Sequence record: OR924452
DNA: 64,000 nt
DNA from: Escherichia phage 241
Strand: one strand, 5' to 3'
Shown here: piece by piece, positions 1 through 64,000 of the stretch
How the letters are laid out: each line of letters begins with the position of its first letter
Position numbering within the stretch: the first letter of the stretch is position 1
Notes under the pieces: model-generated
The model's input: the letters and a program-made list of their open reading frames with translations, nothing else
The model's database searches: none
What the model was told of the DNA's origin: nothing
Program-made: the position numbers and the translations under genes

Positions 1-285
1 TGTCTTGCGACTGCCGATGCCGACTTATTAAGTGCTAAGGGGGATATCTATATCCCCGATAACCAATACAGGAACAAACAAGTTTGTGACGGTATACAGA
101 AGATGATAGACAGCGGAGTCAAAGTCGTTCTGTTTCCACCGGAAATACCGTGGAAGGATATCAATGATATGGTTCGCCCCGACAAGGGAAATATCCCGAT
201 ACGTGATCTGCTTCAGATCATAGCCAAGAACGTATATCAGGGACTGTCGGCGTCCTTACGATTTTCTGACTTGAGGAAGATATGA
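1..285 (+). CDS. 3' end of a gene starting upstream of the window; C-terminal tail (VVLFPPEIPWKDINDM) loosely resembles the end of a TOPRIM-type primase
   Basis: Frame 1 is open from nt 1 to the stop at 283-285; motif resemblance only. Confidence 0.3.
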   Translation, partial: CLATADADLLSAKGDIYIPDNQYRNKQVCDGIQKMIDSGVKVVLFPPEIPWKDINDMVRPDKGNIPIRDLLQIIAKNVYQGLSASLRFSDLRKI

Positions 286-491
286 TGGATTTAAAAGAAC
301 TGAATAGTATGGACGATGAAGAGATTCTTCGCGGGTATATGCAAGCCCGTGAAGGATATGTCCTATCTGGTTTAGAATCTAAGAGTTTCATCCATGGTTG
401 GAGGAACGGAATGGTGGACTTCGGCGGTTGTCCTATCACTGAAGAACAAATGAATTTGGCTCGCCAGTATTTGAAAAAGAAGCCGACCTAA
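282..491 (+). CDS. hypothetical protein (69 aa)
   Basis: ORF with ATGA overlap to upstream gene; followed by a terminator hairpin. Confidence 0.45.
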   Translation: MMDLKELNSMDDEEILRGYMQAREGYVLSGLESKSFIHGWRNGMVDFGGCPITEEQMNLARQYLKKKPT

Positions 492-519
492 AACTTTTTA
501 ACTCAAAAACCTCCTCTCT

Positions 520-545
520 AGGCCTCATTCTACGAGGCCTTTTAA
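520..545 (+). terminator. rho-independent terminator
   Basis: Hairpin AGGCCTC-attctac-GAGGCCT followed by TTTT. Confidence 0.55.
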
Positions 546-690
546 AATACTTCAAAAATAATTTAAAAATTTATTGAAAAAGACTTTACTCTTCAATAAT
601 CATGCACTATTATAGTTCACATAGGGCGGTACACAACACCCCGCCGAATGAAAAGTGAAACGACCCAACTACATTATGAGGAATTACATC

Positions 691-1179
691 ATGGCTACTA
701 CCAAAACTCTGATCACCAACGGCACCATCTCTTTTGAACTGAACACCGAAGTTGCAAAAGTTGAAATGTTCCGCATCGCTCAGGCAGCTGGCTTCACTGG
801 TGGCAAAACTTCCTTCATGAATCTGCTGAACGGCAAAGTGAAAGCGACCAACGGCTTCACCCTGGTAGAGCAGGTTGTCGTAGACAAAGCCGTGGTTGCC
901 AAAACTGCTGACAAGGTTGGCATGCTGAAAGACCTGGGCCATGACATCCACGTTGTCGAAGCGAACACCGAAACTTACGGCACCATCGTAGTCGGAAAAG
1001 GGCGCATTCAGCTGAACCCGCTGAACAACGGAACCTTCTCCGTGATGGTATTCCCGAAAAAGGGTTATGACAACAGTGATATCGTGAAAGCCGCTGGCGG
1101 TGAAGCGAAATCCCAGTATGTCAAAATGGGTAAACTGAGCGCCGACGCAGTAGAAACTCTGGTGAGCAAACTGGCATAA
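691..1179 (+). CDS. abundant hypothetical protein (162 aa), strongly codon-optimised
   Basis: GAGGAA Shine-Dalgarno 8 nt before ATG at 691; codon usage dominated by CTG/GGC/ACC/AAC/CGC unlike neighbouring genes; terminator directly downstream. Confidence 0.6.
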   Translation: MATTKTLITNGTISFELNTEVAKVEMFRIAQAAGFTGGKTSFMNLLNGKVKATNGFTLVEQVVVDKAVVAKTADKVGMLKDLGHDIHVVEANTETYGTIVVGKGRIQLNPLNNGTFSVMVFPKKGYDNSDIVKAAGGEAKSQYVKMGKLSADAVETLVSKLA

Positions 1180-1184
1180 GACCC

Positions 1185-1212
1185 AAGGGGAGGCAACTCC
1201 CCTCCTTATTCA
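1185..1212 (+). terminator. rho-independent terminator
   Basis: Hairpin AAGGGGAGG-caac-TCCCCTCC then TTATT. Confidence 0.5.
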
Positions 1213-1233
1213 GATTTTTGGTAGGAGATTATC

Positions 1234-1422
1234 ATGGGACGTCCGATTATCCACGCTTCAGAAGGTGCTATCTGGGTTATGACCCGCATTCCTAACGTTC
1301 ATTTCCCTCAGTTTCAAGAAGAAATCGAGCAAGCAACGCTAACGATCCTGGAAAAATACGGGTACGACACTGAAGTCCGTGAATCCTTCAACGAAATTAT
1401 GCCTGTGGTGGTTGCGCGATGA
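1234..1422 (+). CDS. hypothetical protein (62 aa)
   Basis: ORF preceded by GGTAGGAGA RBS. Confidence 0.45.
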   Translation: MGRPIIHASEGAIWVMTRIPNVHFPQFQEEIEQATLTILEKYGYDTEVRESFNEIMPVVVAR

Positions 1423-1724
1423 AACTGTCCCTCGAACAAATCGGCGAAGCAACATGCCAACTCCTGAAGGAAAAGACAGGCAAGCAGTGGAAGCATCAGT
1501 TGTTCAAAGATCACCCTGATGGCGTAGGGGCGATCATGATTGATAGCGAAGAGTCAACAGCCGTCCTCTTCTACTGGCAAGATACTGGCCGCTGGTCGGC
1601 TCAGACTTATGGTGGGAATAAGCAATCTAACTTCGTGCCTTCACCAGTGGAGGCATATGAAAGTCTGAAGAGAGGCATTCAAATGCAGATCGTTAGTCTG
1701 AACACTCTTTTGTCAACTATCTAA
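1419..1724 (+). CDS. hypothetical protein (101 aa)
   Basis: ORF with ATGA overlap to upstream gene. Confidence 0.45.
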   Translation: MKLSLEQIGEATCQLLKEKTGKQWKHQLFKDHPDGVGAIMIDSEESTAVLFYWQDTGRWSAQTYGGNKQSNFVPSPVEAYESLKRGIQMQIVSLNTLLSTI

Positions 1725-1794
1725 CATAACAGTTCCTCAAGTCAGTTCACTTTCACTTTAAATACCTCTGCAATCACTGCGGAGGTATTTTCTT

Positions 1795-2589
1795 ATGGCC
1801 ATTCTAAAACTTGGCAACCGAGGTTCTGAAGTCAAATCACTTCAGCAAAGCCTCAATAAAATCGGGTTCTCTCTTGTAGCTGATGGCATATTTGGCAAAG
1901 CGACTGAGAATGCCGTCAAATCCGTTCAGGCAGGTGCCGGACTGGTGATTGATGGTATTGCAGGTCCAAAAACCTTCTATGCTATCCGTAATGCCGGAGA
2001 CGCTCATCAGGAACATCTTACCGAAGCCGACTTAGTTGACGCAGCGCGTGAACTTGGTATCGAACTGGCCAGCATGAAAGCTGTTAACCAGGTCGAATCT
2101 CGGGGAACGGGTTTCACCAAAACAGGTAAGATCAAAACTCTGTTCGAGCGCCACATCATGTATAAGAAAGTGGCGGCTAAATTCGGACAAGCAAGAGCCA
2201 ATGCTCTGTACCAACTCTACCCAACATTGGTTAACCCCAATTCTGGTGGCTATATCGGCGGAGACGCGGAGTTGGAACGCCTTCAGGGTGCAATCGCCCT
2301 TGATGAGGACTGCGCGTACGAGAGTGCGTCCTACGGCTTATTCCAGATCATGGGGTTCAATTGCCAGATATGTGGTTATCCGAACGCCAAAGAAATGTTC
2401 ACAGATTTTCTGACTGGTGAACGTGCACATCTTCTGGCATTTGTGAAATTCATCAAAGCTGACGCCAATATGTGGAAAGCATTGAAGAACAAAAATTGGG
2501 CCGAGTTCGCCCGTCGGTACAATGGTCCAGCATATGCCAAGAACCAGTATGACACCAAACTAGCGGCGGCATACAAGAGTTTCTGTTAA
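1795..2589 (+). CDS. endolysin: N-terminal peptidoglycan-binding domain plus C-terminal N-acetylmuramidase-type domain
   Basis: N-terminus GSEVKSLQQSLNKIGF...DGIFGKATENAV...DGIAGPKT is a PG_binding_1-type repeat; C-terminus contains YGLFQIMGFN typical of the phage muramidase family; GGAGG RBS. Confidence 0.8.
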   Translation: MAILKLGNRGSEVKSLQQSLNKIGFSLVADGIFGKATENAVKSVQAGAGLVIDGIAGPKTFYAIRNAGDAHQEHLTEADLVDAARELGIELASMKAVNQVESRGTGFTKTGKIKTLFERHIMYKKVAAKFGQARANALYQLYPTLVNPNSGGYIGGDAELERLQGAIALDEDCAYESASYGLFQIMGFNCQICGYPNAKEMFTDFLTGERAHLLAFVKFIKADANMWKALKNKNWAEFARRYNGPAYAKNQYDTKLAAAYKSFC

Positions 2590-2590
2590 C

Positions 2591-2617
2591 AAAAGGCCGG
2601 AAACGGCCTTTTTCTTT
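2591..2617 (+). terminator. rho-independent terminator
   Basis: AAAAGGCCGG-aaa-CGGCCTTTTTC. Confidence 0.6.
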
Positions 2618-2694
2618 ATCTAACATACAGGTATGCTGGGCGCGTCGCTTAATTAAAGGTGTCGACAACCCCTGTAGATATAGGAAGGTTCAAC

Positions 2695-3534
2695 ATGCAA
2701 TCTGCGTCTAAAGTTGTATCCATGAAGCCAGCGAAGACAAAATCTGCTCGTAAGAAAGACACCATCCAGAAGGAAGAAGACTGGATGAAGTTTTCCAAAG
2801 GCGATTTCAAAATTGCTCCGTTCAATGGCCTCTCAGAAAATCAGAACCTCGCATATCAATCCGCACTCAATGAACATCTCACCATCGCTATCGGTCCGGC
2901 AGGTACAGGCAAATCCTATTGTGGTGCGTCCGCTGCTGCCAAGCATCTGATTGACAAAACCATCAACAAGATTATCATCACGCGTTCTCCTTTACCGACT
3001 GGAACCACAGCGGGGTTCCGGCCTGGTGACACATATGAAAAGCTGATGCCTTATTTGATGCCGCTCATACAGACATTCAAAAAGGTTCTCAAAACAGATA
3101 CGGGTTCCGACGGTTTCTTCAACTATCTGTGGGAGAAACGCATCATAGAAATTCAAGACCTTGAAACTGTGAAGGGGATGACTTTCGATGATTGTTTCCT
3201 GATTATCGAAGAGGCGCAGGAATGCGATATGGAGCAACTGAAAAACTTATTGACTCGTGCTTCAGATTCTTCGTACATCTTCGTAAATGGAGATATCAAA
3301 CAGTCTAACAAGCGACTGCGTGATAGTGCGTTACAGACGTATGTGGATTCCTTTAAAGACTTCAACAACAAGCTGGAAACAGGTTCTTTGCAAATTGACG
3401 GTGTAGAAATCGGAGATGAATATCCTGAGTGGGTTCAGCCATTCAGCATCATCGAATTCGATAAGTCTGATCGTAATGGTCGCGGTAACTTCACCCGCCT
3501 GATGTTAGAAATTAACGACCTGTACAACATTTAA
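2695..3534 (+). CDS. phoH: PhoH-like ATPase
   Basis: Walker A AIGPAGTGKSY and overall PhoH-like architecture; start moved to ATG at 2695 with AGGAAGG RBS (the track start at 2659 is GTG). Confidence 0.8.
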   Translation: MQSASKVVSMKPAKTKSARKKDTIQKEEDWMKFSKGDFKIAPFNGLSENQNLAYQSALNEHLTIAIGPAGTGKSYCGASAAAKHLIDKTINKIIITRSPLPTGTTAGFRPGDTYEKLMPYLMPLIQTFKKVLKTDTGSDGFFNYLWEKRIIEIQDLETVKGMTFDDCFLIIEEAQECDMEQLKNLLTRASDSSYIFVNGDIKQSNKRLRDSALQTYVDSFKDFNNKLETGSLQIDGVEIGDEYPEWVQPFSIIEFDKSDRNGRGNFTRLMLEINDLYNI

Positions 3535-3618
3535 ATACCACACGAACTTCCCCGTCGCCTTCAATCCATGGAGGCGACGTATAATAACAGCCTGCATTAA
3601 CACAAACCGAGGATCGCT

Positions 3619-5901
3619 ATGATTAACATCATAAAGCGGGACGGATCTTCTGTCCCCTTTGACATTGAAAAACTCCACACTGTTCTTGAACGTGCCTGTG
3701 AAGGATTAGAAGGAGTTTCGGTGTCTGAGGTGGAAGCAGCATCGAAGATTCAGTTCACAGACAATATGAAAACCGAACGCATTCAGGATATTATCATCCA
3801 AGCGGCGGCTACATTGATTTCTGTAGAAAAACCCAACTACCAATATGTTGCTGCCCGCCTGAAATCGTATGACCTGCGCAAAGTCGTCTATGGGCGATAC
3901 AAGCCACCTCACTTGCTTGATATATTCGCTAAAAACATCAAGCAGGGCGTTTATGATCGTGAATTCCTCGAACTCTATACGAAAGAAGAATTTGAAGAAC
4001 TGAACACGGTCATCAATCACAAACGCGACAAGAATTTTACTTGGGCGGCTATGGGCCAGCTCACGCAAAAATATCTTTTGCGCGATCGCTCAGCAGACAG
4101 CAAAGTATATTACGAAACGCCTCAAGTCATGTATATGGCGATCGCGATGGCTCTGTTCTCTGCATGGGGCAAAGAAACTCGCCTGACGATGGTGAAGAAA
4201 TTTTATGAATACGCCAGCACAGGTAAATTCAGTCTTCCAACGCCCATCATGTCCGGCGTTCGTACCCCAACCCGCCAATTCAGTTCTTGTGTTCTTATCA
4301 AAACTGGTGACACTTTGGACTCAATCAATGCTACAGCCAAAAGTATTGTTGATTATGTATCCAAACGCGCTGGGATCGGATTTGATGTCGGAGCAATTCG
4401 CGGCATCGGTAGCCCTATCCGAAAAGGCGAAATGGTGCACACAGGCCTGGTTCCTTTCATCAAATATCTGACTGGGGCATTAAAGTCTTGCTCTCAAGGC
4501 GGTATTCGTGGCGGATCAGCAACTTGCTATATCCCTATCTGGCATTATCAATTTGATGATGTTGTGGTCCTGAAGAATAACCGTGGTCTTGAAGAGAACC
4601 GTGAACGCCGTATCGACTACGGTATTCAGATCAACCGTGTCATGTTCGAACGTCTGGTGAACAAACAACCCCTGTATTTGTTCGATCCGAAAGACAACCG
4701 CGATATGTACGAAGCGTTTTTCGCAGATGTCGATAAGTTCCGTACCCTGTACGACAACATGGTCAAAGCTGCTGATGCTGGTTTGGTTCGTGCCAAGAAG
4801 ATGAATGCGGAAGAAGTATTCCAGATGTTGTTGGATCAGCGTTCAGATACAGGCCGCATCTACATCGCGTTTGTCGACCACATGAACCAGTACAGCCCAT
4901 TCAATCTAGACACAATCTATAGTTCTAATCTGTGTCTGGAGATTGCGCTTCCTACTCGTGAATTCCAACAGTACGACGATGAAGAAGGTCGGATCGCTCT
5001 GTGTACTTTGGCCTCTTTTAACCTGACGGCGTTTGAAGACCCGACAGAAATGGAAGACGTTGCATATGTCTTGGTTTCGGCTTTGGATATGCTGCTGGAA
5101 TACCAAGATTATCCAGCACGTCAAGCCCGTCTGGCTGTGGAAGAATATCGTCCTCTGGGTATCGGTGTCGTCAACGTTGCACATTTCTTCGCCAAGAACT
5201 TCACGGGGTATGGATCTCCTGTTGGGTTAGAACTCCTGGACAAGTGGATGGCGCACCTGCATTTCTATCTGGTAAAGGCTTCGAATCGTCTGGCCATGAA
5301 GTTTGGGGCATGTAAGAAGGAAACCATTCATCGTTCTGGTAAGATAACAGCCGACCTTCAACCGTTGCCGCTGGATATCCTCCCCAATGGTAAAAAGCCG
5401 GAAGGTATGGCATACGGCCTTGACTGGGACGGTTTGAAAGACTCTCTGCGTTACCATGGTATCCGCAATGCTACTCTCTTGGCGATAGCACCAACTGAAA
5501 GCTCCTCTCAGGTGCTGAACGCCACGAATGGTATAGAGCCACCCAAAGGCCTCATCAGTATCAAAGGCAGCAAGGATGGCGTTTACAAGCAGATCGTTCC
5601 GGACGTTGAAACCCTTGGTCCTCTATATGACCTGAAATGGAATCTGTCTTGTATCGACTATTTGAAAACAGCGGCGGTCGCCCAGCGTTGGGTAGACCAA
5701 TCCATCAGCGTTAATACACATTATGATCCAGAGAAATTCCCAGACGGGAAGATCCCGCGCTCTCTCATGATGCAGGATATTCTGTCTTTCTACATGTGGG
5801 GTGGTAAAACTCTGTATTACAACACCAACAAAGACTCTAAGGAAGATGAAGAGTTGAAACAAATTGAAGATCCGAATCACTGTGACACCTGTGTTGTCTG
5901 A
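3619..5901 (+). CDS. nrdA: ribonucleoside-diphosphate reductase large subunit (class Ia, N-terminal ATP-cone)
   Basis: 760 aa; N-terminal INIIKRDGSSVPFDIEKL ATP-cone; global resemblance to T4/E. coli NrdA including the YQYVAAR region. Confidence 0.9.
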   Translation: MINIIKRDGSSVPFDIEKLHTVLERACEGLEGVSVSEVEAASKIQFTDNMKTERIQDIIIQAAATLISVEKPNYQYVAARLKSYDLRKVVYGRYKPPHLLDIFAKNIKQGVYDREFLELYTKEEFEELNTVINHKRDKNFTWAAMGQLTQKYLLRDRSADSKVYYETPQVMYMAIAMALFSAWGKETRLTMVKKFYEYASTGKFSLPTPIMSGVRTPTRQFSSCVLIKTGDTLDSINATAKSIVDYVSKRAGIGFDVGAIRGIGSPIRKGEMVHTGLVPFIKYLTGALKSCSQGGIRGGSATCYIPIWHYQFDDVVVLKNNRGLEENRERRIDYGIQINRVMFERLVNKQPLYLFDPKDNRDMYEAFFADVDKFRTLYDNMVKAADAGLVRAKKMNAEEVFQMLLDQRSDTGRIYIAFVDHMNQYSPFNLDTIYSSNLCLEIALPTREFQQYDDEEGRIALCTLASFNLTAFEDPTEMEDVAYVLVSALDMLLEYQDYPARQARLAVEEYRPLGIGVVNVAHFFAKNFTGYGSPVGLELLDKWMAHLHFYLVKASNRLAMKFGACKKETIHRSGKITADLQPLPLDILPNGKKPEGMAYGLDWDGLKDSLRYHGIRNATLLAIAPTESSSQVLNATNGIEPPKGLISIKGSKDGVYKQIVPDVETLGPLYDLKWNLSCIDYLKTAAVAQRWVDQSISVNTHYDPEKFPDGKIPRSLMMQDILSFYMWGGKTLYYNTNKDSKEDEELKQIEDPNHCDTCVV

Positions 5902-5932
5902 TTAGGTCTATACCACACAATCGTTTAATATC

Positions 5933-5957
5933 AGGGGTGATTCGTCACCCCTTATTC
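5933..5957 (+). terminator. hairpin between nrdA and nrdB (possible attenuator)
   Basis: GGGGTGA-ttcg-TCACCCC followed by TTATTC; weak U-tract. Confidence 0.35.
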
Positions 5958-5971
5958 ATCAGGAAAGAAAC

Positions 5972-7075
5972 ATGAACGAACAAAAGCAATTCTCAGTATT
6001 CGATCCATCTTCAAATAATGCAGGACTGCCATTCTTTGGCGACCCTGTAAGTATCCAGCGTTATGACAAAGTGGCTTGGCCTTTTGTTCAAAAATGGTAT
6101 GAAAAAGGCCTCAGCCAATTCTGGCGTCCGGAAGAAGTGGATGTCACCAAAGACAAAGCGGACTTTGCCACTCTATCCGCTGCGGAACAACACATCTACT
6201 TCAGCAACCTGAAACGCCAAACCATGCTGGACTCTATTCAGGGCGCTGCTCCGTTCGAAGCGTTTGGCCCGTGGGCATCAACACCAGAAGCGCAATTTGC
6301 TATTCTGGAATGGACGCGCCAAGAAGCCATCCACTCACTATCTTACACGCATATCCTTCGTAACACAGTGAATGATCCTGGTATCGTTTTTGACCATGTT
6401 CTGGACGTTCAGGAGATCGTCGATTGCGCCGGACAGATCAGCGTATACTACGACGACATGGTGCGTTACAGCGGGATGCGTATGGCTGGACGCGCGTTCA
6501 CCCGTGAAGACATCATGAACGCCAAGCGTGCATTCTGGCGTGCTCTGTTTGCTGCTAACTCCCTCGAAGGCGTCCGTTTCTATGTTTCATTTGCGTGTTC
6601 TTGGGCATTCATGCAATTCCTCAACAAAATGGAAGGCAATGCCAAGATTATTCGCCAGATCGCTCGTGACGAGCAAGATCACCTCATTCTGACACAGACT
6701 TTCCTGAATCGTCTTCCGTTGTTAGACCCTGATTTTGGTATCATCCGTGAAGAACTGCGTGGCGAAATGACTCAGATGTATGTGGATGTGGTCAACCAAG
6801 AGAAAGAGTGGGCGAACTATCTGTTCAAAGACGGATCCATGCTGGGTCTGAACGCAAATATCTTACACCAAATGGTTGATTGGCTAGCAACACATCGTAT
6901 GGGCGCGATTGGCCACCCGTACCCTGGGCAAGCCCGTAAAGACAATCCGGTTCCATGGATAAATGAGTGGCTAGATAATAAAACAATGCAATACGCATTA
7001 CAGGAAGCGGAAGCCCCTGATTATCTGACTGGTGTCCTTACTGGATCAGTCTCCGACGGTCTGAAATTTGTTTAA
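5972..7075 (+). CDS. nrdB: ribonucleoside-diphosphate reductase small subunit
   Basis: 367 aa; FWRPEEV motif and di-iron ligand pattern typical of NrdB. Confidence 0.9.
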   Translation: MNEQKQFSVFDPSSNNAGLPFFGDPVSIQRYDKVAWPFVQKWYEKGLSQFWRPEEVDVTKDKADFATLSAAEQHIYFSNLKRQTMLDSIQGAAPFEAFGPWASTPEAQFAILEWTRQEAIHSLSYTHILRNTVNDPGIVFDHVLDVQEIVDCAGQISVYYDDMVRYSGMRMAGRAFTREDIMNAKRAFWRALFAANSLEGVRFYVSFACSWAFMQFLNKMEGNAKIIRQIARDEQDHLILTQTFLNRLPLLDPDFGIIREELRGEMTQMYVDVVNQEKEWANYLFKDGSMLGLNANILHQMVDWLATHRMGAIGHPYPGQARKDNPVPWINEWLDNKTMQYALQEAEAPDYLTGVLTGSVSDGLKFV

Positions 7076-7084
7076 AGGTGAGAA

Positions 7085-7309
7085 ATGATTACGATCTATT
7101 CCAAACAAGGTTGTGCGCAGTGTTTACAAGCCGAAAACATCTGCCGCATTCGCGGTATTGAACACAAGATTCTGAAACTTGATAAAGATTACAAGCTGGA
7201 AGAATTACAGAAAATCACTGGTAAACAGCGCATGTCTATGCCCGTGATTGTCCTGGCTGATCAAACCGTGACCGATGTTACTGGACTCGCCGCAAGTTTA
7301 AAACGTTGA
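7085..7309 (+). CDS. glutaredoxin-like redoxin (NrdH/NrdC-type electron donor for RNR)
   Basis: 74 aa, CAQC active-site motif near the N-terminus, immediately downstream of nrdAB. Confidence 0.7.
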   Translation: MITIYSKQGCAQCLQAENICRIRGIEHKILKLDKDYKLEELQKITGKQRMSMPVIVLADQTVTDVTGLAASLKR

Positions 7310-7315
7310 TATTTC

Positions 7316-7345
7316 AAAGCCCCTGATCTAGGGGCTTTACTTTTG
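7316..7345 (+). terminator. rho-independent terminator
   Basis: AAAGCCCCTGATCTAGGGGCTTT followed by a T-rich tract. Confidence 0.6.
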
Positions 7346-7415
7346 AAACCTTCCCGCCTATACTTCCCAGTAATTCATTGGCAAACGCCACAAATTGAAC
7401 AGCAGGTACTATATC

Positions 7416-7649
7416 ATGACCAATTCTGAAATATATCATGCTTCTATGCATTATCATGACCTACGCGCCCGTCCAGGACACGCCAAACAAAAAGCATTCT
7501 GGGTGGCAGAACTCAGATTACGCCGTGCCGTCGTTAACCACCAAATAATCATGAATCGGAAAAACGACAAATCACCGTTGTTGGCAGATTCTTATCTTGA
7601 ACTCCGCACGGCCTATGAACAAGCCAAACAGCACGTAATAGGAGCATAA
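7416..7649 (+). CDS. hypothetical protein (77 aa)
   Basis: ORF; track start at 7395 is TTG, first ATG is 7416; no strong RBS. Confidence 0.4.
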   Translation: MTNSEIYHASMHYHDLRARPGHAKQKAFWVAELRLRRAVVNHQIIMNRKNDKSPLLADSYLELRTAYEQAKQHVIGA

Positions 7650-7650
7650 T

Positions 7651-8112
7651 ATGTCCAACAAATTACTCACCAACCCCCGCCACAACTTTGGTTATATCCA
7701 ATTACCAGAAGTGATAGACACGTTGTTTGCTGAAGACAAGGAAGAAGTTTGTTGGGCACCAGCGACCCTTATTGAACGCGAAATTTTCAAATCTGAAGTA
7801 GACGTGATGTTCCGCATCGGTTCATCCGGAGACCTTCATTATTTGGGGAAAGTGACCGAGTTAAAGACCTGCCATGCTCAAAGATTTTTGCGCATTGACA
7901 CCACTCAATGTGAAGACATTTCATTCAGCATTCTGCGTGAATATGTTCAGGTCAACCGTCCTGTGTATCAACACCGTCCTTATTTGACGTCGATGCATAT
8001 AGACAATTATATTTCCGACATTCATTTACGTGCATCAACTATCCATGAAGAAGATTCTGGTATCGCGGTTGATACAGTACTCAATATGATCGTCATTACT
8101 TTGGTGCCGTGA
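7651..8112 (+). CDS. hypothetical protein (153 aa)
   Basis: ORF with GGAG RBS. Confidence 0.5.
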   Translation: MSNKLLTNPRHNFGYIQLPEVIDTLFAEDKEEVCWAPATLIEREIFKSEVDVMFRIGSSGDLHYLGKVTELKTCHAQRFLRIDTTQCEDISFSILREYVQVNRPVYQHRPYLTSMHIDNYISDIHLRASTIHEEDSGIAVDTVLNMIVITLVP

Positions 8113-8113
8113 T

Positions 8114-8452
8114 ATGTACAAATTCCCGATATTAGAAACAGTGTACTCTGTTCACAAAAAGGAAGGTCCATTATTTGAAAATTTGGATATTCTGTTAAAG
8201 GAAAATGTCCGTATCCCTCTGGTTCTAAAGGGAAAGCAAATAGGATATAGCCATGACTGCCAAATAATGCGTTCTGAAGGCACCGACGTCTTACGCATCC
8301 GTCTAACATTTGTGTTGACAGGTAATCTGGACGGTATGGTGGTTAATCTGAAACCAACCACCATAGTCCACAGAACGGGTGGGAAAATATTATATCGTTT
8401 ATTAACTCATTTTGAGTTGGTGACAAAATGCTCTGCCACGGACGTTCTTTAA
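8114..8452 (+). CDS. hypothetical protein (112 aa)
   Basis: ORF immediately after the upstream stop. Confidence 0.45.
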   Translation: MYKFPILETVYSVHKKEGPLFENLDILLKENVRIPLVLKGKQIGYSHDCQIMRSEGTDVLRIRLTFVLTGNLDGMVVNLKPTTIVHRTGGKILYRLLTHFELVTKCSATDVL

Positions 8453-8833
8453 TCAATTTGTCCGTTTCAACCATATGGTGTCTGTTATCGGCTCTGGGTT
8501 GTTGACCACATAAAACGTTATGGTTACACCCAGAGAATGATAATCTTCAGACAATGACACATCAACTGATTGTATCTCCGCTCTCGGTTCAAATAAAGCA
8601 ATCGCGTCTTCAACTTTGTTTTTAACATCAACCTGAATTGTGGGATTCGTATTTTCCCCCAGCATGGTATACAGCCCAGCCCCGATACTTGGGTATGTCG
8701 GCCAATCCCCAACTGTTGTCATCACGATATTTCGTACGGATTGCAACACGGCATAGACACCTGTTTTCTTTGTGACATCTTTGGTGACCGGATGCATGCC
8801 AAACTTCAGGTCAATGTCCTTGTACTCTTTCAT
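8453..8833 (-). CDS. 25: baseplate wedge protein, gp25/GPW family
   Basis: About 127 aa; pattern DIDL...IVMTTVGDWPTYPSIGAGLYTMLGEN parallels T4 gp25 (..IITTRKGSRPFDPEFGCDLSDQLFEN..); AAAGGGG RBS before ATG at 8833. Confidence 0.7.
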   Translation of the reverse strand: MKEYKDIDLKFGMHPVTKDVTKKTGVYAVLQSVRNIVMTTVGDWPTYPSIGAGLYTMLGENTNPTIQVDVKNKVEDAIALFEPRAEIQSVDVSLSEDYHSLGVTITFYVVNNPEPITDTIWLKRTN

Positions 8834-8897
8834 GTTAAACCCCTTTGGATATTGCCTCTCCGGCACGAGAGGGCATTATCTACCCTCGCCAGTGTAA

Positions 8898-10523
8898 TCA
8901 TGCGTCTTTACCACCAAAGTTGCCGCCATTATCCTCCAGTTCCGGTTTTATATCAATTGGACCAGGACCAGAAGTAGATACCGGAGTTGCCCCAGCGCGT
9001 GATGCAGCACGACCAGCACCTTCAGCATATTTGATGTTGCCTTCAATAGTCTGCGCCACCGACAACTTATCACAAACTATTTCACTAGCCAGTATTTTAG
9101 GCACTTTTAAAGTATTGGAAACTTCCAACATCTCACAGATGATACGCATCACGTTTTGCGCCTGAATTTCGGCCAGCTGTGAAAATTTCATCAACGCCGT
9201 GCCAGCAACCACATTGGAGTAGTTCGATGAATGTAGATGATAGACCTCACCTGTCTTGCGCTGAACTTCAGTCCCACCAATGGTCAGGTTGTGATCACGA
9301 CCAACATAGTAACGTTTGTCAAACATCGTCAGATCATAATGATCTTTGACTGATTTATTGACCACGTCCCCGTCAGGAAGCATCTGCTTATAAGACCCCG
9401 AGGAGTGCATCCAATGGAGACGTTCCCCGCCTGGTGTGTCATCAACCTCCATGATATGCCCTGACCGAGATGCCATGACATTGTTGTAAGGATAACGAGA
9501 CCCGCCAGCAGAAGGAACCGACACCTCTCCTGTGTTATCAATATCTTGAACACGCCCAGAAGGAGGCGGAGTTTCCTGAACTTTTGGTGTACGATCAGGG
9601 ATTGGCTCAGACCATTTACCATTTTGTTGTGTAGGAGCCGCCGATGCTGTCGTAGCAGGACCAGGCCAACGATAACCCAACACAGATGAGCGGCTGAAGC
9701 GACTCACCTTCACAGAATCTGATTGGTTGCCTCCAATACACCAAACATAATTGGCATCGAATTTCTGTACAAACGCAACGTGTCCAAATGTTGGGTTGTT
9801 GCCACGACGGAATACAACAACTGCGCCGTAACGGGGTTCTGACAAAGGGGAACCCCATTGCAAATATGAACGAGCCAAAGCCGAGCGCGTTGAAGTGTAT
9901 CCTGCTTGGATCAACACCCATCCCACAAATGAAGCGCACCAGCTGACTTCATCTTCCGAAGCGCCCAAAGATGTTGTCTTGTGATATTCCAAAATCCTTG
10001 GGTTATTATTGAATTTGCCAGAATATTCTTTGACACCTAATTCACCACGAGCCACTGTCATCCATTTCTCGGGATCATAACCGTCCACAGGCGGTTGAGG
10101 TTCTGGTTGTGGGTCGTCTTCAATCTTGACAGGAACATTTTCAACGGCGTTATATTTCTGTCTTTCTATAGATTGAACAACCTGGCCCAGCGCCAACGGG
10201 TTTGTGTCTGAACCATCCGTTGGTGTCGCCGCTGGCCAAACCCAGGCGATACGAATATTTTGGTATGCTTCATCCAAAGCAAATCCCATAACATCCGACC
10301 CGACTGTAATACCCGTTGGAGACCAGCCTAAACCTGCCGAGGAGGCGTTGGATGCTGGCATGAGCATTTTACCCCAAGGCAATAATTCGGTAGGTAAGAG
10401 AGTGGTATCTTCCGTGTGTACGCCATAGATGCGCACAGCGACGCGCCCGTTCTGGTCGGGATCATTCACGTCTTCAACGCGCCCGTAAAACCAACGCAAG
10501 TTGTCTAACATATTGAAACCCAT
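8898..10523 (-). CDS. 5: baseplate hub / tail-associated cell-wall hydrolase, gp5-like, with a CHAP/NlpC-P60-type domain in place of the T4 lysozyme domain
   Basis: N-terminus RWFYGRVEDVNDPDQNGRVAVRIYGVHTED resembles the gp5 N-terminal OB domain; central region has a Cys...His pattern (SWCASFVGW ... GHVAFV) typical of CHAP amidase/peptidase domains. Confidence 0.6.
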   Translation of the reverse strand: MGFNMLDNLRWFYGRVEDVNDPDQNGRVAVRIYGVHTEDTTLLPTELLPWGKMLMPASNASSAGLGWSPTGITVGSDVMGFALDEAYQNIRIAWVWPAATPTDGSDTNPLALGQVVQSIERQKYNAVENVPVKIEDDPQPEPQPPVDGYDPEKWMTVARGELGVKEYSGKFNNNPRILEYHKTTSLGASEDEVSWCASFVGWVLIQAGYTSTRSALARSYLQWGSPLSEPRYGAVVVFRRGNNPTFGHVAFVQKFDANYVWCIGGNQSDSVKVSRFSRSSVLGYRWPGPATTASAAPTQQNGKWSEPIPDRTPKVQETPPPSGRVQDIDNTGEVSVPSAGGSRYPYNNVMASRSGHIMEVDDTPGGERLHWMHSSGSYKQMLPDGDVVNKSVKDHYDLTMFDKRYYVGRDHNLTIGGTEVQRKTGEVYHLHSSNYSNVVAGTALMKFSQLAEIQAQNVMRIICEMLEVSNTLKVPKILASEIVCDKLSVAQTIEGNIKYAEGAGRAASRAGATPVSTSGPGPIDIKPELEDNGGNFGGKDA

Positions 10524-11030
10524 TAGTCAATTAGAATCATGGGTTATTTATGGCGGGGATTTGAAATCTGTCGAATAGTAATATTATAGGAAGCTCTGCT
10601 TCCGTTCAACTTTATTCTTTTCGTTTCTACTCGCTGAAGCTCGTAACACCGCCTTGACAGGCAGTCCCATTCCAATGCCATGGAGGCATAAAGGCGAGGA
10701 AAATACTGTACACCTCAGAACATGCGTAGAAAAGGATTATTTTTGCTTCAAAACAAATTCAAACCCCAATTTACACAACACTTACTTCAGCAACAACGGT
10801 GTTATAGCAATTTAAGGTTAAACGTTCCTGTCTTAACCTATAAAACAGGTAAGCAAAGAAAACCCCACATTACGTGGGGTTGGAAGATTTCTTGGACAAA
10901 CGTATCTTTAGTGTCTCTGTTAGCAAATCAAGATGCCAAGGCATCGACTCGCTTATTTCAAATATGCTATAGCCATGTGCCTTTAATTCGTCACACATCA
11001 CAAAGTAGGAGAGTAAATCAATTTCAAAAA

Positions 11031-11834
11031 TTAAATGAAAATTTCAGTGACACTGTTAAATTTGACTTCATGTTCTTTCCCACACGAAGGACATTTAATT
11101 TTCGTCGCGTAACGGATACGAGGAATCTTTTTAAAGAAATCGTCGGATATATCTTGAACAATCTCAGATTCAATATTTTCCCCCACCCATTTAACAAATT
11201 CATCTTTGACACGTTGACGTTCTTTAGCAACATCAGGTGCTATGCCAGGCTCTGCCGGATTCTCTACTTTCCAAACCTGACCATCATCGTCATACAAACA
11301 ATCAATAAATGTCGCGATCATTTGCTCCACAGATGATGCTTCGTTGAGCACTGAGGCGTCCGAGAAGGACGGTTGACGCATCTTGATGTGATAGCCACCA
11401 GGGAGGTCAAATGTTTCCCTGAAGCCTTCTGGGGACACGCATTTCACTTGGTTGAGGGGGATCGGTAAAACAAGTTCTTGACCACATTCTTTAAGGCCAG
11501 AAACTGGTTCTTCACCTTCATTTGTGTCGGATGGAACTTTGTTGTTACATTTGTATCGTATCTTCATGACCTCGCCGATAGATATACAGCGCATCTTTAA
11601 AAATACTTCTTCAGTAACACCGATTGGCAGTTTACTAAAGGGAACCCCAGCGTCAACACAACTATCAAACAGTTGCTCCAGCGTCGCTACACGTTCACTC
11701 ATAGGAGTGTTCGGATCAGCAACCTGAAGTAACATGGTCTGTTGCCCTGCTGTGAAAGCGCGGTATTTAATCACCGTCGGCCAGAAATCACTTTTGTGTG
11801 TTCTCTCAGTTTTGGGCAATGATGGTAAATTCAT
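11031..11834 (-). CDS. late structural protein, probably baseplate-associated; C-terminal CPSCGKEH zinc-ribbon-like motif
   Basis: GGAGA RBS before ATG at 11834; T4-type late promoter TATAAATA about 29 nt upstream; adjacent to gp5. Confidence 0.5.
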   Translation of the reverse strand: MNLPSLPKTERTHKSDFWPTVIKYRAFTAGQQTMLLQVADPNTPMSERVATLEQLFDSCVDAGVPFSKLPIGVTEEVFLKMRCISIGEVMKIRYKCNNKVPSDTNEGEEPVSGLKECGQELVLPIPLNQVKCVSPEGFRETFDLPGGYHIKMRQPSFSDASVLNEASSVEQMIATFIDCLYDDDGQVWKVENPAEPGIAPDVAKERQRVKDEFVKWVGENIESEIVQDISDDFFKKIPRIRYATKIKCPSCGKEHEVKFNSVTEIFI

Positions 11835-11862
11835 AATGTATCTCCACGGTATATTGTAACCA

Positions 11863-11870
11863 TATTTATA
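11863..11870 (-). promoter_or_regulatory. T4-type late promoter (TATAAATA)
   Basis: Exact TATAAATA on the minus strand about 29 nt upstream of the ATG at 11834. Confidence 0.5.
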
Positions 11871-11883
11871 ATGAGGACCGAAA

Positions 11884-12408
11884 ATGCACGCGTTCTGTTT
11901 CAGTAAAGTTGGAGAACAACTTACCATTAATTATCCGGATACAAATACGGATTTCTTTGTATTGCTAACGGATTTCGCAAATAAATTGGGGATCAAGAAT
12001 ATCGCCATGACTGTGGACGATATGAAATTTGGTCGTCTGGGTGTAAAAGATTTATTGAATTACGGATTCAACGTAATCATTGTCGATCAGACATACAGCC
12101 CAATTGACGAGGAAGATGTTATTCCAGTTTGGGTTCAACGAGACATAAACACTCTGGATAAGCATTATCCCGATTGTGTCATCATTGGCGAATTAATACC
12201 ATATTTTCATAAACGTCGTCGGCTTGAATCAATTAAAAGTTATTTTCAAGATAGCGATGACGGATATAAAATGGATGTCCTTACGAGCGGTTGGGTTGTG
12301 AAGAATACCACAGGCAATGCCGACCGAATTACTTCCCGTCTTTATGAATATGTTAAAGAACGGGATTATGAACTGGAGAACAATAATGCCAAACGTAGAA
12401 CGCGCTGA
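11884..12408 (+). CDS. hypothetical protein (174 aa)
   Basis: ORF diverging from the late gene; GAGGA RBS. Confidence 0.45.
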   Translation: MHAFCFSKVGEQLTINYPDTNTDFFVLLTDFANKLGIKNIAMTVDDMKFGRLGVKDLLNYGFNVIIVDQTYSPIDEEDVIPVWVQRDINTLDKHYPDCVIIGELIPYFHKRRRLESIKSYFQDSDDGYKMDVLTSGWVVKNTTGNADRITSRLYEYVKERDYELENNNAKRRTR

Positions 12409-12871
12409 TATTCAGCAGGTACAAGACGTCATCCTTCAACGCCTCCGCGCCGTGATCACAAATGAAAAGGGAGAAATTGCGCCAGGGTTTGAAGGCGCAT
12501 TCGACAGTTTCGTTGCCGATGACCAGGGGAACCCCGTTGTACAAACGATCGCTGGCATGATTATGCTGAATAGCGAATTTATGGCCGATGGTAAAATCCA
12601 TTATTCTCCCAATCTCAGTGTTGACGGAGAATCTTTGGCTTCCGAAGTGGTTGATTTAACGGTTGCCGTTGGTGAGTTGGGTTATGTTTTGATGGTTTGC
12701 ACCGCGCATTATGTGGACGCCAACGGCCATGTGTCATATGGTGATGAAGCGCGGGGAATCAAACGTCATGTGGATACTGCGGCAGTTCTGCAACAGATCC
12801 GCCAGATGCAAGACAATATGGATTCCAAACCCCGCCTGATTTTGCCAGATAGTAAAATCGTGACAAGATAA
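12386..12871 (+). CDS. hypothetical protein (161 aa)
   Basis: GGAGA RBS before internal ATG at 12386 (track ORF starts at 12317). Confidence 0.45.
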   Translation: MPNVERADIQQVQDVILQRLRAVITNEKGEIAPGFEGAFDSFVADDQGNPVVQTIAGMIMLNSEFMADGKIHYSPNLSVDGESLASEVVDLTVAVGELGYVLMVCTAHYVDANGHVSYGDEARGIKRHVDTAAVLQQIRQMQDNMDSKPRLILPDSKIVTR

Positions 12872-12908
12872 TCCGGTCTAAATACCCATAACACAATGAA
12901 ACTTCGTT

Positions 12909-13520
12909 ATGGGTATTTTTATGAAATTTTGCGGAATCGACTATTCTTATGGCTGTCCTGCCATGTGCTTCTGGGATGATAAAGATCCTTTGGATTTTGA
13001 CCATCTTCATTTCTATGCGCATCATACTGTAGAAAAACATTGTCGTCAGGTACGGCATAACATCCTCATTTTACGCCAGCCGAAATATGAATCCCCAGAA
13101 GAACGCTTCTACAATATCTCCAAATGGGCCGAAGCTGTTCTTCTAACCGAGAAGCCTGATTTCATCACCCTTGAGGGGTACGCAATGGGCAACTCGAAGA
13201 ATTCCAATAACATATGCCAGACTGCTGAAAATACATCTTTATTGAAGCAAGCAATGCGCCGGAATAATATGGAATTCCAGATCGTTACTCCTTCTTTCGT
13301 TAAAAAGCATTTCTGTGGTAAAGGAAACGCCGATAAATTGGTAATGATCGATCATTTCGAGAAGCTGTTCAACGTTAAGATGCGTGGTATAATGGACATG
13401 TTGGACGTGAAGGATCCAAAGCCTATCGATGATCTTGTAGACTCATTCGCAAACATGGTGTCTGGACCTTACTTCATAGAAAATTATCCCGATTTCAATA
13501 GAGGTGTAAGAAATGATTAA
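12909..13520 (+). CDS. possible RuvC-like Holliday-junction resolvase
   Basis: N-terminal MKFCGIDYSYG resembles the RuvC GID motif, with a later acidic TLEGYA and C-terminal IDDLVDSFA; weak; two in-frame ATGs (12909, 12921). Confidence 0.35.
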   Translation: MGIFMKFCGIDYSYGCPAMCFWDDKDPLDFDHLHFYAHHTVEKHCRQVRHNILILRQPKYESPEERFYNISKWAEAVLLTEKPDFITLEGYAMGNSKNSNNICQTAENTSLLKQAMRRNNMEFQIVTPSFVKKHFCGKGNADKLVMIDHFEKLFNVKMRGIMDMLDVKDPKPIDDLVDSFANMVSGPYFIENYPDFNRGVRND

Positions 13521-13809
13521 TTACTGGCTGTTGGCAGATATACTGCTTTTCGCCTTGCTGTTGATAACGGCATTTATTTGGGTTAAGGGATTTCTGACAT
13601 TCCTACACTCGTTGAGCGCCATGATATCTTTCTATGCTGTGTCCCCCCATAGTGACGTCAATGTACGAGCGGCAAATCAATCTGACATGTTGGCTGAATA
13701 CGTCATGATGCGTGATAAAGCAACCAGGATCGTCCTGTTTTCTACACTGGCGGGGGCGGTTATTATATTCATACAACACGTCTTGGAGGCAACTCATGCC
13801 GTTTTATGA
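13513..13809 (+). CDS. small membrane protein (98 aa, hydrophobic)
   Basis: ORF with GAGGTG RBS; predicted TM helices. Confidence 0.4.
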   Translation: MINYWLLADILLFALLLITAFIWVKGFLTFLHSLSAMISFYAVSPHSDVNVRAANQSDMLAEYVMMRDKATRIVLFSTLAGAVIIFIQHVLEATHAVL

Positions 13810-14041
13810 TTATGCCTGTACAGGTTGTGGTAATTCTTTCAGTACCAGAAGGTCTTGTGCTGAACGCCATACGCCTGAATTAGATCCATGCGCTGAATGT
13901 GGCGGTGAAATCAAAATGGTCATTGGAGCACCAAAGATCGTATCTGGTGTCCGTGGCCCACAATCCGCACCTGATGGCTTCAAAGACGTATTGCGTCATA
14001 TTAAGAAGCAGTCTGGGAAGGGGAATACAATCGATGTCTGA
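13796..14041 (+). CDS. zinc-ribbon protein (FmdB-like CxxC...CxxC)
   Basis: MPFYDYACTGCG...CAECGG; GGAGG RBS before ATG at 13796. Confidence 0.5.
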   Translation: MPFYDYACTGCGNSFSTRRSCAERHTPELDPCAECGGEIKMVIGAPKIVSGVRGPQSAPDGFKDVLRHIKKQSGKGNTIDV

Positions 14042-14276
14042 CCAACAAATAGCACAAGTCCTTACACCTGATTCATTCTCAGAATTGGTGTTGATGCGAG
14101 CGAGCCAACGCAAGGAGTCTATTCTTGAAACGATGGCCAGTGTTTGTGAAGAGTACGACATCGAAGAGGCGAAAGTTAAGAAACTGATTACACCACCTCT
14201 CCTGTCAAGGCTAACAGCTGAATGTTCTGATGCTCGGTTGTTGAAGGGTGAATTGAAATCTAAAAAACTCATTTAA
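14034..14276 (+). CDS. hypothetical protein (80 aa)
   Basis: GAAGGGG RBS, ATG at 14034, overlaps upstream stop. Confidence 0.45.
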   Translation: MSDQQIAQVLTPDSFSELVLMRASQRKESILETMASVCEEYDIEEAKVKKLITPPLLSRLTAECSDARLLKGELKSKKLI

Positions 14277-14285
14277 GGTTGTAAC

Positions 14286-14525
14286 ATGAGCAAAGAGCAA
14301 ATTTATAAATTGTTGAAGGCGCAAGAGTATCTGCCAGGTTCTATTCGCTGGCGTCATGGTAGCCTCAACGAACATGCTGATGATATGGATCGCGTTCGTT
14401 TCACAACGCCGGAAGGTAAATCCTATGTCATCGAGTACCATACATTCTTGGAAGGTCATAAAACCTTCTCGGATGTGTACGATATTATTGAGATAGACCC
14501 AGCAAAACAAATGATTGCGGGTTAA
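14286..14525 (+). CDS. hypothetical protein (79 aa)
   Basis: ORF. Confidence 0.45.
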   Translation: MSKEQIYKLLKAQEYLPGSIRWRHGSLNEHADDMDRVRFTTPEGKSYVIEYHTFLEGHKTFSDVYDIIEIDPAKQMIAG

Positions 14526-14549
14526 CTCAATAGCAAAAGGCAGTATAAT
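14526..14549 (+). promoter_or_regulatory. putative promoter upstream of gp32 (TCAATAG box, 10 nt spacer, TATAAT)
   Basis: CTCAATAG-caaaaggcag-TATAAT, about 70 nt upstream of the gp32 ATG. Confidence 0.35.
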
Positions 14550-14621
14550 TACATCGTCGGAATAATAGACAAATACATTTACAGAATAGCCCGAAGGGGC
14601 GGATTATAGAGGAATAATAAA

Positions 14622-15659
14622 ATGGGTAATTTATTTGATCGTCTTAAACAATCTCGTGGCCAACAAGCCGAAGCCATGCAACAGCGTCTCGCTCAGCAAG
14701 GTCAGCGTGTTGGTGGCGGTCGTGACCCGCGCATCTGGAAGTGGACTTGGAATGAAAAAGGCACTTCCGAAAACATTATTCGTTTCCTGCCTATCCCTTT
14801 AGTGGACATGAAGGCTCAAGAAGAAGGCACCATCCCTGAAGATGCTGTGTTAACTCCATGCGCCATGATCATGAAACACGCTTTCCAGGGTGCTGGCGGC
14901 TGGTATATCGAAAACTCACCTCAGACTTTCGGTAACGATGATCCGGTTCGTGACCATGATCGTCCTCTGTGGGCACAACAGAAAGAAACGAACGATGAAA
15001 AACTGAAGACGGTCCTGAAAAAACGTCTGCCGGACACCAAATACTACGCCAACATTCTAGTGATCAAAGATGGCAATAATCCGGAAAATAACGGCAAGGT
15101 CTTCTTGCTGGAATTCGGTAATGCCGTCAAGAAAATCCTGGATTCGGCTCAGAATCCTAAGTTCTCAACCGACCCGAAATTCGACCCGTTCGATATGTGG
15201 GAAGGTGCGAATCTGATTCTTAACCTGTTCGGCGAAGAGAAAGAGTTCGGAAACTGGAAAGGCCTGGTTGCCAACTTCACCAACGTGAAGTGGGATAGTC
15301 CGGCACCGCTGGGAACCGACGAATACATTGAAGAGATCTGGGAAAAAGAGCACAGCTTGTTTGAGTTCTTTAATCCGGCCAACTTCAAATCGTACGAAGA
15401 TCTGGAAAAACGTTTGCGCAAAGTTCTGGCCATCCCTGATAATCAGCCTCTGGTTGAAGGCGGTGCTTCTACTATGGCACATGCGCCTACCCAGTCTCAG
15501 GAACCCCAGCGCCCTACAGCGCAGGAAAGTCTGAACCAACAACAATCTCAGCCTTCTAATGCACAGCAATCTGTTCCAGCCAATAATGGTGGTGCGGGTG
15601 CCGATGCGAAACAGACGGCTTCCATTGATGAGTTCGAGCAGTTCCTGAAGCAAGACTAA
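14622..15659 (+). CDS. 32: single-stranded DNA-binding protein, gp32 family
   Basis: Shares IRFLP, WYIE, ANILV.KD...PEN.GKVF and WEGAN blocks with T4 gp32; acidic C-terminal tail; codon-optimised. Confidence 0.85.
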   Translation: MGNLFDRLKQSRGQQAEAMQQRLAQQGQRVGGGRDPRIWKWTWNEKGTSENIIRFLPIPLVDMKAQEEGTIPEDAVLTPCAMIMKHAFQGAGGWYIENSPQTFGNDDPVRDHDRPLWAQQKETNDEKLKTVLKKRLPDTKYYANILVIKDGNNPENNGKVFLLEFGNAVKKILDSAQNPKFSTDPKFDPFDMWEGANLILNLFGEEKEFGNWKGLVANFTNVKWDSPAPLGTDEYIEEIWEKEHSLFEFFNPANFKSYEDLEKRLRKVLAIPDNQPLVEGGASTMAHAPTQSQEPQRPTAQESLNQQQSQPSNAQQSVPANNGGAGADAKQTASIDEFEQFLKQD

Positions 15660-15667
15660 TTTCACTA

Positions 15668-15687
15668 AAGCCCCTTCGGGGGCTTTT
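15668..15687. terminator. bidirectional rho-independent terminator between convergent genes
   Basis: AAAGCCCCTTCGGGGGCTTTTT. Confidence 0.65.
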
Positions 15688-16631
15688 TAGTTTTTAACGA
15701 CGTCTTGTAACAAACCGAGTAAACTACTCTTCTCAGACGCCGTCAGGTTATCATTGCCTAATATATCCCTCTGGATGCCGATAGAGATCCTTTCGAAGTC
15801 TGCCAGGCTGATACCCGCCAAATTATTTACAAGCTGATCGAGTTGCTTGTAGGCCAGTAGGGCTTCACCTGTAAAGTTCCCTTCCTTAATCTTTTTATAC
15901 AGCTGTCCGGCTTTTGACGCTGCGGTTTCCCAATCTCCGGAAGCAAGAGCATCAGCAATGCCCAAAGGAAGAAAGTCGCTGGCGAGGCTGCGCGTTTCAT
16001 ATTCAGTCTCCGATAATACTTTATTGTAAGAGAACGATATATTGTACTGGTTAAATTGGTCGGCGGCACTTTTGTCGAGGTCGATGGAACTGAAGTTAAT
16101 AGGATGAGCCTCCGTCACATAAACACGGTGCACCACCTGGTCTTCTGTATCCATTTGCTCTATACAAATATCAGTCACGAAATCTTCGTAATAACCCATC
16201 TTGGTCGTATATGGGTCGAATATCAAATTCTTCCATTTATCCATGACCGACTTTTCATAATAGTCGTTGGCAAGGAGAAACGATAACTCCAGATCAACGT
16301 TTGTTTTGTTGTTCGGCATCTTAATGTGGTTGCCGTTATTTGTCATTGGCGTTGTATCAATCCCAGTACCAGGCAAAGAAGCAACCATACACATCATTTG
16401 TAAGGAACGAGACGTCTGGTTTGTCCCTCCAAAGAAAGCGTTTACAATACGGGCGCTTTGTTTGAACAGATCCCCAAATGATGAAGATGAAGGATATGCG
16501 TTGCCGTCATTGGATAGAGTCGCATTAGAATCGAAAATACCAGGCGGCAACGGGATTGTAACACGAAATCTGTTCTTGCGGGAAATCCCCCGCTGAAGCA
16601 GTTGCGTTAGAAAATTGCGATAGTCTTCCAC
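15687..16631 (-). CDS. late structural protein, possibly baseplate or tail-tube associated
   Basis: Long ORF; start set at in-frame GTG 16631 (GGAG 10 nt upstream) because the track start at 16826 would overlap the divergent gene and its RBS; TATAAATA late promoter upstream. Confidence 0.4.
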   Translation of the reverse strand: MEDYRNFLTQLLQRGISRKNRFRVTIPLPPGIFDSNATLSNDGNAYPSSSSFGDLFKQSARIVNAFFGGTNQTSRSLQMMCMVASLPGTGIDTTPMTNNGNHIKMPNNKTNVDLELSFLLANDYYEKSVMDKWKNLIFDPYTTKMGYYEDFVTDICIEQMDTEDQVVHRVYVTEAHPINFSSIDLDKSAADQFNQYNISFSYNKVLSETEYETRSLASDFLPLGIADALASGDWETAASKAGQLYKKIKEGNFTGEALLAYKQLDQLVNNLAGISLADFERISIGIQRDILGNDNLTASEKSSLLGLLQDVVKN

Positions 16632-16665
16632 GATGAGGACTCCATTTAAATAATATATCTGCTGA

Positions 16666-16673
16666 TATTTATA
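16666..16673 (-). promoter_or_regulatory. T4-type late promoter (TATAAATA)
   Basis: Exact TATAAATA on the minus strand about 35 nt upstream of the proposed start at 16631. Confidence 0.5.
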
Positions 16674-16685
16674 AGGAGTTGACAA

Positions 16686-17390
16686 ATGGCCAAGAACGCT
16701 ATGGGTGAAGAAGACCCGTTGTTGCTTCCTGCCGAGATGGACGCCCCAGAATTGGTCAAGCGTTACATCCGCAAATATCGTCAACATTTTGGACCAGAAG
16801 CGAAACGTAATATCCGTCGGTCTCACGTGTGGTTTATGGAACGCGTATCGAAAGATGCCAATTTATCCCCCAACCACATGATGAAGGCGTTTGCTGAAAA
16901 TAAACGTCCTGTTCAGGGTGTGCGCTATATTGTTGGTCGCATGTACTATTTCAAATATGATGCGCTGACCAAAGATGAACTCCCGTATTGGGATATGTAT
17001 CCTCTTGTATTCTTCTTCAATTTTGTGAAGGGTGACGGGGTAAAATTTGGGGAACGTGGTGTGACCTATCTTTATGGTCTCAACCTTCATTATTTGCCAC
17101 CAAAGCTCAGATTATTAGTGTTTGAAGATCTTATCAAGTTGAGGAACGAAAGAGCGTATCGTTCTAAAACTCGTTTGAGACTTACTTGGGATGCCCTGAA
17201 ACGGTTCGCCAATCACCCTCTATACAACCATTGTGTGAAACTGTACCGCGCTGATCAATTTCGTTCACAGCTTTATGAGATTGAGCCTCAATACTGGGAA
17301 GTTGTTTTGTTTATGCGCACTGCTCGATTCCAGAAACAGAGCCAGATGTCTGTTTGGAAAGACGCTCGTCGTAAACACAAAAATGGTTAG
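16686..17390 (+). CDS. hypothetical protein (234 aa), basic C-terminus
   Basis: AAGGAG RBS 7 nt before ATG; terminator downstream. Confidence 0.5.
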   Translation: MAKNAMGEEDPLLLPAEMDAPELVKRYIRKYRQHFGPEAKRNIRRSHVWFMERVSKDANLSPNHMMKAFAENKRPVQGVRYIVGRMYYFKYDALTKDELPYWDMYPLVFFFNFVKGDGVKFGERGVTYLYGLNLHYLPPKLRLLVFEDLIKLRNERAYRSKTRLRLTWDALKRFANHPLYNHCVKLYRADQFRSQLYEIEPQYWEVVLFMRTARFQKQSQMSVWKDARRKHKNG

Positions 17391-17396
17391 TTCTAA

Positions 17397-17430
17397 AAGC
17401 CGTTCTATGGGATAATTCGCGAACGGCTTT
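17397..17430 (+). terminator. rho-independent terminator
   Basis: AAAGCCGTTC...GAACGGCTTT hairpin with T-rich tail. Confidence 0.5.
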
Positions 17431-17452
17431 CTATAAACATGAGGTTCCATAT

Positions 17453-18184
17453 ATGTCATATCTACACAGAATTTTTGGTATTGAATTCAGTTCCAACAGC
17501 GTTCGTTATGACCGCACTCACAAAGACTCCGGCGGCAAGACTGGTTACGAACTTGGATCTCGTTTGGGGTATACTGAAGAGCGCCGCCTGAGCGAAAATT
17601 CTCTTCTCACAGCTATGGGTATTGAATTTGAATCCGAGGCTGCTTTAGATCTGGGGGATGAGGTTCGTTTTGGTAAGCCTGAAGTCTTAGAATTTGTTGA
17701 AGACTTCGTGACAGGTTATACCCATGCCGCTAACAATCGTCGCGCCGCCAATGATGCTGTTGGTAAATTTCATTTTGCTGTGAAATACCTTGCCGACAAG
17801 CGTATTCAAATGGAAGCCGAATTCAGTGAAGAAAACTTGAAAGCAGTTTTCGGAGAGACTGGCGATTTCCTGTTGACAGAAGAATCCGGCACTTCTTCCG
17901 CTCGTCATTTCTTTAGTCAACCGTTTATCGTGAAGGGATGTAAAATTCTGATTGATGAAGAACATGTTTTTGGTATTCATCCGGATGTTGTATACGATGA
18001 AGAGACGTGTCTGATCATTTCCAGATTGTTTAACAGCCTGGCGTACACTTCATATTCATTGATCGAACGCTGTATGGAAGAAGAGCATCGCCAAGTTGTT
18101 GTCAACAAAATTCGCTTACATGTTGAGCAGAATTTTAATGGATTCCATTGCGCGTCTGGTGAGATTCCAAACTTCTACATGTAA
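17453..18184 (+). CDS. hypothetical protein (243 aa)
   Basis: ORF with GAGG RBS. Confidence 0.45.
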   Translation: MSYLHRIFGIEFSSNSVRYDRTHKDSGGKTGYELGSRLGYTEERRLSENSLLTAMGIEFESEAALDLGDEVRFGKPEVLEFVEDFVTGYTHAANNRRAANDAVGKFHFAVKYLADKRIQMEAEFSEENLKAVFGETGDFLLTEESGTSSARHFFSQPFIVKGCKILIDEEHVFGIHPDVVYDEETCLIISRLFNSLAYTSYSLIERCMEEEHRQVVVNKIRLHVEQNFNGFHCASGEIPNFYM

Positions 18185-18201
18185 AGATATCAGGGGGCTG
18201 T

Positions 18202-18489
18202 ATGAAGAAATATGTTCGTCTGAACACTGTACTTGAATCAGTTATAGAATATTTCATAATGCAGCACCTCAGAGCAGAAAATGAACACGTGAGCGACGCT
18301 CTGACTTATGATCACCGGATAGTGGTTCATTCCGTCGAAATAGTGGATGACGAATTGTTGATTGCCAATGTTGAGCATGCTCTCTGGGATGAAGTGTTAG
18401 ATCAGTACGTTCAACCGAAGTTCACACAGATCGAGTTATCTGCCATGTGGCCACCTGAAACAGTTTTCAATATTGATATACAAAGTTAA
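18202..18489 (+). CDS. hypothetical protein (95 aa)
   Basis: ORF with GGGGG RBS. Confidence 0.45.
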   Translation: MKKYVRLNTVLESVIEYFIMQHLRAENEHVSDALTYDHRIVVHSVEIVDDELLIANVEHALWDEVLDQYVQPKFTQIELSAMWPPETVFNIDIQS

Positions 18490-18662
18490 TATTCACGTCA
18501 GTCCGCGCTATTCCAGCGTTCCGTTGTCTAACACAGAAGTGTTAACCAACTTTTCAATAAAAAGTGGTTTACATCTTCTAAAAAGGCAGTATATTAATGT
18601 TCCAGACGCACAGTTGAACATTAAACTGCCAAAGAAGGTTACTACACAAAAGGGTTTTTATT

Positions 18663-19622
18663 ATGTCCTATATTCTTCATATCGAGTCCGGCCTGAAATT
18701 TGAAATTGATGGTAAAACCGCTGCTGATCTTCAAGCAGAAATCAAAGGTGCAGACCTTATCATCGGCAACGTCACGTTACGCCGTATGATGGAAGGCGTC
18801 CTCCAGTCAGCCAACGGCTTTGAACTCATTGAAGGTCTGAGCCAGGAAGAGAAAGAAGAGACTCTCGAAGCTCTTGACCGCGCTGAAGCCGAAAAAGTTA
18901 AACCGACCGAAGATGCGGGGGTTAAACAGGGCGACGGTGAATCAAATCCGGTGATTGACGCCGAAGAAACGGTTGGGCAACCTGTCGGTGATCAAAATTC
19001 CCAGACCGTCGAAGACGGTTCTCTTGAAGTCAACAAAGACGGCTCCATTTCCCTGGTAGTTGAAGGCGAAGAAGTTCTTGACGAAGAAGCGCAAGTCCGT
19101 GCTGAAGAAGTTCGCCGTCGTATGCTGGGCACAACCGTTGCTGAAGCAATCGCCGACGTTGAAAATCCGAAGGATGATCAGGCTTTAGCGAACGCGAAGG
19201 CGGTTCTGGCCAAGAAATCTTCTGAAATGCGTCCTGCGTCTTCTACTGAAGAACGCAAGCGTCGTCATAACAAACGTGAAGAAATGGTTGAAGCCGCTCG
19301 TGCTTCTAACTATGGTCCAATCCTGGCGGCGGTTGAAGCAGGGGTTACTCCTGAAGTATATTTGAGTTATGTGAACCCTGATATGCGCTGGTTCCAGTTC
19401 CCTGTCACTGAATTGGCAGACGAAGCCAATCCGCATGCCCGCACTAACACCTATGTTGATCTGGCACCTATCGTTTCCGGCGGCTGGGGTTTCAGTCTGT
19501 ATGTGAATGGTAAGTCATTCACCAAGCGTCAGAAAATCAAAGAAACTGACGCTGAATCTCTGGTAAAGGCTATCAACGAATGGCTACCTCAGGCGTTGGC
19601 CGAAGCGAAAGCTGCTGCGTAA
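18663..19622 (+). CDS. acidic hypothetical protein (319 aa), codon-optimised
   Basis: ORF; E/D-rich middle region; high-expression codon usage. Confidence 0.5.
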   Translation: MSYILHIESGLKFEIDGKTAADLQAEIKGADLIIGNVTLRRMMEGVLQSANGFELIEGLSQEEKEETLEALDRAEAEKVKPTEDAGVKQGDGESNPVIDAEETVGQPVGDQNSQTVEDGSLEVNKDGSISLVVEGEEVLDEEAQVRAEEVRRRMLGTTVAEAIADVENPKDDQALANAKAVLAKKSSEMRPASSTEERKRRHNKREEMVEAARASNYGPILAAVEAGVTPEVYLSYVNPDMRWFQFPVTELADEANPHARTNTYVDLAPIVSGGWGFSLYVNGKSFTKRQKIKETDAESLVKAINEWLPQALAEAKAAA

Positions 19623-19694
19623 TTTAACTCAGAAGCATTCAATAGATGAAGGGGCTGCTATAATAGCAGCTCCTTTTGTTTATTGGAGCACACC

Positions 19695-20357
19695 ATGTCG
19701 TATTCGCTCAAAGGGTTGTTGAAGCGCCCCGTACATCTGTTTGTAAAACCACCTGCTGTCGAAGGGGAATATCCGGCACGAGGAGAGTTGTATTACGTTA
19801 AAGGCTCCAACGGTAGCGGCAAGTCCACTGTCCCTTCCTATCTGGCGGAGAATGATCCTCAGGCGTATGTCGTGACCTACAATGGCAAGATCATGCTCAC
19901 AGTTTGCCCTTCCTATAACATTATCTGTATTGGTAAATATGACAAGTCTAAGTCTAAAGGTGTTGATTCCCTGAAAGATACCGAGCAGATGTTGTTCGCC
20001 TTGTCCATTGCTGATCAGCCGGAATATCTGAAATATGACGTGTTGTTTGAAGGAATCATCCCTTCAACTTTGCTCAGCTCATGGATTCCCCGCCTGACGC
20101 GCCCACCGCGCGAATTAGTCGTGCTCTTCATGGACACCCCGCTTGAAACCTGTGTTTCCCGTGTGAAATCACGCAACGGCGGCGCAGACTTCAATGAAAG
20201 CCTGGTTGTCGAAAAGTGGGAGAGAGTTCATGACCACCGCCAACGGCATAAAGGCTTGTTCCCTACCGTTCCCGCAGGTATGATGAAGTCCAATGGCCTG
20301 ACTATAGAGCAGGCTGTTTTTGCGTTTCTCAATCGCGATTTTGGGAGTATTGATTGA
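19695..20357 (+). CDS. P-loop kinase-fold protein (candidate nucleotide or DNA-base kinase)
   Basis: Walker A GSNGSGKST; about 220 aa; TTGGAG RBS; directly upstream of the pyrimidine hydroxymethylase. Confidence 0.55.
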   Translation: MSYSLKGLLKRPVHLFVKPPAVEGEYPARGELYYVKGSNGSGKSTVPSYLAENDPQAYVVTYNGKIMLTVCPSYNIICIGKYDKSKSKGVDSLKDTEQMLFALSIADQPEYLKYDVLFEGIIPSTLLSSWIPRLTRPPRELVVLFMDTPLETCVSRVKSRNGGADFNESLVVEKWERVHDHRQRHKGLFPTVPAGMMKSNGLTIEQAVFAFLNRDFGSID

Positions 20358-21397
20358 TGGAAATTTTTGCTTTAAACAATAATGATATGCTGAAGAAGGC
20401 TGTGTTGGCCATCCGTGAACACGGCATTGAGTCAGATCCTGGCAACGCAGAGATTAACACGGACGGCACTCGTTTCATTGATGGTGTAACAATTACAGTA
20501 TCAGATCCACGTGATCGTTGGCTTTCCGTTGAAGGCCGTAACTCGTCGGCAATTGCTGCCATCGGTGAGACATTCTGGGTGTTGTCCGGACGTAATGATA
20601 TCCGTTTCCTTTCGAAAGTCTTACCCCGCGCCGCCAACTTCTCTGATGACGGTGTAACCTGGCGAGGCGCGTATGGCCCACGTCTGTACAATAATGGCCA
20701 GTTGGATAGTGTCATCAGCCGTCTGCGTAATAATCCCAACACCCGTCAGGCGTATCTCACCATCTATGATCCGGCGCTGGACTCAGATGAAGGTTTGGCC
20801 GCCCATAGTGAAACTGGAGAAGCCAAGACCAAGGACATGATCTGTAATCTTGCTCTATTGTTCAGTATAACAGAAGGGCGATTGAATATCACTGTCATTA
20901 ACCGCAGCCAAGATGTCTTGTGGGGTATGAGTTCAATCAATTTCATTGAATTCTCTATCCTGCAAGAAGTTCTGGCGAAAGTGCTGAATGTCGAAGTTGG
21001 GTATTACAAACTGTTTTCTAACAATCTTCATTATTACAACAATGAAGTTAGTCGGAAACAACTCGGGGGTATCACTAAGAAGACCAAAACTTCTTCTGGG
21101 ATGTATAATTCTTTGCTGGAATTCTCTTCAGAAAAAGTGAAGTCGCAAAAAGATATTTGTAATCTATTCCTCGGCGTGTTACATCACTGTGACATCGGCA
21201 GTGATTTTGGTAAAATCAGAGAACATCTGAAAGGATATCAAGCAGACACGGGATTGATGATGGATATGTCATATTGCCTGTGGTGTCGACTCAATGATAC
21301 CAAAATTGACAAACGCCGTATCGCTGATGACGGTCTTCGTACTGCATTACTGCATTCCTCTGTTGATCAGAAATTTATGTGGGGGTATGGCGAATGA
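20354..21397 (+). CDS. deoxypyrimidine-nucleotide hydroxymethylase (thymidylate-synthase superfamily, gp42-like) with C-terminal extension
   Basis: RQAYLTIYDP and DMICNLALLFSI...VINRSQDVLWG parallel T4 gp42 RRGIMIYTRP and DFMCTNTVQYLI...VNMRSNDVVFG, including the catalytic Cys; 347 aa vs 246 aa in T4. Confidence 0.7.
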   Translation: MMEIFALNNNDMLKKAVLAIREHGIESDPGNAEINTDGTRFIDGVTITVSDPRDRWLSVEGRNSSAIAAIGETFWVLSGRNDIRFLSKVLPRAANFSDDGVTWRGAYGPRLYNNGQLDSVISRLRNNPNTRQAYLTIYDPALDSDEGLAAHSETGEAKTKDMICNLALLFSITEGRLNITVINRSQDVLWGMSSINFIEFSILQEVLAKVLNVEVGYYKLFSNNLHYYNNEVSRKQLGGITKKTKTSSGMYNSLLEFSSEKVKSQKDICNLFLGVLHHCDIGSDFGKIREHLKGYQADTGLMMDMSYCLWCRLNDTKIDKRRIADDGLRTALLHSSVDQKFMWGYGE

Positions 21398-21963
21398 TGT
21401 ACCAGAACCTTGAATTCTTCACGGGGCGCAAGCGCTCCGGCAAGGACTTCTGTTTGGAGTCCCTGATCAGTTTTCATCATATTCAGGGTGATAAGGATAT
21501 TCGTCGTCTGTCTTTCTCAGATGAACTGCGACGTGTCGCCAATTTCATCTATCCATGGCTACCAGCGGAGGTGGAGGATGCTGTGAAGGACGTTCCATTC
21601 GTACACCCTGATAACCCCAAGGGCTTAACCCCACGGCAGATCTGGCTTCATCTGGGCAGCGATACGGGCTTGCGTTATGTACAACCAGACCTGTTCCTGT
21701 CATTCTTTAAACGATATCAACTTCCTTTGGTGGAGCAGAACCCACACGTTCATTATATCGTGAGTGATTTGCGTACCCCTCAGGAATATGAATGGGCGCT
21801 GAGCACTAAATGTCCCATCACCCGCATTTCAAAGGCGGATCGCGGTGGTATCATAGAGGATGACATTGAGGCTTTCATTGATAAGATGGAAGTTGATTAT
21901 GAATTTGTCAATCCGTTTGAAGGTTGGCAACCGTTCGTCAAATTTTATAGGGATCGGAAATGA
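21394..21963 (+). CDS. 1: deoxynucleoside monophosphate kinase (T4 gp1-like)
   Basis: P-loop FFTGRKRSGKDF matches T4 gp1 LSGVKRSGKDT; ATGA overlap with the hydroxymethylase. Confidence 0.7.
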   Translation: MMYQNLEFFTGRKRSGKDFCLESLISFHHIQGDKDIRRLSFSDELRRVANFIYPWLPAEVEDAVKDVPFVHPDNPKGLTPRQIWLHLGSDTGLRYVQPDLFLSFFKRYQLPLVEQNPHVHYIVSDLRTPQEYEWALSTKCPITRISKADRGGIIEDDIEAFIDKMEVDYEFVNPFEGWQPFVKFYRDRK

Positions 21964-22517
21964 TCACAGCAGAGCATATTAAAAGTCTGCTCGAACTTCA
22001 AAAGGCCACCAACGTGGCCTATTTTGGGGAAGAGTGGAAGAATGTATGGAGTCAGAACGCCGTCGTCAACTCCATATATCGTGAGTGGGCAGAGTTTCTT
22101 GACGAAACGACCGCCGACTGGAAGGTCTATGGTAACGATATCGGCTTCGACCGCACGAAGGCGGTCTATGAACTGGTGGACGTGGTTCACTTCATGCTGT
22201 GTTTCATCCTCGTCGATCGCACCAAAGGAGAGATCGAGGAAGAATTAGAGGAAATGTCTAAGGATAGTTATGCCATGTCTATCGTTAACGGCATAGTTGC
22301 CCACGGCGGGGTGACCTACCGCTTTGGACAGTTCATGGGCGATCCTTGCGTTCGTTCCCTGATGTATTTCCTGAGCGCGTCTTGCTCTTACGTGGGGCTG
22401 GGCGCCGAAACTTACATGCTGGCACACAAACGCAAAAATGATCGCAATCGGCTGCGTGCTGCTGGCGGTGCGAACTACGATAAGTCCGCAGAAACCCCTC
22501 TGACCCTGGAGTTCTAA
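21960..22517 (+). CDS. 56: dimeric dUTPase/dCTPase-family NTP pyrophosphatase (T4 gp56-like)
   Basis: ELVDVVHFMLCFIL aligns with T4 gp56 ELVDIFHFVLNMFV; N-terminal EW...W...E motifs; substrate cannot be assigned from sequence. Confidence 0.6.
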   Translation: MITAEHIKSLLELQKATNVAYFGEEWKNVWSQNAVVNSIYREWAEFLDETTADWKVYGNDIGFDRTKAVYELVDVVHFMLCFILVDRTKGEIEEELEEMSKDSYAMSIVNGIVAHGGVTYRFGQFMGDPCVRSLMYFLSASCSYVGLGAETYMLAHKRKNDRNRLRAAGGANYDKSAETPLTLEF

Positions 22518-23047
22518 TGTTTACAGTTGTCGTATCATATTATGCGGAACATGCCCCGCGCATGGCAGAGAACTTCGCTGAGTTTATTAAACCAGGCGGT
22601 CATGTCGTTATTGCGACCAATTTCAAGAAAGAGCCAGATGGTGCGGCTACTGTAACACAACATATTACAACCAAAGAGCCGGAAACACTTTTTAAACGCA
22701 TTGAAGATTTTGCTTTTGGCGGGGAAGAAATTCCAGAGTCATTACAGCATATCTATTTTGAAGATGCGATATATTATGTTCATGCTATACCAAAAGATGT
22801 TACAACCGAACAACTAATGTATGTTTTGAATATTGCGTTAAATTTGTCATGTGTCAACAGGGCACAGCATAATCGTTTGCGCAATATGTATTTAACAGAA
22901 CGCGGGGGTTCCGGAATCAGTGATGAAAAACTCCCGTCGGTAATGGCAATTCAAGAAGCAATTAACATATTGTCCAAGAAAGTCTTGGGCACCGATTTAT
23001 TAATCACGATCAACAAGCAAGAGGAAACGAAATGGCCGATTCATTGA
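22517..23047 (+). CDS. hypothetical protein (176 aa)
   Basis: ORF between the gp56-like gene and uvsX. Confidence 0.45.
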   Translation: MFTVVVSYYAEHAPRMAENFAEFIKPGGHVVIATNFKKEPDGAATVTQHITTKEPETLFKRIEDFAFGGEEIPESLQHIYFEDAIYYVHAIPKDVTTEQLMYVLNIALNLSCVNRAQHNRLRNMYLTERGGSGISDEKLPSVMAIQEAINILSKKVLGTDLLITINKQEETKWPIH

Positions 23048-24117
23048 TGGCTCGCATGCTCAAGACAGCAAAGAAATTGGATCCGAATGCCGAAGTGCTG
23101 TCTAAAACCGATGCGCTGAAGCCTGATATTATTTGTAGCACGGGTATTCCTATCCTGAATTTGGCCTGGTCTGGTCGTATTGATGGTGGGCTGATATCTG
23201 GTATTAAGCAGTTGGTGGGTGATTCTCGTACATTCAAAACCATGTTTGGTCTGGTAGATGTCAAGGCTTACATGGACAAGTTTCCCGACGCAATTTGTAT
23301 CTTCGCGGATTCGGAAGGCGGCGCGAATGAAAACTATTGGACGTCCATGGGTATCGACATGGATCGTGTTTTATATCTGCCGATCGAAAACGTTGAAAAG
23401 ACGAAGATCAAGCTGACTCAACTTCTGAATGATGCCCAAAAAGGCGATAAAATCATCGTCTTTATTGACTCAATCAGCCAGTTGCCGTCTACCAAAGAAG
23501 TGGATGACGCCATCGCGGGTAAAGATACACAAGATATGACCCGCGCTCGTGCTCTCAATAGTTTTTGGCGTGTCATCACTCCGTTGGTCACTGAAAAGAA
23601 ATTCGTTTTGGTGTGGATCAACTCTTATTATGATGAAATCGGGAACCAGTATGCCGAACCAAATATCAAAGGCGGTAAGCAAGGTTTCCTATCATCTAAC
23701 CAATTGTGGTTCATCACCCGTTCTCAAGTTAAGGAAGACAAAGATCTTCTGGGTTGGCAATTCACTGTTAACATCATGAAAGGCCGCTTTGTTCGTGAAA
23801 AAGCCAAGTTCCCTGTGACGGTATTGTATGAAGGCGGTATTGACCGTTGGTCTGGCATGTTGGAAATTGCACGCATGCTGGGATATGTTGATCTGGTGAG
23901 CGGTTCCTGGTATCAGCGTACAGCCAAAGGCGGGTTTGATCCAGAGAAAGAGAAGAAATATCGCAAGTCAGAGCTGGGGGATGACTTCTGGTATCCACTG
24001 CTGGAAAACCCAGATTTTGTTGACGATGTAAACAATATGTTCGGTATCTCTCAGAGTTCGGTTATGCCTGCAGATATGCTGGAGCGTCTCGATCATGTCA
24101 TCAAAACAACCGAGTAA
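23032..24117 (+). CDS. uvsX: RecA-like recombinase UvsX
   Basis: Extensive colinearity with T4 UvsX (PILNLAWSGRIDGG, VFIDSISQL, DMTRA, GYQFTVNIMKGRFVREK). Confidence 0.9.
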   Translation: MADSLMARMLKTAKKLDPNAEVLSKTDALKPDIICSTGIPILNLAWSGRIDGGLISGIKQLVGDSRTFKTMFGLVDVKAYMDKFPDAICIFADSEGGANENYWTSMGIDMDRVLYLPIENVEKTKIKLTQLLNDAQKGDKIIVFIDSISQLPSTKEVDDAIAGKDTQDMTRARALNSFWRVITPLVTEKKFVLVWINSYYDEIGNQYAEPNIKGGKQGFLSSNQLWFITRSQVKEDKDLLGWQFTVNIMKGRFVREKAKFPVTVLYEGGIDRWSGMLEIARMLGYVDLVSGSWYQRTAKGGFDPEKEKKYRKSELGDDFWYPLLENPDFVDDVNNMFGISQSSVMPADMLERLDHVIKTTE

Positions 24118-24424
24118 TATTGCAGGGGGAGGAGACTCCCCCGTTAATTACAAAATCATCGACCCTGGTTCTGATCAGTTAGCTATTATCGAAATAACGG
24201 AAGGCAAGTTCCGCGGTGTTCAATTTCGTGTAGGAAAAGTGGGTGTCCATGTAGACAATGGAGAACCTCGGTTATCCTTTACGACGGATATATTGAAGAA
24301 GCCATGGCGTTTGTTATTTGTTAATTTGAAAGAAAATGACTTGTTCACTGTGGTGTCTGGGGATATCTTAGTTGATCTGATACAGCAAAATGCTCAGGAT
24401 TACAACAAAATTTTGGTGGGGTAG
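24095..24424 (+). CDS. hypothetical protein (109 aa), in the position T4 gene 40 occupies between uvsX and 41
   Basis: ORF; positional analogy only. Confidence 0.4.
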   Translation: MSSKQPSNIAGGGDSPVNYKIIDPGSDQLAIIEITEGKFRGVQFRVGKVGVHVDNGEPRLSFTTDILKKPWRLLFVNLKENDLFTVVSGDILVDLIQQNAQDYNKILVG

Positions 24425-24430
24425 TTGCCA

Positions 24431-25855
24431 ATGTTACTCGAATCTGTCGTGCTTTCCCAATTAATCTACAATGAAGAATATCAAAGAAAGATCCAGCCGT
24501 ATTTGAAAGCCGATTATTTCGATAACGAAGGCGAGAAGATTATATTTGGTCTTATAGACCATTACACTTGCGAATATAATGCTCGTCCTTCGGTTGAAGC
24601 GCTGTCTATTATGCTGGAAAAGACTTCGCTCAACGAACACGTATTTGATCAGGCCATTTCTGCTCTTGAAAATATTAATGACAATACTTTTCATCAGGAC
24701 TGGTTAGTAAAAGAAACAGAAAGTTGGGCGCGCCAGAAAGCTGTTCATAACGCAATTAGACAAGCCGTTAACATATACGGCGATGAGAAACGCAAAGATG
24801 AGATGAACAACATCCCTACTTTGCTGCAAGAAGCCCTGGCGATTCAGTTTGATTCATATCTCGGTCACATCTATTGGGAAATGGCTGAGCAACAATACGA
24901 CCACATGAACTCTAATGAAGCGAAGATCCCTTTCGCCGTAGAGATATTCAACAAAGCAACTCGTGGTGGTGTTGGCAAGAAGACATTGAACATCGTTACA
25001 GGCGCAATCAACGCAGGTAAGACAACAACTCTGATTGATTTGGCTGCTGGTTATGCCGAGCAGGGGTTGAATGTGTTCGTATTCACCCTCGAAGTGGCCG
25101 AGAACGTCTGGCGCCACCGCCTTGATGCCCGTATGATGCGCAGGGACTTCGAGTCCTTAGAGAAGCTCTCACGGCACGAGTATATTGCCACCATACAAAA
25201 ACTGAGAACCCGTCAAGACGGTTCCATGAAGGGTGATATTGTTATCAAGGAATATCCTTCGGGCGCGGGGCATACAGGTTTGTATCGTCGCGATATTCTT
25301 GATTATGCGACTGCAACAGGAATTACGCCTGATGTTATCATCATTGACTACCTGGGGGAATCTGCGTCTTCTCGCCTTCCCGCTCACTTGATGCAAAACA
25401 CCAACGTGTATTATACATCCGTGGCGCGGGAATTCCGTGCTCTTGGGTTTGAGTTTGATTGCCCTGTTTGGACAGGCATGCAGTTTAACCGTGAAAAGCA
25501 ATCAGCAACTGATGGTGATATCAGTGACTTGGCAGACGCTATCGGTATCCCGAAGGTCGCTGACTTTATCATGGCATTTTATGCCCCAGACGAACTGGCG
25601 GCTGTTAAGAAAGCCAGAGCATCAATCTTGAAAAATCGTTATGCCAACAAGCAGAAACTCAAATCTTTCTTGTTCGGTATGGACCAAGATAAACAGATAT
25701 TGTTCGACTTGGACTGGAATGAAGTCAAACGAGACCTGACTGATGAAGAAGCCCGTTATGTTGAAAACGTGCATATCAAGCATGACTTGAATAAAACGGG
25801 GGACTCAAATGATGTTAAAAAAGCCGAGACCGTCAATAGTTGGAATTTCGGTTAA
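24431..25855 (+). CDS. 41: replicative DNA helicase (DnaB-like, gp41)
   Basis: Walker A GAINAGKTT and DnaB-like helicase blocks; ATG at 24431 (track start 24425 is TTG). Confidence 0.85.
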   Translation: MLLESVVLSQLIYNEEYQRKIQPYLKADYFDNEGEKIIFGLIDHYTCEYNARPSVEALSIMLEKTSLNEHVFDQAISALENINDNTFHQDWLVKETESWARQKAVHNAIRQAVNIYGDEKRKDEMNNIPTLLQEALAIQFDSYLGHIYWEMAEQQYDHMNSNEAKIPFAVEIFNKATRGGVGKKTLNIVTGAINAGKTTTLIDLAAGYAEQGLNVFVFTLEVAENVWRHRLDARMMRRDFESLEKLSRHEYIATIQKLRTRQDGSMKGDIVIKEYPSGAGHTGLYRRDILDYATATGITPDVIIIDYLGESASSRLPAHLMQNTNVYYTSVAREFRALGFEFDCPVWTGMQFNREKQSATDGDISDLADAIGIPKVADFIMAFYAPDELAAVKKARASILKNRYANKQKLKSFLFGMDQDKQILFDLDWNEVKRDLTDEEARYVENVHIKHDLNKTGDSNDVKKAETVNSWNFG

Positions 25856-25918
25856 CTTCAATAATGGTGGTCATAGGGTATAATCTCTATGATCTGAATA
25901 TTAACCCAGGAGCACATC

Positions 25919-26251
25919 ATGTCGGATGTTGCATTTATAGCTGACCTGATTCAGGCGGCACAACAGGTGTGCCAGTCTGGACAAACCAGTCTCAGTCTGT
26001 CTACAGAGCAGACATTGGAATTTTACAAGAATCGACGGCATTGGGGTAAGGCTGTTAAGATACATTGCGAACCAGGAGAATTGGTTCAGCTCGATCTTCC
26101 ATCTTTCCCGTTGCCAGTGCAGACCAATACTCAGGAATATTATAAAGTTGAAGGTGTCGACATTATTCCTAAGTTTGGTTTCCACAGTATCGTTTATTTC
26201 TTCCTGCGCCGTTTGGGGACCAGTATTGGCCCACTCGGTTCTCGTCATTAA
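25919..26251 (+). CDS. hypothetical protein (110 aa)
   Basis: ORF with CAGGAG RBS. Confidence 0.45.
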   Translation: MSDVAFIADLIQAAQQVCQSGQTSLSLSTEQTLEFYKNRRHWGKAVKIHCEPGELVQLDLPSFPLPVQTNTQEYYKVEGVDIIPKFGFHSIVYFFLRRLGTSIGPLGSRH

Positions 26252-26263
26252 TGAGGATATGTT

Positions 26264-26575
26264 ATGTCAGTTGAACAAATCGGGTTTTACCAACTTCCTT
26301 CTGATCCCAAGCTGCGTCAAAAGATGATGCAGACATTGGAAAATTGCCGCGCCGCCCAGATCCGTATCAAGTCTGAACAGACATTTGTTACCGAAGCTCT
26401 GGCCGAATTGGCAAAAGAAACAGGCATCAAAGCCGTTGATCTGCGCAAAGTCGTTACTGACCGCGCTGGCGGAACATACACCAAGACCATCGAGACCAGC
26501 GCCAAATACCAAGATCTCTATGAGTCTCTGTATCCTAATGCAGCGCCTGATCGCGCAGCCGATCCTCAGCCATAA
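26264..26575 (+). CDS. hypothetical protein (103 aa)
   Basis: ORF with GAGGA RBS. Confidence 0.45.
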   Translation: MSVEQIGFYQLPSDPKLRQKMMQTLENCRAAQIRIKSEQTFVTEALAELAKETGIKAVDLRKVVTDRAGGTYTKTIETSAKYQDLYESLYPNAAPDRAADPQP

Positions 26576-26586
26576 ATCCCCCAGAA

Positions 26587-26612
26587 AGCCCAACAAATTG
26601 TTGGGCTTTTTA
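26587..26612 (+). terminator. rho-independent terminator
   Basis: AGCCCAACAAATTGTTGGGCT followed by TTTTTATTT. Confidence 0.55.
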
Positions 26613-26693
26613 TTTGAAACCTTTACTTCAATAAAACATACGGCTATCATTTAACCTACTTTGAAAAGTTTCACTATATCATGAGAGGCAAAT

Positions 26694-27887
26694 ATGAAAG
26701 CCAAGACCTTCAGTATTCCTATCGACAACATTGGTCGTGTCAAGGAACGTCTGGCCAAACTTGAAAGAACGGCCAAGCGCCTGAATCTCGAGTTCCCTCT
26801 TGTCGAATACAGCGAATCATACAAAACCCAGCATCGCGATTCTATCACTGGTGAAAAATTCTATCGGTGGTGGCAGGATTGTACACTCACTGGTGAAGGC
26901 ATCGACCGCCCTGTTTCCTACGGCGGGTGGAGCATTATTGGACAATTCAATCACCAATATCCAAAAGTCATCTTGAATAAATTAGCAGATGACATCCACC
27001 CTAATTTCATTCAAAGATTCGAAGCCGAAAACGTGTCTTGGTGTGAGCATTGTAATAAATCTGTGCGTCGTCATAACACATATGTTGTTCGTAACGAACA
27101 ATCCGGCGCTCAAATGTTGGTCGGCAGTAGCTGTATGCACCATTACGTTCCTCATCAGAAATCGCTTGATGCCGTGATGTCTTATTATATGTCGATACAT
27201 GAAATGTTCTCACCTGATGAAGATGACCCTGAAGGCATCTATCGAGTGAACGAACCTGATTACGTTGACACTGAAGGTTATTTGCGGAATTGCTTTCAGG
27301 TTCTGCTATCTGGTATGAGTATGAAGAGCGATGATTTTGGTCGAGTTCTTGGTCATATTTCTAGCGGGACTCGTCCGGAGAAAGGTTCTGACATTGAGAT
27401 ATTCTATAACAAGGCAGTTAAAGCCCGTGAAGATGCTCAATCAGAGATGTACCATATGATGCTTTTCATCGCCGCGTTGTCTGAGAACAATGATTTCAAC
27501 GTTCGTCTGAAACGTATGTGTGAACCTGGATATCACCTCGTTAAGGACTCCACGACAGTTCGTTGGGGAGCAGCAAAGTATTATGATTATATCCACACCC
27601 CCCGCCAAATGCGTTCTGTATCAAATTGGGTGGGGGAAGTCGGTGAAATGTTAGAAGTGCAAGTCAAATTCGAAGCAAGGATTTTCCTGTATTCATCTGA
27701 TTATGGTGACACGTATCTGTATACTTTCAAAACCAAAGAAGGCAATACCATTACATGGAAGACTTCTTATATGGAAACCGAATTCCTGGAAGGTGATATG
27801 ATCATTCGTGGTCGCGTCAAAGAATTGACCGAATTCAAAGATGTTAAACAAACTCAGGTAACAAGGGCAAAACTGAGGAAATTATGA
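26694..27887 (+). CDS. hypothetical protein (397 aa) with internal Cys/His cluster
   Basis: ORF; WCEHCNKSVRRH...SSCMHHY suggests metal binding. Confidence 0.5.
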   Translation: MKAKTFSIPIDNIGRVKERLAKLERTAKRLNLEFPLVEYSESYKTQHRDSITGEKFYRWWQDCTLTGEGIDRPVSYGGWSIIGQFNHQYPKVILNKLADDIHPNFIQRFEAENVSWCEHCNKSVRRHNTYVVRNEQSGAQMLVGSSCMHHYVPHQKSLDAVMSYYMSIHEMFSPDEDDPEGIYRVNEPDYVDTEGYLRNCFQVLLSGMSMKSDDFGRVLGHISSGTRPEKGSDIEIFYNKAVKAREDAQSEMYHMMLFIAALSENNDFNVRLKRMCEPGYHLVKDSTTVRWGAAKYYDYIHTPRQMRSVSNWVGEVGEMLEVQVKFEARIFLYSSDYGDTYLYTFKTKEGNTITWKTSYMETEFLEGDMIIRGRVKELTEFKDVKQTQVTRAKLRKL

Positions 27888-28000
27888 TTCTTTTACAATT
27901 TGTTTTGAAAGCATTTGCATTCGGTCTTATCGCATGCGGAGTGATCACAGCTATGCTGTTAATCATAGCCCTGATCATCCCCTTTAAGAGGAAGAAATGA
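27884..28000 (+). CDS. small hydrophobic peptide (38 aa), below the ORF-track length cutoff
   Basis: ATGA overlap with upstream stop, GAGGAAA RBS, single TM-like segment, ends one nt before the next ATG. Confidence 0.35.
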   Translation: MILLQFVLKAFAFGLIACGVITAMLLIIALIIPFKRKK

Positions 28001-28201
28001 ATGAAGCGCGAAATTAAGGATGTGTATGATCCTGGATCTTGTTGCCCAGGACACGACAAATATCCTTCAGAAAAATATAAAAATCGTCGTTCTGTAGCTA
28101 AACGTTCCGAGGGGATAAAGAAAGAACATCGTCACGCTCGCCGTGTTAAGCGCCTTGCGTTGAAAATCGATATATTCTATTCACCTCAGGAGGATTTTTA
28201 A
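28001..28201 (+). CDS. small basic protein (66 aa)
   Basis: ORF with GAGGAAGAAA RBS. Confidence 0.35.
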   Translation: MKREIKDVYDPGSCCPGHDKYPSEKYKNRRSVAKRSEGIKKEHRHARRVKRLALKIDIFYSPQEDF

Positions 28202-28413
28202 TGGAATGTTCATGCGGAGGGCAAGGCACAAGTGCATACTTGCCATTTAACACCGTCAAGGAAGCCGAAGACGCCGGATATGCCGTTGACAAGGCTCCCT
28301 GTGTAATTGCCATTAAGGATTGTCCGTGCTGTAAGAGGCACTCTCAGGACTTGCATTACTCACCTGACGCTCGTTCAGACAAAGTTAACCTTCTTTCACT
28401 GATGAGGAAGTAA
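28201..28413 (+). CDS. small Cys-rich protein (70 aa)
   Basis: CSCGG...CPCCKRH motifs. Confidence 0.4.
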   Translation: MECSCGGQGTSAYLPFNTVKEAEDAGYAVDKAPCVIAIKDCPCCKRHSQDLHYSPDARSDKVNLLSLMRK

Positions 28414-28414
28414 A

Positions 28415-28762
28415 ATGCGCAAGTATTTGAATTGGCTATTGGGTAAGCCCCTGAGCCACGAGGTTCGTTGTTTGATAGACGCAATCGACTCGGATGAAGT
28501 GAAATGGAACGGGGTGCAGTTTATCGGGATCGATGTGATCGTTTATAACGGCGTCAGAGTGGCTGCTTATACGGTCAACAGCTGTTCAGGATACACCGTT
28601 GATATTGGGTTCTGCTCTAACTGTTTACCCCACCATGAGGCCAAAGCTGTGTACAAAGCTCTCGTGCGCCACAACAAGAGACGCCGCAAGCGGGTTGAGG
28701 CTCAGGTTGAGGTACACAACCGCGAGGAAGTTCACAAGGCTCTTGGCTTCCATAACAAATAA
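28415..28762 (+). CDS. hypothetical protein (115 aa)
   Basis: ORF. Confidence 0.4.
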   Translation: MRKYLNWLLGKPLSHEVRCLIDAIDSDEVKWNGVQFIGIDVIVYNGVRVAAYTVNSCSGYTVDIGFCSNCLPHHEAKAVYKALVRHNKRRRKRVEAQVEVHNREEVHKALGFHNK

Positions 28763-28817
28763 TTCAATAACTGTTTCACCCATATAATACATGGGAATTT
28801 ACAGAAGGAACACAACT

Positions 28818-29159
28818 ATGACCACACTCGTAGAAACATTATTCCCAGGATGCACCCTTGGGCGCGGCGGTAGCGAAGCCAACGGGCTGGCAATTGACGC
28901 CGAACCACAGAACTGCGTTGTTATCGACAAATTCCATGACAATCACTATCCTCTGAGCCATCGCCGTGATCATTATCTGGTTTCTGTGGGTGAAACATTG
29001 GTCTCTCTTCGTATTTGTGAAGCAATGCCTGGTTATGGTTATGACGCATTTGCATATATCCATAGCGTTTCCAATGGGGAAATGGGGAAAGAAACCCTGA
29101 CTGAACAATTCAAAGGATGGAAAGAATCTTTTACGTCCGTCAAACCGCCGAAGAAATAA
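28818..29159 (+). CDS. hypothetical protein (113 aa)
   Basis: AGAAGGAAC RBS before internal ATG at 28818. Confidence 0.45.
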   Translation: MTTLVETLFPGCTLGRGGSEANGLAIDAEPQNCVVIDKFHDNHYPLSHRRDHYLVSVGETLVSLRICEAMPGYGYDAFAYIHSVSNGEMGKETLTEQFKGWKESFTSVKPPKK

Positions 29160-29174
29160 TTGAGGATTATATTA

Positions 29175-29783
29175 ATGTCACTGAAAAATTTACTGAAACG
29201 CATCTTCACTACCGTTGAAGCGAACGTCACTGCAGGTTTAGATAAACTGACTGATACTGAAAAGCGTCTGAATTTGGCTGCACGGAAACTATCTGATCAC
29301 ATCCGACGTTTAGAAGAAACTCGTGTAACTAATGTCCGTCAAGGCGTTAAGATGAAGAAAACAGCTGATGAAAATCTAGCAGAAGCCATTAAGCGGGAAA
29401 CAATTTTGAAAGACGCTATTGCCCGTGGTGTAACGCCTACTCGTGCCGATGCGTTAATCATTCTTCATCGCCGTCGTATGGGCGAAGCCTTATTGGACAA
29501 AGTCAAAGAGATTGAATCTGGTAGCGTAAAATTAAATTCGGCAATTGTTCAACTGGGCGACAAATTGGATGTGGTTAAGTCTAATCTAGAATTAGTTCGC
29601 ATTCAGAAAGAATCCAATGATCTCGGATTAACTCTACCAGAAGATATCGATTATGCTGCTGATATGGTCAGCATTGACGTTGATTCTATTCTGCGTGAAG
29701 CCGAAATTGCCGACTCCAATTATTCATCCAATAATCCGTCAACGATTGAAGCGGACAACTATCTGGCAAGTTTATCAAAATAA
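29175..29783 (+). CDS. coiled-coil protein (PspA/IM30-like?)
   Basis: TGAGGA RBS before ATG at 29175; heptad-rich sequence. Confidence 0.4.
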   Translation: MSLKNLLKRIFTTVEANVTAGLDKLTDTEKRLNLAARKLSDHIRRLEETRVTNVRQGVKMKKTADENLAEAIKRETILKDAIARGVTPTRADALIILHRRRMGEALLDKVKEIESGSVKLNSAIVQLGDKLDVVKSNLELVRIQKESNDLGLTLPEDIDYAADMVSIDVDSILREAEIADSNYSSNNPSTIEADNYLASLSK

Positions 29784-29819
29784 TTTGGGAGGGGCTTTGC
29801 CCCTTCATTCGGGGGATTT

Positions 29820-30407
29820 ATGGTAATTATCGACTCAACAGATATTTTGATTGCGGGTTTTAGTATTATTGGTGTCTTCACCCTCGTGCGTAGTATCAAA
29901 AAATCAATTCGAAAAAGGGTTGTTGATGTTGTTGCCCCAGATTTACAATTAGAAGATACCAAAGAAAATTCTAAAGATATAAAACAAATTCTGGCCAGCC
30001 GTGTATCCAAACGATTGTCACAGAAAATAGAAGATTTCAGTTTGGAGCAAAAAGACCTTAATACTACTCCTGAAGAATATTTCCAATATTTCATGGAAGG
30101 TTTGGGTTGGCCATCCATAGAATATTGTATCTTAAGAACGGATTATTTCTATGTGACCATAGTATGTAAAAGTGATCAACAGGTTGCCGAGCCTAATCAA
30201 AGGGTATGGTTTTATAATTATTCAGATTTAGATAATCACTTTTTAGTGTCTCTTCATAGATTGTTTAAGGAGTATATGGACAACGGAAGCACACAAACCC
30301 CCACTGTGGAAACAGTAGAATCTATTGTGGAACGTGCCCGCGCCCGTAATGAATCGAAATCGGATTACCTTTCGAAGTATGGATTTATTTGGAAGGAAGA
30401 CATATGA
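29820..30407 (+). CDS. membrane-anchored hypothetical protein (195 aa)
   Basis: GGGGGA RBS; N-terminal TM helix. Confidence 0.45.
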   Translation: MVIIDSTDILIAGFSIIGVFTLVRSIKKSIRKRVVDVVAPDLQLEDTKENSKDIKQILASRVSKRLSQKIEDFSLEQKDLNTTPEEYFQYFMEGLGWPSIEYCILRTDYFYVTIVCKSDQQVAEPNQRVWFYNYSDLDNHFLVSLHRLFKEYMDNGSTQTPTVETVESIVERARARNESKSDYLSKYGFIWKEDI

Positions 30408-30580
30408 AAGACATCTTATTTTATATTTGGTCTACAATATCTACAATATTAATCCTTGGGATCTTGATTATTCTTTTTCAACCATTTTGGGCCGAATGGA
30501 TCAATAATAGAAGAATGCGCAAATATGGGGTAGATGTTTTACAGATTGTTGACAAGGCCAGAGAAAGACACGGAAAATAA
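30404..30580 (+). CDS. small membrane protein (58 aa)
   Basis: GGAAGGAAG RBS; overlapping start/stop; hydrophobic. Confidence 0.4.
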   Translation: MKDILFYIWSTISTILILGILIILFQPFWAEWINNRRMRKYGVDVLQIVDKARERHGK

Positions 30581-30582
30581 AT

Positions 30583-30607
30583 CTATTGAAGTCTCTGGGG
30601 TTATAAT
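30583..30607 (+). promoter_or_regulatory. putative promoter (CTATTGAAG box, 10 nt spacer, TATAAT) upstream of DNA ligase
   Basis: CTATTGAAG-tctctggggt-TATAAT, 27 nt before the ligase ATG. Confidence 0.45.
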
Positions 30608-30633
30608 AACAGGACGAATAACCCTGGAGACAC

Positions 30634-32061
30634 ATGATGCTTCCTCTCTTAGAAATAATCCAAAATCTTCGTGATACCAAAGGCACTAATGCTAAGAAAG
30701 CCGTGTTGACCGAAGCGTTCAGAACCAATCCGGAACTTGTTGATTTCCTTCAATACGTTTATGATCCAATGCGTTCTTATTATCGCACCCAATTCAATCT
30801 GAATGCATTCCCTCGCATGCTTTCGCGCGGCGTTGTCGGTAGCTGGGATCAGGTTTATGACGTTCTTGATATGATGTCAGAACGTCGTATTGGCGGGATG
30901 AAGGCCGACCAAGAACTGGCAAAAGCGGCAACAAATATTCATCCTGATTACCACACCCTCATTCAGATCATTCTCGACCGAGACATTAAAGCGGGGATTG
31001 CGGAGAAAGGTATCAACGCAGCATTCAACGCAGCCGGAGGCACAGGTCGCCTGATTAACATCCTCCCATATCATCGTTATGACAACATGACGATTGATTT
31101 GTTGAAGACGATGGACTTCAAGCGCGGCGTATTCAGTCAGCTGAAGTCTGACGGGATGTTCGCCAACATCATTTGTCGCTATGGAAAAGATCCAGAGATT
31201 CGTTCTCGCTCTGGTTCTTTGATTGCGGGTGGTTCCGTTGATAACCTATCATTGGTTTTCAAAGATATCATCTATGACGCTGGGATTGGGGAAAGCGTTT
31301 TTCATGGTGAACTCCTTGTTATCGATCTGAAGACGAATACAGTCCTTCCCAGAGCTATCGGTAACGGTAAACTTAACAGCGTCATCCAGACTGGTGAACC
31401 TCTGGAAGATCGTTATCGAGTGATTTATCGTGTATGGGATGTTGTTCCATACGACAAATGGTTCAACGCAGAGCGGGTTGACACCCCGTATGAACGACGC
31501 TTCGATATCATCCAGCAGTTGTTCGATGAAGACGACGGGTTGGTTCAGGTTCAAGAGACCCGTGTCGTTCATTCGTTTGAAGAGGCGGTTGATCATTTCA
31601 AGGACGCACTGGCCCGTGGTGAAGAAGGAACGATCTGCAAAGCGGCTGATATGCCATGGGAAGACGGCACGTCCTCTGAAGGTCTGAAGCTGAAGATGGA
31701 AGTGGAATGCGACCTTGAAATTGTGGGATTTAACGAAGGGGATAAGAAAGGCAAACATGCCAGGACTTTTGGCTCTCTGTTATGTAAGACTTCCGACGGC
31801 CTATTAGTTGTTGGTGTCTCTGGGATCTCAGATGAGCTGAGACTCCGGATGTGGGAAAACCAGGGCGACTACATTGGCATGATAGCTGCGGTGCTCTCTA
31901 ATGGCGTACAGGATAAAACAGATGACGCCATGAAGTCCTTGTTCCTCCCGCGACTTGTCGAAGTGCGCACAGACAAGAAAGTTGCCAACACGCTGGCTGA
32001 AGTCTATGCTATCCAGAAAGCGTACATTGAAAACATTCTGGTGTTGTTAGAGGCAGCATAA
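30634..32061 (+). CDS. 30: ATP-dependent DNA ligase
   Basis: Adenylation motif LKSDGMF (KxDG); size and architecture as T4 gp30. Confidence 0.85.
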   Translation: MMLPLLEIIQNLRDTKGTNAKKAVLTEAFRTNPELVDFLQYVYDPMRSYYRTQFNLNAFPRMLSRGVVGSWDQVYDVLDMMSERRIGGMKADQELAKAATNIHPDYHTLIQIILDRDIKAGIAEKGINAAFNAAGGTGRLINILPYHRYDNMTIDLLKTMDFKRGVFSQLKSDGMFANIICRYGKDPEIRSRSGSLIAGGSVDNLSLVFKDIIYDAGIGESVFHGELLVIDLKTNTVLPRAIGNGKLNSVIQTGEPLEDRYRVIYRVWDVVPYDKWFNAERVDTPYERRFDIIQQLFDEDDGLVQVQETRVVHSFEEAVDHFKDALARGEEGTICKAADMPWEDGTSSEGLKLKMEVECDLEIVGFNEGDKKGKHARTFGSLLCKTSDGLLVVGVSGISDELRLRMWENQGDYIGMIAAVLSNGVQDKTDDAMKSLFLPRLVEVRTDKKVANTLAEVYAIQKAYIENILVLLEAA

Positions 32062-32074
32062 TCTCGATTGAATT

Positions 32075-32096
32075 AAGGGGGTGTAACCCCCTTTCA
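32075..32096 (+). terminator. rho-independent terminator
   Basis: AAGGGGGTGTAACCCCCTTT. Confidence 0.6.
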
Positions 32097-32117
32097 ATAA
32101 ATCTATGGCAGTATAAT
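32094..32117 (+). promoter_or_regulatory. putative promoter (TCAATAAA box, 10 nt spacer, TATAAT)
   Basis: TCAATAAA-tctatggcag-TATAAT, 29 nt upstream of ATG 32146. Confidence 0.35.
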
Positions 32118-32145
32118 TCCAACAAATCATCACAACGGTATTGTT

Positions 32146-32409
32146 ATGAAACTTGTTGACAAACAACCAAGAAAGAATAATGACTCATTACATCTCTTAA
32201 CCATTATGCGGGAGTTGGGAGTTTCTGAATTGCAAATGATGAAGTTGATGAATTGTTCTGACGTTGTCTATAATTGGACAAACGGTTATCGTCTTATCCC
32301 AAAATCATTCCGTCGTTTTATTTTGGCATTGGTGTTTATTCATCGCCAAGGAAAAACAGAAGAGTTTCAACGTTTCGTTAAATCAGAGGAGAGATCACGT
32401 GGTTGGTAA
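32146..32409 (+). CDS. hypothetical small protein (87 aa), possibly DNA-binding
   Basis: ORF. Confidence 0.45.
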   Translation: MKLVDKQPRKNNDSLHLLTIMRELGVSELQMMKLMNCSDVVYNWTNGYRLIPKSFRRFILALVFIHRQGKTEEFQRFVKSEERSRGW

Positions 32410-32563
32410 AAATCCGCCGTCATATGTCAAAATCGGGATCGCTTTCCGGAACGCCATGCTTTTCATTAAAGAGAAAGGCTTGATGTCGGAGTTCAATCAG
32501 TTCTGTTCTGAACGCCACAGATTACAGAAACAGAAAAGCAGGGAGAAACGCCATGATAACTGA
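32399..32563 (+). CDS. possible small basic protein (54 aa) starting at GTG
   Basis: GAGGAGAG RBS 6 nt before GTG 32399; stop overlaps the gp59 start; tentative. Confidence 0.25.
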   Translation: MVGKNPPSYVKIGIAFRNAMLFIKEKGLMSEFNQFCSERHRLQKQKSREKRHDN

Positions 32564-33215
32564 GTGGGAGAAAATGCAATATGAACGTGCATTTAACGTT
32601 TATTGCATATATATGGCGATCAAGTTGCATTTCACCACCAAAGATTTTGATTATGGTCTATATGGGCCGATGAACAATTACAAGTTTGAAACATTCTATT
32701 CTAAACAGGGCGTGGCCAAACAATTTGCTAAACTTGCTCGTCGGTTTGAATCTTCCCAGGGTGAAGTGGTGGAAAATTATATCATCGCCAACTTTGTTAA
32801 ATCACCAAAAACATGGGTGACAACATTACTCACCCGTCAGGCTCAAGAAAATTATAATGAATATCGCCGCCTGTACGATAACTTTTCATATAATTTTCTT
32901 GACCATTTTGAACGTTATATGATTCCGGAAATAAAAGAAAGAGGTGTGAACTTTATCCAGTACATCAAAGGAAATGGGAATGGTCACCCACCGTTGCTGA
33001 CAGACATTATCATCAAACGTTATCCGATTTGGTTTTTGGTTGGATTGAATAAAGTGGTGGGATTTATTCATTTATATGATACAATACTCAAGGAAGATAT
33101 TTATTGGAATTCTGAGTCGTTCTTATTGAAAAAGACTAATTCTGTGGTTCCGGATGAAAATACAGAATACACGAAAGGAAAACTCCGTGAGCTAATCCTT
33201 GCCCACGGAATTTGA
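32553..33215 (+). CDS. 59: helicase-loading protein, gp59-like
   Basis: 220 aa; N-terminal AFNVYCIYMAIKLHF and ENYIIANFVKSPKTWV resemble T4 gp59 (SVYKLYLMIKQHM, ALIFISNLVANQDAWIG). Confidence 0.5.
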   Translation: MITEWEKMQYERAFNVYCIYMAIKLHFTTKDFDYGLYGPMNNYKFETFYSKQGVAKQFAKLARRFESSQGEVVENYIIANFVKSPKTWVTTLLTRQAQENYNEYRRLYDNFSYNFLDHFERYMIPEIKERGVNFIQYIKGNGNGHPPLLTDIIIKRYPIWFLVGLNKVVGFIHLYDTILKEDIYWNSESFLLKKTNSVVPDENTEYTKGKLRELILAHGI

Positions 33216-35156
33216 TTACCAATCCCAAAGAATACGACCTGCGTCAGTACGGTTGGACGGCTCCAGTTGTGAACTGTTGAAGTTGTTTGTCGTACTGACT
33301 TTCTTCGAGTTATCAACATTTTGTTGTACAGGCATTACCACACTGGCTGGTGGGTTGGCGTAGGAAGATTTAACTTCTTCAATGTTGTTAGCCGCTCTCC
33401 CCTGAACCGGATATGCCCCACCCAGAGTACCTCCCCCGATCCCAGCATATGCATCTTTCAATTGAGAAGTGCGATCTGTTACGTTCACAGCATCCGAAGA
33501 AACCCCAGAAGGCATTGGAGTCAGCGTGCTGATATCTGCATTAGGTTGTGCTGGCGATTGACTGTTCGGTGGTACAGAGGCATTCTCAGGAGCCTTATCG
33601 TCTTGGCTTATCAGCATAGACTGTCTTGCTTCCGCCATCTTATTCCTGGCCGCTTCACCACCCAACGCATCGGGGATAATGCTGACAAACTTATCCACGA
33701 TATCAAACATCGCATTGGTGATAGCATTCAACATGTTGAAGAAAGGTTTCTTCACGTTTTCTGCAAATCCTTTCTTCATGTCTTCAACGACTTTGTTTGC
33801 AGCCGCCATGCCGTCATCTATCAGGCCAGTTATTCCACCCGTTACCCAATCAACCAATTTTATCAATTGGCCTTGCAAGTTATCTGCAAGTTTACCAGGT
33901 ATTTCGGTCAGTGATGTACTCTTCCCAATACCCGCAAACAAATCGTTGGTGACCCAATCAACAATCGAGTTCAACCAACGCACGGGCGCTTCGGTCATTT
34001 TCAGCACTTGTTCACGGAACGCCTTTCCAAACCCAGCATTGTTCCATCCGAATATTTCAGCAACCCAATCAGCGAGATCCCCGAAACTACCGACCAGCTC
34101 TGTTATCCCTGCCTGAACCCGATCAACGATCGATACTTGCGCTTTACCAAGGATTTCTTTAGCATTAAAGAACCCTTTACCGAATTCAAATACAGATGTT
34201 ATTAATGCCAGAGGTCCAACTCGAAGCATCTTGGTTGCTGCTTTCAGGGGCGCAAGCAACCCGCCGATCCCAGCACCAAACCCCATGAATAATTTAATGA
34301 AGCCACCAACAAGTTTTAATGGGGACATCAGGAGTTTTAACGCGCCCAGTCCAAGGAGTGCCCCCAGCGCCGCGCCTAACCCAGAAGATTGACCATCTTG
34401 TTTAGGCTCAGACGGAGGGATAGAACCAGCCTCTGGATTGTTCTTGTTTTCTTTACCTTCTTCACCACGACGGAATTTCTCTTCTTCTCTATATTTTTGA
34501 TCACTTTCATAGATACGTGTCAGAGTATCATTAAGATCTTCGTTCATGTATCCCAATTTGTCATCAATGCTGTCGAGGCGGGTAACAGTTTCGTTACTGG
34601 CATCTTTATTGAAATCCAGCGTGTCCTTATGCGTTTGAAGCATTATGTCAGTCAGGTTTACGATCTCCCCTCCGACCAACGCCAGCTTATCCTTTAATCC
34701 ATCAAGGCGTTCAAGACTATCTTCGTTGGCCGCGCCCAATTGATCTGATATCATGTCAAGATATTCAACTGACATGTCGTCAACCGGACCATTCGCTGCT
34801 TCACCAAATTTTTCGATCTTGGTGGCGATACGCATCAGTTCTTCATTGCCGTCCTTTGTTAGACTGACGGTGTCTTTCATCCAAGTGCTGTAATCCCTTG
34901 TGAAAATGGGACTGACACGGACGAACCCACCAACAATATCATTCACCGATGGGAATTTAATTGGCGGTACTTTCTGCTCCTGATTAGACGCCTGTCGTGT
35001 CTTCAGAGATTGCAGTTGTTTGTTGACATCGGCGAGCTGTTTATTCGTCTCGGATTGGGCGCGCAATTGCTTGCGCTCCATCATTTCTTTTTTGATTTTA
35101 TCCAAAACCTTGACGATGTCTTGCTGCCCTGGTGTCGGTTGATTGTTATCTGCCAT
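33216..35156 (-). CDS. tail/baseplate protein with coiled-coil N-terminus and Gly-rich hydrophobic core (tape-measure or hub-like)
   Basis: 646 aa; LGAALGALLGLGALKLL...GFGAGIGGLLAPL segment; in a structural block. Confidence 0.4.
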   Translation of the reverse strand: MADNNQPTPGQQDIVKVLDKIKKEMMERKQLRAQSETNKQLADVNKQLQSLKTRQASNQEQKVPPIKFPSVNDIVGGFVRVSPIFTRDYSTWMKDTVSLTKDGNEELMRIATKIEKFGEAANGPVDDMSVEYLDMISDQLGAANEDSLERLDGLKDKLALVGGEIVNLTDIMLQTHKDTLDFNKDASNETVTRLDSIDDKLGYMNEDLNDTLTRIYESDQKYREEEKFRRGEEGKENKNNPEAGSIPPSEPKQDGQSSGLGAALGALLGLGALKLLMSPLKLVGGFIKLFMGFGAGIGGLLAPLKAATKMLRVGPLALITSVFEFGKGFFNAKEILGKAQVSIVDRVQAGITELVGSFGDLADWVAEIFGWNNAGFGKAFREQVLKMTEAPVRWLNSIVDWVTNDLFAGIGKSTSLTEIPGKLADNLQGQLIKLVDWVTGGITGLIDDGMAAANKVVEDMKKGFAENVKKPFFNMLNAITNAMFDIVDKFVSIIPDALGGEAARNKMAEARQSMLISQDDKAPENASVPPNSQSPAQPNADISTLTPMPSGVSSDAVNVTDRTSQLKDAYAGIGGGTLGGAYPVQGRAANNIEEVKSSYANPPASVVMPVQQNVDNSKKVSTTNNFNSSQLEPSNRTDAGRILWDW

Positions 35157-35166
35157 TTGTCACCTC

Positions 35167-36555
35167 TCAGACCTTCTGGGCTTGTCCTTTCTCTATTGGC
35201 GTCGGGGTTGGTGTAGAAGCCACAGTTTGACCAGTCTGAGGTGGTAAGACCTTCTGGATCATACTATCTTTGGCAATCTCAGCGACGCATTGATAATCAT
35301 TTGTCAGGCGTGAAATCTTGTGGCGTATCTTTGTGACGATATAATGGCCTGTTGATAACTTACTTAACTCGGCAATGTTTTCATTAGATTTCGGGCGGTT
35401 CGACAAATCTTCAATATAATAAACCTGCCCAACATTTAGACGGTTATCCCCCACGACCAGCAAACGCATAACCGTTGATGCGAGGCTGAATTCTATAACG
35501 CGTCGTGCGTAATCTATTTGTTCGGCACCATCCGGTTGCGCTTCAATGTACCTAACGTTCTCGCGGTCGAATTGATCAGAGAACAAAGGGAACGGATCAA
35601 GGTGAGCAGTGCTGTCAAACCATTCTGAATAAATGCGTTGGGTCGCTGTCGTGGATTTTGTACTAAAGTCATACACGCGCTCGTTCACTGCCAAGATATC
35701 CCGATAATTCGCCATGTACTGATCACGCGCCAGTTTCTTTTCAGCCTTGATGATCGTCCGCATAAAACGTTCGGAGTTGAAGTTGTTGTCTTGCATCAAC
35801 GGGGCATCTTGAGGATCACGGAAGAATTTCTTTTCCGCGCTTGCCTCTTGTTTCTCTTCAGCAGTCATGGACTGATTGCCCTGGTTGAACAATGTCGTCA
35901 TGCTCTTGAAGTGATAGCCTGTGAAGTCTTCATAGAAAACAAATGGCATAAACAATTCGTCGTATGCGCGGCTGGCCATATAATCGATGGAACGGAGTAC
36001 AGGCCAAAGAGGAGTTGCGAATCGTTCTTGCACACCATACGACGGATCTATGTCTTCAAATTTGGTTCGAGAATTTAACTGCTCAAAAATCTTGGCCGCC
36101 ATTTCTGAATAAGAACCGCTCAGACCGATAGACTTACGCAGCATGCTGTCACGGTACGCATCTGTTGTCACCAAGTGCAGCCAAAATGCTTTTTTAGATG
36201 ATGAATTGGATTCATCCGCAACTCTGCCCACCCGACTCACGCGCAATGAGAGAGTAGTGTAATCAGAAGCCGCTGGTGATTTGAATGACACCACTACTTC
36301 TTCACCGCCAAGTATCGGCATTGTGTCCAATATATCCCAACCTTCTTTTATCAAGATATTGGCTGTCAGTGAAGGAGAAGCATTACCTTCCAAACCAAGA
36401 TCTTGGTAGACGTTGAATTCTTGAAATAAAGAAGACAGGTCATATGGTCTTGGCGTACCACCTTCTGGAGTATGTGGTAGGATCGCCATATACTTCAAAT
36501 CAAATGTGGTGGACGGTGTTAAAATACCGTCTTGAGATTCTTTATTTTCGATCAT
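35167..36555 (-). CDS. baseplate/tail structural protein (462 aa)
   Basis: Large ORF co-directional with neighbouring structural genes. Confidence 0.35.
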   Translation of the reverse strand: MIENKESQDGILTPSTTFDLKYMAILPHTPEGGTPRPYDLSSLFQEFNVYQDLGLEGNASPSLTANILIKEGWDILDTMPILGGEEVVVSFKSPAASDYTTLSLRVSRVGRVADESNSSSKKAFWLHLVTTDAYRDSMLRKSIGLSGSYSEMAAKIFEQLNSRTKFEDIDPSYGVQERFATPLWPVLRSIDYMASRAYDELFMPFVFYEDFTGYHFKSMTTLFNQGNQSMTAEEKQEASAEKKFFRDPQDAPLMQDNNFNSERFMRTIIKAEKKLARDQYMANYRDILAVNERVYDFSTKSTTATQRIYSEWFDSTAHLDPFPLFSDQFDRENVRYIEAQPDGAEQIDYARRVIEFSLASTVMRLLVVGDNRLNVGQVYYIEDLSNRPKSNENIAELSKLSTGHYIVTKIRHKISRLTNDYQCVAEIAKDSMIQKVLPPQTGQTVASTPTPTPIEKGQAQKV

Positions 36556-37109
36556 TTGGTCAGCTCCTGTTCCAGCTGATTAACAAAGGAAGAAACATAA
36601 TCTGGATCGAGCACTTGGATGTTACGTTTGGCTTCGTTTTTGTTTATTGCATCATCGTGATATGTAATGCCAGTCAGCCCGTAATTCGCGATGATTGTCG
36701 CGTCGTCCATAGCGCCAAGGCCATATGCCAAACGGATAGCGCGGGGATCTGTTTCATTCCCAAATTCGTCAACGTAGTATTTTACGTCCCACATCCCATC
36801 GAGACCATAACGAGCAGTTAGCTCTTCAATGATTCTGCGTTCTGGTTTTGGCCAGTCTTCTGTGATATCCATGATACCATTGATAAGACATGGTATCCAG
36901 AACAACTCGAAGGAACCATAGACCCGTTCCGCAAAAGACCTTGGGGTTTCCCCATCGAAAACAGTATAAGGCAGGAGAAGCCCTTCTATGTCCCGAATTT
37001 TCTTAACAACCATAACCCGTCGTGTCAAGTTTTGCAACAGGACTTGGTCATTTTCTTTGACACCAATTAGTTGATGCCATACGAGTGGAAATTTCTCAAA
37101 ATATTTCAT
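36552..37109 (-). CDS. baseplate/tail structural protein (185 aa)
   Basis: ORF with ATGA overlap to the downstream gene. Confidence 0.35.
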   Translation of the reverse strand: MKYFEKFPLVWHQLIGVKENDQVLLQNLTRRVMVVKKIRDIEGLLLPYTVFDGETPRSFAERVYGSFELFWIPCLINGIMDITEDWPKPERRIIEELTARYGLDGMWDVKYYVDEFGNETDPRAIRLAYGLGAMDDATIIANYGLTGITYHDDAINKNEAKRNIQVLDPDYVSSFVNQLEQELTK

Positions 37110-37121
37110 GGCATCTTCCCC

Positions 37122-38090
37122 TTAGAAGCTGTCGCCTTCGGTATCAAAGCGGCCTTTGTGCAACGGTTCCAGTTCAATAAATGTCATGTCAATCTGGGTT
37201 GACACGATGCTATCATCTTTGTGGACAGCATATGAAGAATCCGGCGTCTCGTTGACAAACATGTTTGACAAAACACAAGTCGATATTCGATGTAACCATT
37301 TATTGCGTTCCCCCTGCACCATGAACGTGATGTCAAATGTGGAAGGGTGTAGGTAGAATGCACTGGAATTCTTGTTGTATTTGTATTCGGGGTACATATG
37401 CATCTTGAACAGACGAATGATTTCCCTCACCATTTTCGCCTCTTTTTGAGATCGAGGAGTGAATTTAAAGGTGAATGGAATTTCGCGATTGCGCACCCCT
37501 TGGAATATCATTTCTACATATGGGTTTGTCATTGTGCCCGTGAACAACTCTAATGTATCGTGAGCATTAATTGTTGGTAAGAATGGAATTGCTTCCGAAG
37601 CAGATTGAATCGCCTTTGTGGCAGCAAATCGCCCCATTTCTTTTCCCACGTTTAATGCATCGCCAAGTTTGAATTGGCTCATATCTTGGGCAGCGCGGGA
37701 TAAGAATTGGGCACCCATACCAGCTAATCCTAGCTCAGAGCCGTTCCAACCAACGCCATAGTTGGTTGTAATAGATTCAGGCATGCATAACACTATGGAC
37801 TCGTTAGAGCGGACATGACGCGCCCAAGCATATTTGCTGATAGAACCTGATTTAGAACCATAAACCACAGGAGTTTTTCCCAGTGGGTTTTGAATAGGGT
37901 TCTCAACGGTTTGAGTCGTTGTGTCGCCGTATGACGATCCTGATATGCGGTTAATATTGAATAAAACATAATGACCGAGGGTTTTACCCCCCGTTATATC
38001 CAACGGATAGACCAATTGCTTCTGAGACTTGGCCAAGCCTTTTGTGTTCAGAACTTTGATCTTATCGATGGTCGACTTGAAATTCGCCAT
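37122..38090 (-). CDS. baseplate tail-tube junction protein (gp48/gp54-like)
   Basis: 322 aa; AAGGG RBS; PYVEMIFQGV...PFTFKFTPRS reminiscent of T4 tube-initiator proteins (from memory, not aligned). Confidence 0.4.
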   Translation of the reverse strand: MANFKSTIDKIKVLNTKGLAKSQKQLVYPLDITGGKTLGHYVLFNINRISGSSYGDTTTQTVENPIQNPLGKTPVVYGSKSGSISKYAWARHVRSNESIVLCMPESITTNYGVGWNGSELGLAGMGAQFLSRAAQDMSQFKLGDALNVGKEMGRFAATKAIQSASEAIPFLPTINAHDTLELFTGTMTNPYVEMIFQGVRNREIPFTFKFTPRSQKEAKMVREIIRLFKMHMYPEYKYNKNSSAFYLHPSTFDITFMVQGERNKWLHRISTCVLSNMFVNETPDSSYAVHKDDSIVSTQIDMTFIELEPLHKGRFDTEGDSF

Positions 38091-38142
38091 GGTCTGAAGC
38101 CCTTAATTAGAATAGAGTAATGACACTATTTAGGACTAGAAT

Positions 38143-38763
38143 ATGGCTATGTATTTGCAGGGGAAGTATGTTCCCGTAAATCCCAAGAAATATAAAGGCG
38201 ATGTGAACAAAATAGTTTTTCGTTCATCACTAGAACTTGTCGCCTTCAAATTCTGTGATATGAATCCTGCTATTGTTTATTGGTCATCCGAAGAAACCGT
38301 AATCCCATATATCTCTCCAGTTGATGGTCGCGCCCACCGCTATTTTATGGATTTGAAAGTATGGACTCGTCGACAAGACTCTGAAGAGTTACAGATAACC
38401 CTTATTGAAATAAAACCCAAAGACCAAATTAAAGAACCCCGAAAAACAAAAACAATGAAGGAATCAACGTTCAATAATTCGATGCGTACATGGCTGGTGA
38501 ACCAAGCGAAGTGGACCGCCACCAAAGAGCATTGTGCTAAAGTTGGTTGGAAATTCATTATTTGGACGGAAGAGCATTTGGTACCAGGAGAAGATCCTGA
38601 AGTTAAAAAACAATTTGCGCTACGTTCTAAGAAAAAGCGCGAGGTCGAAATGGAAGATCGACGCCGCGCTCAAAGAATTAATGCGTTGAAAGAGCAGATG
38701 AAAAAGGAAACTTCCAACAAACAAACGACAAACCCTGAAGATGACGGTTTGTTGTTACCCTGA
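38143..38763 (+). CDS. PD-(D/E)xK nuclease-fold protein, possibly head-completion (gp4-like)
   Basis: D...E.K arrangement (MDLKVW...ITLIEIKPK); basic C-terminal tail. Confidence 0.35.
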   Translation: MAMYLQGKYVPVNPKKYKGDVNKIVFRSSLELVAFKFCDMNPAIVYWSSEETVIPYISPVDGRAHRYFMDLKVWTRRQDSEELQITLIEIKPKDQIKEPRKTKTMKESTFNNSMRTWLVNQAKWTATKEHCAKVGWKFIIWTEEHLVPGEDPEVKKQFALRSKKKREVEMEDRRRAQRINALKEQMKKETSNKQTTNPEDDGLLLP

Positions 38764-38973
38764 TTTCCTTGGATGTCCAGGGGCAAAACAAGTTTGTTTG
38801 TCCCTGCATATCACCCATCCTTCCGAACGGGCTTGTCTAGCACAATCAGCCCAAGTTTCACCAGCATAAGACTTCATACCGCATCTTGGGTGGTGCTCTT
38901 GCCAAGCCCAATCACAAGATTTGCATTCCACGCATTCACAATACAAATCTAATGTGTATCCTGCGGTAATCAT
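38755..38973 (-). CDS. small Cys-rich protein (72 aa)
   Basis: CECVECKSCDW...C...C pattern. Confidence 0.4.
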   Translation of the reverse strand: MITAGYTLDLYCECVECKSCDWAWQEHHPRCGMKSYAGETWADCARQARSEGWVICRDKQTCFAPGHPRKSG

Positions 38974-39381
38974 TTAATCCACCAGGCGTTCGTAAATTTT
39001 TTGACGGAACTCATTCCCTTTTGCACAACCTGTGGCCAGCAAACGAGTACCGCCTGTCCCGATGACACTGATCGTTGAAAATCTTAAAATACGGCCTGTG
39101 ATGGACTGATCCACTTTGATGGTCTCAACTTTACCCAGGCGAAGTTCATCAGCATCACGGTGGATAAACCCTCGTTTTACGATAACCCGTTTGTTGGTGA
39201 CTGCGAATTCTGTGGTCATCACATTCAAGATAGTTGGGATCAGGAATAACAAACTGAAACCAAATGTTGGAATAATCGTTAAAGCGACGAGAACATAAAT
39301 CCAGAATCCACTCCACCAAGTCGGACGAGTGAATGCAACCACATATTCATTTTCGCTCAGCATACGGTCGACGTAACGCAT
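38974..39381 (-). CDS. membrane protein with bacterial PH-like (YdbS/YdbT-type) domain
   Basis: Two N-terminal TM helices then a segment resembling the bPH_2 family. Confidence 0.35.
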   Translation of the reverse strand: MRYVDRMLSENEYVVAFTRPTWWSGFWIYVLVALTIIPTFGFSLLFLIPTILNVMTTEFAVTNKRVIVKRGFIHRDADELRLGKVETIKVDQSITGRILRFSTISVIGTGGTRLLATGCAKGNEFRQKIYERLVD

Positions 39382-39382
39382 T

Positions 39383-39904
39383 TTAATTCCTTACTTTGTC
39401 AGGATTAGATAAGATTTGTTCGTATCCGACTTCTCCTTGATAGTCGAAAACATGCTGAAGAATCGCCATATCGTCTACCATCCGATAAACTTCAATTCCA
39501 GCGTTCATCAATTTTTTGATTCCATCCATAATACGATATGGCTCACGATAATATACTTTATCGATTTTACCGCTATCTATTATCTTTTGAGTGCAATTAG
39601 GGCAAGGACTATGTGTCACAAACATAACCAACCCTGTGAAATCATCTACATTTTCGGGGATACGCATTAGAGCATTTTCCTCCGCATGAACGACACACGG
39701 GTTTGTAACAATTTGCCCGTGTTGTTCCATCTCACAAACATTCGGCATGCCAGGAGGCGTTCCGTTCCATCCTATAGCCACAGGCTGATCAGTTTCAGGG
39801 TTTACAATAACACAACCGACTTGCAGACGCCGAGCATAACTGGTTACACCATATGCTGCAGCTGATCGCATATGAGCAAACATCATACGTGGTTTGATAG
39901 CCAT
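39383..39904 (-). CDS. cd: dCMP deaminase
   Basis: Zinc-binding motifs HAEENAL and PCPNC. Confidence 0.85.
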   Translation of the reverse strand: MAIKPRMMFAHMRSAAAYGVTSYARRLQVGCVIVNPETDQPVAIGWNGTPPGMPNVCEMEQHGQIVTNPCVVHAEENALMRIPENVDDFTGLVMFVTHSPCPNCTQKIIDSGKIDKVYYREPYRIMDGIKKLMNAGIEVYRMVDDMAILQHVFDYQGEVGYEQILSNPDKVRN

Positions 39905-40308
39905 TATTCACCTCTCAGAAGACGAGCGAAGCGTTCAACAATGCGATTGCGCGGCTTCTCGGGAACGATGTCTTCTACCGTAATGGTCAGTGTGTAGTTT
40001 GTAGAAAAATCGCAATCGGACTTTGTGATGATTTTCCGTTCACCAGGCAGCGGATACATCGTTAAAGCCCTATCGACGGAATCTAGAGAAGAACCGACCA
40101 AGTCCACCACCCTTTGGTGCCCGAACGATAATGGACCCACGACATCCTTTTCAAAAATTTCAATCACGTCGGTGACTAACACACCCAATGCAAGTCTTAG
40201 TCCAAGGTTCTGATTTTTATCCCCTAGTGTGTACACAAACTGCCGACGCCACAACTCTTTCCGGTCTTCAGAACGGACGAGAGAATAATTCAAATGGTAT
40301 TGTTTCAT
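39904..40308 (-). CDS. hypothetical protein (134 aa)
   Basis: ORF. Confidence 0.45.
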   Translation of the reverse strand: MKQYHLNYSLVRSEDRKELWRRQFVYTLGDKNQNLGLRLALGVLVTDVIEIFEKDVVGPLSFGHQRVVDLVGSSLDSVDRALTMYPLPGERKIITKSDCDFSTNYTLTITVEDIVPEKPRNRIVERFARLLRGE

Positions 40309-40622
40309 TTCACCAACACCTTTTCCAGGAAGAAGATCATGTCATCCTGGTCGGCACGGCCAAAGATCTGACCGAGGGACACCATGGAATGAACCTCTTT
40401 GACAATCAGGTCTTTGCCTGTTGCACCGCTGTTGTCCAATTCGAGAATTGTAGACATGCGCTCAACCATATGAGGTGGATGATTGATATAACGTTGAAGA
40501 TACTTTTCACGCAACGCAATTTTTTCGATAAGATCTGACATTTCTGCATTCTCTTCTGAATACAGACGTTCTTTAGATTTCAGTTCTTCGAGGCGTTCGT
40601 ACATTTCTTTTAATGAAATCAT
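40305..40622 (-). CDS. hypothetical protein (105 aa)
   Basis: GGGAGAG RBS before ATG at 40622 (track start 40637 is TTG). Confidence 0.45.
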   Translation of the reverse strand: MISLKEMYERLEELKSKERLYSEENAEMSDLIEKIALREKYLQRYINHPPHMVERMSTILELDNSGATGKDLIVKEVHSMVSLGQIFGRADQDDMIFFLEKVLVK

Positions 40623-40650
40623 GTTTGTCTCTCCCAATAAATTAAGGGGA

Positions 40651-40675
40651 AGTATACCTTCCCCTTCTTCAATAA
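40651..40675 (-). promoter_or_regulatory. putative promoter (TTATTGAAG box, 10 nt spacer, TATACT) embedded in a terminator hairpin
   Basis: Minus strand TTATTGAAG-aaggggaagg-TATACT, 28 nt upstream of ATG 40622; hairpin GGGGAAGG-tatac-CTTCCCC. Confidence 0.45.
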
Positions 40676-40684
40676 AATAAATTA

Positions 40685-41035
40685 TTATTCAGTACAAGCT
40701 CGACCAAGTTCAGTCAGGCGGTAGAATGTTACTTCTGATTTCGGCCAATGCTTATACTCTTCAGAGTCATCATGAACCATAGTGAACGCAGGTTCGATCA
40801 GACCTTTAGATAATAATGATTGCCCTGAACGTGTATCCCACGGATCACCTTTTACAGAACGAAACCCACCAGCAATCGGAGGGGCATGGAATGTCCATAC
40901 TGTCTTGCCCTTTTCATTCGTCCAAGACTTCGGATTGAAATACCAATGACAAAGGCGTCGATCATCATGGGTTTCAAAATTCAGCATTCCCAGAAGGACA
41001 CAGAGTTGATGTCCTGTGATTCTTGGCTTTTTCAT
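40685..41035 (-). CDS. hypothetical protein (116 aa)
   Basis: ORF. Confidence 0.45.
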   Translation of the reverse strand: MKKPRITGHQLCVLLGMLNFETHDDRRLCHWYFNPKSWTNEKGKTVWTFHAPPIAGGFRSVKGDPWDTRSGQSLLSKGLIEPAFTMVHDDSEEYKHWPKSEVTFYRLTELGRACTE

Positions 41036-41364
41036 AAGATCCCCAAGTCAGTAAGGTAACGATAAGACAGGACTACAGATAGAAATCCAATTAACATCCA
41101 AGACGACAGGATAGGCTTGCAATTTAGCGTAGTCTTTCCATTGGGTATGTTGGGACTTCCAGTAATAACAACCGAATCCGTTTTAGCTCTCAACGTCATG
41201 ACAGAACCCATGAGAATGATTGGGCGCACATAATGTCCGTCGCGATTGCGCTTTACAATACATGGTGAAGAAAATCGCAGGAACGGATCACCGCTTTTAT
41301 AACCGAACAACTCGACCTTTTCTATTTCTTCGGGAACCTTTTGTCCAGGAAAGAATATTCTCAT
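41032..41364 (-). CDS. hypothetical protein (110 aa)
   Basis: ORF. Confidence 0.4.
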
Positions 41365-41921
41365 AATATGATTCCTAAATTTGTGTATAACAATTCAGCT
41401 AGAGTAACAGGTCGTTTGAATTGTTCCCAGCTGCAGTTCAGATATTCACGTTCTTCGCGGATCTTTTCGTGAAGATGTCCATGGATATTATACGCCCAAC
41501 GATCTAATTGATACGGAACGTGTGTAGTCAGAATCCGACCGACAGAAGTATCCCGCTCATACATGGCACCAAAGGATGTAATCCAGCCCTCCAGATACAA
41601 CCGCATTAACATTTTGAAACTGTCGTGGTTGCCCTGTGCCACCCTGATGATAAAGTTCGGACGCCATTCATCGGGAACGGGGCGGCGCTTGAACTCATCA
41701 ATGTTCCGCTTGGCTCCTTCGCGCATCAGGCGTATGAACCCCTCAGCGCCGATAAAGCAGATGTCCCCCGCCAGTTCAAGGACATCCCGAGATTTCAGCC
41801 CTTGGAATATGCTGTCTATAACCGCAGCATCATGGGATTCTTGAGTATCGAATCCACGAGGTTTAAAGACTTTTTTATGCCCGAGGTGAGTGTCACCAAG
41901 GTACTTGACAATTCCTGCCAT
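41361..41921 (-). CDS. calcineurin-like metallophosphoesterase
   Basis: GDTHLGH ... GNHD ... HGHLHE motifs. Confidence 0.6.
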
Positions 41922-42388
41922 CAGATTCTTTCCTTCTCGGAGATACGGTCATGTGCGTTCTTTAACATTGCGTCCGACCAGTTAGACCAATCGAATACAT
42001 TAATAGAACTCACACCGTTATACAAATCCAATATAGTGGGAGAGAGCTGAATATTTAGAGCGCAAGGATCATCACTTTCAACGACCTTCAACCAAAATAA
42101 TTTTTTGTCTAGTAATTCGCGGGAGATACGTCTATACTTGGTAGCAGCTTCTTCACACCACCTTTCTAAGATCATCATCAATTCCCTTTCGATCCCAAAC
42201 CGAAACTCTGGTGTATTGGGTAAGCCGTGATAAGCAGACTTGAATCGATATTCCGTGACTTCATTTAATCGTGATATTAAGGGAACGACGAAACACGTTT
42301 GGAACTCATATTTCCAAGCTCTTTCGAGAACACTAATAATCTCATCACGTTCACATTGACTTAATTTCATTATGGCCTCCTCATCCAT
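41921..42388 (-). CDS. hypothetical protein (155 aa)
   Basis: ORF. Confidence 0.45.
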
Positions 42389-42711
42389 TCTAATATTGGG
42401 ATGCTTACAAACCCTTTATGCCAGCGGTGAGGTTTATGGCCTCTGTTGTGCTCCAACAAACAAGTATCTGGAGGAACACTGAAATGGATACCATCGATAT
42501 CGTAATAATTCCCGTCGATAAGAGTGTACACATGCCCTTCAATCTGGCTGTAATGAATCTCCGCTTGCGGATAAACGTGTTTGAGAACCAGGGCGACTTG
42601 ATAGCACTTCCCGTTCTTTCCCACATACTCAACATCCACCTGTTGTGGGAAAATGTCCTTGATCAGATTTATCAATATGGTGATATCATTCACCACGACA
42701 GATGGTTTCAT
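42370..42711 (-). CDS. hypothetical protein (113 aa)
   Basis: ORF. Confidence 0.45.
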   Translation of the reverse strand: MKPSVVVNDITILINLIKDIFPQQVDVEYVGKNGKCYQVALVLKHVYPQAEIHYSQIEGHVYTLIDGNYYDIDGIHFSVPPDTCLLEHNRGHKPHRWHKGFVSIPILEWMRRP

Positions 42712-42724
42712 CTTCTCATCTCAC

Positions 42725-43387
42725 CTATGATAACTCATAGCGATGGCGGGTACATGCAGGGCAATTACAGTCTTTTCTCAAAATTGGCATTTCACACCAC
42801 GTCATCAAACCATGTATTGGAGACATGTGGTGATAAAACCATGATTTTTTGAGACTAATCAAAGGATATAAAATTTCAATTGGCCTTTCCCCGTCTCTTG
42901 TCATCATATTGTATCCTTCGATGACCTTATTGAAAGCTGGGATCCAGTGGATCGCGTCGTCCCCGTTGACATATGCCAATATGTATGTGGGAGGCAAACT
43001 CCGGCCTTTAAATTGTGTGTTTAATAACCATATCGGGGCTTGTGCTAAACACGCACGAAACCCGCCGTCCGGCACGTGAATGCTACTAATCGGTTCTTGG
43101 TGATGAGTCCAACGATGCATAAGAAGCGGAGCATTCTTGTTGATCCAATTATAAATTTTATTTCGCGCCCAATTCTCACGTTTGGATTTGAAATTATTAT
43201 TTTCAAGATGGCAATACACAGTATGAACCGAATAACCTTTCGATAATAACCAAACCAACATGTATGTGCTATCCACGCCGCCTGACCAAAACAATGTCAC
43301 TTCTTGATTATTTTCCGGCAAAGGTGCATCCCCTTGAAGGACACGGTACACAAATTCACAATCAGATACAGAGACAACGATTTCCAT
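42725..43387 (-). CDS. PP-loop ATP pyrophosphatase, QueC-like
   Basis: SGGVDST PP-loop near the N-terminus; C-terminal Cys cluster WCEMPILRKDCNCPACTRHR resembling the QueC zinc site; about 220 aa. Confidence 0.5.
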   Translation of the reverse strand: MEIVVSVSDCEFVYRVLQGDAPLPENNQEVTLFWSGGVDSTYMLVWLLSKGYSVHTVYCHLENNNFKSKRENWARNKIYNWINKNAPLLMHRWTHHQEPISSIHVPDGGFRACLAQAPIWLLNTQFKGRSLPPTYILAYVNGDDAIHWIPAFNKVIEGYNMMTRDGERPIEILYPLISLKKSWFYHHMSPIHGLMTWCEMPILRKDCNCPACTRHRYELS

Positions 43388-43710
43388 TAAATTATTCCCC
43401 TCAAAGAGTCATTGATTCTACGCAATTCGTTTTCCACCTTTATCTTCATATTTTTGTCGTCGTTCACGAAAATCATTTTATCTAAATCTTCGCCATTAAT
43501 CTTTGTATAAAAATAAATGTCATGCTCAAAGAAAATCGTTTTTCCAACAGAACGCATGGCAAAGAATGTCGCAATAGTTCTCGATAATGGCTTGAACTTA
43601 ATAGCATTAAAACGCAAAGCCTGATATAGGGGTTTTAATGTTCCCAGTCTGATACAGTGCTGAATGATTTCTTGTTCTTTCATCCCATTGTCCGAGTGAC
43701 GGGGTTTCAT
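43387..43710 (-). CDS. hypothetical protein (107 aa)
   Basis: ORF. Confidence 0.4.
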   Translation of the reverse strand: MKPRHSDNGMKEQEIIQHCIRLGTLKPLYQALRFNAIKFKPLSRTIATFFAMRSVGKTIFFEHDIYFYTKINGEDLDKMIFVNDDKNMKIKVENELRRINDSLRGII

Positions 43711-43781
43711 CGGAAACCCCCTATGTTTGTTGGTTAAACAATGATACTTTAGTCAAGATATAGAAAAGCCCCTTTCGGGGC

Positions 43782-44072
43782 TTATTCTTCATCAGATTTG
43801 AAAAGGTTCCATCGGCCTATTCCATACCATTCTCCAATATTGTTGGAGTAGCGGGTTGTCCTAACTCCACCGATTTCGTACCCCCATTTGAAGAAACTCC
43901 ATCTTTCCTTTAGGGTGGGTGGTTTATTTCCGGTTGCCAAGGAGCAAGCTGTAAGCCAACGTGCGATACTAATGGCTTGAAAAATTGGATGAATAAACGA
44001 ATAATACACAACACTCAGAGTTATAATGACGAAGACGCATGTTGTAATCACCCCGACAATTTCAAAGAACAT
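43782..44072 (-). CDS. small membrane protein (96 aa)
   Basis: GGGGG RBS; hydrophobic helices. Confidence 0.4.
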   Translation of the reverse strand: MFFEIVGVITTCVFVIITLSVVYYSFIHPIFQAISIARWLTACSLATGNKPPTLKERWSFFKWGYEIGGVRTTRYSNNIGEWYGIGRWNLFKSDEE

Positions 44073-44146
44073 TTATAACCCCCAATATTGAACACACACT
44101 ATGATGAACGTTGTGATCGTGAATACCCAGGAGAAGATAGAAAGTT

Positions 44147-44779
44147 TCATTCTTCTACCTTTAGCCCCATCAGGTCTTCCATGGTCTTCTGAATACGAAG
44201 CCAATCAAGAGCAGCGTCATAACGAGGATCATGATAGACCATGCCTTCCAGTTCCCAAGCCTTGATACCAGCATAACGATCCTGTTGCCCAACGCCTTTC
44301 AGCCAGCTCACGATGTCGAAGGTGTGATGGTAATCCCAAGGCTCGTTGGAGTCCTGCTTACATGTCACCTCAATGATATGTTGGGCCTTGCGGAGATCAA
44401 ACAAGTTTCGGTCACACCAGTCAACCGAGCGCGGGTCTATCCCAAGACGATGACAACCCTTGCGGATTTCATCGGCCAGCTGGAAGATAGAGGTGTCCTG
44501 ATCGGTCGGGTACAGGCTGACAGCGCGAGCAGCATCACACGGGTTTCGCTTACCCGTACCCAACCACCATTCAACAGTCCCCTGATCCTTGACGCGGCCA
44601 AGTTTAGTCTGCTCTTTGACATCCAACTTTATGAACGTCGTTCGCTCTTCAACGAGTTGCTGAAGAGTGTAGCGTTTGGTCAGGTCGGCGATAGTATGCG
44701 CCCAGGATAACATAATAGCATCGTCCCAGCGCCCCAGAGTCTCGCTATCGGCGACAGCCAAGAAATTAGATTTATACAT
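44147..44779 (-). CDS. dexA: DEDD-type 3'-5' exonuclease, DexA-like
   Basis: AVADSETLG, TVEWWLG and YHDPRYDA parallel T4 DexA FDFETMG, TIEWWKN and AHDSIHDCA. Confidence 0.65.
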   Translation of the reverse strand: MYKSNFLAVADSETLGRWDDAIMLSWAHTIADLTKRYTLQQLVEERTTFIKLDVKEQTKLGRVKDQGTVEWWLGTGKRNPCDAARAVSLYPTDQDTSIFQLADEIRKGCHRLGIDPRSVDWCDRNLFDLRKAQHIIEVTCKQDSNEPWDYHHTFDIVSWLKGVGQQDRYAGIKAWELEGMVYHDPRYDAALDWLRIQKTMEDLMGLKVEE

Positions 44780-45116
44780 CGGTTTCCCCCGCTTTCTCTA
44801 AAAGAAGTTTCAAAGGATATGTCCCACAAGCGGTGGCATATTCAACTCTGAAATATGAATTATCGTTCATGGCGAAATTGCGATGAGGAAAATATTCACC
44901 ATCATCAAAACCACCCATCCCTCCACCGACGCGATATTGTTTCAATTCTACTTCGCCACCGTAACGCAGTTGGGCGTAGAGACCGATAGGAGCGCGAACA
45001 TAATGCTCCAGCCACACCCAATTACCGTCATGTAGACGAGTGGGCAAAAATGCAAACCGTACCTTGGGATGAAGAACGGCTTTAGCCAACATTTCTTCCG
45101 TCACTTCAGATTTCAT
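44772..45116 (-). CDS. hypothetical protein (114 aa)
   Basis: ORF. Confidence 0.4.
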   Translation of the reverse strand: MKSEVTEEMLAKAVLHPKVRFAFLPTRLHDGNWVWLEHYVRAPIGLYAQLRYGGEVELKQYRVGGGMGGFDDGEYFPHRNFAMNDNSYFRVEYATACGTYPLKLLLEKAGETDV

Positions 45117-45718
45117 CCGATGCTTTCCTCTTCGATGACGTCTTCTTCATTAGGAACAACAGAGATCCCAAAGTCGATCATTTGAGAGAGTTCTTGTAAA
45201 TCCTTTTCGAATCCATCCCCTTCCCGAATATAGAATACTGGGACCACGCGGCGGCGAGTATCTTCAAAGATGGTTTCGGCGATTTTGTTAATCTGGCCTA
45301 CCACATGTGTGAGATTCAAGCCACCAATACCACAACCGATGGCGGGCAAACCGACATAGACAGTTTCATCAGCTTTGGCTTCAACGATATCATGAATTTG
45401 TTCAAACATGATCTGGACTGAGCTAATGATAGATGGCATGCGAGCATTGGGACCTGGGTAAAATTGAGTATACAAATTGAATCCCCAGACACCAGTGTCA
45501 TGATCAAACGCATAGGACATGTTCCCCAAGCGCTGTTCCGGACCACGTTCATCTAATTGGTCGGCGCGGTAAATCTCTGGGAAATTCAATCGAACGTGAT
45601 TGGCGATACCCGCGCCCATTACAGACCAACAATTTGCGCCGTGAGCAAAGGCATTGATAAGATTGAAACTCGTGGCGGCTTTTAATAAATCGCCATTTGT
45701 GATAATATAAGTGGTCAT
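45113..45718 (-). CDS. macro-domain protein (ADP-ribose binding/processing)
   Basis: ITNGDLL...INAFAHGANCWSVMGAGIANH typical of macro domains; start set at ATG 45718 (ATGA coupling). Confidence 0.6.
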   Translation of the reverse strand: MTTYIITNGDLLKAATSFNLINAFAHGANCWSVMGAGIANHVRLNFPEIYRADQLDERGPEQRLGNMSYAFDHDTGVWGFNLYTQFYPGPNARMPSIISSVQIMFEQIHDIVEAKADETVYVGLPAIGCGIGGLNLTHVVGQINKIAETIFEDTRRRVVPVFYIREGDGFEKDLQELSQMIDFGISVVPNEEDVIEEESIG

Positions 45719-45951
45719 GCGTAACGTCTCCATTGTATAATTTCGTTGTCGACACAACTGACCTGAATGATACACATATTCTGGCGATGGTCGGTGAGTG
45801 TAATAATAAAACTGTCTGGTTGTGACATGACACGATTAACAGATATCCCGCGCGACATCAAACGAAAGCAAATTTCTTGATACAAACGTTGCATATATCC
45901 TGAAACAGAAGCCGATTCATATGCGCGTTCAAATTCGTATAATTCGTTCAT
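45715..45951 (-). CDS. hypothetical protein (78 aa)
   Basis: ORF. Confidence 0.4.
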   Translation of the reverse strand: MNELYEFERAYESASVSGYMQRLYQEICFRLMSRGISVNRVMSQPDSFIITLTDHRQNMCIIQVSCVDNEIIQWRRYA

Positions 45952-46172
45952 TTATTCAGACCATTAATAGCATTTTCAGAGATGTATTCGACGAATTGAT
46001 TGTCAGCCGCCATTTTTAAAAGTTCAAACAATTCAGTTCCAACTGTACTCCCAAACATTCCTTCCAATACTCCTTGGACATCTTCATCTATTTCTTCGAT
46101 GATGAGTCCATAAGATTTCAGGCGTCGCGAAATAGCACGGAACTGGGCAATATCTCCAATTTCATTTGCCAT
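45948..46172 (-). CDS. hypothetical protein (74 aa)
   Basis: ORF downstream of a promoter-in-hairpin element. Confidence 0.4.
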   Translation of the reverse strand: MANEIGDIAQFRAISRRLKSYGLIIEEIDEDVQGVLEGMFGSTVGTELFELLKMAADNQFVEYISENAINGLNK

Positions 46173-46202
46173 GGTATTATCTCAATATGGGGTTAGGCGG
46201 CA

Positions 46203-46227
46203 ATTATACCGCCATTTTCTTCAATAG
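46203..46227 (-). promoter_or_regulatory. putative promoter (CTATTGAAG box, 10 nt spacer, TATAAT) with the -10 in a hairpin loop
   Basis: Minus strand CTATTGAAG-aaaatggcgg-TATAAT; hairpin GGCGG-tataattg-CCGCC; about 30 nt upstream of ATG 46172. Confidence 0.45.
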
Positions 46228-46634
46228 AGGTCTTCGGAAAAGAGTTCACGGAAAGGAGTGTTCTTCAAACGAACTTGATTGGTTTGTCCAGCTTCACGGG
46301 CTACAATAGCCGCCTCTTCCCTAGACATCCATTGCCCATAGTTATCGATAAACCCTTGTTCACGCGTGCGGGTGTTTTCGATAACACCTGCTTCCTTCAA
46401 TCGTTTCAGTTGCGCATTCATTAATTTGTCGTGGTGACGGGCGCTTACAACGATGACATCACCATATCTGTTGGCAGCGGCCACTACGCGGCGGTCAAAT
46501 TTAGTTGGGTCTGGTATATCCCGAGCATATAGGGCGATATGGGTGTCGTCAACATCCCCTTTGACTTCAGAATATAACTGGCCACCATTAGGAGATCCAG
46601 TGGGTAAAGAACGAAAATAACCGAGTAATTTCAT
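46221..46634 (-). CDS. hypothetical protein (137 aa)
   Basis: ORF. Confidence 0.45.
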   Translation of the reverse strand: MKLLGYFRSLPTGSPNGGQLYSEVKGDVDDTHIALYARDIPDPTKFDRRVVAAANRYGDVIVVSARHHDKLMNAQLKRLKEAGVIENTRTREQGFIDNYGQWMSREEAAIVAREAGQTNQVRLKNTPFRELFSEDLY

Positions 46635-46689
46635 AATCTAGTCTATCCATATTTCAGGTTCGGGGATATCAACCATCTCCATTGACATA

Positions 46690-47001
46690 TTACGCCTCCA
46701 CTTCTTCATCAGGAAAATAAGGGCGTAAATCCCCAATTAATTTAGGGAAGAGGGCAAACCCGAACAGATTAAAAGAACGCATGGTCCCAACCATACCAAC
46801 ATCATCCAATTCGGTAACGTCAGAAAGGGCACACAACGGTATCCACACGTCTTCTTGTCCTTCGTAATTTACGAAGGCAACTTCCTCTTTGATGAATCGA
46901 GGACAAAGAATATCAAACAGCCAATAGGCGTATGCCAGTAATGAGAGACTGCGGAAATATACAAACATGGTGAACCCCTCACAGGTTTGGAGGGAATTCA
47001 C
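46690..47001 (-). CDS. hypothetical protein (103 aa)
   Basis: ORF. Confidence 0.4.
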   Translation of the reverse strand: MNSLQTCEGFTMFVYFRSLSLLAYAYWLFDILCPRFIKEEVAFVNYEGQEDVWIPLCALSDVTELDDVGMVGTMRSFNLFGFALFPKLIGDLRPYFPDEEVEA

Positions 47002-47010
47002 CCTCCAGAT

Positions 47011-48342
47011 TTATAGGCTTAATGCCTTTTCAAGATCATCTAAATCATCATTGTAGAGATCAATGTCTTGTTTGTTATTTAATTCTTCTCTTTGTTCTTC
47101 CAGATTCTTTATCTGATTCAACAATCGTTCACGTGCGTCTAACGTGATTGATGATAAAGACATCTTGAATAATTCATCAAGATCACCATCAAAATCTGGA
47201 TAATCCGTTTGAAACAACGCTTTCAGTTCTGTAATGCTGCGACGCATATCCGTAACCACGGCCCAACTGATGAATAATGCACGGTTGTTCAGGCGATGAA
47301 TTTTATCAGTCATCTCCTTTAACAGGTATTGACGACGGTCTTCATAACGGATCAAACGATAGTTGAAGAAGGAAAGCAGCATCTCCTTCCACCCAGAATA
47401 ACGTCGGATGACACCATCTTCATCCCATGCCGTCCAGACGGGTTTGTTCGCAGAGTACAGTTTGAACATCTGCTCGATTTGTGCATCATCCAGCTTAGAC
47501 AATTCACCACGTTTGAACACGACAGTAATGTCCCAGCCGTCTTCGGTCGTGTCATTGGCGTATTCAGTGAGCAAACCCGCCTTATACAACGGCAACAGAA
47601 CTTTGGTCTCATACGATTTAGCGAACCAACCAATTGGGACCTCGGTGATGTGAAGGGTTGTAGCATTGATGCGTTTGAAGATGCCGCGACTGTATGCTCT
47701 TCCTTCCTCAGTATAGCCTGTCTCTCCTTTATATCCATTCCAGTACGGTTTTAAGTCCGTAGGGTCTTCGCCACGGAGAAGTGCTCTCAGAGCGCCGAGG
47801 ACTGATTTAACGCAATGGCATGGGGTGTCCGTTGAGTACCCAGATCCGATACCATTAATTCCGTTCACCAAGAACATGGGAATAACAGGCAAAAAGAACT
47901 TTGGTTCCAATTGTTCTTCACCCAAGTAGTTGTAATCCAAAATCCCCTCATCTTCCTTACGGAATATTTTACGGATAACATCGGATACAGAAACAGAGAT
48001 GTAACGAGCAGACGATGCGTCACGTCCCATGATAGAACCAAATTGACCATCACGGTCAAAGTATGGAATATTGTTCGTACCAGGAAACGCCTGAGCCATG
48101 TTCACAATCGTATTGCCCATGTTCTCACCACCGGACTTGTAGTTGGTACGAGCGGCGGCGAACATACCCAGGCGATCAACAATCTCTTCCTTGCCATATT
48201 CCAATGCAGTGAAAAGAATTTTGCGCTGACTTGGTTTCAAACTGTCAATCAACTGAGGTATTTGACGGATGCTGTTGAACACAGAAAATGCCTTGTGATC
48301 ATTATTGACATAATCCGTGACATTGATACTTTGAGCGACCAT
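47011..48342 (-). CDS. 52: DNA topoisomerase II medium subunit (gp52, GyrA-like)
   Basis: PSQRKILF and NNIPYFDRDGQFGS...ARYIS parallel T4 gp52 PVQRFVIA and NNFPLLDGQGNFGS...SRYIF; start set at 48342 so it does not overlap gp39. Confidence 0.8.
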   Translation of the reverse strand: MVAQSINVTDYVNNDHKAFSVFNSIRQIPQLIDSLKPSQRKILFTALEYGKEEIVDRLGMFAAARTNYKSGGENMGNTIVNMAQAFPGTNNIPYFDRDGQFGSIMGRDASSARYISVSVSDVIRKIFRKEDEGILDYNYLGEEQLEPKFFLPVIPMFLVNGINGIGSGYSTDTPCHCVKSVLGALRALLRGEDPTDLKPYWNGYKGETGYTEEGRAYSRGIFKRINATTLHITEVPIGWFAKSYETKVLLPLYKAGLLTEYANDTTEDGWDITVVFKRGELSKLDDAQIEQMFKLYSANKPVWTAWDEDGVIRRYSGWKEMLLSFFNYRLIRYEDRRQYLLKEMTDKIHRLNNRALFISWAVVTDMRRSITELKALFQTDYPDFDGDLDELFKMSLSSITLDARERLLNQIKNLEEQREELNNKQDIDLYNDDLDDLEKALSL

Positions 48343-48343
48343 C

Positions 48344-50254
48344 TTATTCTCCCTCTGTTTCAAACAAACAAACATCACTAAACCAGGTTTTGCGGTAATC
48401 GGCGGTCTCATCACCGAAGCCGTTCTTCAGTGATTCTTTGTAGTTGTCATCCAACGTGACCGTCGTAGTATACGCATCCAGATTGTTTAGAATACGTTTG
48501 AAGTCTTCAGTGCTGTTACCACCAAGACCTTTCAGATATTTCTTCTTCGTAATCTTCTTGGCGTCAGGGGTTTTTAAAAATTCTTCATATTCCGTATTGC
48601 TCATAAACTCATACATCGTTTTACCACACCAAATACGCATGTATGGTGTGCGCAGGAGTTTCAGCCTACCCTGACGGACGTACTCCGGCCAATATGTGCA
48701 ATACAGAGTAATCAACAAACCACGGATGTGAATGCCATCATCGTCCGCATCGGTGGCTACAACAGTCTGTGGGTAGCGGGTGATATCAATCGGCTGACCT
48801 GGGACTGCGCCTCCATGAATCGTGCAAAGATTCTTGAACTCCTCATTATTCATTACCTTTGATCGCGGATTGTTTAAACAATTGATGAATTTACCACGCA
48901 AAGGGAATAATCCGATCTTTTTAGTATCACGGGCGTTCAGGATAGGATTGGACGCGCTGTCACCTTCAGTCAATAACAGAGAGCACCCACTGCGATCACC
49001 ACGGGCGGTCGCCGGATAATACTTCTCTATCTCACGATAATCCCGTTTGCTAATATCCTTCTTGGCCTTTTCAAATTCAGCATCATCTTGGTCGTTACGC
49101 AAGGCGGCCAATTCTTTGCTCAGGCCAGCTGTGACAAACTCCAGAGCCTTCCGGATTAGTTTATCGCTGGGCTTATAGGTCGTACCAAACTGGCTAACAG
49201 GAGTCGTCATACGCTCCTTGGTTTGGCTATCAAAACGAGGGTTGTTGATATCAGCCGAGATGAAAAGCATCATATGGTTTTTAATCATAGAAGGCTTCAG
49301 ATCAGTCTTAAACTTTTTCACCAATTGTGGGCGAATCGCATTCACGATCTGGTCAGCAACGTAATCCACATGAGGACCACCGATATGGGTGGCAATGCTG
49401 TTCACATATGATGCATGAATAAACGTCCCTTGTGAAGGAGCAACAGCAACAGACCACTCCTCTGTTTCATCAACAGAAGAACCTTGGCAAAAGTAATCCA
49501 CAAAATGGCCAAATCGGTCGATACGGATTTGTTTCCCGTTCAGAATGACTTTCAGGCGCGGGTTACAAGCAGCCACTTCAAATGCTCGGCGATAGATCAT
49601 CAACAAGTTATTTTGATCAAGACCTTTGACACCCAGACGCGCATAATCAGGTATCCATGCGATAGACGTCCCAGGGGCATTCAAATTACTGATCACCGGA
49701 TTAGAACGTTTGCTCAAATTGTCTTCAAATGTTTGAGTGTAAGACTTCTTCCCGTCATTTGTCGTGACACGGAACCATTTTGAAAATACGTTGACCAGTG
49801 AAGCCCCTTCACCGTTCTGCCCACCTGATTTTTTGTTATTGTATTCTTCATCGTCGTCGTTGAAGTTGCTACCCGCATAGAGGGAGCCAAATAACATCTC
49901 AGGGAGCCATTCCTTTGTCTCCCCGTGTTTAACAACCGGAATACCCCCATTGTCAGCCACGATGATCTGACCATTCATAGGAGAAACGGTAATGGTGATT
50001 TCTGTGAGGCTTTTACCTTCTGGCGTTTTGCTATGATCTACAGAGTTGGTGATAATTTCATCAAACTGTTTAATCAATGCAGGAGAATATTCAAAATTAT
50101 CCTTGAATATAACTTGATCTTTTATTGGATCATATATCCAAGTCGTTCCAACGGCTGAACGGATACTGCCCAGATGACGCTCTGGGCGAAGAAGGATATG
50201 CTCTATGTGAGTGAGCTTTTTGTATTTTCGTTCAATATCAATCATATTAGACAT
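48344..50254 (-). CDS. 39: DNA topoisomerase II large subunit (gp39, GyrB-like ATPase plus Toprim; appears to include the gp60-equivalent region)
   Basis: 636 aa; GHKL ATPase and Toprim pattern; longer than T4 gp39. Confidence 0.85.
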   Translation of the reverse strand: MSNMIDIERKYKKLTHIEHILLRPERHLGSIRSAVGTTWIYDPIKDQVIFKDNFEYSPALIKQFDEIITNSVDHSKTPEGKSLTEITITVSPMNGQIIVADNGGIPVVKHGETKEWLPEMLFGSLYAGSNFNDDDEEYNNKKSGGQNGEGASLVNVFSKWFRVTTNDGKKSYTQTFEDNLSKRSNPVISNLNAPGTSIAWIPDYARLGVKGLDQNNLLMIYRRAFEVAACNPRLKVILNGKQIRIDRFGHFVDYFCQGSSVDETEEWSVAVAPSQGTFIHASYVNSIATHIGGPHVDYVADQIVNAIRPQLVKKFKTDLKPSMIKNHMMLFISADINNPRFDSQTKERMTTPVSQFGTTYKPSDKLIRKALEFVTAGLSKELAALRNDQDDAEFEKAKKDISKRDYREIEKYYPATARGDRSGCSLLLTEGDSASNPILNARDTKKIGLFPLRGKFINCLNNPRSKVMNNEEFKNLCTIHGGAVPGQPIDITRYPQTVVATDADDDGIHIRGLLITLYCTYWPEYVRQGRLKLLRTPYMRIWCGKTMYEFMSNTEYEEFLKTPDAKKITKKKYLKGLGGNSTEDFKRILNNLDAYTTTVTLDDNYKESLKNGFGDETADYRKTWFSDVCLFETEGE

Positions 50255-50301
50255 CGGCCTATCCCGTCAATGGTAAACACAAGATTATGTATGGGGTCGG
50301 C

Positions 50302-50880
50302 TTATAGACCAAATTTACCGCGCCATTTCTGTACTTTGTGTTCAATGGCATGCTCAACTTTGACTATGGTGCTTTTTAGGTTATGGTTGTGATCACAAGC
50401 CAGTTTGGCAGTGTGTCGGATGACACCATTTACCAAATCGGCCAGATTATCATCTGTTCTTTGTGGTTGGTTGAGTAATCTGGTAATGCGACCTTTGTAG
50501 TGGTTGATCATCGCTAGTTGCTCGTCCAAACTATCAACCCCACCACAGAACCAATAATCTTCTAATGTGTGTTGTGTGAGGTCACTTGTACCGTTGGCCC
50601 GAGACAGAGAGAACACGATCGAATCAAATATCTCGTCTTTGTTCATAGAGCCATATTGTTGAATATGCTGATATTCACAAACATACAACAAGTCCAGTGC
50701 TGAAATAATAACGTCTGCCACTTCACCATTCAGAGGTTCTGAAGCAGAAATTTCATATAACACGTCAGACAATTCGCAAGTTTCTTCAACAAGTTTACAG
50801 AACACAAATACAGATGGGCGATTCGGTTCTTTCTGGCTGAGTTCATAAGATGTTTCTAAGATGCGACGAATAAATTTCAT
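50302..50880 (-). CDS. MazG-like nucleotide pyrophosphohydrolase (tentative)
   Basis: LVEETCELSDV...GEVADVIISALDLL fits the MazG EExxE...E/D pattern. Confidence 0.4.
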   Translation of the reverse strand: MKFIRRILETSYELSQKEPNRPSVFVFCKLVEETCELSDVLYEISASEPLNGEVADVIISALDLLYVCEYQHIQQYGSMNKDEIFDSIVFSLSRANGTSDLTQHTLEDYWFCGGVDSLDEQLAMINHYKGRITRLLNQPQRTDDNLADLVNGVIRHTAKLACDHNHNLKSTIVKVEHAIEHKVQKWRGKFGL

Positions 50881-51377
50881 TTCAAATATCCTTCTAAGCG
50901 AAAGCGGTTGATATGTTGTATGATAAAGTCCATAGAGTTTTGAAAACTATATTTCCCCTGATGCTCATATGCATGAATAAGGGGAAGTCGGCTGTGAGCC
51001 AATTGGAATCGCAGTCTTGGTGGCATAGACAACAACTTGGCTGATGTCGCCGCGATAATACGAGAACGCAATATGGGGGAATCTGAATCAACGAGAGGGA
51101 TTTGCGTTTTACCCAAATCCAATCCATACATCTTGGCTTCATAACCACTCAGATGCCGAAGAGCATCATCGCGATATTTTATCCAGTACCAATAACCCTC
51201 GATAGAATCGAAGTGTCCGTCCAGGGTTTCAATCGGATGATGGGTAAAATGCGATAGGAATTTTCCCAGATCAGTCCGGCTTTGGCTGTATATGTTATAA
51301 TGATTGACACCCTCAGTTATAGGCGTCATCGCTTTCTTTGAAACATTCAGTAATATAAGCATGATATAGAGTCTCAA
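50877..51377 (-). CDS. hypothetical protein (possible NADAR-like domain)
   Basis: FTHHPIETLDGHFDSIEGYWYWIKY weakly resembles the NADAR signature; speculative. Confidence 0.35.
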   Translation of the reverse strand: MRLYIMLILLNVSKKAMTPITEGVNHYNIYSQSRTDLGKFLSHFTHHPIETLDGHFDSIEGYWYWIKYRDDALRHLSGYEAKMYGLDLGKTQIPLVDSDSPILRSRIIAATSAKLLSMPPRLRFQLAHSRLPLIHAYEHQGKYSFQNSMDFIIQHINRFRLEGYLK

Positions 51378-51402
51378 ATCAAAATTGCTGTGTGTAATCA
51401 GG

Positions 51403-51594
51403 TCAAATCTTTTTATATGCTTTCAGGGTACAGATAATAGAGACGCCGCCAAATAGAACGAGCAATATGAATCGTTCCATCCTAAAATCAGGAAGGGAAA
51501 GCAGTCCCACAAGGCTGTCTAAAGCAATCATGAACGTTACTCCAGTCAGCATGCCCAACTTAAAGGAGTTGGAACCTCTTTTGCAACGTAGCAT
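51403..51594 (-). CDS. small membrane protein (63 aa)
   Basis: ORF, hydrophobic. Confidence 0.35.
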   Translation of the reverse strand: MLRCKRGSNSFKLGMLTGVTFMIALDSLVGLLSLPDFRMERFILLVLFGGVSIICTLKAYKKI

Positions 51595-51641
51595 AAATCA
51601 CCTCCGATTCAAATGGGGAGTTTCCTCCCCATACAAATTAT

Positions 51642-52145
51642 CTAGCCCAGAAACACTACTAAAGTCAAATTTGTAAAGCAGCTGCGATTATCTTTTAACA
51701 TTTGATGGGCAGCGGAAAGGCGCTTAGCATCATGCAGAGTATCTGAAAACACGATGATATTGGCCTTGTCGATTTTGGTTCCCATAAAATTGGCCATGGT
51801 CGACGTTTTCTCTTTTCGATCAAATTTTTCATACTGCTCCCCTGTGGTTACATTTTTCGATTGAGTGAAAAACGTATCACGTTCACGAGCAGTGTGAAAT
51901 ACACCGAATACGTCGATTTCATTTTCAATTTGGAATTTTTCAGAAAGGAGTTTCTTTAACGCCGCAGTGTGACCAGTCTGGCGAAGCATTCGATAGTAGA
52001 GCATGCTCCCACTGTCTGCGGGATCAAGGTCGTGACGAATCCGGCGATCTTTTTGAATTTCATACGCATCTAGAACCAATTGTTGGATCATTTCAATATG
52101 CGCATTAAGAGATACTTCTACTTTTCGTTTAACTAGAGATTTCAT
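51642..52145 (-). CDS. hypothetical protein (167 aa)
   Basis: ORF. Confidence 0.45.
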   Translation of the reverse strand: MKSLVKRKVEVSLNAHIEMIQQLVLDAYEIQKDRRIRHDLDPADSGSMLYYRMLRQTGHTAALKKLLSEKFQIENEIDVFGVFHTARERDTFFTQSKNVTTGEQYEKFDRKEKTSTMANFMGTKIDKANIIVFSDTLHDAKRLSAAHQMLKDNRSCFTNLTLVVFLG

Positions 52146-52233
52146 TGTTGGAGCCTCGAATTTACGTTCCGCTCATGGGGAACATAAAAATTATACCCTT
52201 AGACACAACAATGAAAAAGAGGCCGAAGCCTCT

Positions 52234-52455
52234 TTAATCGTCATATTTGCCTGTCCTGAAATTCCATTTCCTGGCCTTGGATAGGTCAAGATCTTTGAAT
52301 ATATTACCGAAGATCTTTTTAAACCCTGACTCTTCTTCAAGATCTTTCGGTCTCTTGACAGGTTCTTGAACCATACCGCCTTCGGGTTTCCCCACATCAG
52401 CGGTAGTGGTGGCCGGAGCCGAAGAGTCTTCTAGGTAATCCTGGAAGCTCTTCAT
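52234..52455 (-). CDS. hypothetical protein (73 aa)
   Basis: ORF. Confidence 0.35.
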   Translation of the reverse strand: MKSFQDYLEDSSAPATTTADVGKPEGGMVQEPVKRPKDLEEESGFKKIFGNIFKDLDLSKARKWNFRTGKYDD

Positions 52456-52458
52456 AGA

Positions 52459-53268
52459 TTACACCACAGCCAGTTCACAACGGGCGGAAGTTACAGAATG
52501 GCCGTCCGCGTCTTCTACAACACACCAGTACTCACCCTCAGAAGCAGCGGTGACAGCGTGGTTGACCAGAGACGCAGTCGCTGCTGTTGGGTTAACACCA
52601 GCATCAATCACCACACCTTCGCCGCCAGGGGTGTCAGAGTAATACCACACATAAGAGTACGGCGCGGTGCCGCCAGCAGCAACGATAGTGAATGTCGCAT
52701 CAGCGCCGTCGGCCACGTCCTGAGAAGCAGCCAGATCGGTTGTCAACGACAACAACCCTGCGACGGTAATGACGGTGGAATCGGTGTGATTTCCTTCTAC
52801 AGTAACACCATAAACTGTAACAGAACCAGACTGAAGCAGTTTGAATTTACCACCGCCGATATGAATCGCCTTCGTCAGGTCGCCAGAATACCAGTTAACC
52901 CCTTGATATGTTGCGTTCGCAGGGGCAACAGTGGCCAGCAATTCAACGATTTGGCCTATTTCCCCGCTGGCAGTAGCCGGAGTAATGGCCAGACCCGTGG
53001 TCAGAACAGCAGTCGGATCATGGATTTCATAAGAAACCTGGAAACCTACTGGCTTGGTCGGATCAACTTTGGTGACACCGTCCGCTTGCAGATTGCTTTT
53101 GGTCAGCAATGCATCAAGACCTTTACATTCGGTCAAGATTTCATCAGGATCTTGATTTAGGCTGGTTTTTTGCCAACCCTTTGCAACACCCGTCACGACA
53201 TGATTGCGTTCGGTTTCCGGTTTGTTGCGGACAACTTCCGGCGCGACTAATACTGTGATTGTTGGCAT
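52459..53268 (-). CDS. Ig-like domain protein, possibly capsid decoration (Hoc-like)
   Basis: Repeated beta-sandwich modules; C-terminal EGEYWCVVEDADGHSVTSARCELAV is a classic Ig-like signature. Confidence 0.5.
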   Translation of the reverse strand: MPTITVLVAPEVVRNKPETERNHVVTGVAKGWQKTSLNQDPDEILTECKGLDALLTKSNLQADGVTKVDPTKPVGFQVSYEIHDPTAVLTTGLAITPATASGEIGQIVELLATVAPANATYQGVNWYSGDLTKAIHIGGGKFKLLQSGSVTVYGVTVEGNHTDSTVITVAGLLSLTTDLAASQDVADGADATFTIVAAGGTAPYSYVWYYSDTPGGEGVVIDAGVNPTAATASLVNHAVTAASEGEYWCVVEDADGHSVTSARCELAVV

Positions 53269-53639
53269 GGTTTCCTCCACTCATCCAAATCGTTGTTCAG
53301 AGCCATCATCAGCTCGTTATCTGGTTCGTATGAACCGGAACATAAATCATCTCTCCAAACTCCTAACGTCAACAGCGCTGCCTTTAGACGAGGATGTTGG
53401 TTCTTATCCGTTTTCAACACCAGCATTCGACACACAGCTTCAGTTTCGAAAGTATTGAAAAGAATAATCAATTGATTGATAAGCACACGAGGACTTTTCC
53501 CTGGCACAAATCTCTTCAATGATTGATTAATTAGCGAAATTCGCTGAATGTCTACCATCAAATCATCCCGTGAGACACCAGCAGTGATATAGTGTCTCAG
53601 GGCATATTCCATCAAATTGCTTTCGTCAACGATAGCCAT
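53247..53639 (-). CDS. hypothetical protein (130 aa)
   Basis: ORF. Confidence 0.4.
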   Translation of the reverse strand: MAIVDESNLMEYALRHYITAGVSRDDLMVDIQRISLINQSLKRFVPGKSPRVLINQLIILFNTFETEAVCRMLVLKTDKNQHPRLKAALLTLGVWRDDLCSGSYEPDNELMMALNNDLDEWRKPCQQSQY

Positions 53640-53671
53640 ATTGAATTATAATCAGCAGTTATACACTGGGA

Positions 53672-54085
53672 TTATTTAATCTGGAGTTTTTCAGTCAATT
53701 GAGCAATAATTTCATTCCGGTCGGTAGAAACAATTCCCAAAGGTTCGGCCAATGTTTTAAGATCATTGATGTCAAGCAAGAGAAGGACTTCAACCGTAAT
53801 ATCGGTGGATACCACAGTGCCTGGTTTCATAGGCTTACCGAACTTGTCTAGCCCATATCGACGTAAAGTACCCGCCAGCCCCGTAAGTTCCGCGAGAAGC
53901 TCCTTCGTGCCGTCTTTGTATTCACAGACCCAACCGTAGTCACCAGCATAAACGACGCCACCGTCGCCCCCCTGAGGGATGTTATCCACCACACGCTGGA
54001 GATAACTTGGGAGTTTGTTTTCTTCCTGGGCGGTGATTTCCTGGGAAGTTTGGGTATTTTCAATTTTCTTTGGTGTCTTCGCCAT
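53672..54085 (-). CDS. hypothetical protein (137 aa)
   Basis: AGGAGA RBS before internal ATG at 54085. Confidence 0.4.
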   Translation of the reverse strand: MAKTPKKIENTQTSQEITAQEENKLPSYLQRVVDNIPQGGDGGVVYAGDYGWVCEYKDGTKELLAELTGLAGTLRRYGLDKFGKPMKPGTVVSTDITVEVLLLLDINDLKTLAEPLGIVSTDRNEIIAQLTEKLQIK

Positions 54086-54359
54086 GATCAGTTCTCCTAT
54101 AGACTGTAATGTATTTACCACAGCAATTGCAGCAATAAACGTGCATGGAATATCCGTCGTCATTGAAATCACACCCACCACAACGACAGAACAATTTCAC
54201 AAACTGGTCACCACTGACTTCTCTTGGAGGAAAATTCTTAAACGAGTATTCTCTGAGTTCACCCTCAAATTGGAATGAATCAACAAGGAACTTTGTTTTT
54301 CGGCGCAGTGATCCAAATGCCTGTTGCTCATACACGAAGTAAACATCTCTGGTTTCCAT
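54060..54359 (-). CDS. small Cys-rich protein (99 aa)
   Basis: CRCGGCDF...CCNCCGKY. Confidence 0.4.
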   Translation of the reverse strand: METRDVYFVYEQQAFGSLRRKTKFLVDSFQFEGELREYSFKNFPPREVSGDQFVKLFCRCGGCDFNDDGYSMHVYCCNCCGKYITVYRRTDHGEDTKEN

Positions 54360-54412
54360 ATCAACCTCAAAGAAAAGGAGGCCGAAGCCCCCTCTTTTAT
54401 GTCAGTTCGCGG

Positions 54413-55996
54413 TTACTTGTACAGACCGTCAACGTCAATAGATTTATGTTGGCGGTTGTATTCCGTGGTGTAGTCATCCAACACGAGGTATTCACAGCAG
54501 CGGATTTTACTAGAACCGTAATCATCAGTGATAGACACGATGTCTTTCGGGTTCAGCTTACAACGCACAACCCGCTGGCCCAGGCTACCGAAACATTGTT
54601 TCAGATACGCCAGAGAACAAACGTGAAGACCATAGGAGCACAGGTCTTTGTTGTTATCGTTCACGAATGAGCGAGCCATCCGGACGATAGTGCCAGGTGC
54701 GTTGCTGACTTTACCTGTGCGCTTATCCATATAATTTCCGCGAACGGATTTGTATAGAATAATGTCGCCGTCTTCATGAATCTCAATGTCTGAGTATGCC
54801 ATGAATTCATAGATCCGACCAGACTGAACCAGCGCGGCGCTCGGGTTTTGGAACATCTTGTCAAGGAAACGGCCCAAGCGTTCCAAGTTCGGATAATCGC
54901 CTTTTAATGCCAAAGCCAAAATGCGTTTGGCAACGGAAGTTCCGGTGATATCATAGCCACCCCAGCGAACACGGTTGTCTGAAAGATCAACCATGCCTGT
55001 AGTGAATTGTTTGATGGCTTCACGCGGTTTCATCAGAGTGTAAGCTGTTTTGACGTCACGATTTTTAATCGCTTCAACAATACGGTCATACGCCTGGTGG
55101 CTCGTTGTGATCGTTTCCGGTTTACCATCGACCACAATCACGATACTTTCCGGCAAAATCATGATCTGGTGTTCGTTCAGGAACACAGACAGTTCTTTTT
55201 CATTAAATGAATTCTGAGTTTGCTTGTCGCCTGTTTCTTCAACAACTGCAACCGTCTTGACCACGAATAATACGGATGACAATGCCAGACGAAGTGTACG
55301 GCCTAAAATTGCATCAAAGTAACCCACGCGCCGACGGGCATCAAGGGAACCGCGCATCGGATATGTTTCACCGTCATGCTGTACGCTGATTTTCACACCA
55401 TCATTGACTTTAACCACGCCATCAACCAATGCAGTAGCCAGTTCTGCTAACGGCGAAATATTTTCTTCATTGAAGCGGCTTGACCGAGTTTCTAACGGTT
55501 TCAGTTCTTCGCTTCTGAAAAGTTTGGCCTGAATAGCAGCAGAGCTATCATAACGCATACAGATAAACACTGTTTGGTTTTCCAGGAAACGGCCAACATA
55601 CCATTCTTCGCCTTCAGAATCGACAGACACCGAACCTTCCAGAACTTCATAGGTGTCGGGGATTTTGCCTTCTTCAGTCAATTCTTTAATTGGCGAAATC
55701 ACGACCACGTTATTAGATTCTTTGATGATACGAACCATCAGGGCGCGGGCAATTGTTTTGGCACTGACACCATAAACTGATGCCAGAGAAGAATTGCTTT
55801 CACCTTTGCTGCTCTTGGTTTGTATTTCTTGAATCTGTTCGGTGGTCAGAGACTTAATCGAAGCCGGATCCACTCCCAGTTCTTTATCCGACACGCGTTG
55901 TATCATTGAGCGCGGTACGCCCAATTCACTGGCTATTGAACTTTGACTTCTGTTCTCATTCAACAGCTTGAGAATACGTTTTTCTATAGCATTCAT
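54413..55996 (-). CDS. rIIB: rIIB-like protein with extended N-terminal region
   Basis: C-terminus CSYGLHVCSLAYLKQCFGSLGQRVVRCKLNPKDIVSI parallels T4 rIIB CSRGLHVCSKSYIRHFGSSTDRVVKVKVHPRDVVSI; N-terminal HTH-like segment; 527 aa vs 312 in T4. Confidence 0.8.
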   Translation of the reverse strand: MNAIEKRILKLLNENRSQSSIASELGVPRSMIQRVSDKELGVDPASIKSLTTEQIQEIQTKSSKGESNSSLASVYGVSAKTIARALMVRIIKESNNVVVISPIKELTEEGKIPDTYEVLEGSVSVDSEGEEWYVGRFLENQTVFICMRYDSSAAIQAKLFRSEELKPLETRSSRFNEENISPLAELATALVDGVVKVNDGVKISVQHDGETYPMRGSLDARRRVGYFDAILGRTLRLALSSVLFVVKTVAVVEETGDKQTQNSFNEKELSVFLNEHQIMILPESIVIVVDGKPETITTSHQAYDRIVEAIKNRDVKTAYTLMKPREAIKQFTTGMVDLSDNRVRWGGYDITGTSVAKRILALALKGDYPNLERLGRFLDKMFQNPSAALVQSGRIYEFMAYSDIEIHEDGDIILYKSVRGNYMDKRTGKVSNAPGTIVRMARSFVNDNNKDLCSYGLHVCSLAYLKQCFGSLGQRVVRCKLNPKDIVSITDDYGSSKIRCCEYLVLDDYTTEYNRQHKSIDVDGLYK

Positions 55997-56028
55997 CTTG
56001 TAGTTCTCACTGTGGGGTAATGGGGCTA

Positions 56029-58770
56029 TTATGCCCCGAGAATACGTTTTGAAATAGCCTTCACAAATCTAGTGGCATCTTCAATCGCATTATGCGCCGT
56101 TGGCTGATATTTTGACATCATGAATTTCACCAAACGATGACATTCAACTCGGTATCGGTTTTTGGCCTTTTGCTTTTGAGATATAGTGCTAGTGACCTTT
56201 ATCTCATCAAATCCTTCAGCAGTTAATTTTTCATTCAATAAATCAACAACTTGAGTTAACTGGTTACAGGCGCGGAAAAATCTCGTAGTTGAGAAAGGCA
56301 TTTCTATACGATAATGTAATTCCTCAACAGCCTTGCGGAAATAACCATACCCCGATCCAGACGGGTTTCGTTTGGCCAGCATACGAACAACCTTCCATTC
56401 TTCTTCAGTGATTTGTTGTTTCGCATAACCGATGATTGCTTTTGCCCTGTGTTGATGATGAGCATAGCCATCCGTAACTTCTCCATGGGAATCAATCAAC
56501 AGCTTGGCACCATAATCAATGCGATGAGACATGATGTTTATGCCCTTGCGAAGTTTCAGGAGTTTCTTAGATTCAAGCGCCTGAAATTCATCTTTATAAT
56601 GCTCAAGCAACATATCAAACACTGCGTCAATGGGGATGAATACTTCTGGGAATTTCTTCATCATCGGAACAGATTTACGACGCGCAAGAACGATTGTTGG
56701 ATGCGCTCCCAGCAAATCAAACATGTTTTCGTTTCCATTCTCGCCGAACTTCGTTCTTTCCATCGCTTCACGCAAATGTCCAGCCGTGGATTGTCGTAAG
56801 GTATTACCATGAATTTTATGGATACCTTCTCGGCCAGATACTTCGATATATACGATCTTTTTGCCTGAATCAATAATATCTGAAACGGTTTTTCCATCTA
56901 ATTCATAAACGCTGTCGAAGTTAAATGAATTGTAATAGAAACTAAACATCCCAGGATCTTTTTCAACGGTCGGACGAACATATTCCATTTCGTGCATGAA
57001 ATAGACTTCATCCGGATTGAATAAATCGCCAAAAACCTCGATCAGTTTATCGGCAAAGACCAGGTAGTCCGGCGTTGTTTCTTGTACACCGATCCATGAT
57101 TCAAAATAAGACTTCAATTCCTCATGGTTGGTAAATGATTCTTTATGTGCCGCCAGCTGATTCCGATTACTGAAATAATTTTCATTTGGTTTGACGACGA
57201 TAACGACATTGAAGTTATTGCGTGCTGTTTGTATCTTCAGGTTTCGAGCACGATTCGAGTTATCAATAATAACAGCAATTTTTGATTTAGATTTCAACCA
57301 ATTTCCGACAGAGTTCACATAAATGCTGTCGTGTACTACACCGTCGTCGTGTACTTCAATTTCGTAAGGACTACCAATAGACCGGAAAGGTGCATCCACA
57401 GAGTAATCGCGCACGACGTCCGGCGCTCCGATATAACGGAACGTGCCTTTGTAGAAACGGTTATCTGCAGGAAATTCTCGCTCCACTAATTTACGGAAAC
57501 CACTACCGAACATATCGGTCAATTGAGCCTTCTTCATATAAAGCATAAGAGGACCCATAGATTCGGCCTGGCGAAGTTCATACATCTTCGCCTGCATAAT
57601 ATTGTCAGCCACATATTTGAACACTCGGTTCAGGCTTTCACGGGTGAACTCGTCATATGACAAGTCTTCACGCGATGGAGGAACATTCAATTCTCCAAGT
57701 TCAAAGAATGTATAAGAACTCGGGAATTTCTCCAGCACCGAACGTATTTCAGAATCCAATTGCTCAAGATCTATCGGATAAGAAACCCCGCCCATAACAG
57801 CATAGTGGGTATTATCAGAATCAGACTTCGGCTGAATATACGTGTTGCCCACACGGTTTTCAAAATTGATGTCCTGCCAGCGGAAAGAATAACTGGCATT
57901 TTCAACCTTCGGGCGCATTGATGGGCGCATAACTCGACCCAGACGGACCAGTTCTTGTTCAAATGCGGTAAATCGCTGATTCTTTACAGGCACTTTAACA
58001 GTCAGACCATTGAACTCATCAGTGTCTTCTGGTTTCGGATCACGGGTATCCAAATCCTTGGTGATCAGGTCCACAGTAGGAATCCTGTCCGCATTCAGAT
58101 ACATAAGAAAGCGATACAGTTTACCTTCATAACGACTTTCTACAGTAAATGAGTCCGACACTGCAAACGGGGATTTGGAACCCAGACCAAACGCGCCGAT
58201 CTGTCCGTCGTCGTCCTCTTTGGTGCTATGGAAGAGTGTGGTGTACAAACCAGGTCCACGGATGATCTCGCCATCCTCAGCGCGGAATACCAACACCCCA
58301 TTGTAATAACCAGGCGTCCCAATAACAGCAGTGCTGTCAGGGATTTCATCTTCCTTCACAACAATGTTGCCTTCGACAAGCACTTCATCTTCCCGCGCTG
58401 CGATAGGTTCCCCGATAATCATTTCTAACGGAAGGCCAATCCCATAATCCTTGATTTCCAACCATGGTTCCATAACATCAGGTAAATGGACCACAACGGG
58501 CGTCCCTTTGGGAGCAAGATGCTTGCTGTATCTTTGGGGCATAGGGGTAAGAGGGGCATAATGGGACGGCAACCAACGCTGTTGGCGATCACGCATATTA
58601 TGCGAGTCTATACCGTTACATAACGTCTCACGCAAAGATGCGGCCTCTTTATATTTGTAGAGACTTGAGAACAATGTTTCAAATAATTTATCCGTCATCT
58701 TGACATTAAATGTCTGTCCGACGATAGTGGAAGAAGAGCGCACGAAATGCTCGGACTTGCGCATTTTCAT
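56029..58770 (-). CDS. rIIA: rIIA-like protein (GHKL-type ATPase N-terminus)
   Basis: [29 protein letters not shown] and [26 protein letters not shown] parallel T4 rIIA [29 protein letters not shown] and [26 protein letters not shown]; 913 aa vs 725 in T4. Confidence 0.85.
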   Translation of the reverse strand: [913 protein letters not shown]

Positions 58771-58823
58771 AGTATAGAATTCCTATTCAGTTTCAAAGGG
58801 AAACACATTATTGGGTAATGGGT

Positions 58824-58848
58824 ATGATACTGGTGGGAGACTCAATAG
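58824..58848 (-). promoter_or_regulatory. putative promoter (CTATTGAG box, 11 nt spacer, TATCAT) upstream of rIIA
   Basis: Minus strand CTATTGAG-tctcccaccag-TATCAT immediately after a terminator hairpin. Confidence 0.4.
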
Positions 58849-58852
58849 AAAA

Positions 58853-58870
58853 AGCCTCCAAAAGGAGGCT
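58853..58870. terminator. rho-independent terminator
   Basis: AGCCTCCAAAAGGAGGCT hairpin flanked by A/T tracts. Confidence 0.55.
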
Positions 58871-58880
58871 TTAATCAGGT

Positions 58881-59234
58881 TTAATTCTGGATGACATTTA
58901 CAACAGCGGCGTTAAAGTTGAATATCGGATGTGTAGCGCCTGGTTCTAACGTTTCTTCCAGATAACCCGCGATATTCCGCACCACAGTTTTAGGCTCAGA
59001 ACGTGAAGGCTTCGTTGCGCCAAGTTCAATGATACTGGAAGTAACCTGTTCGACTTGGGTGTGAGTCACAACAAAATGGTAACGGCTACCAAATGCCGCA
59101 ACTTCAACTTCTGTAATTTCCAAATCACTCAATTCAGAGCTGTTCAACTGCTTCACATTCAATTGTGAACGAAGGTGTTCCACAATGTTGCTATAAACAT
59201 ATTGTGGTGTGATCAGCTGTTCAATAGAACTCAT
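58881..59234 (-). CDS. hypothetical protein (117 aa)
   Basis: ORF. Confidence 0.45.
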   Translation of the reverse strand: MSSIEQLITPQYVYSNIVEHLRSQLNVKQLNSSELSDLEITEVEVAAFGSRYHFVVTHTQVEQVTSSIIELGATKPSRSEPKTVVRNIAGYLEETLEPGATHPIFNFNAAVVNVIQN

Positions 59235-59521
59235 GACATATCCTCATTTCTTTGGGGGTTATTGTTACTTAACCGGACGACCTCTGCTCGAAGGAAAATG
59301 ATTTCATCGGCCATTATCTTTCCCTCTTCAAACATCACATGGCAACGTGATAATCTGGGTTCGCCTTCAGATAATGCGTGAAGACGATATTCAGGGATGA
59401 CATCATTTACGGCGTTTCTTTTTGTTCTTTCCATGCGTCTTGGCCTTTTTAGGACGGCTAACGGAAGGACGGGCATGCCCAGGCTCCCCAGGGGTACAAC
59501 CTTGGGCGTAACGTTGGTCAT
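59231..59521 (-). CDS. hypothetical ORF, uncertain (overlaps 59403..59609 in another frame)
   Basis: ATGA coupling at its 3' end, but the 5' part overlaps a better-supported gene; true start probably internal. Confidence 0.25.
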   Translation of the reverse strand: MTNVTPKVVPLGSLGMPVLPLAVLKRPRRMERTKRNAVNDVIPEYRLHALSEGEPRLSRCHVMFEEGKIMADEIIFLRAEVVRLSNNNPQRNEDMS

Positions 59522-59609
59522 CCCAGAGGCGTCCTTTGTGAGACATATCTTCAGCCATCGCGGACAAGGCGAGGGTTGCTACAGCTGCAGCAGATAATGG
59601 TTTAGACAT
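59403..59609 (-). CDS. small secreted/lipoprotein-like basic protein (68 aa)
   Basis: AAGGAG RBS 7 nt before ATG; N-terminal signal-like MSKPLSAAAVATLALSAMA; Lys/Arg-rich C-terminus. Confidence 0.4.
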   Translation of the reverse strand: MSKPLSAAAVATLALSAMAEDMSHKGRLWDDQRYAQGCTPGEPGHARPSVSRPKKAKTHGKNKKKRRK

Positions 59610-60048
59610 CTGTTTCTCCTTTTGCTGCATATGCCAGTGCTTTTACGATCATCACGGCCAGTCCGATTGGATCGTACATGTTATCGAATTCTTGTTCTAC
59701 AATCTGACGTATTTCATCAGAAGATTGTACTTCGGAGCAGTTCTTGCTCTGTCTACGTTGTTCTTGCTCAACGAGGTCTTTGAACAGAAGGTCTTTGAAA
59801 GAATACTCATCGAAGTTTTCCAGATACTGCTGGATACTTGGTTGTTTCGCATCCATCGTTCTACGCAGATTGCTGATAGTTGAACTCGCCTGTTCGCGGT
59901 GTTTGTTCATAACGGAAAAGTTCACGGGTTGTCCCCAAGCGTTCGTCACTGTGTTGGAACACACTTGTCCGAAGAGATCTTGGAAGGCGTCATCCAGATG
60001 AATCAGCGCGGCGGCCAGTTCATCATAAGTTGGTTTTTGAGCAGTCAT
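59602..60048 (-). CDS. hypothetical protein (148 aa)
   Basis: ORF. Confidence 0.45.
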   Translation of the reverse strand: MTAQKPTYDELAAALIHLDDAFQDLFGQVCSNTVTNAWGQPVNFSVMNKHREQASSTISNLRRTMDAKQPSIQQYLENFDEYSFKDLLFKDLVEQEQRRQSKNCSEVQSSDEIRQIVEQEFDNMYDPIGLAVMIVKALAYAAKGETDV

Positions 60049-60428
60049 TTTCGTTTATTCCTATTTTTAGATTTCTTGGCTTGACGTTTATGCTGGGCGG
60101 CTCCATACAAGCGCGGAGGCTTTTGATAACGCTGTGAGGCAATTATATCCCTGTAGTCGGCTTCGGCTTCACAGCAAGAAACATCCGTTCTTCGTAATTG
60201 TGCGACCGCTTGTGACACCAGCATTTTACGTTCGCTTTCTACCAGGTCATCACAAATTATCATGCGCTCGCCTGGTTCACAACGACGTTTGGGAATGTCG
60301 TCAACACTGATGCATTCCACCTCAACGCCTTTCAATTTTTCTTGAAGGATGATGGCCATAGTACGAGCGCCCACCCCTCCTCCAATAATTGCAATCTTTC
60401 TTGGCTTGTCAGACATAATACATTCCAT
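60045..60428 (-). CDS. hypothetical protein with Gly-rich dinucleotide-binding-like N-terminus
   Basis: KIAIIGGGVGA motif; basic C-terminal tail. Confidence 0.45.
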   Translation of the reverse strand: MECIMSDKPRKIAIIGGGVGARTMAIILQEKLKGVEVECISVDDIPKRRCEPGERMIICDDLVESERKMLVSQAVAQLRRTDVSCCEAEADYRDIIASQRYQKPPRLYGAAQHKRQAKKSKNRNKRK

Positions 60429-60434
60429 AAAAAA

Positions 60435-60468
60435 GAGGATAGAGCAATAATACCCTATCCCCCTTTAT
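60435..60468 (-). terminator. terminator hairpin with AATAAT loop; one of two near-identical intergenic elements
   Basis: GAGGATAG-agcaataatacc-CTATCC with flanking T-tract on the minus strand; followed by the shared TTTATTGAAGAACG. Confidence 0.5.
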
Positions 60469-60478
60469 TGAAGAACGA

Positions 60479-60904
60479 TTAGTCTTTGGATTCTACTTTA
60501 TCACCGCGCAGATCCTGGACGGGTTTGCCATCCGGCGACATGATGTATATGGTGTTAATTGTCTCAAACCAAGACAATTCATCAACTCCTTCAGTGTATG
60601 GAGTTACCGGAACTGAAGTTTTGATATGATCACCATCGTTATTTGGGGCACCATCAGACTTCAGCACTGGCTCCAGGAAGGCGAAACGGCCATTTGGATA
60701 AATCACCCCGCCTTTGAACATGCGAATCTTCTTACGAGGATTATTCGCCTCGCCAAGGCACACCACCAGATGATGGATCATCTCAGGACGGGTAAGCAAC
60801 GTGTCGTCACGGATGATCCCCTGTTTGATAGCAGAGATCACCACTTCATCCAACAAAGCCTGTTGCTGTTCCAGAGTCAAAGATTCAGTAAGTTTCACGC
60901 TCAT
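60479..60904 (-). CDS. hypothetical protein (141 aa)
   Basis: ORF. Confidence 0.45.
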   Translation of the reverse strand: MSVKLTESLTLEQQQALLDEVVISAIKQGIIRDDTLLTRPEMIHHLVVCLGEANNPRKKIRMFKGGVIYPNGRFAFLEPVLKSDGAPNNDGDHIKTSVPVTPYTEGVDELSWFETINTIYIMSPDGKPVQDLRGDKVESKD

Positions 60905-60907
60905 GGT

Positions 60908-61477
60908 CTAACCTTTGAAATTAATTGGGTTCTGAACCCCAGAGTCAAACGCGGCCTGGGTACGGGTATCGCTCACCACCTGACAGGTCTTGTCAAGATC
61001 GATGCGAGGGTATCCAAAGATGCCAGCAATGACAGATCCAGGGAACTGGCCGAGTTTGGTTTCATAGATAGCACACGCGTCCAATTTCTTTGTCTGGCTG
61101 ATACGGAATTCATCACGTCCTGAACTGATGACCACCTGAATTTCTTTGTACAGGCTTGAATCAAACTGGATGTTCTGTTCCTGGATCCATTGCATAACCG
61201 CCTTTGAACCATCAGCACCATAACGACCCTGGAAAGTATCTTTGATCACTTCTTTCAGACCGTCTTTGTACAGGCCAGGTATCTGAGCCGTCTCTTGTAC
61301 TTTGTTTGTATAGTTGCTCAGATGGTTTTCAGAATCTTTATTGAACTTTTTGACTTGCTGTTCAATACGATTGAAATCATTGAAATAACTGACGAAACTA
61401 CCAACACCGATTACAACAAAAGCCAGAATCGCCAAACCGATGATCCAACCAATTGAAATACCTTTACGCTGCGACAT
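60908..61477 (-). CDS. lemA: LemA-family membrane protein
   Basis: N-terminal TM helix followed by a region resembling LemA; C-terminal FPGSVIAGIFGYP motif. Confidence 0.5.
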   Translation of the reverse strand: MSQRKGISIGWIIGLAILAFVVIGVGSFVSYFNDFNRIEQQVKKFNKDSENHLSNYTNKVQETAQIPGLYKDGLKEVIKDTFQGRYGADGSKAVMQWIQEQNIQFDSSLYKEIQVVISSGRDEFRISQTKKLDACAIYETKLGQFPGSVIAGIFGYPRIDLDKTCQVVSDTRTQAAFDSGVQNPINFKG

Positions 61478-61492
61478 CTTTACTTCCTCTTG

Positions 61493-62602
61493 TTAAAACA
61501 AACGTTTGTAAGTGCGACCATTGTACTGCATATGGCCTAATATGAAAATTGCGGTAAACGGAACACAACCTAATAAAACGACGATAATCACTTCCCATGT
61601 CTTGAGGTCACGCCATTTCAGATACTCCATTTCCTTCATTTCAACGCGGTTATATCCTTTGCTGATATTGACTGCAACTTCTTGGAATACTGATATCCCC
61701 ATGGGTTTGCCAGTCAATGAAAGACCGTTTCGGGAATGAAGTTCCATGTTATTCATCCCATCAGCAAATGACGTGGATTTACCCCAATTGATTTTCATAT
61801 CCTTCGATATGTCAGTAACCACAATGACATCGTTCTTTTTACCACCAGACCATGCATATAGCAGCCCCTGAAAATATTCCACAGGCTGGCCAGAAGTCAC
61901 TACCCACACGATATTGACCTGACGTGATGCCCCCAATGTTTTCAAAGTGTTGTTCAGATAATCATTCCAATAATCAACGGGAATATCCATCCCTGACATA
62001 TTCAGAACACGAGTCACCCGATAATAATCATACACCCTTGGATATGACGGGATATGGTCTTTGAACTTCTCAGCGAATTGTTGGTCAGATTTGGAGAATA
62101 ATGAATCTCTGTTCCCTAGCACATAGTTCATATATGCATGTTCGCGCGCTGCAGGTTCTCCGATTTTAACTTGTGTCCAACGTGGAGGCTCTGCAGTACC
62201 CTGGCGATTAATACGGTCAATGCTCAGATCACCGACGGTTGTTAATACGTCCCAATCAACGTCATAAGAGTGCTCATAGCACGTGCTGCAATGACGCGTT
62301 TGTGTACAAGATCGGTTATTTCCTGAACCAGAGCAAGAAGTTGTGTAATAGCACATACATTCATAAGAATGACTACAGCTTACCTTGTTTCGTTGCTTGT
62401 CAGTAACGTATCCATTCAAAATTTCAACATCTCCCGAACTACCCAGGGAAAATGCAGCGTATGCTCCCGCCTGGATAAGACAGGATAATACAACCACTAT
62501 CGCAGTAGCAATTAGCGTTTCTTTTGGTTCATGGGTTTTGCGATGGTAAACCACGAACAATATGGCTAAAATAATAGGGACCACAAACAGAAGGTAAATC
62601 AT
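61493..62602 (-). CDS. membrane protein with Cys-rich extracytoplasmic region (possible LemA partner)
   Basis: N- and C-terminal TM segments; Cys cluster SCSHSYECMCYYTTSCSGSGNNRSCTQTRHCSTCYEH. Confidence 0.45.
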   Translation of the reverse strand: MIYLLFVVPIILAILFVVYHRKTHEPKETLIATAIVVVLSCLIQAGAYAAFSLGSSGDVEILNGYVTDKQRNKVSCSHSYECMCYYTTSCSGSGNNRSCTQTRHCSTCYEHSYDVDWDVLTTVGDLSIDRINRQGTAEPPRWTQVKIGEPAAREHAYMNYVLGNRDSLFSKSDQQFAEKFKDHIPSYPRVYDYYRVTRVLNMSGMDIPVDYWNDYLNNTLKTLGASRQVNIVWVVTSGQPVEYFQGLLYAWSGGKKNDVIVVTDISKDMKINWGKSTSFADGMNNMELHSRNGLSLTGKPMGISVFQEVAVNISKGYNRVEMKEMEYLKWRDLKTWEVIIVVLLGCVPFTAIFILGHMQYNGRTYKRLF

Positions 62603-62985
62603 AACACACCATCCACGAGTTGTTCCTTCGTCATACCAAGAAGTTGATTTTTATGACCTGATTCAGCTCCATTTTTCAACAACAGATCCCAACGTTCTTC
62701 ATGATACCGTGGAGTCATTGCATCGTCAAAAGAAACATGGTGGCGATGCATAATTGTTGCAACGGTATGAAGAACGATTGCTGTCGCTCTTTTTAAAGCA
62801 CGTGTATCAGTGATATGGTCTTCATATTCGATACCCATCAAATCGAGTTCTTTCCGAATATATGCAATAGACAAATCACCTTCAGAATGCAATTTAACAA
62901 TAGTCGCTTTCTTAGGATGTAACACGCCGTCTGTTTCTTTCATGAACAGATCGTACAAATATTGTTTGTATTCGGGGCGCATCAT
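62599..62985 (-). CDS. hypothetical protein (128 aa)
   Basis: ORF with ATGA coupling. Confidence 0.45.
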   Translation of the reverse strand: MMRPEYKQYLYDLFMKETDGVLHPKKATIVKLHSEGDLSIAYIRKELDLMGIEYEDHITDTRALKRATAIVLHTVATIMHRHHVSFDDAMTPRYHEERWDLLLKNGAESGHKNQLLGMTKEQLVDGVL

Positions 62986-63221
62986 CTCGTAATCCCTCCG
63001 GCACAGATAATATTCAGTTCACCGCGACGGAAACCGCCTTGCCCATCGTCCAACTTAGTCAGAAGTGTATGTGCATCTCGAACTTTCTGAGCGAACTCTT
63101 CCGACACCACCAGATGACCCATCAGAGGAGTCTTTTCTTGTTTTGGGGTGGATTCAAAATAGTCACCAAACGTCGCTTCCATATCCAGCACAGACATATC
63201 TTCAATTCGTTGCATTGCCAT
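62982..63221 (-). CDS. hypothetical protein (79 aa)
   Basis: AAGGAAA RBS. Confidence 0.4.
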   Translation of the reverse strand: MAMQRIEDMSVLDMEATFGDYFESTPKQEKTPLMGHLVVSEEFAQKVRDAHTLLTKLDDGQGGFRRGELNIICAGGITR

Positions 63222-63244
63222 GATGTATTTCCTTGTAAAAGAAA

Positions 63245-63274
63245 GGGGAACGGGCTAATAATAACCCATTCCCC
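63245..63274 (-). terminator. terminator hairpin with TAATAATAA loop; second copy of the repeated intergenic element
   Basis: GGGGAACGGG-ctaataataa-CCCATTCCCC, T-rich flank on the minus strand. Confidence 0.5.
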
Positions 63275-63302
63275 TTTATTGAAGAACGCAATCGCAGTCA
63301 GA

Positions 63303-63470
63303 TTACTTTTTCTTCAGCTCTTCCAGCTTGGCTTCAATTTGGTCCAGGATTTCTTTACCTTTCTGGACGATGGCTTCACCGTCTTGCGCGTGTTTACGAA
63401 AAACCAGAGCGCCAGCAATGAAACCAACAACCACGCCTGGGAGCGCATACACCAACAGATCTTGTAACAT
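63303..63470 (-). CDS. small membrane-anchored protein (55 aa), below the ORF-track cutoff
   Basis: GAGGA RBS; translation MLQDLLVYALPGVVVGFIAGALVFRKHAQDGEAIVQKGKEILDQIEAKLEELKKK. Confidence 0.3.
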   Translation of the reverse strand: MLQDLLVYALPGVVVGFIAGALVFRKHAQDGEAIVQKGKEILDQIEAKLEELKKK

Positions 63471-63508
63471 GATTTATATCCTCACTTTTATAAGCAAGGA
63501 TATTTATA

Positions 63509-64000
63509 TCATCGTTTCAACAAAGACATGAGGTTTACACTGGTCGACTTCGGATTGTCCTCTATCTTCCGGACGGGCATTTTCAGATTAGTGTAAACCT
63601 CAGATGGTTCCCAACGCGTACCCTGCTGCAGGTGCCATATATGTAGAGGAACACCCGTCTCAAAGAACACAGGCATCTTCCACTTCTGGACGCCAGGAAC
63701 GTGCCCTGCAGGAGCTTTTTCGCATAACAGGGTATCTGGTAGCCAGAGGGAACGGGCTTCCCATAATGCCTTACAGGAGTACTCAGGCCAGATGCGTTCC
63801 ATGTAGTCGATCTCATCCCAAGTACGCTCGGCATCCCACCCGATGTAACGAGTGTTTTTCAGACGGAAGAATTTCTTAAGCCAACAAGCGCCGGAAGTCT
63901 CAAAGTTCAAACGATTGATGAACGTGATGTGACCAAACTCGGCGACACAATCTTTGAATGCCTGTTCAAGATCAGCCTCAAGGATGTCGCATTCTTCATC
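63509..64000 (-). CDS. 3' portion of a gene whose start lies beyond the window end
   Basis: Minus-strand frame open from nt 64000 down to the stop at 63509; function unknown. Confidence 0.45.
   Translation of the reverse strand, partial: DEECDILEADLEQAFKDCVAEFGHITFINRLNFETSGACWLKKFFRLKNTRYIGWDAERTWDEIDYMERIWPEYSCKALWEARSLWLPDTLLCEKAPAGHVPGVQKWKMPVFFETGVPLHIWHLQQGTRWEPSEVYTNLKMPVRKIEDNPKSTSVNLMSLLKR

Follow-up and report, generated by a model that had tools for sequence, protein, structure and literature searches.

Paired intergenic hairpins of a Vi01-like phage as candidate terminators overlapping a phage promoter

Two look-alike intergenic elements of a Vi01-like phage (Kuttervirus, Ackermannviridae) each appear to be a terminator that overlaps a phage promoter, with the -10 hexamer at the apex of the terminator hairpin. 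We put the probability of this composite reading at about 0.6. Its basis is the distance between a conserved upstream box, TTCAATAA, and a -10-like hexamer: because this distance peaks at 12 nt, with hairpin-free sites included, we take the element to combine a terminator with an overlapping promoter. The window (the whole 64-kb stretch of DNA analyzed) shares 99% identity with Salmonella phage SJ2 and also comes close to other Kuttervirus phages, among them Vi01 and CBA120 relatives.

The repeat pair

The exact 18-mer CCCCTTTATTGAAGAACG occurred twice in the window, at 60460-60477 (site 1) and 63271-63288 (site 2). In a repeat search it formed the core of a 32-nt repeat (60446-60477 and 63257-63288) with 29/32 identical positions (91%), which ranked best among the long repeat pairs of the window. 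A preliminary description of this DNA had reported two similar intergenic elements ~2.8 kb apart; these are real, and its coordinates were right within 1-2 nt. Their similarity is beyond chance, as 0.06 matches to the 18-mer with ≤3 mismatches were expected against 2 observed, and 0/100 shuffles gave 2. An accidental likeness of two AT-rich terminators has nothing more in its favor than the general AT-richness of terminator flanks, and we regard it as practically negligible given these counts and the invariance of the element across genera in spite of flanking DNA that is 69-76% identical.

Aligned on the 18-mer, the upstream 40 nt of the two copies were identical at 10/40 positions, which is the random level, and similarity died out past the hairpin. 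The four flanking proteins (141, 123, 55, and 79 aa) were mutually dissimilar, with a best blastp E-value of 0.49, and Pfam recognized only DUF7231 among them, in the gene downstream of site 1. The flanking genes are therefore unrelated, as had been described.

Strand and organization of the two sites

Since the genes surrounding both sites are all encoded on the minus strand, the element is to be read as the reverse complement, CGTTCTTCAATAAAGGGG - hairpin - T-run. The preliminary description found the hairpin with an AATAAT-type apex that each copy indeed has as written on the plus strand, but its order of a hairpin followed by the 18-mer came from reading the wrong strand: on the coding (minus) strand the 18-mer precedes the hairpin and the T-run comes after it. 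In that orientation each copy consists of a stop codon, the conserved box TTCTTCAATAAA, a 16-bp hairpin, a T-run, a ribosome-binding site, and an ATG. Gene coordinates of SJ2, P01, and the window are those of a simple greedy ORF caller.

Site 1 (minus strand, TAA-TCGTTCTTCAATAAAGGGGGATAGGGTATTATTGCTCTATCCTCTTTTTTATGGAATGTATTATG) is an entire intergenic region, 60417-60478, extending from the stop of the 141-aa gene (ORF 60479-60904) to the ATG of the DUF7231 gene at 60416. This ATG (ATGTCTGACAAG) is conserved, whereas relatives do not conserve the program-listed ATG at 60428, which falls in the T-run region. The box TTCTTCAATAAA, our proposed -30 element, occupies 60464-60475 (minus strand) with its core TTCAATAA at 60465-60472. 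Exactly 12 nt past the box, at 60447-60452 (minus strand), the -10-like hexamer TATTAT sits at the hairpin apex and is invariant in the relatives compared. The hairpin itself (60431-60466, minus strand) has a 16-bp stem including an A/U extension, a GC core of GGGGGATAGGG / CTCTATCCTC, and a UUAU loop. A TTTTTT run at 60429-60434 (minus strand), present in all relatives compared, completes the intrinsic terminator.

Site 2 (minus strand, TAA-N14-CGTTCTTCAATAAAGGGGAATGGGTTATTATTAGCCCGTTCCCCTTTCTTTTACAAGGAAATACATCATG) fills the intergenic region 63222-63302 between the 55-aa gene (63303-63470) and the 79-aa gene (62982-63221). Its box TTCTTCAATAAA lies at 63275-63286 (core TTCAATAA at 63276-63283) and its TATTAT hexamer, 12 nt past the box, at 63258-63263. 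The hairpin at 63242-63277 has a 16-bp stem with a GC core of GGGGAATGGG / CCCGTTCCCC and again a UUAU loop, and the T-run TTTCTTTT (63237-63244) is followed by the ribosome-binding site AAGGA (63230-63234) and an ATG at 63221, all on the minus strand.

Conservation across Ackermannviridae

We compared the orthologous intergenic regions of Mooltan and Guerrero (Kuttervirus), ChubbyThor (Agtrevirus), RC-2014 (Limestonevirus), and P01 and IME250 (Taipeivirus), the DNA of which has the above 69-76% identity to the window over this region. Conservation in related phages, raised as a check by the preliminary description, was evident: both sites were at the same positions in the relatives examined from all four genera. 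TTCTTCAATAAA was invariant in 7 sequences from 4 genera, the site-1 apex GTATTATTG was invariant among the relatives compared, and T-runs were kept in all four genera at both sites. The stems of both sites were conserved over four genera in sequence itself, besides structure. The distance from TTCAATAA to the apex TAnnnT was always 12 nt, at both sites and in all genera compared. The site-2 hexamer varied (TAATAT in Agtrevirus and Limestonevirus, TATATT in Taipeivirus, TATGAT in Erwinia phage phiEa2809) and always followed N12, which Taipeivirus maintains at site 2 via deletion of a G and insertion of a C. Sites that are orthologous between genomes do not count as independent observations.

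phiEa2809 (Nezavisimistyvirus, 50% GC) carries a site-2 orthologue directly 3' of its aGPT-pyrophosphorylase gene. It reads TTCAATAA-N12-TATGAT, with the hexamer in the loop of a 10-bp hairpin, GGGGTTACAG / CTGTAATCCC, that differs from the window arms GGGGAATGGG / CCCGTTCCCC by five compensatory pair changes, placing the structure under selection. The site-2 pairs were counted directly; a MAFFT alignment of five lineages set the Taipeivirus 3' arm one column off.

Because at least four genera have each copy at its own orthologous position, the pair does not stem from a recent duplication. The earlier view of a duplicated regulatory cassette holds as to its regulatory nature and the exclusion of a gene duplication, but the copying was not recent. 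The two copies are ancient paralogous signals, separately maintained and alike through shared function. An IMG/VR scan for TTCTTCAATAAA-N11-TAWWAT gave at least 120 matches. Among the matches listed, nearly all were chance occurrences in AT-rich coding DNA of unrelated viruses, and the hairpin form was found only in contigs of ~154-160 kb, the size of Ackermannviridae genomes.

Terminator hairpins

Each copy is very probably a strong intrinsic terminator, or at least a 3'-end hairpin, judging from its predicted fold. The minus-strand RNA of site 1 folded with a dG of -21 kcal/mol (z-score -5.9; 0/200 shuffles as stable) and that of site 2 with -26.8 kcal/mol (z-score -5.3; no shuffle as stable). 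Both have a GC-rich hairpin on the coding strand and a U-run directly 3' of the stem. GenBank record OR122688.1 annotates a terminator at both sites, and MH688040.1 also does so at site 1. The stems contain G.U pairs, which the opposite strand would have as A.C mismatches; since such pairs are workable only on the coding strand, the hairpin is a structure of coding-strand RNA. The T-run is absent from the phiEa2809 orthologue, so the site-2 hairpin does not qualify as a canonical terminator in every phage. Tetraloops (TTCG, GAAA) cap most of the other terminators in this genome.

In Hfq-binding modules a hairpin and a U-tail come after an A/U-rich stretch. The element resembles them in its A/U-rich single strand (UUCUUCAAUAAA), hairpin, and U-tail, and the G.U pairs likewise place the hairpin in coding-strand RNA, as an Hfq-type or processing module acting at the RNA level (a stabilized mRNA 3' end or a 3'UTR-derived small RNA) would need. 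Rfam 15 returned no family at the gathering score and only sub-threshold, terminator-like matches (26.9 bits vs 40; 24.1 vs 55.8), the box also occurs antisense and in inverted pairs, and the hairpin-free box-N12-TATAAT members described below could not work in this way. Such an RNA-level module is highly improbable.

A family of boxes with a fixed distance to a -10 hexamer

The 18-mer has no third copy in the complete SJ2 genome, where the next best matches had 4 mismatches. What the genome-wide search for further copies did yield was a family with ~8-10 sites in each genome, all sharing TTCAATAA-N11-13-TATAAT, with the hairpin present or absent. The window held 22 copies of TTCAATAA against 5.0 ± 2.5 expected. 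SJ2 held 44, rank 1 of 271 8-mers of the same composition (mean 7.3), and 20 of these fell in non-coding DNA, which by our own ORF calls makes up 7.8% of the genome. Klebsiella phage P01 contained 32 copies, 18 of them intergenic, and phiEa2809 contained 24 in 100 kb. Among 8-mers of equal composition, TTCAATAA thus ranked first in over-representation in SJ2 and phiEa2809, two of the three family genomes examined, and second in P01, where one 8-mer had 33 copies. A literature search for the string TTCAATAA returned nothing relevant. The abstract of the 2012 paper by Adriaenssens and colleagues on the genus Viunalikevirus reportedly mentions conserved regulatory sequences, and the box motif may already have been described there.

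We defined a -10-like hexamer as TAnnnT with at least a 5/6 match to TATAAT. The distance from the box to the next such hexamer peaked sharply at 12 nt in SJ2, P01, and phiEa2809. Offsets of 11-13 nt accounted for 10/44, 9/32, and 7/24 boxes, respectively, over a background of 0.04-0.29 per offset (Poisson P = 3e-8, 7e-12, and 7e-11). Pooled over the three genomes, 26/100 boxes had a hexamer at 11-13 nt and 15 had one at exactly 12 nt, hairpin-free sites included. TTCAATAA-N12-TAWWAT had 3 matches in the window (0.01 expected).

Members of the family came in three layouts. In the first the -10 lies in a hairpin apex, as at sites 1 and 2, at 19638 and 25857 of the window, and at SJ2 8197, 86679, 4817, and 147825. 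The member at 19638-19690 (plus strand) has TTCAATAG-N13-TATAAT in the loop of a GC hairpin (dG -30.6, z-score -5.9), followed by TTTTGTTTATT, GGAG, and ATG. At 25857-25900 (plus strand), TTCAATAA-N14-TATAAT lies in the loop of a 10-bp hairpin that has no T-run and shows two compensatory pair changes against its P01 orthologue. In the second layout the motif follows a separate terminator, as in the region upstream of rIIA and at 32093-32117 of the window (plus strand; 32075-32117 with the terminator hairpin), where TTCAATAA-N11-TATAAT comes right after the hairpin. The third is hairpin-free and includes SJ2 100844 and an essentially hairpin-free window member at 28763-28788 (plus strand). There, a stop codon precedes TTCAATAA-N12-TATAAT, the fold is not significant (z-score -1.4), and a likely ATG at 28818 begins ~29 nt downstream.

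SJ2 100844 and its P01 counterpart at 33150 lie between divergent genes. The pair retains the box, N12, and TATAAT, while the spacer is identical at only 4/12 positions. Judged by sequence, this pattern is that of a classical promoter footprint, and a divergent region must hold a promoter. Across the family the -10-like hexamers lie 28-37 nt ahead of the start codons of genes of early or DNA-metabolism type. Structural genes have CTAAATAcCcc in front of them instead, and a third class, TTTACT-N16/17-TATAAT, resembles ordinary sigma-70 or T4-early-type promoters.

The promoter part of the cassette, taken by itself, is somewhat better than an even bet on these sequence patterns, from which we infer promoter activity, the position of the start site, and the existence of a box-binding factor. 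Among the observations against it, the stem sequence is conserved over four genera, which a free spacer would not require, and AT-rich hairpin apices fit TAnnnT rather easily. A canonical sigma-70 promoter with TTCAAT or TTCTTC as the -35 was rejected on its spacing of 14 nt and a match of 2-3/6. Hexamers 16-18 nt upstream of TATTAT were TTCTTC or TCTTCA (2-3/6 match to TTGACA), and a scan with the sigma-70 consensus made no minus-strand call at site 1 or site 2. We also considered a resemblance of the element to H-NS or IHF sites. As there is neither a -35 hexamer nor a TG extension, and the box stands at the spacing of a T4 MotA box, a putative phage-encoded or host factor that recognizes TTCAATAA is probably needed. 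Pfam gave no MotA or AsiA match among eight annotated regulator-like SJ2 proteins, and Vi01-like phages were reported to have no MotA or AsiA and no early or middle promoters identifiable by informatics (Kutter et al. 2011, PMC3184105). Our search of the literature on Ackermannviridae/Kuttervirus transcriptomics and promoter consensus found no 5'- or 3'-end mapping, Term-seq, or reporters.

Not every box fits a promoter. Some are antisense to local genes (SJ2 59662) and some lie 5' of a hairpin without a properly spaced -10 (SJ2 20848 and 137289); the box therefore probably has further roles besides that of a -30 element. Boxes also form inverted pairs (TTATTGAA-N13-TTCAATAA) and direct pairs, 22 or 32 bp apart, around sigma-70-like promoters of the type TTTACT-N17-TATAAT. 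These pairs resemble operators for a dimeric regulator and, together with the antisense boxes, are the main argument that the box is an operator unrelated to initiation. Both sites could then be terminators only, possibly bidirectional, with TTCTTCAATAAA bound by a DNA- or RNA-binding protein that has no part in initiation (a repressor at an operator half-site or a nucleoid protein, for example) and TATTAT as no more than an AT-rich loop. The strong hairpins and T-runs, the terminator annotation by others, the conserved stem sequences, and the boxes before hairpins that lack a suitably spaced -10 would all agree with this. It leaves unexplained the sharp N12 peak between box and -10 in three genera, the hairpin-free members ahead of genes (one in a divergent intergenic region), and the retention of N12 via compensating indels at site 2, and we judge it unlikely.

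Recombination between the copies

The laboratory mutants selz_8t2 (OL964747.1) and selz_497L (MZ375358.1) of phage selz, which is identical to SenALZ1, lack exactly the six genes between the sites, 78-83. Their junction, GATTGCGTTCTTCAATAAAGGGG|GATAGGGTATTATTGCTC, joins the site-2 upstream flank and the site-2 T-variant to the site-1 hairpin, so the crossover occurred inside the shared CTTCAATAAAGGGG. The copies can serve as a recombination substrate, deleting the block between them, because they share 14-18 identical bases in direct orientation. Loss of genes 78-83, which are dispensable, was among ten large-fragment losses outside the design (PMC9825161). When we mapped all selz_497L junctions against the wild type, the 78-83 deletion was the only one of ~10 large deletions that used the box repeat; the remaining ones used 5-25-nt matches inside genes (the longer ones imperfect) or were designed. 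The cassettes are therefore no general deletion hot spot, but this pair demonstrably recombines.

Insertions and losses adjoin site 2 in relatives as well: Guerrero and Mooltan have a 63-aa ORF inserted immediately after it, and Taipeivirus has kept the element while both small ORFs flanking it are absent. With the mutant crossover inside the repeat and the precedent of PeSL linkers in other phages (PMC2839356, PMC4122927), one could take the cassette as primarily a recombination or mobility module that shuffles gene blocks, with regulation secondary. Both copies have kept fixed orthologous positions since the genera diverged, most large selz_497L deletions fell elsewhere, and among the IMG/VR matches listed the hairpin form stayed within Ackermannviridae-sized contigs, which makes such a module very unlikely. 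A MITE or transposon was rejected, as the elements have no terminal inverted repeats and no target-site duplications and do not change position.

Proposed mechanism and significance

In the composite reading of a terminator overlapping a promoter, RNA from the upstream gene would fold into the 16-bp hairpin with its U-run, and transcription would terminate. The same DNA would be a promoter of the family-wide class TTCAATAA-N12-TAtaaT, with the box at about -32 to -25, the 5' stem arm as a spacer of unconstrained sequence, the -10 hexamer in the hairpin apex, and the T-run together with the 3' arm as discriminator and transcript start. Transcripts started in the cassette would not contain the 5' arm and would therefore escape termination, and the next gene would be expressed from a leader of ~25-30 nt.

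A wider scheme, which we offer tentatively and at somewhat less than even odds, would make TTCAATAA the -30 element of Ackermannviridae early/middle promoters, recognized by a putative factor in a MotA/AsiA-like geometry, with the -10 at a hairpin apex in a subset of sites and the paired boxes as operators that shut off sigma-70-like early promoters. Under this scheme a single 50-nt sequence would insulate each gene cassette and also restart it.

A family-wide motif with fixed -10 spacing gives a concrete and directly testable promoter model for Vi01-like phages, and TTCAATAA oligonucleotides offer a handle for fishing out the putative factor that redirects host RNA polymerase. Vi01-like phages serve as reporter phages, in genome-reduction work, and as biocontrol agents against Salmonella and E. 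coli O157. For these uses the cassettes show where modules can be safely separated and offer likely signals for expressing inserted genes, and the repeat pair explains one recurrent unplanned deletion, that of genes 78-83, in engineered selz phages.

Comparison with known systems

The virion RNA polymerase of coliphage N4, a single-subunit enzyme encoded by the phage, uses hairpin promoters with 5-7-bp stems and 3-nt loops that it reads on extruded DNA. As at our two sites, where the promoter is predicted, the signal is tied to a DNA hairpin. We know of no N4-type polymerase in Ackermannviridae. Each G.T wobble is an A.C mismatch on the other strand, which argues against N4-like cruciform extrusion, and a cruciform or N4-like DNA hairpin promoter is unlikely here.

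Intrinsic terminators have a GC-rich stem and then a U-run, as both sites do, and bidirectional ones have an upstream A-tract that pairs with the U-tract, which is also the case here. Ordinary terminators need neither an invariant 12-nt 5' flank nor a conserved 7-10-nt AT apex, both of which are present at sites 1 and 2.

T4 middle promoters, and the PmSL cassettes of Vibrio phage nt-1, carry a MotA box (TGCTT) at -30, ~12 nt from a TATTAT-type -10. The box family is alike in that an upstream box replaces the -35 at 12 ± 1 nt from a sigma-70-type -10, ahead of early and DNA-metabolism genes, and PmSLs add a stem-loop. The MotA box itself, (a/t)(a/t)(a/t)TGCTTtA, is unrelated to TTCAATAA, which has no TGCTT.

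PeSL (promoter-early stem-loop) cassettes of T4-like phages combine a stem-loop terminator with a promoter and recur among small early genes (Arbiol et al. 2010, PMC2839356; Comeau et al. 2014, PMC4122927). Their promoter and terminator activity and mini-circles were measured, and PeSL/PmSL cassettes mediate modular deletion and insertion (PMC2839356, PMC4122927). By analogy, these appear to be the closest described counterparts of both sites. PeSLs belong to Straboviridae and have been measured, whereas both sites belong to Ackermannviridae and are known here from sequence. In a PeSL the stem-loop stands just upstream of a sigma-70-type -35/N17/-10, while at sites 1 and 2 it overlies the predicted promoter with the -10 at its apex; in place of the -35 hexamer of a sigma-70-like early promoter, both have TTCAATAA 12 nt from the -10. 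The sequential PeSL layout is matched elsewhere, at window 32075-32117 and SJ2 20855, and TTTACT-N16/17-TATAAT occurs at other sites. What sites 1 and 2 have in common with PeSLs is a short intergenic GGGG...CCCC stem-loop terminator plus a promoter (here predicted) reaching to the ribosome-binding site and ATG, repetition among small early and non-essential genes next to indels, and recombination between two copies that deletes the intervening block.

Paired, palindromic and antisense boxes

The box, the conserved core 8-mer of the look-alike minus-strand cassettes at sites 1 and 2 and the proposed -30 element of a putative phage promoter, also occurred in pairs. Inverted pairs of the form TTATTGAA-N13-TTCAATAA flanked the -35 of a sigma-70-like promoter (TTTACT-N17-TATTAT) on both sides, and were found in the window at 571-613 (+/-), in Salmonella phage SJ2 at 27087/27108 and 90595/90616, and in the Taipeivirus Klebsiella phage P01 at 111190/111211. 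SJ2 additionally contained direct pairs, spaced 22 bp (137289/137311) or 32 bp (20848/20880). The helical phasing of the box pairs suggests that they constitute a candidate operator for a dimeric DNA-binding protein.

The cassette at window 19632-19690 (+) was a long near-perfect palindrome. Its box, TTCAATAG, pairs with the downstream TTTATTGGA, and therefore the whole 50 nt folds, with a dG of -30.6. The minus strand likewise reads as a box-like sequence-N14-TATTAT, and the element may be bidirectional.

Boxes lay antisense to the local genes at SJ2 59638-59670 and P01 71104-71125, where the coding strand had TTATTGAAG followed by a terminator hairpin, a layout kept between the two genera. 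These may represent antisense promoters or another role of the box. A sigma-70 consensus scan also returned an antisense promoter-like site, TTGTAA-18-AATAAT (9/12 matches), at window 63233-63262 (+), which overlaps the site-2 hairpin and is followed by no + strand gene.

Genes flanking the cassettes

Some Kuttervirus phages contained an extra 63-aa ORF directly 3' of the site-2 cassette (Guerrero 4092-4283 and Mooltan 4104-4295, compared with window 63222), with the insertion junction at the ribosome-binding site (CAAGGA). Taipeivirus was missing both the 55-aa and the 79-aa ORF that neighbor site 2. Near site 1, the first ATG of ORF 60045-60428 (window 60426-60428) falls directly after the terminator T-run and was not shared by relatives. 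The start codon that relatives do keep for the DUF7231 gene is another ATG, at 60416 (window 60414-60416; ATGTCTGACAAG). GenBank records carry this gene in a long form (384 bp) in some cases and a short form (372 bp) in others.

Other genomes

The commonest 8-mer in positions 1-50000 of Erwinia phage phiEa2809 was the palindrome TGATATCA, with 24 copies in 50 kb, followed in frequency by TTGATATC and GATATCAA. Its abundance there is unrelated to the site-1 and site-2 cassettes. In selz_497L, a genome-reduced laboratory mutant, the tail-spike region (genes 50-53; 40770-49282 in wild-type SenALZ1) was replaced, not simply deleted. Since the replacement of about 1.9 kb aligns to wild type only piecewise, at about 80% identity, this locus appears to be rearranged or chimeric.

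Late-gene motif

CTAAATAcCcc was recurrent 20-45 nt 5' of structural (late) genes in the window and SJ2. It occurred at window 12878-12885 (+) and, among many SJ2 examples, upstream of the gene starts at 40153, 92807(-), 105011, 108695, 110892, 121882, 126151, 131744, 132963, and 138896. As of 2011, the late sequence had not yet been identified (Kutter et al., PMC3184105). CTAAATAcCcc is a putative late-promoter consensus of Ackermannviridae, and differs from the T4 late-promoter consensus, TATAAATA.

Follow-up and report, generated by a model that had tools for sequence, protein, structure and literature searches.

Two adjacent membrane-protein genes of Escherichia phage 241 probably constitute a strongly diverged, phage-specific LemA–TPM module

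We analyzed a 64,000-nucleotide stretch of DNA from Escherichia phage 241 (sequence record OR924452), referred to here at its full length as the window, and examined two neighboring open reading frames on its minus strand. The first in coding order (61493..62602, −) encodes a 369-amino acid protein predicted to cross the inner membrane three times; it is a homologue of Vi01_203 and matches phrog_2087 in a PHROG search (E 1e-165). The second (60908..61477, −) encodes a 189-amino acid LemA-like protein predicted to span the membrane once, in an N-in, C-out orientation; it is a homologue of Vi01_204 and matches phrog_1383 in the same search (E 2e-85). The 15-nt spacer between the two genes (61478..61492, −) reads as containing the Shine–Dalgarno sequence GAGGA. 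On the upstream side, the stop codon of a 128-amino acid gene overlaps the ATG of the 369-amino acid gene (ATGA), and on the downstream side, a 141-amino acid gene begins 3 nt past the stop codon of the 189-amino acid gene. The original prediction described a LemA-like gene followed in the same operon by the gene for the 369-amino acid protein. The tight block is indeed present, but the order is the reverse, with the gene for the larger protein upstream.

The region from 60400 to 63000 shares 98.8–99.2% identity with Salmonella phages Hercules, SJ2, and Vi01, which places it in Kuttervirus (Ackermannviridae). Comparison with related Ackermannviridae gave dN/dS values of 0.03–0.05 for the 369-amino acid gene and 0.02–0.07 for the 189-amino acid gene; both genes are real and under strong purifying selection. 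They lie within a leftward block that also contains rIIA (approximately 2.1 kb downstream of the pair), topoisomerase II, DexA, and dCMP deaminase, outside the virion modules and approximately 50 kb from the endolysin gene. From this gene neighborhood, we infer that the pair is expressed with the early/middle (DNA-metabolism, rII) block and not with the virion genes. Scans of the locus for promoters and terminators returned counts no higher than the shuffled background.

The small protein has a LemA-like architecture, taken here as about 185–200 amino acids with one N-terminal transmembrane (TM) helix followed by an all-helical domain. It is 189 amino acids long, its single hydrophobic segment lies near the N-terminus (aa 4–35; 61373..61468, −), and its AF2 model (pLDDT 74) consists entirely of helices. 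Scans of the window proteins against Pfam, NCBIfam, and PADLOC gave no match above threshold, and the 189-amino acid protein did not match PF04011 (LemA; gathering threshold 26.2 bits) at E ≤ 1. A PADLOC match to LeoBC (E 2e-5) covers only the TM helix and the first helix of the domain and was judged compositional. In the family alignment of 41 homologues of the small protein, LemA was the Pfam family most commonly matched; 5 of the 41 sequences matched PF04011 weakly (best E 1.6e-3), and a protein in which the large and small proteins are fused (P0219, described below) scored 15.8 bits.

Profile-based comparisons gave stronger matches. The small-protein family profile had LemA structure 2ETD as its sole sequence match in the PDB (E 0.004), and hhalign, run with the family against aligned bona fide LemA sequences, returned a probability of 96.6% (E 5.7e-10) over 138 columns, the LemA-aligned region spanning aa 24–161 (60995..61408, −). 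In the opposite direction, the phage-family HMM detected true LemA proteins from Neobacillus, Thermotoga, and Thermincola with 41, 40, and 28 bits, respectively. Among the conserved LemA motifs, only the C-terminal one is recognizable in the phage family (Y..K...FPGSVIAGIFGYP); it is kept as Y..K...FPG....G(Y/F)P and was compared with YN..I..FP....GF of LemA. The motifs RRxDLIPNLVETVKGYA and ENYPxLKA are replaced by phage-specific ones, and in place of the central LemA motifs of bacteria, the phage proteins carry an invariant GRYGxDGSxAxxQWIxExN. Because the PF04011 scan fails while the profile–profile comparisons match, the small protein is, as judged from sequence comparison, a remote LemA homologue that falls below the Pfam threshold. 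The predicted LemA relationship is therefore upheld at the level of remote homology (hhalign 96.6%, 2ETD) and does not extend to strict PF04011 membership.

Current annotations point elsewhere. phrog_1383 and many RefSeq records, like Vi01_204 itself, are labeled "virion structural protein"; two records use "major capsid protein", and some from Erwinia jumbo phages use "putative structural protein". Taken at face value, these labels would make the LemA-like protein a component of the virion, which we consider extremely improbable. ORF194 and ORF195 are missing from the LIMEstone1 virion proteome of 39 proteins (PMC3296691, Table 2), and the Sajous1 virion table (PMC10892097), compared by name and numbering only, contains no LemA and no protein numbered near the rII genes. 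Given these two lists, we find no support for either "virion structural protein" or "major capsid protein"; the structural label can be traced only to database annotation, and the capsid label is a clear mis-annotation. The N-terminal TM anchor, the homology to LemA, the location of the gene among early/middle-type genes, and the occurrence of the same pair in both myoviruses and siphoviruses further argue against a place in the particle.

The large protein contains three hydrophobic segments. Kyte–Doolittle hydropathy analysis and the AF2 model (mean pLDDT 87) place TM1 at aa 1–23 (62534..62602, −) and TM2 at aa 27–54 (62441..62524, −), which together form an N-terminal hairpin; TM3, located by hydropathy at aa 333–359 (61526..61606, −), serves as a C-terminal anchor and is followed by a basic tail, QYNGRTYKRLF, assigned to the cytoplasm by its charge. 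Between the two N-terminal TM helices and the C-terminal TM helix, the model contains four long strands and an alpha/beta domain. These results support a large, inner-membrane protein with an extracytoplasmic part of approximately 280 residues, in which a Cys-rich beta-hairpin domain precedes a TPM-fold domain, a conclusion we regard as well supported. The original prediction of two terminal TM anchors was correct in placing membrane segments at both ends, but the hydropathy profile gives a count of three, with a hairpin at the N-terminus.

The Cys-rich beta-hairpin domain (aa 57–158; 62129..62434, −) is supported by long strands in the AF2 model (aa 57–75, 79–91, 98–109, and 113–121) and by covariation. 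The unusual Cys content that had been noted in the exposed region is real: seven Cys residues fall within aa 76–108 (C76, C82, C84, C90, C99, C105, and C108), most of them nearly invariant across the large-protein family. In the family alignment, C84 and C105 are lost together, as are C90 and C99, and H78, C108, H111, and D114 change together. These patterns suggest C84–C105 and C90–C99 disulfides, with C76–C82 probably forming a third, and H78/C108/H111/D114 is a possible metal site. The domain had no match in the PDB by sequence or by fold. In Foldseek searches against the PDB, its long hairpins resembled FliF collars and toxin pores at probabilities of 0.1–0.3, which we record as a lead only.

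The domain that follows, at about aa 190–318 (61649..62035, −), contains a conserved W-x-GGKKND-V motif and has the TPM alpha/beta fold, in agreement with Foldseek. At the sequence level, the relationship is faint. The 369-amino acid protein of the window had no match to PF04536 (TPM; gathering threshold 22.1 bits) in the Pfam scan, while 14 of its 51 relatives matched weakly (best E 1.8e-4). The core of the LemA-linked TPM protein of Thermotoga can be aligned with the phage motif QVNIV.V....EYF..L...W.GGKKNDV.VV, and this core strand–helix motif is the sole part of the phage and bacterial TPM proteins that can be aligned. DUF2207, which is the other common partner of LemA and which the original prediction had also put forward for a profile search, was absent from the matches of the window protein and from the 25 commonest families among the 51 relatives (E ≤ 10). 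The search for these two families thus yielded weak TPM matches in relatives, none in the window protein itself, and nothing for DUF2207.

A TPM fold raises the possibility that the large protein is an active periplasmic phosphatase or nucleotidase. Such an enzyme would scavenge the phosphate needed to replicate a large genome, and the LemA-like protein would anchor or regulate it. Such activities are reported for TLP18.3 and BA41, as cited in PMC11237479, and covariation suggests a possible Cys-His2-Asp metal site. The covarying residues, however, lie in the beta domain and not in the TPM domain, and the latter has diverged to the point where nothing beyond its core strand–helix motif can be aligned with bacterial TPM. 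[quoted passage not shown] We therefore consider an enzymatic function very unlikely.

The architecture of the large protein also bears on the label "host lysis protein", which the Vi01 record NC_015296 gives to the Vi01_203 gene. According to this label, the 369-amino acid protein would be a holin, an antiholin, or a lysis-timing factor. Its three TM segments, the proximity of rIIA, and stray matches to holin Pfam families (E 0.007 and 0.07, in one of the 51 relatives each) could be cited in its favor, but the matches are isolated and cover TM segments only. Typical holins are unlike a protein of 369 residues with a folded periplasmic region of 280 residues that includes a TPM domain, and the conservation pattern is unlike that of holins as well. 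Distance from the endolysin gene is a further objection, and other phages show no consistent proximity of the pair to lysis genes. On size, folded periplasmic region, remote endolysin, and single-member matches, we rejected membership of the holin/antiholin group; the label is without support, and a role in lysis has, in our estimation, hardly a better chance than the virion assignment.

We next considered on which side of the membrane the folded parts of the two proteins would reside. The N-terminal tail of the small protein is net positive in 37 of 41 sequences. The C-terminal tail of the large protein is basic (on average 3.2 K+R against 1.6 D+E), and the loop preceding its TM2, RKTHEPKE, is predicted to be cytoplasmic. 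In the small protein, C135 and C165 are both present in 27 sequences and both absent in 14, and never does one occur alone. All named hosts of phages with the pair are Gram-negative, and an independent topology annotation by another group places both domains outside the membrane. Because of the positive-inside bias, the paired Cys residues, the Gram-negative hosts, and this annotation, we infer that both large domains are periplasmic and stabilized by disulfides. The arrangement of a TPM protein, an extracytoplasmic domain and then a membrane anchor, is likewise predicted for the large protein from TM3, the basic tail, the positive-inside pattern, and the paired loss of Cys. The exposed region of the earlier description accordingly holds up as a topology prediction, charge bias and covarying Cys both assigning the two domains to the periplasm.

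The two genes travel together over a wide range of phages. By tblastn, the small protein was found in 501 phage records and the large protein in 486, and the LemA-like family comprises 1,412 representative clusters at 50% identity. In the IMG/VR loci retrieved by means of the small gene, the large gene was immediately upstream on the same strand in every case (62/62), and in all nine GenBank loci inspected (Vi01, SJ2, LIMEstone1, ICP1, the T5-like phage DU_PP_V, and four jumbo phages, namely Simmy50, fEgEco12, Lu11, and Ah1), the genes were adjacent, with the large gene first. A search starting from the large gene, restricted to one genome per species, gave 27 loci, mostly from metagenome bins; the small gene adjoined in 21 of the 25 informative ones, and a further two ended at a contig edge. 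One of the 21 (L085) has the bacterial order, with the LemA-like gene first. Linkage in related genomes, on which the original prediction had staked the pairing, is thus nearly universal from either starting point. The remaining four loci (L092, L100, L103, and L104) have a large gene without a LemA-like neighbor, in bacterial-looking surroundings. Given these solo homologues, the large protein can apparently work alone. We looked for an alternative partner at these loci and rejected the candidates, as the upstream ORFs are not homologous to one another and look spurious where the GC content is high.

Several further observations bear on the pairing. Pairwise divergences of the two proteins are correlated (r 0.67; Mantel, 0 of 2000), and a single metagenomic contig encodes an in-frame, topologically coherent fusion of the large and small proteins. 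The four genes that flank the pair in the window are confined to Ackermannviridae, and outside this family, only the two genes themselves are conserved. No third conserved gene emerged from the neighborhoods in ICP1, Simmy50, fEgEco12, Ah1, and DU_PP_V, which are unrelated and contain exoribonuclease-like, TelA, or resolvase genes or genes with no match. The pair itself spans Ackermannviridae, ICP1, T5-like siphoviruses, several jumbo lineages, and Straboviridae at 30–45% identity, with invariant motifs. These data provide good support for the view that both genes are passed on and evolve jointly.

This distribution is informative with regard to superinfection exclusion, for which T4 Imm and Sp, both phage superinfection-exclusion proteins, provide a precedent. 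A periplasm-facing complex could keep the genome of a secondary phage from entering or block its tail lysozyme, and the predicted inner-membrane location of both proteins with their periplasmic domains, as well as the non-structural gene block near rIIA, would fit such a role. Like T4 Imm/Sp and RI/T, which are early phage membrane proteins with a periplasmic site of action, the pair is phage-encoded, predicted to be anchored in the inner membrane and to face the periplasm, and located outside virion clusters. No sequence or fold relationship to these proteins was detected, however, and no PHROG or PADLOC match to exclusion proteins was found. Exclusion genes are generally small, lineage-specific, and fast-evolving, and T4 Imm/Sp and RI/T are small and lineage-restricted, whereas the phage pair is large and ancient and is found in many groups of phages. 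We rank exclusion below a maintenance role because the pair is kept across phage groups with very different entry machines, experiences strong purifying selection, and has its origin in a housekeeping-type module of bacteria. Exclusion is accordingly unlikely, though the least so of the alternatives considered, and on the comparative evidence, both it and lysis timing, the two functions offered as examples in the original prediction, are less likely than a conserved role in membrane maintenance.

The bacterial module in question pairs PF04011 with PF04536. Bacterial LemA had been said to sit next to a membrane-protein partner, and in all three genera checked, a TPM-type gene directly follows lemA. 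In Thermotoga, Neobacillus, and Thermincola, this next gene encodes 238–263 amino acids, and in the first two, it overlaps lemA and has a Pfam TPM_phosphatase match. For the Thermincola gene, no Pfam match is on record, but its product shares the TPM core motif; in this organism, lemA and the TPM-type gene are followed by NfeD and FloA genes. Like the bacterial pair (for example, Thermotoga TM0961/2ETD and the TPM gene downstream of it), the phage pair consists of two adjacent genes, which in such modules often overlap. One encodes a protein of approximately 190 amino acids with an N-terminal TM helix and a helical LemA-type domain, and the product of the other is a membrane-anchored partner that has a C-terminal TM helix and an extracytoplasmic domain of the TPM fold. 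Both phage proteins show detectable homology to their bacterial counterparts.

The differences are also substantial. The phage order is TPM→LemA, with L085 as the exception in the phage family, whereas the bacterial order is LemA→TPM. Where bacterial TPM proteins have a signal peptide, the phage TPM protein has a TM hairpin at its N-terminus that is not cleaved, and it carries the additional 100-amino acid Cys-rich beta domain and lacks the bacterial Gly-rich C-terminal tail. Both phage proteins fall below the Pfam thresholds of the LemA and TPM families. Other TPM-type proteins, which serve as assembly or repair factors, namely TLP18.3/Psb32, LMTP1, the DUF5130 subunit of mycobacterial CIII2CIV2, and B. 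subtilis YdjH, act on known complexes; none of them is reported with a LemA partner, and the phage protein adds its beta domain to the fold that they share with it. In solved structures, TPM domains sit on photosystem II and on a respiratory supercomplex, in both cases on the extracytoplasmic side.

The reading that we favor, and consider reasonably probable as a whole, is that the pair is a phage-specific, strongly diverged LemA–TPM module whose products form a periplasm-facing complex that maintains or assembles inner-membrane complexes. Its parts carry different weight. In the identity and architecture of the two proteins, as described above, we have high confidence. The maintenance or chaperone function is drawn from analogy and is a tentative proposal, one that could well prove wrong. 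According to this proposal, the two proteins would assemble into a complex at the periplasmic surface of the host's inner membrane. The complex may act as a chaperone or scaffold, in analogy to TPM proteins such as TLP18.3/Psb32, which serves photosystem II, the TPM-like subunit of the mycobacterial supercomplex, and YdjH, which belongs to PspA operons. Over the long infection cycle that large phages go through, it could preserve the function of membrane-embedded complexes and hence of the energized inner membrane; an alternative task would be the assembly of a phage-specific membrane complex.

A more specific form of the maintenance proposal would have the module bind host respiratory or other energy-transducing complexes and keep them running during infection, as a heterotroph counterpart of cyanophage psbA. 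Here, the long Cys-stabilized beta-hairpins might build an oligomeric ring. This version is speculative, and we would give it slightly less credence than superinfection exclusion.

The pair is present in approximately 500 sequenced phages from many unrelated large-phage lineages (roughly 100–550 kb), including biocontrol Ackermannviridae, Vibrio cholerae phage ICP1, T5-like phages, and several jumbo or mega-phages, and its products are currently listed as "hypothetical", "virion structural", or "host lysis" proteins. The LemA–TPM module itself is known from bacteria; what is new here is the identification of the partner as a TPM-domain protein with a novel Cys-rich domain. Recognition of the pair as a diverged LemA–TPM module corrects its annotation, gives it a clear topology, and points to partners that can be tested, and phage deletions and plasmid expression make the pair a genetically tractable route to the function of LemA–TPM modules, those of bacteria included. 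If the module does sustain the host inner membrane, large phages would be using it as a general strategy of infection. No publication on a LemA or TPM pair of phages came up in our literature search, and the name LemA is also used for the unrelated GacS/LemA kinase.

The TPM-like and LemA-like proteins, which are encoded by adjacent genes in phage 241, are joined in frame in a single 553-aa ORF of a JGI metagenome contig (3300014198; L016, 1012..2673). The linker of this fusion falls on the cytoplasmic side, and its topology is therefore coherent. Because the fusion is known from this one contig, it could possibly be a sequencing error.

Separate but neighboring genes are found in Thermincola (L013/L014, 4001..7812), where lemA and a TPM-like gene are directly followed by genes for NfeD and the flotillin-like protein FloA. 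This adjacency links the lemA–TPM module to membrane-microdomain and scaffold proteins. Locus L085 (341..1992) alone shows the order seen in bacteria, with the LemA-like gene first and the TPM-like gene downstream of it. Homologues of the large, TPM-like protein at four loci on genome contigs (L092, L100, L103, and L104) retain both the Cys motif and GGKKND, and a LemA-like gene adjoins none of them. Their neighborhoods look bacterial, with a TrmB-type methyltransferase, a racemase, and a TetR regulator, and these homologues may represent cellular kin of the phage large gene or even its origin.

The Escherichia jumbo phage fEgEco12 encodes a homologue of the toxic anion resistance protein TelA two genes upstream of the pair (L007, 987..2129; Pfam E = 1.4e-37). 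In Achromobacter anxifer LMG 26857 (L082), the pair adjoins genes for RecA and an MscS-like channel on a 487-kb contig, amid ORFs that lack a Pfam match. The contig, part of an isolate assembly, may stem from a large mobile element, either a jumbo phage or one of another kind.

In the RefSeq record of phage SJ2 (NC_023856.1), two short ORFs of 639 and 123 nt are annotated at the large-gene locus (L002, 4093-4964). A tblastn comparison of this genome with the product of window 61493..62602 gives an unbroken 369-aa match at 98.9% identity. The 212-position profile phrog_23737 matches aa 158-369 of the large protein and looks like a family made from truncated gene calls such as those of SJ2.

The small, LemA-like protein (60908..61477, − strand) shows a weak PADLOC match (aa 9-114; E = 2e-5, 21.9 bits) to LeoBC, a dynamin-like defense-candidate protein. 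The match spans the TM helix and the first helix, and sequence composition probably accounts for it.

Downstream of the pair's operon, two further − strand genes match the phage-only families DUF7231 (60045..60428; Pfam E = 1.6e-73) and DUF7181 (59602..60048; E = 3.6e-81). The DUF7231 protein starts with a Rossmann-like IAIIGGGVGA motif and has weak pyridine-nucleotide oxidoreductase matches (E = 0.0035).

Elsewhere in the window, a 135-aa protein (38974..39381, − strand) has two N-terminal hydrophobic segments and a match over threshold to Pfam bPH_2, the PH domain of bacteria (E = 1.7e-12). Like the pair, it is a phage version of a domain that in bacteria is membrane-associated. An SPFH/band-7 lipoprotein is listed for Vi01-like phage genomes (PMC10892097). 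Together, these two proteins hint at a broader envelope toolkit in Vi01-like phages.
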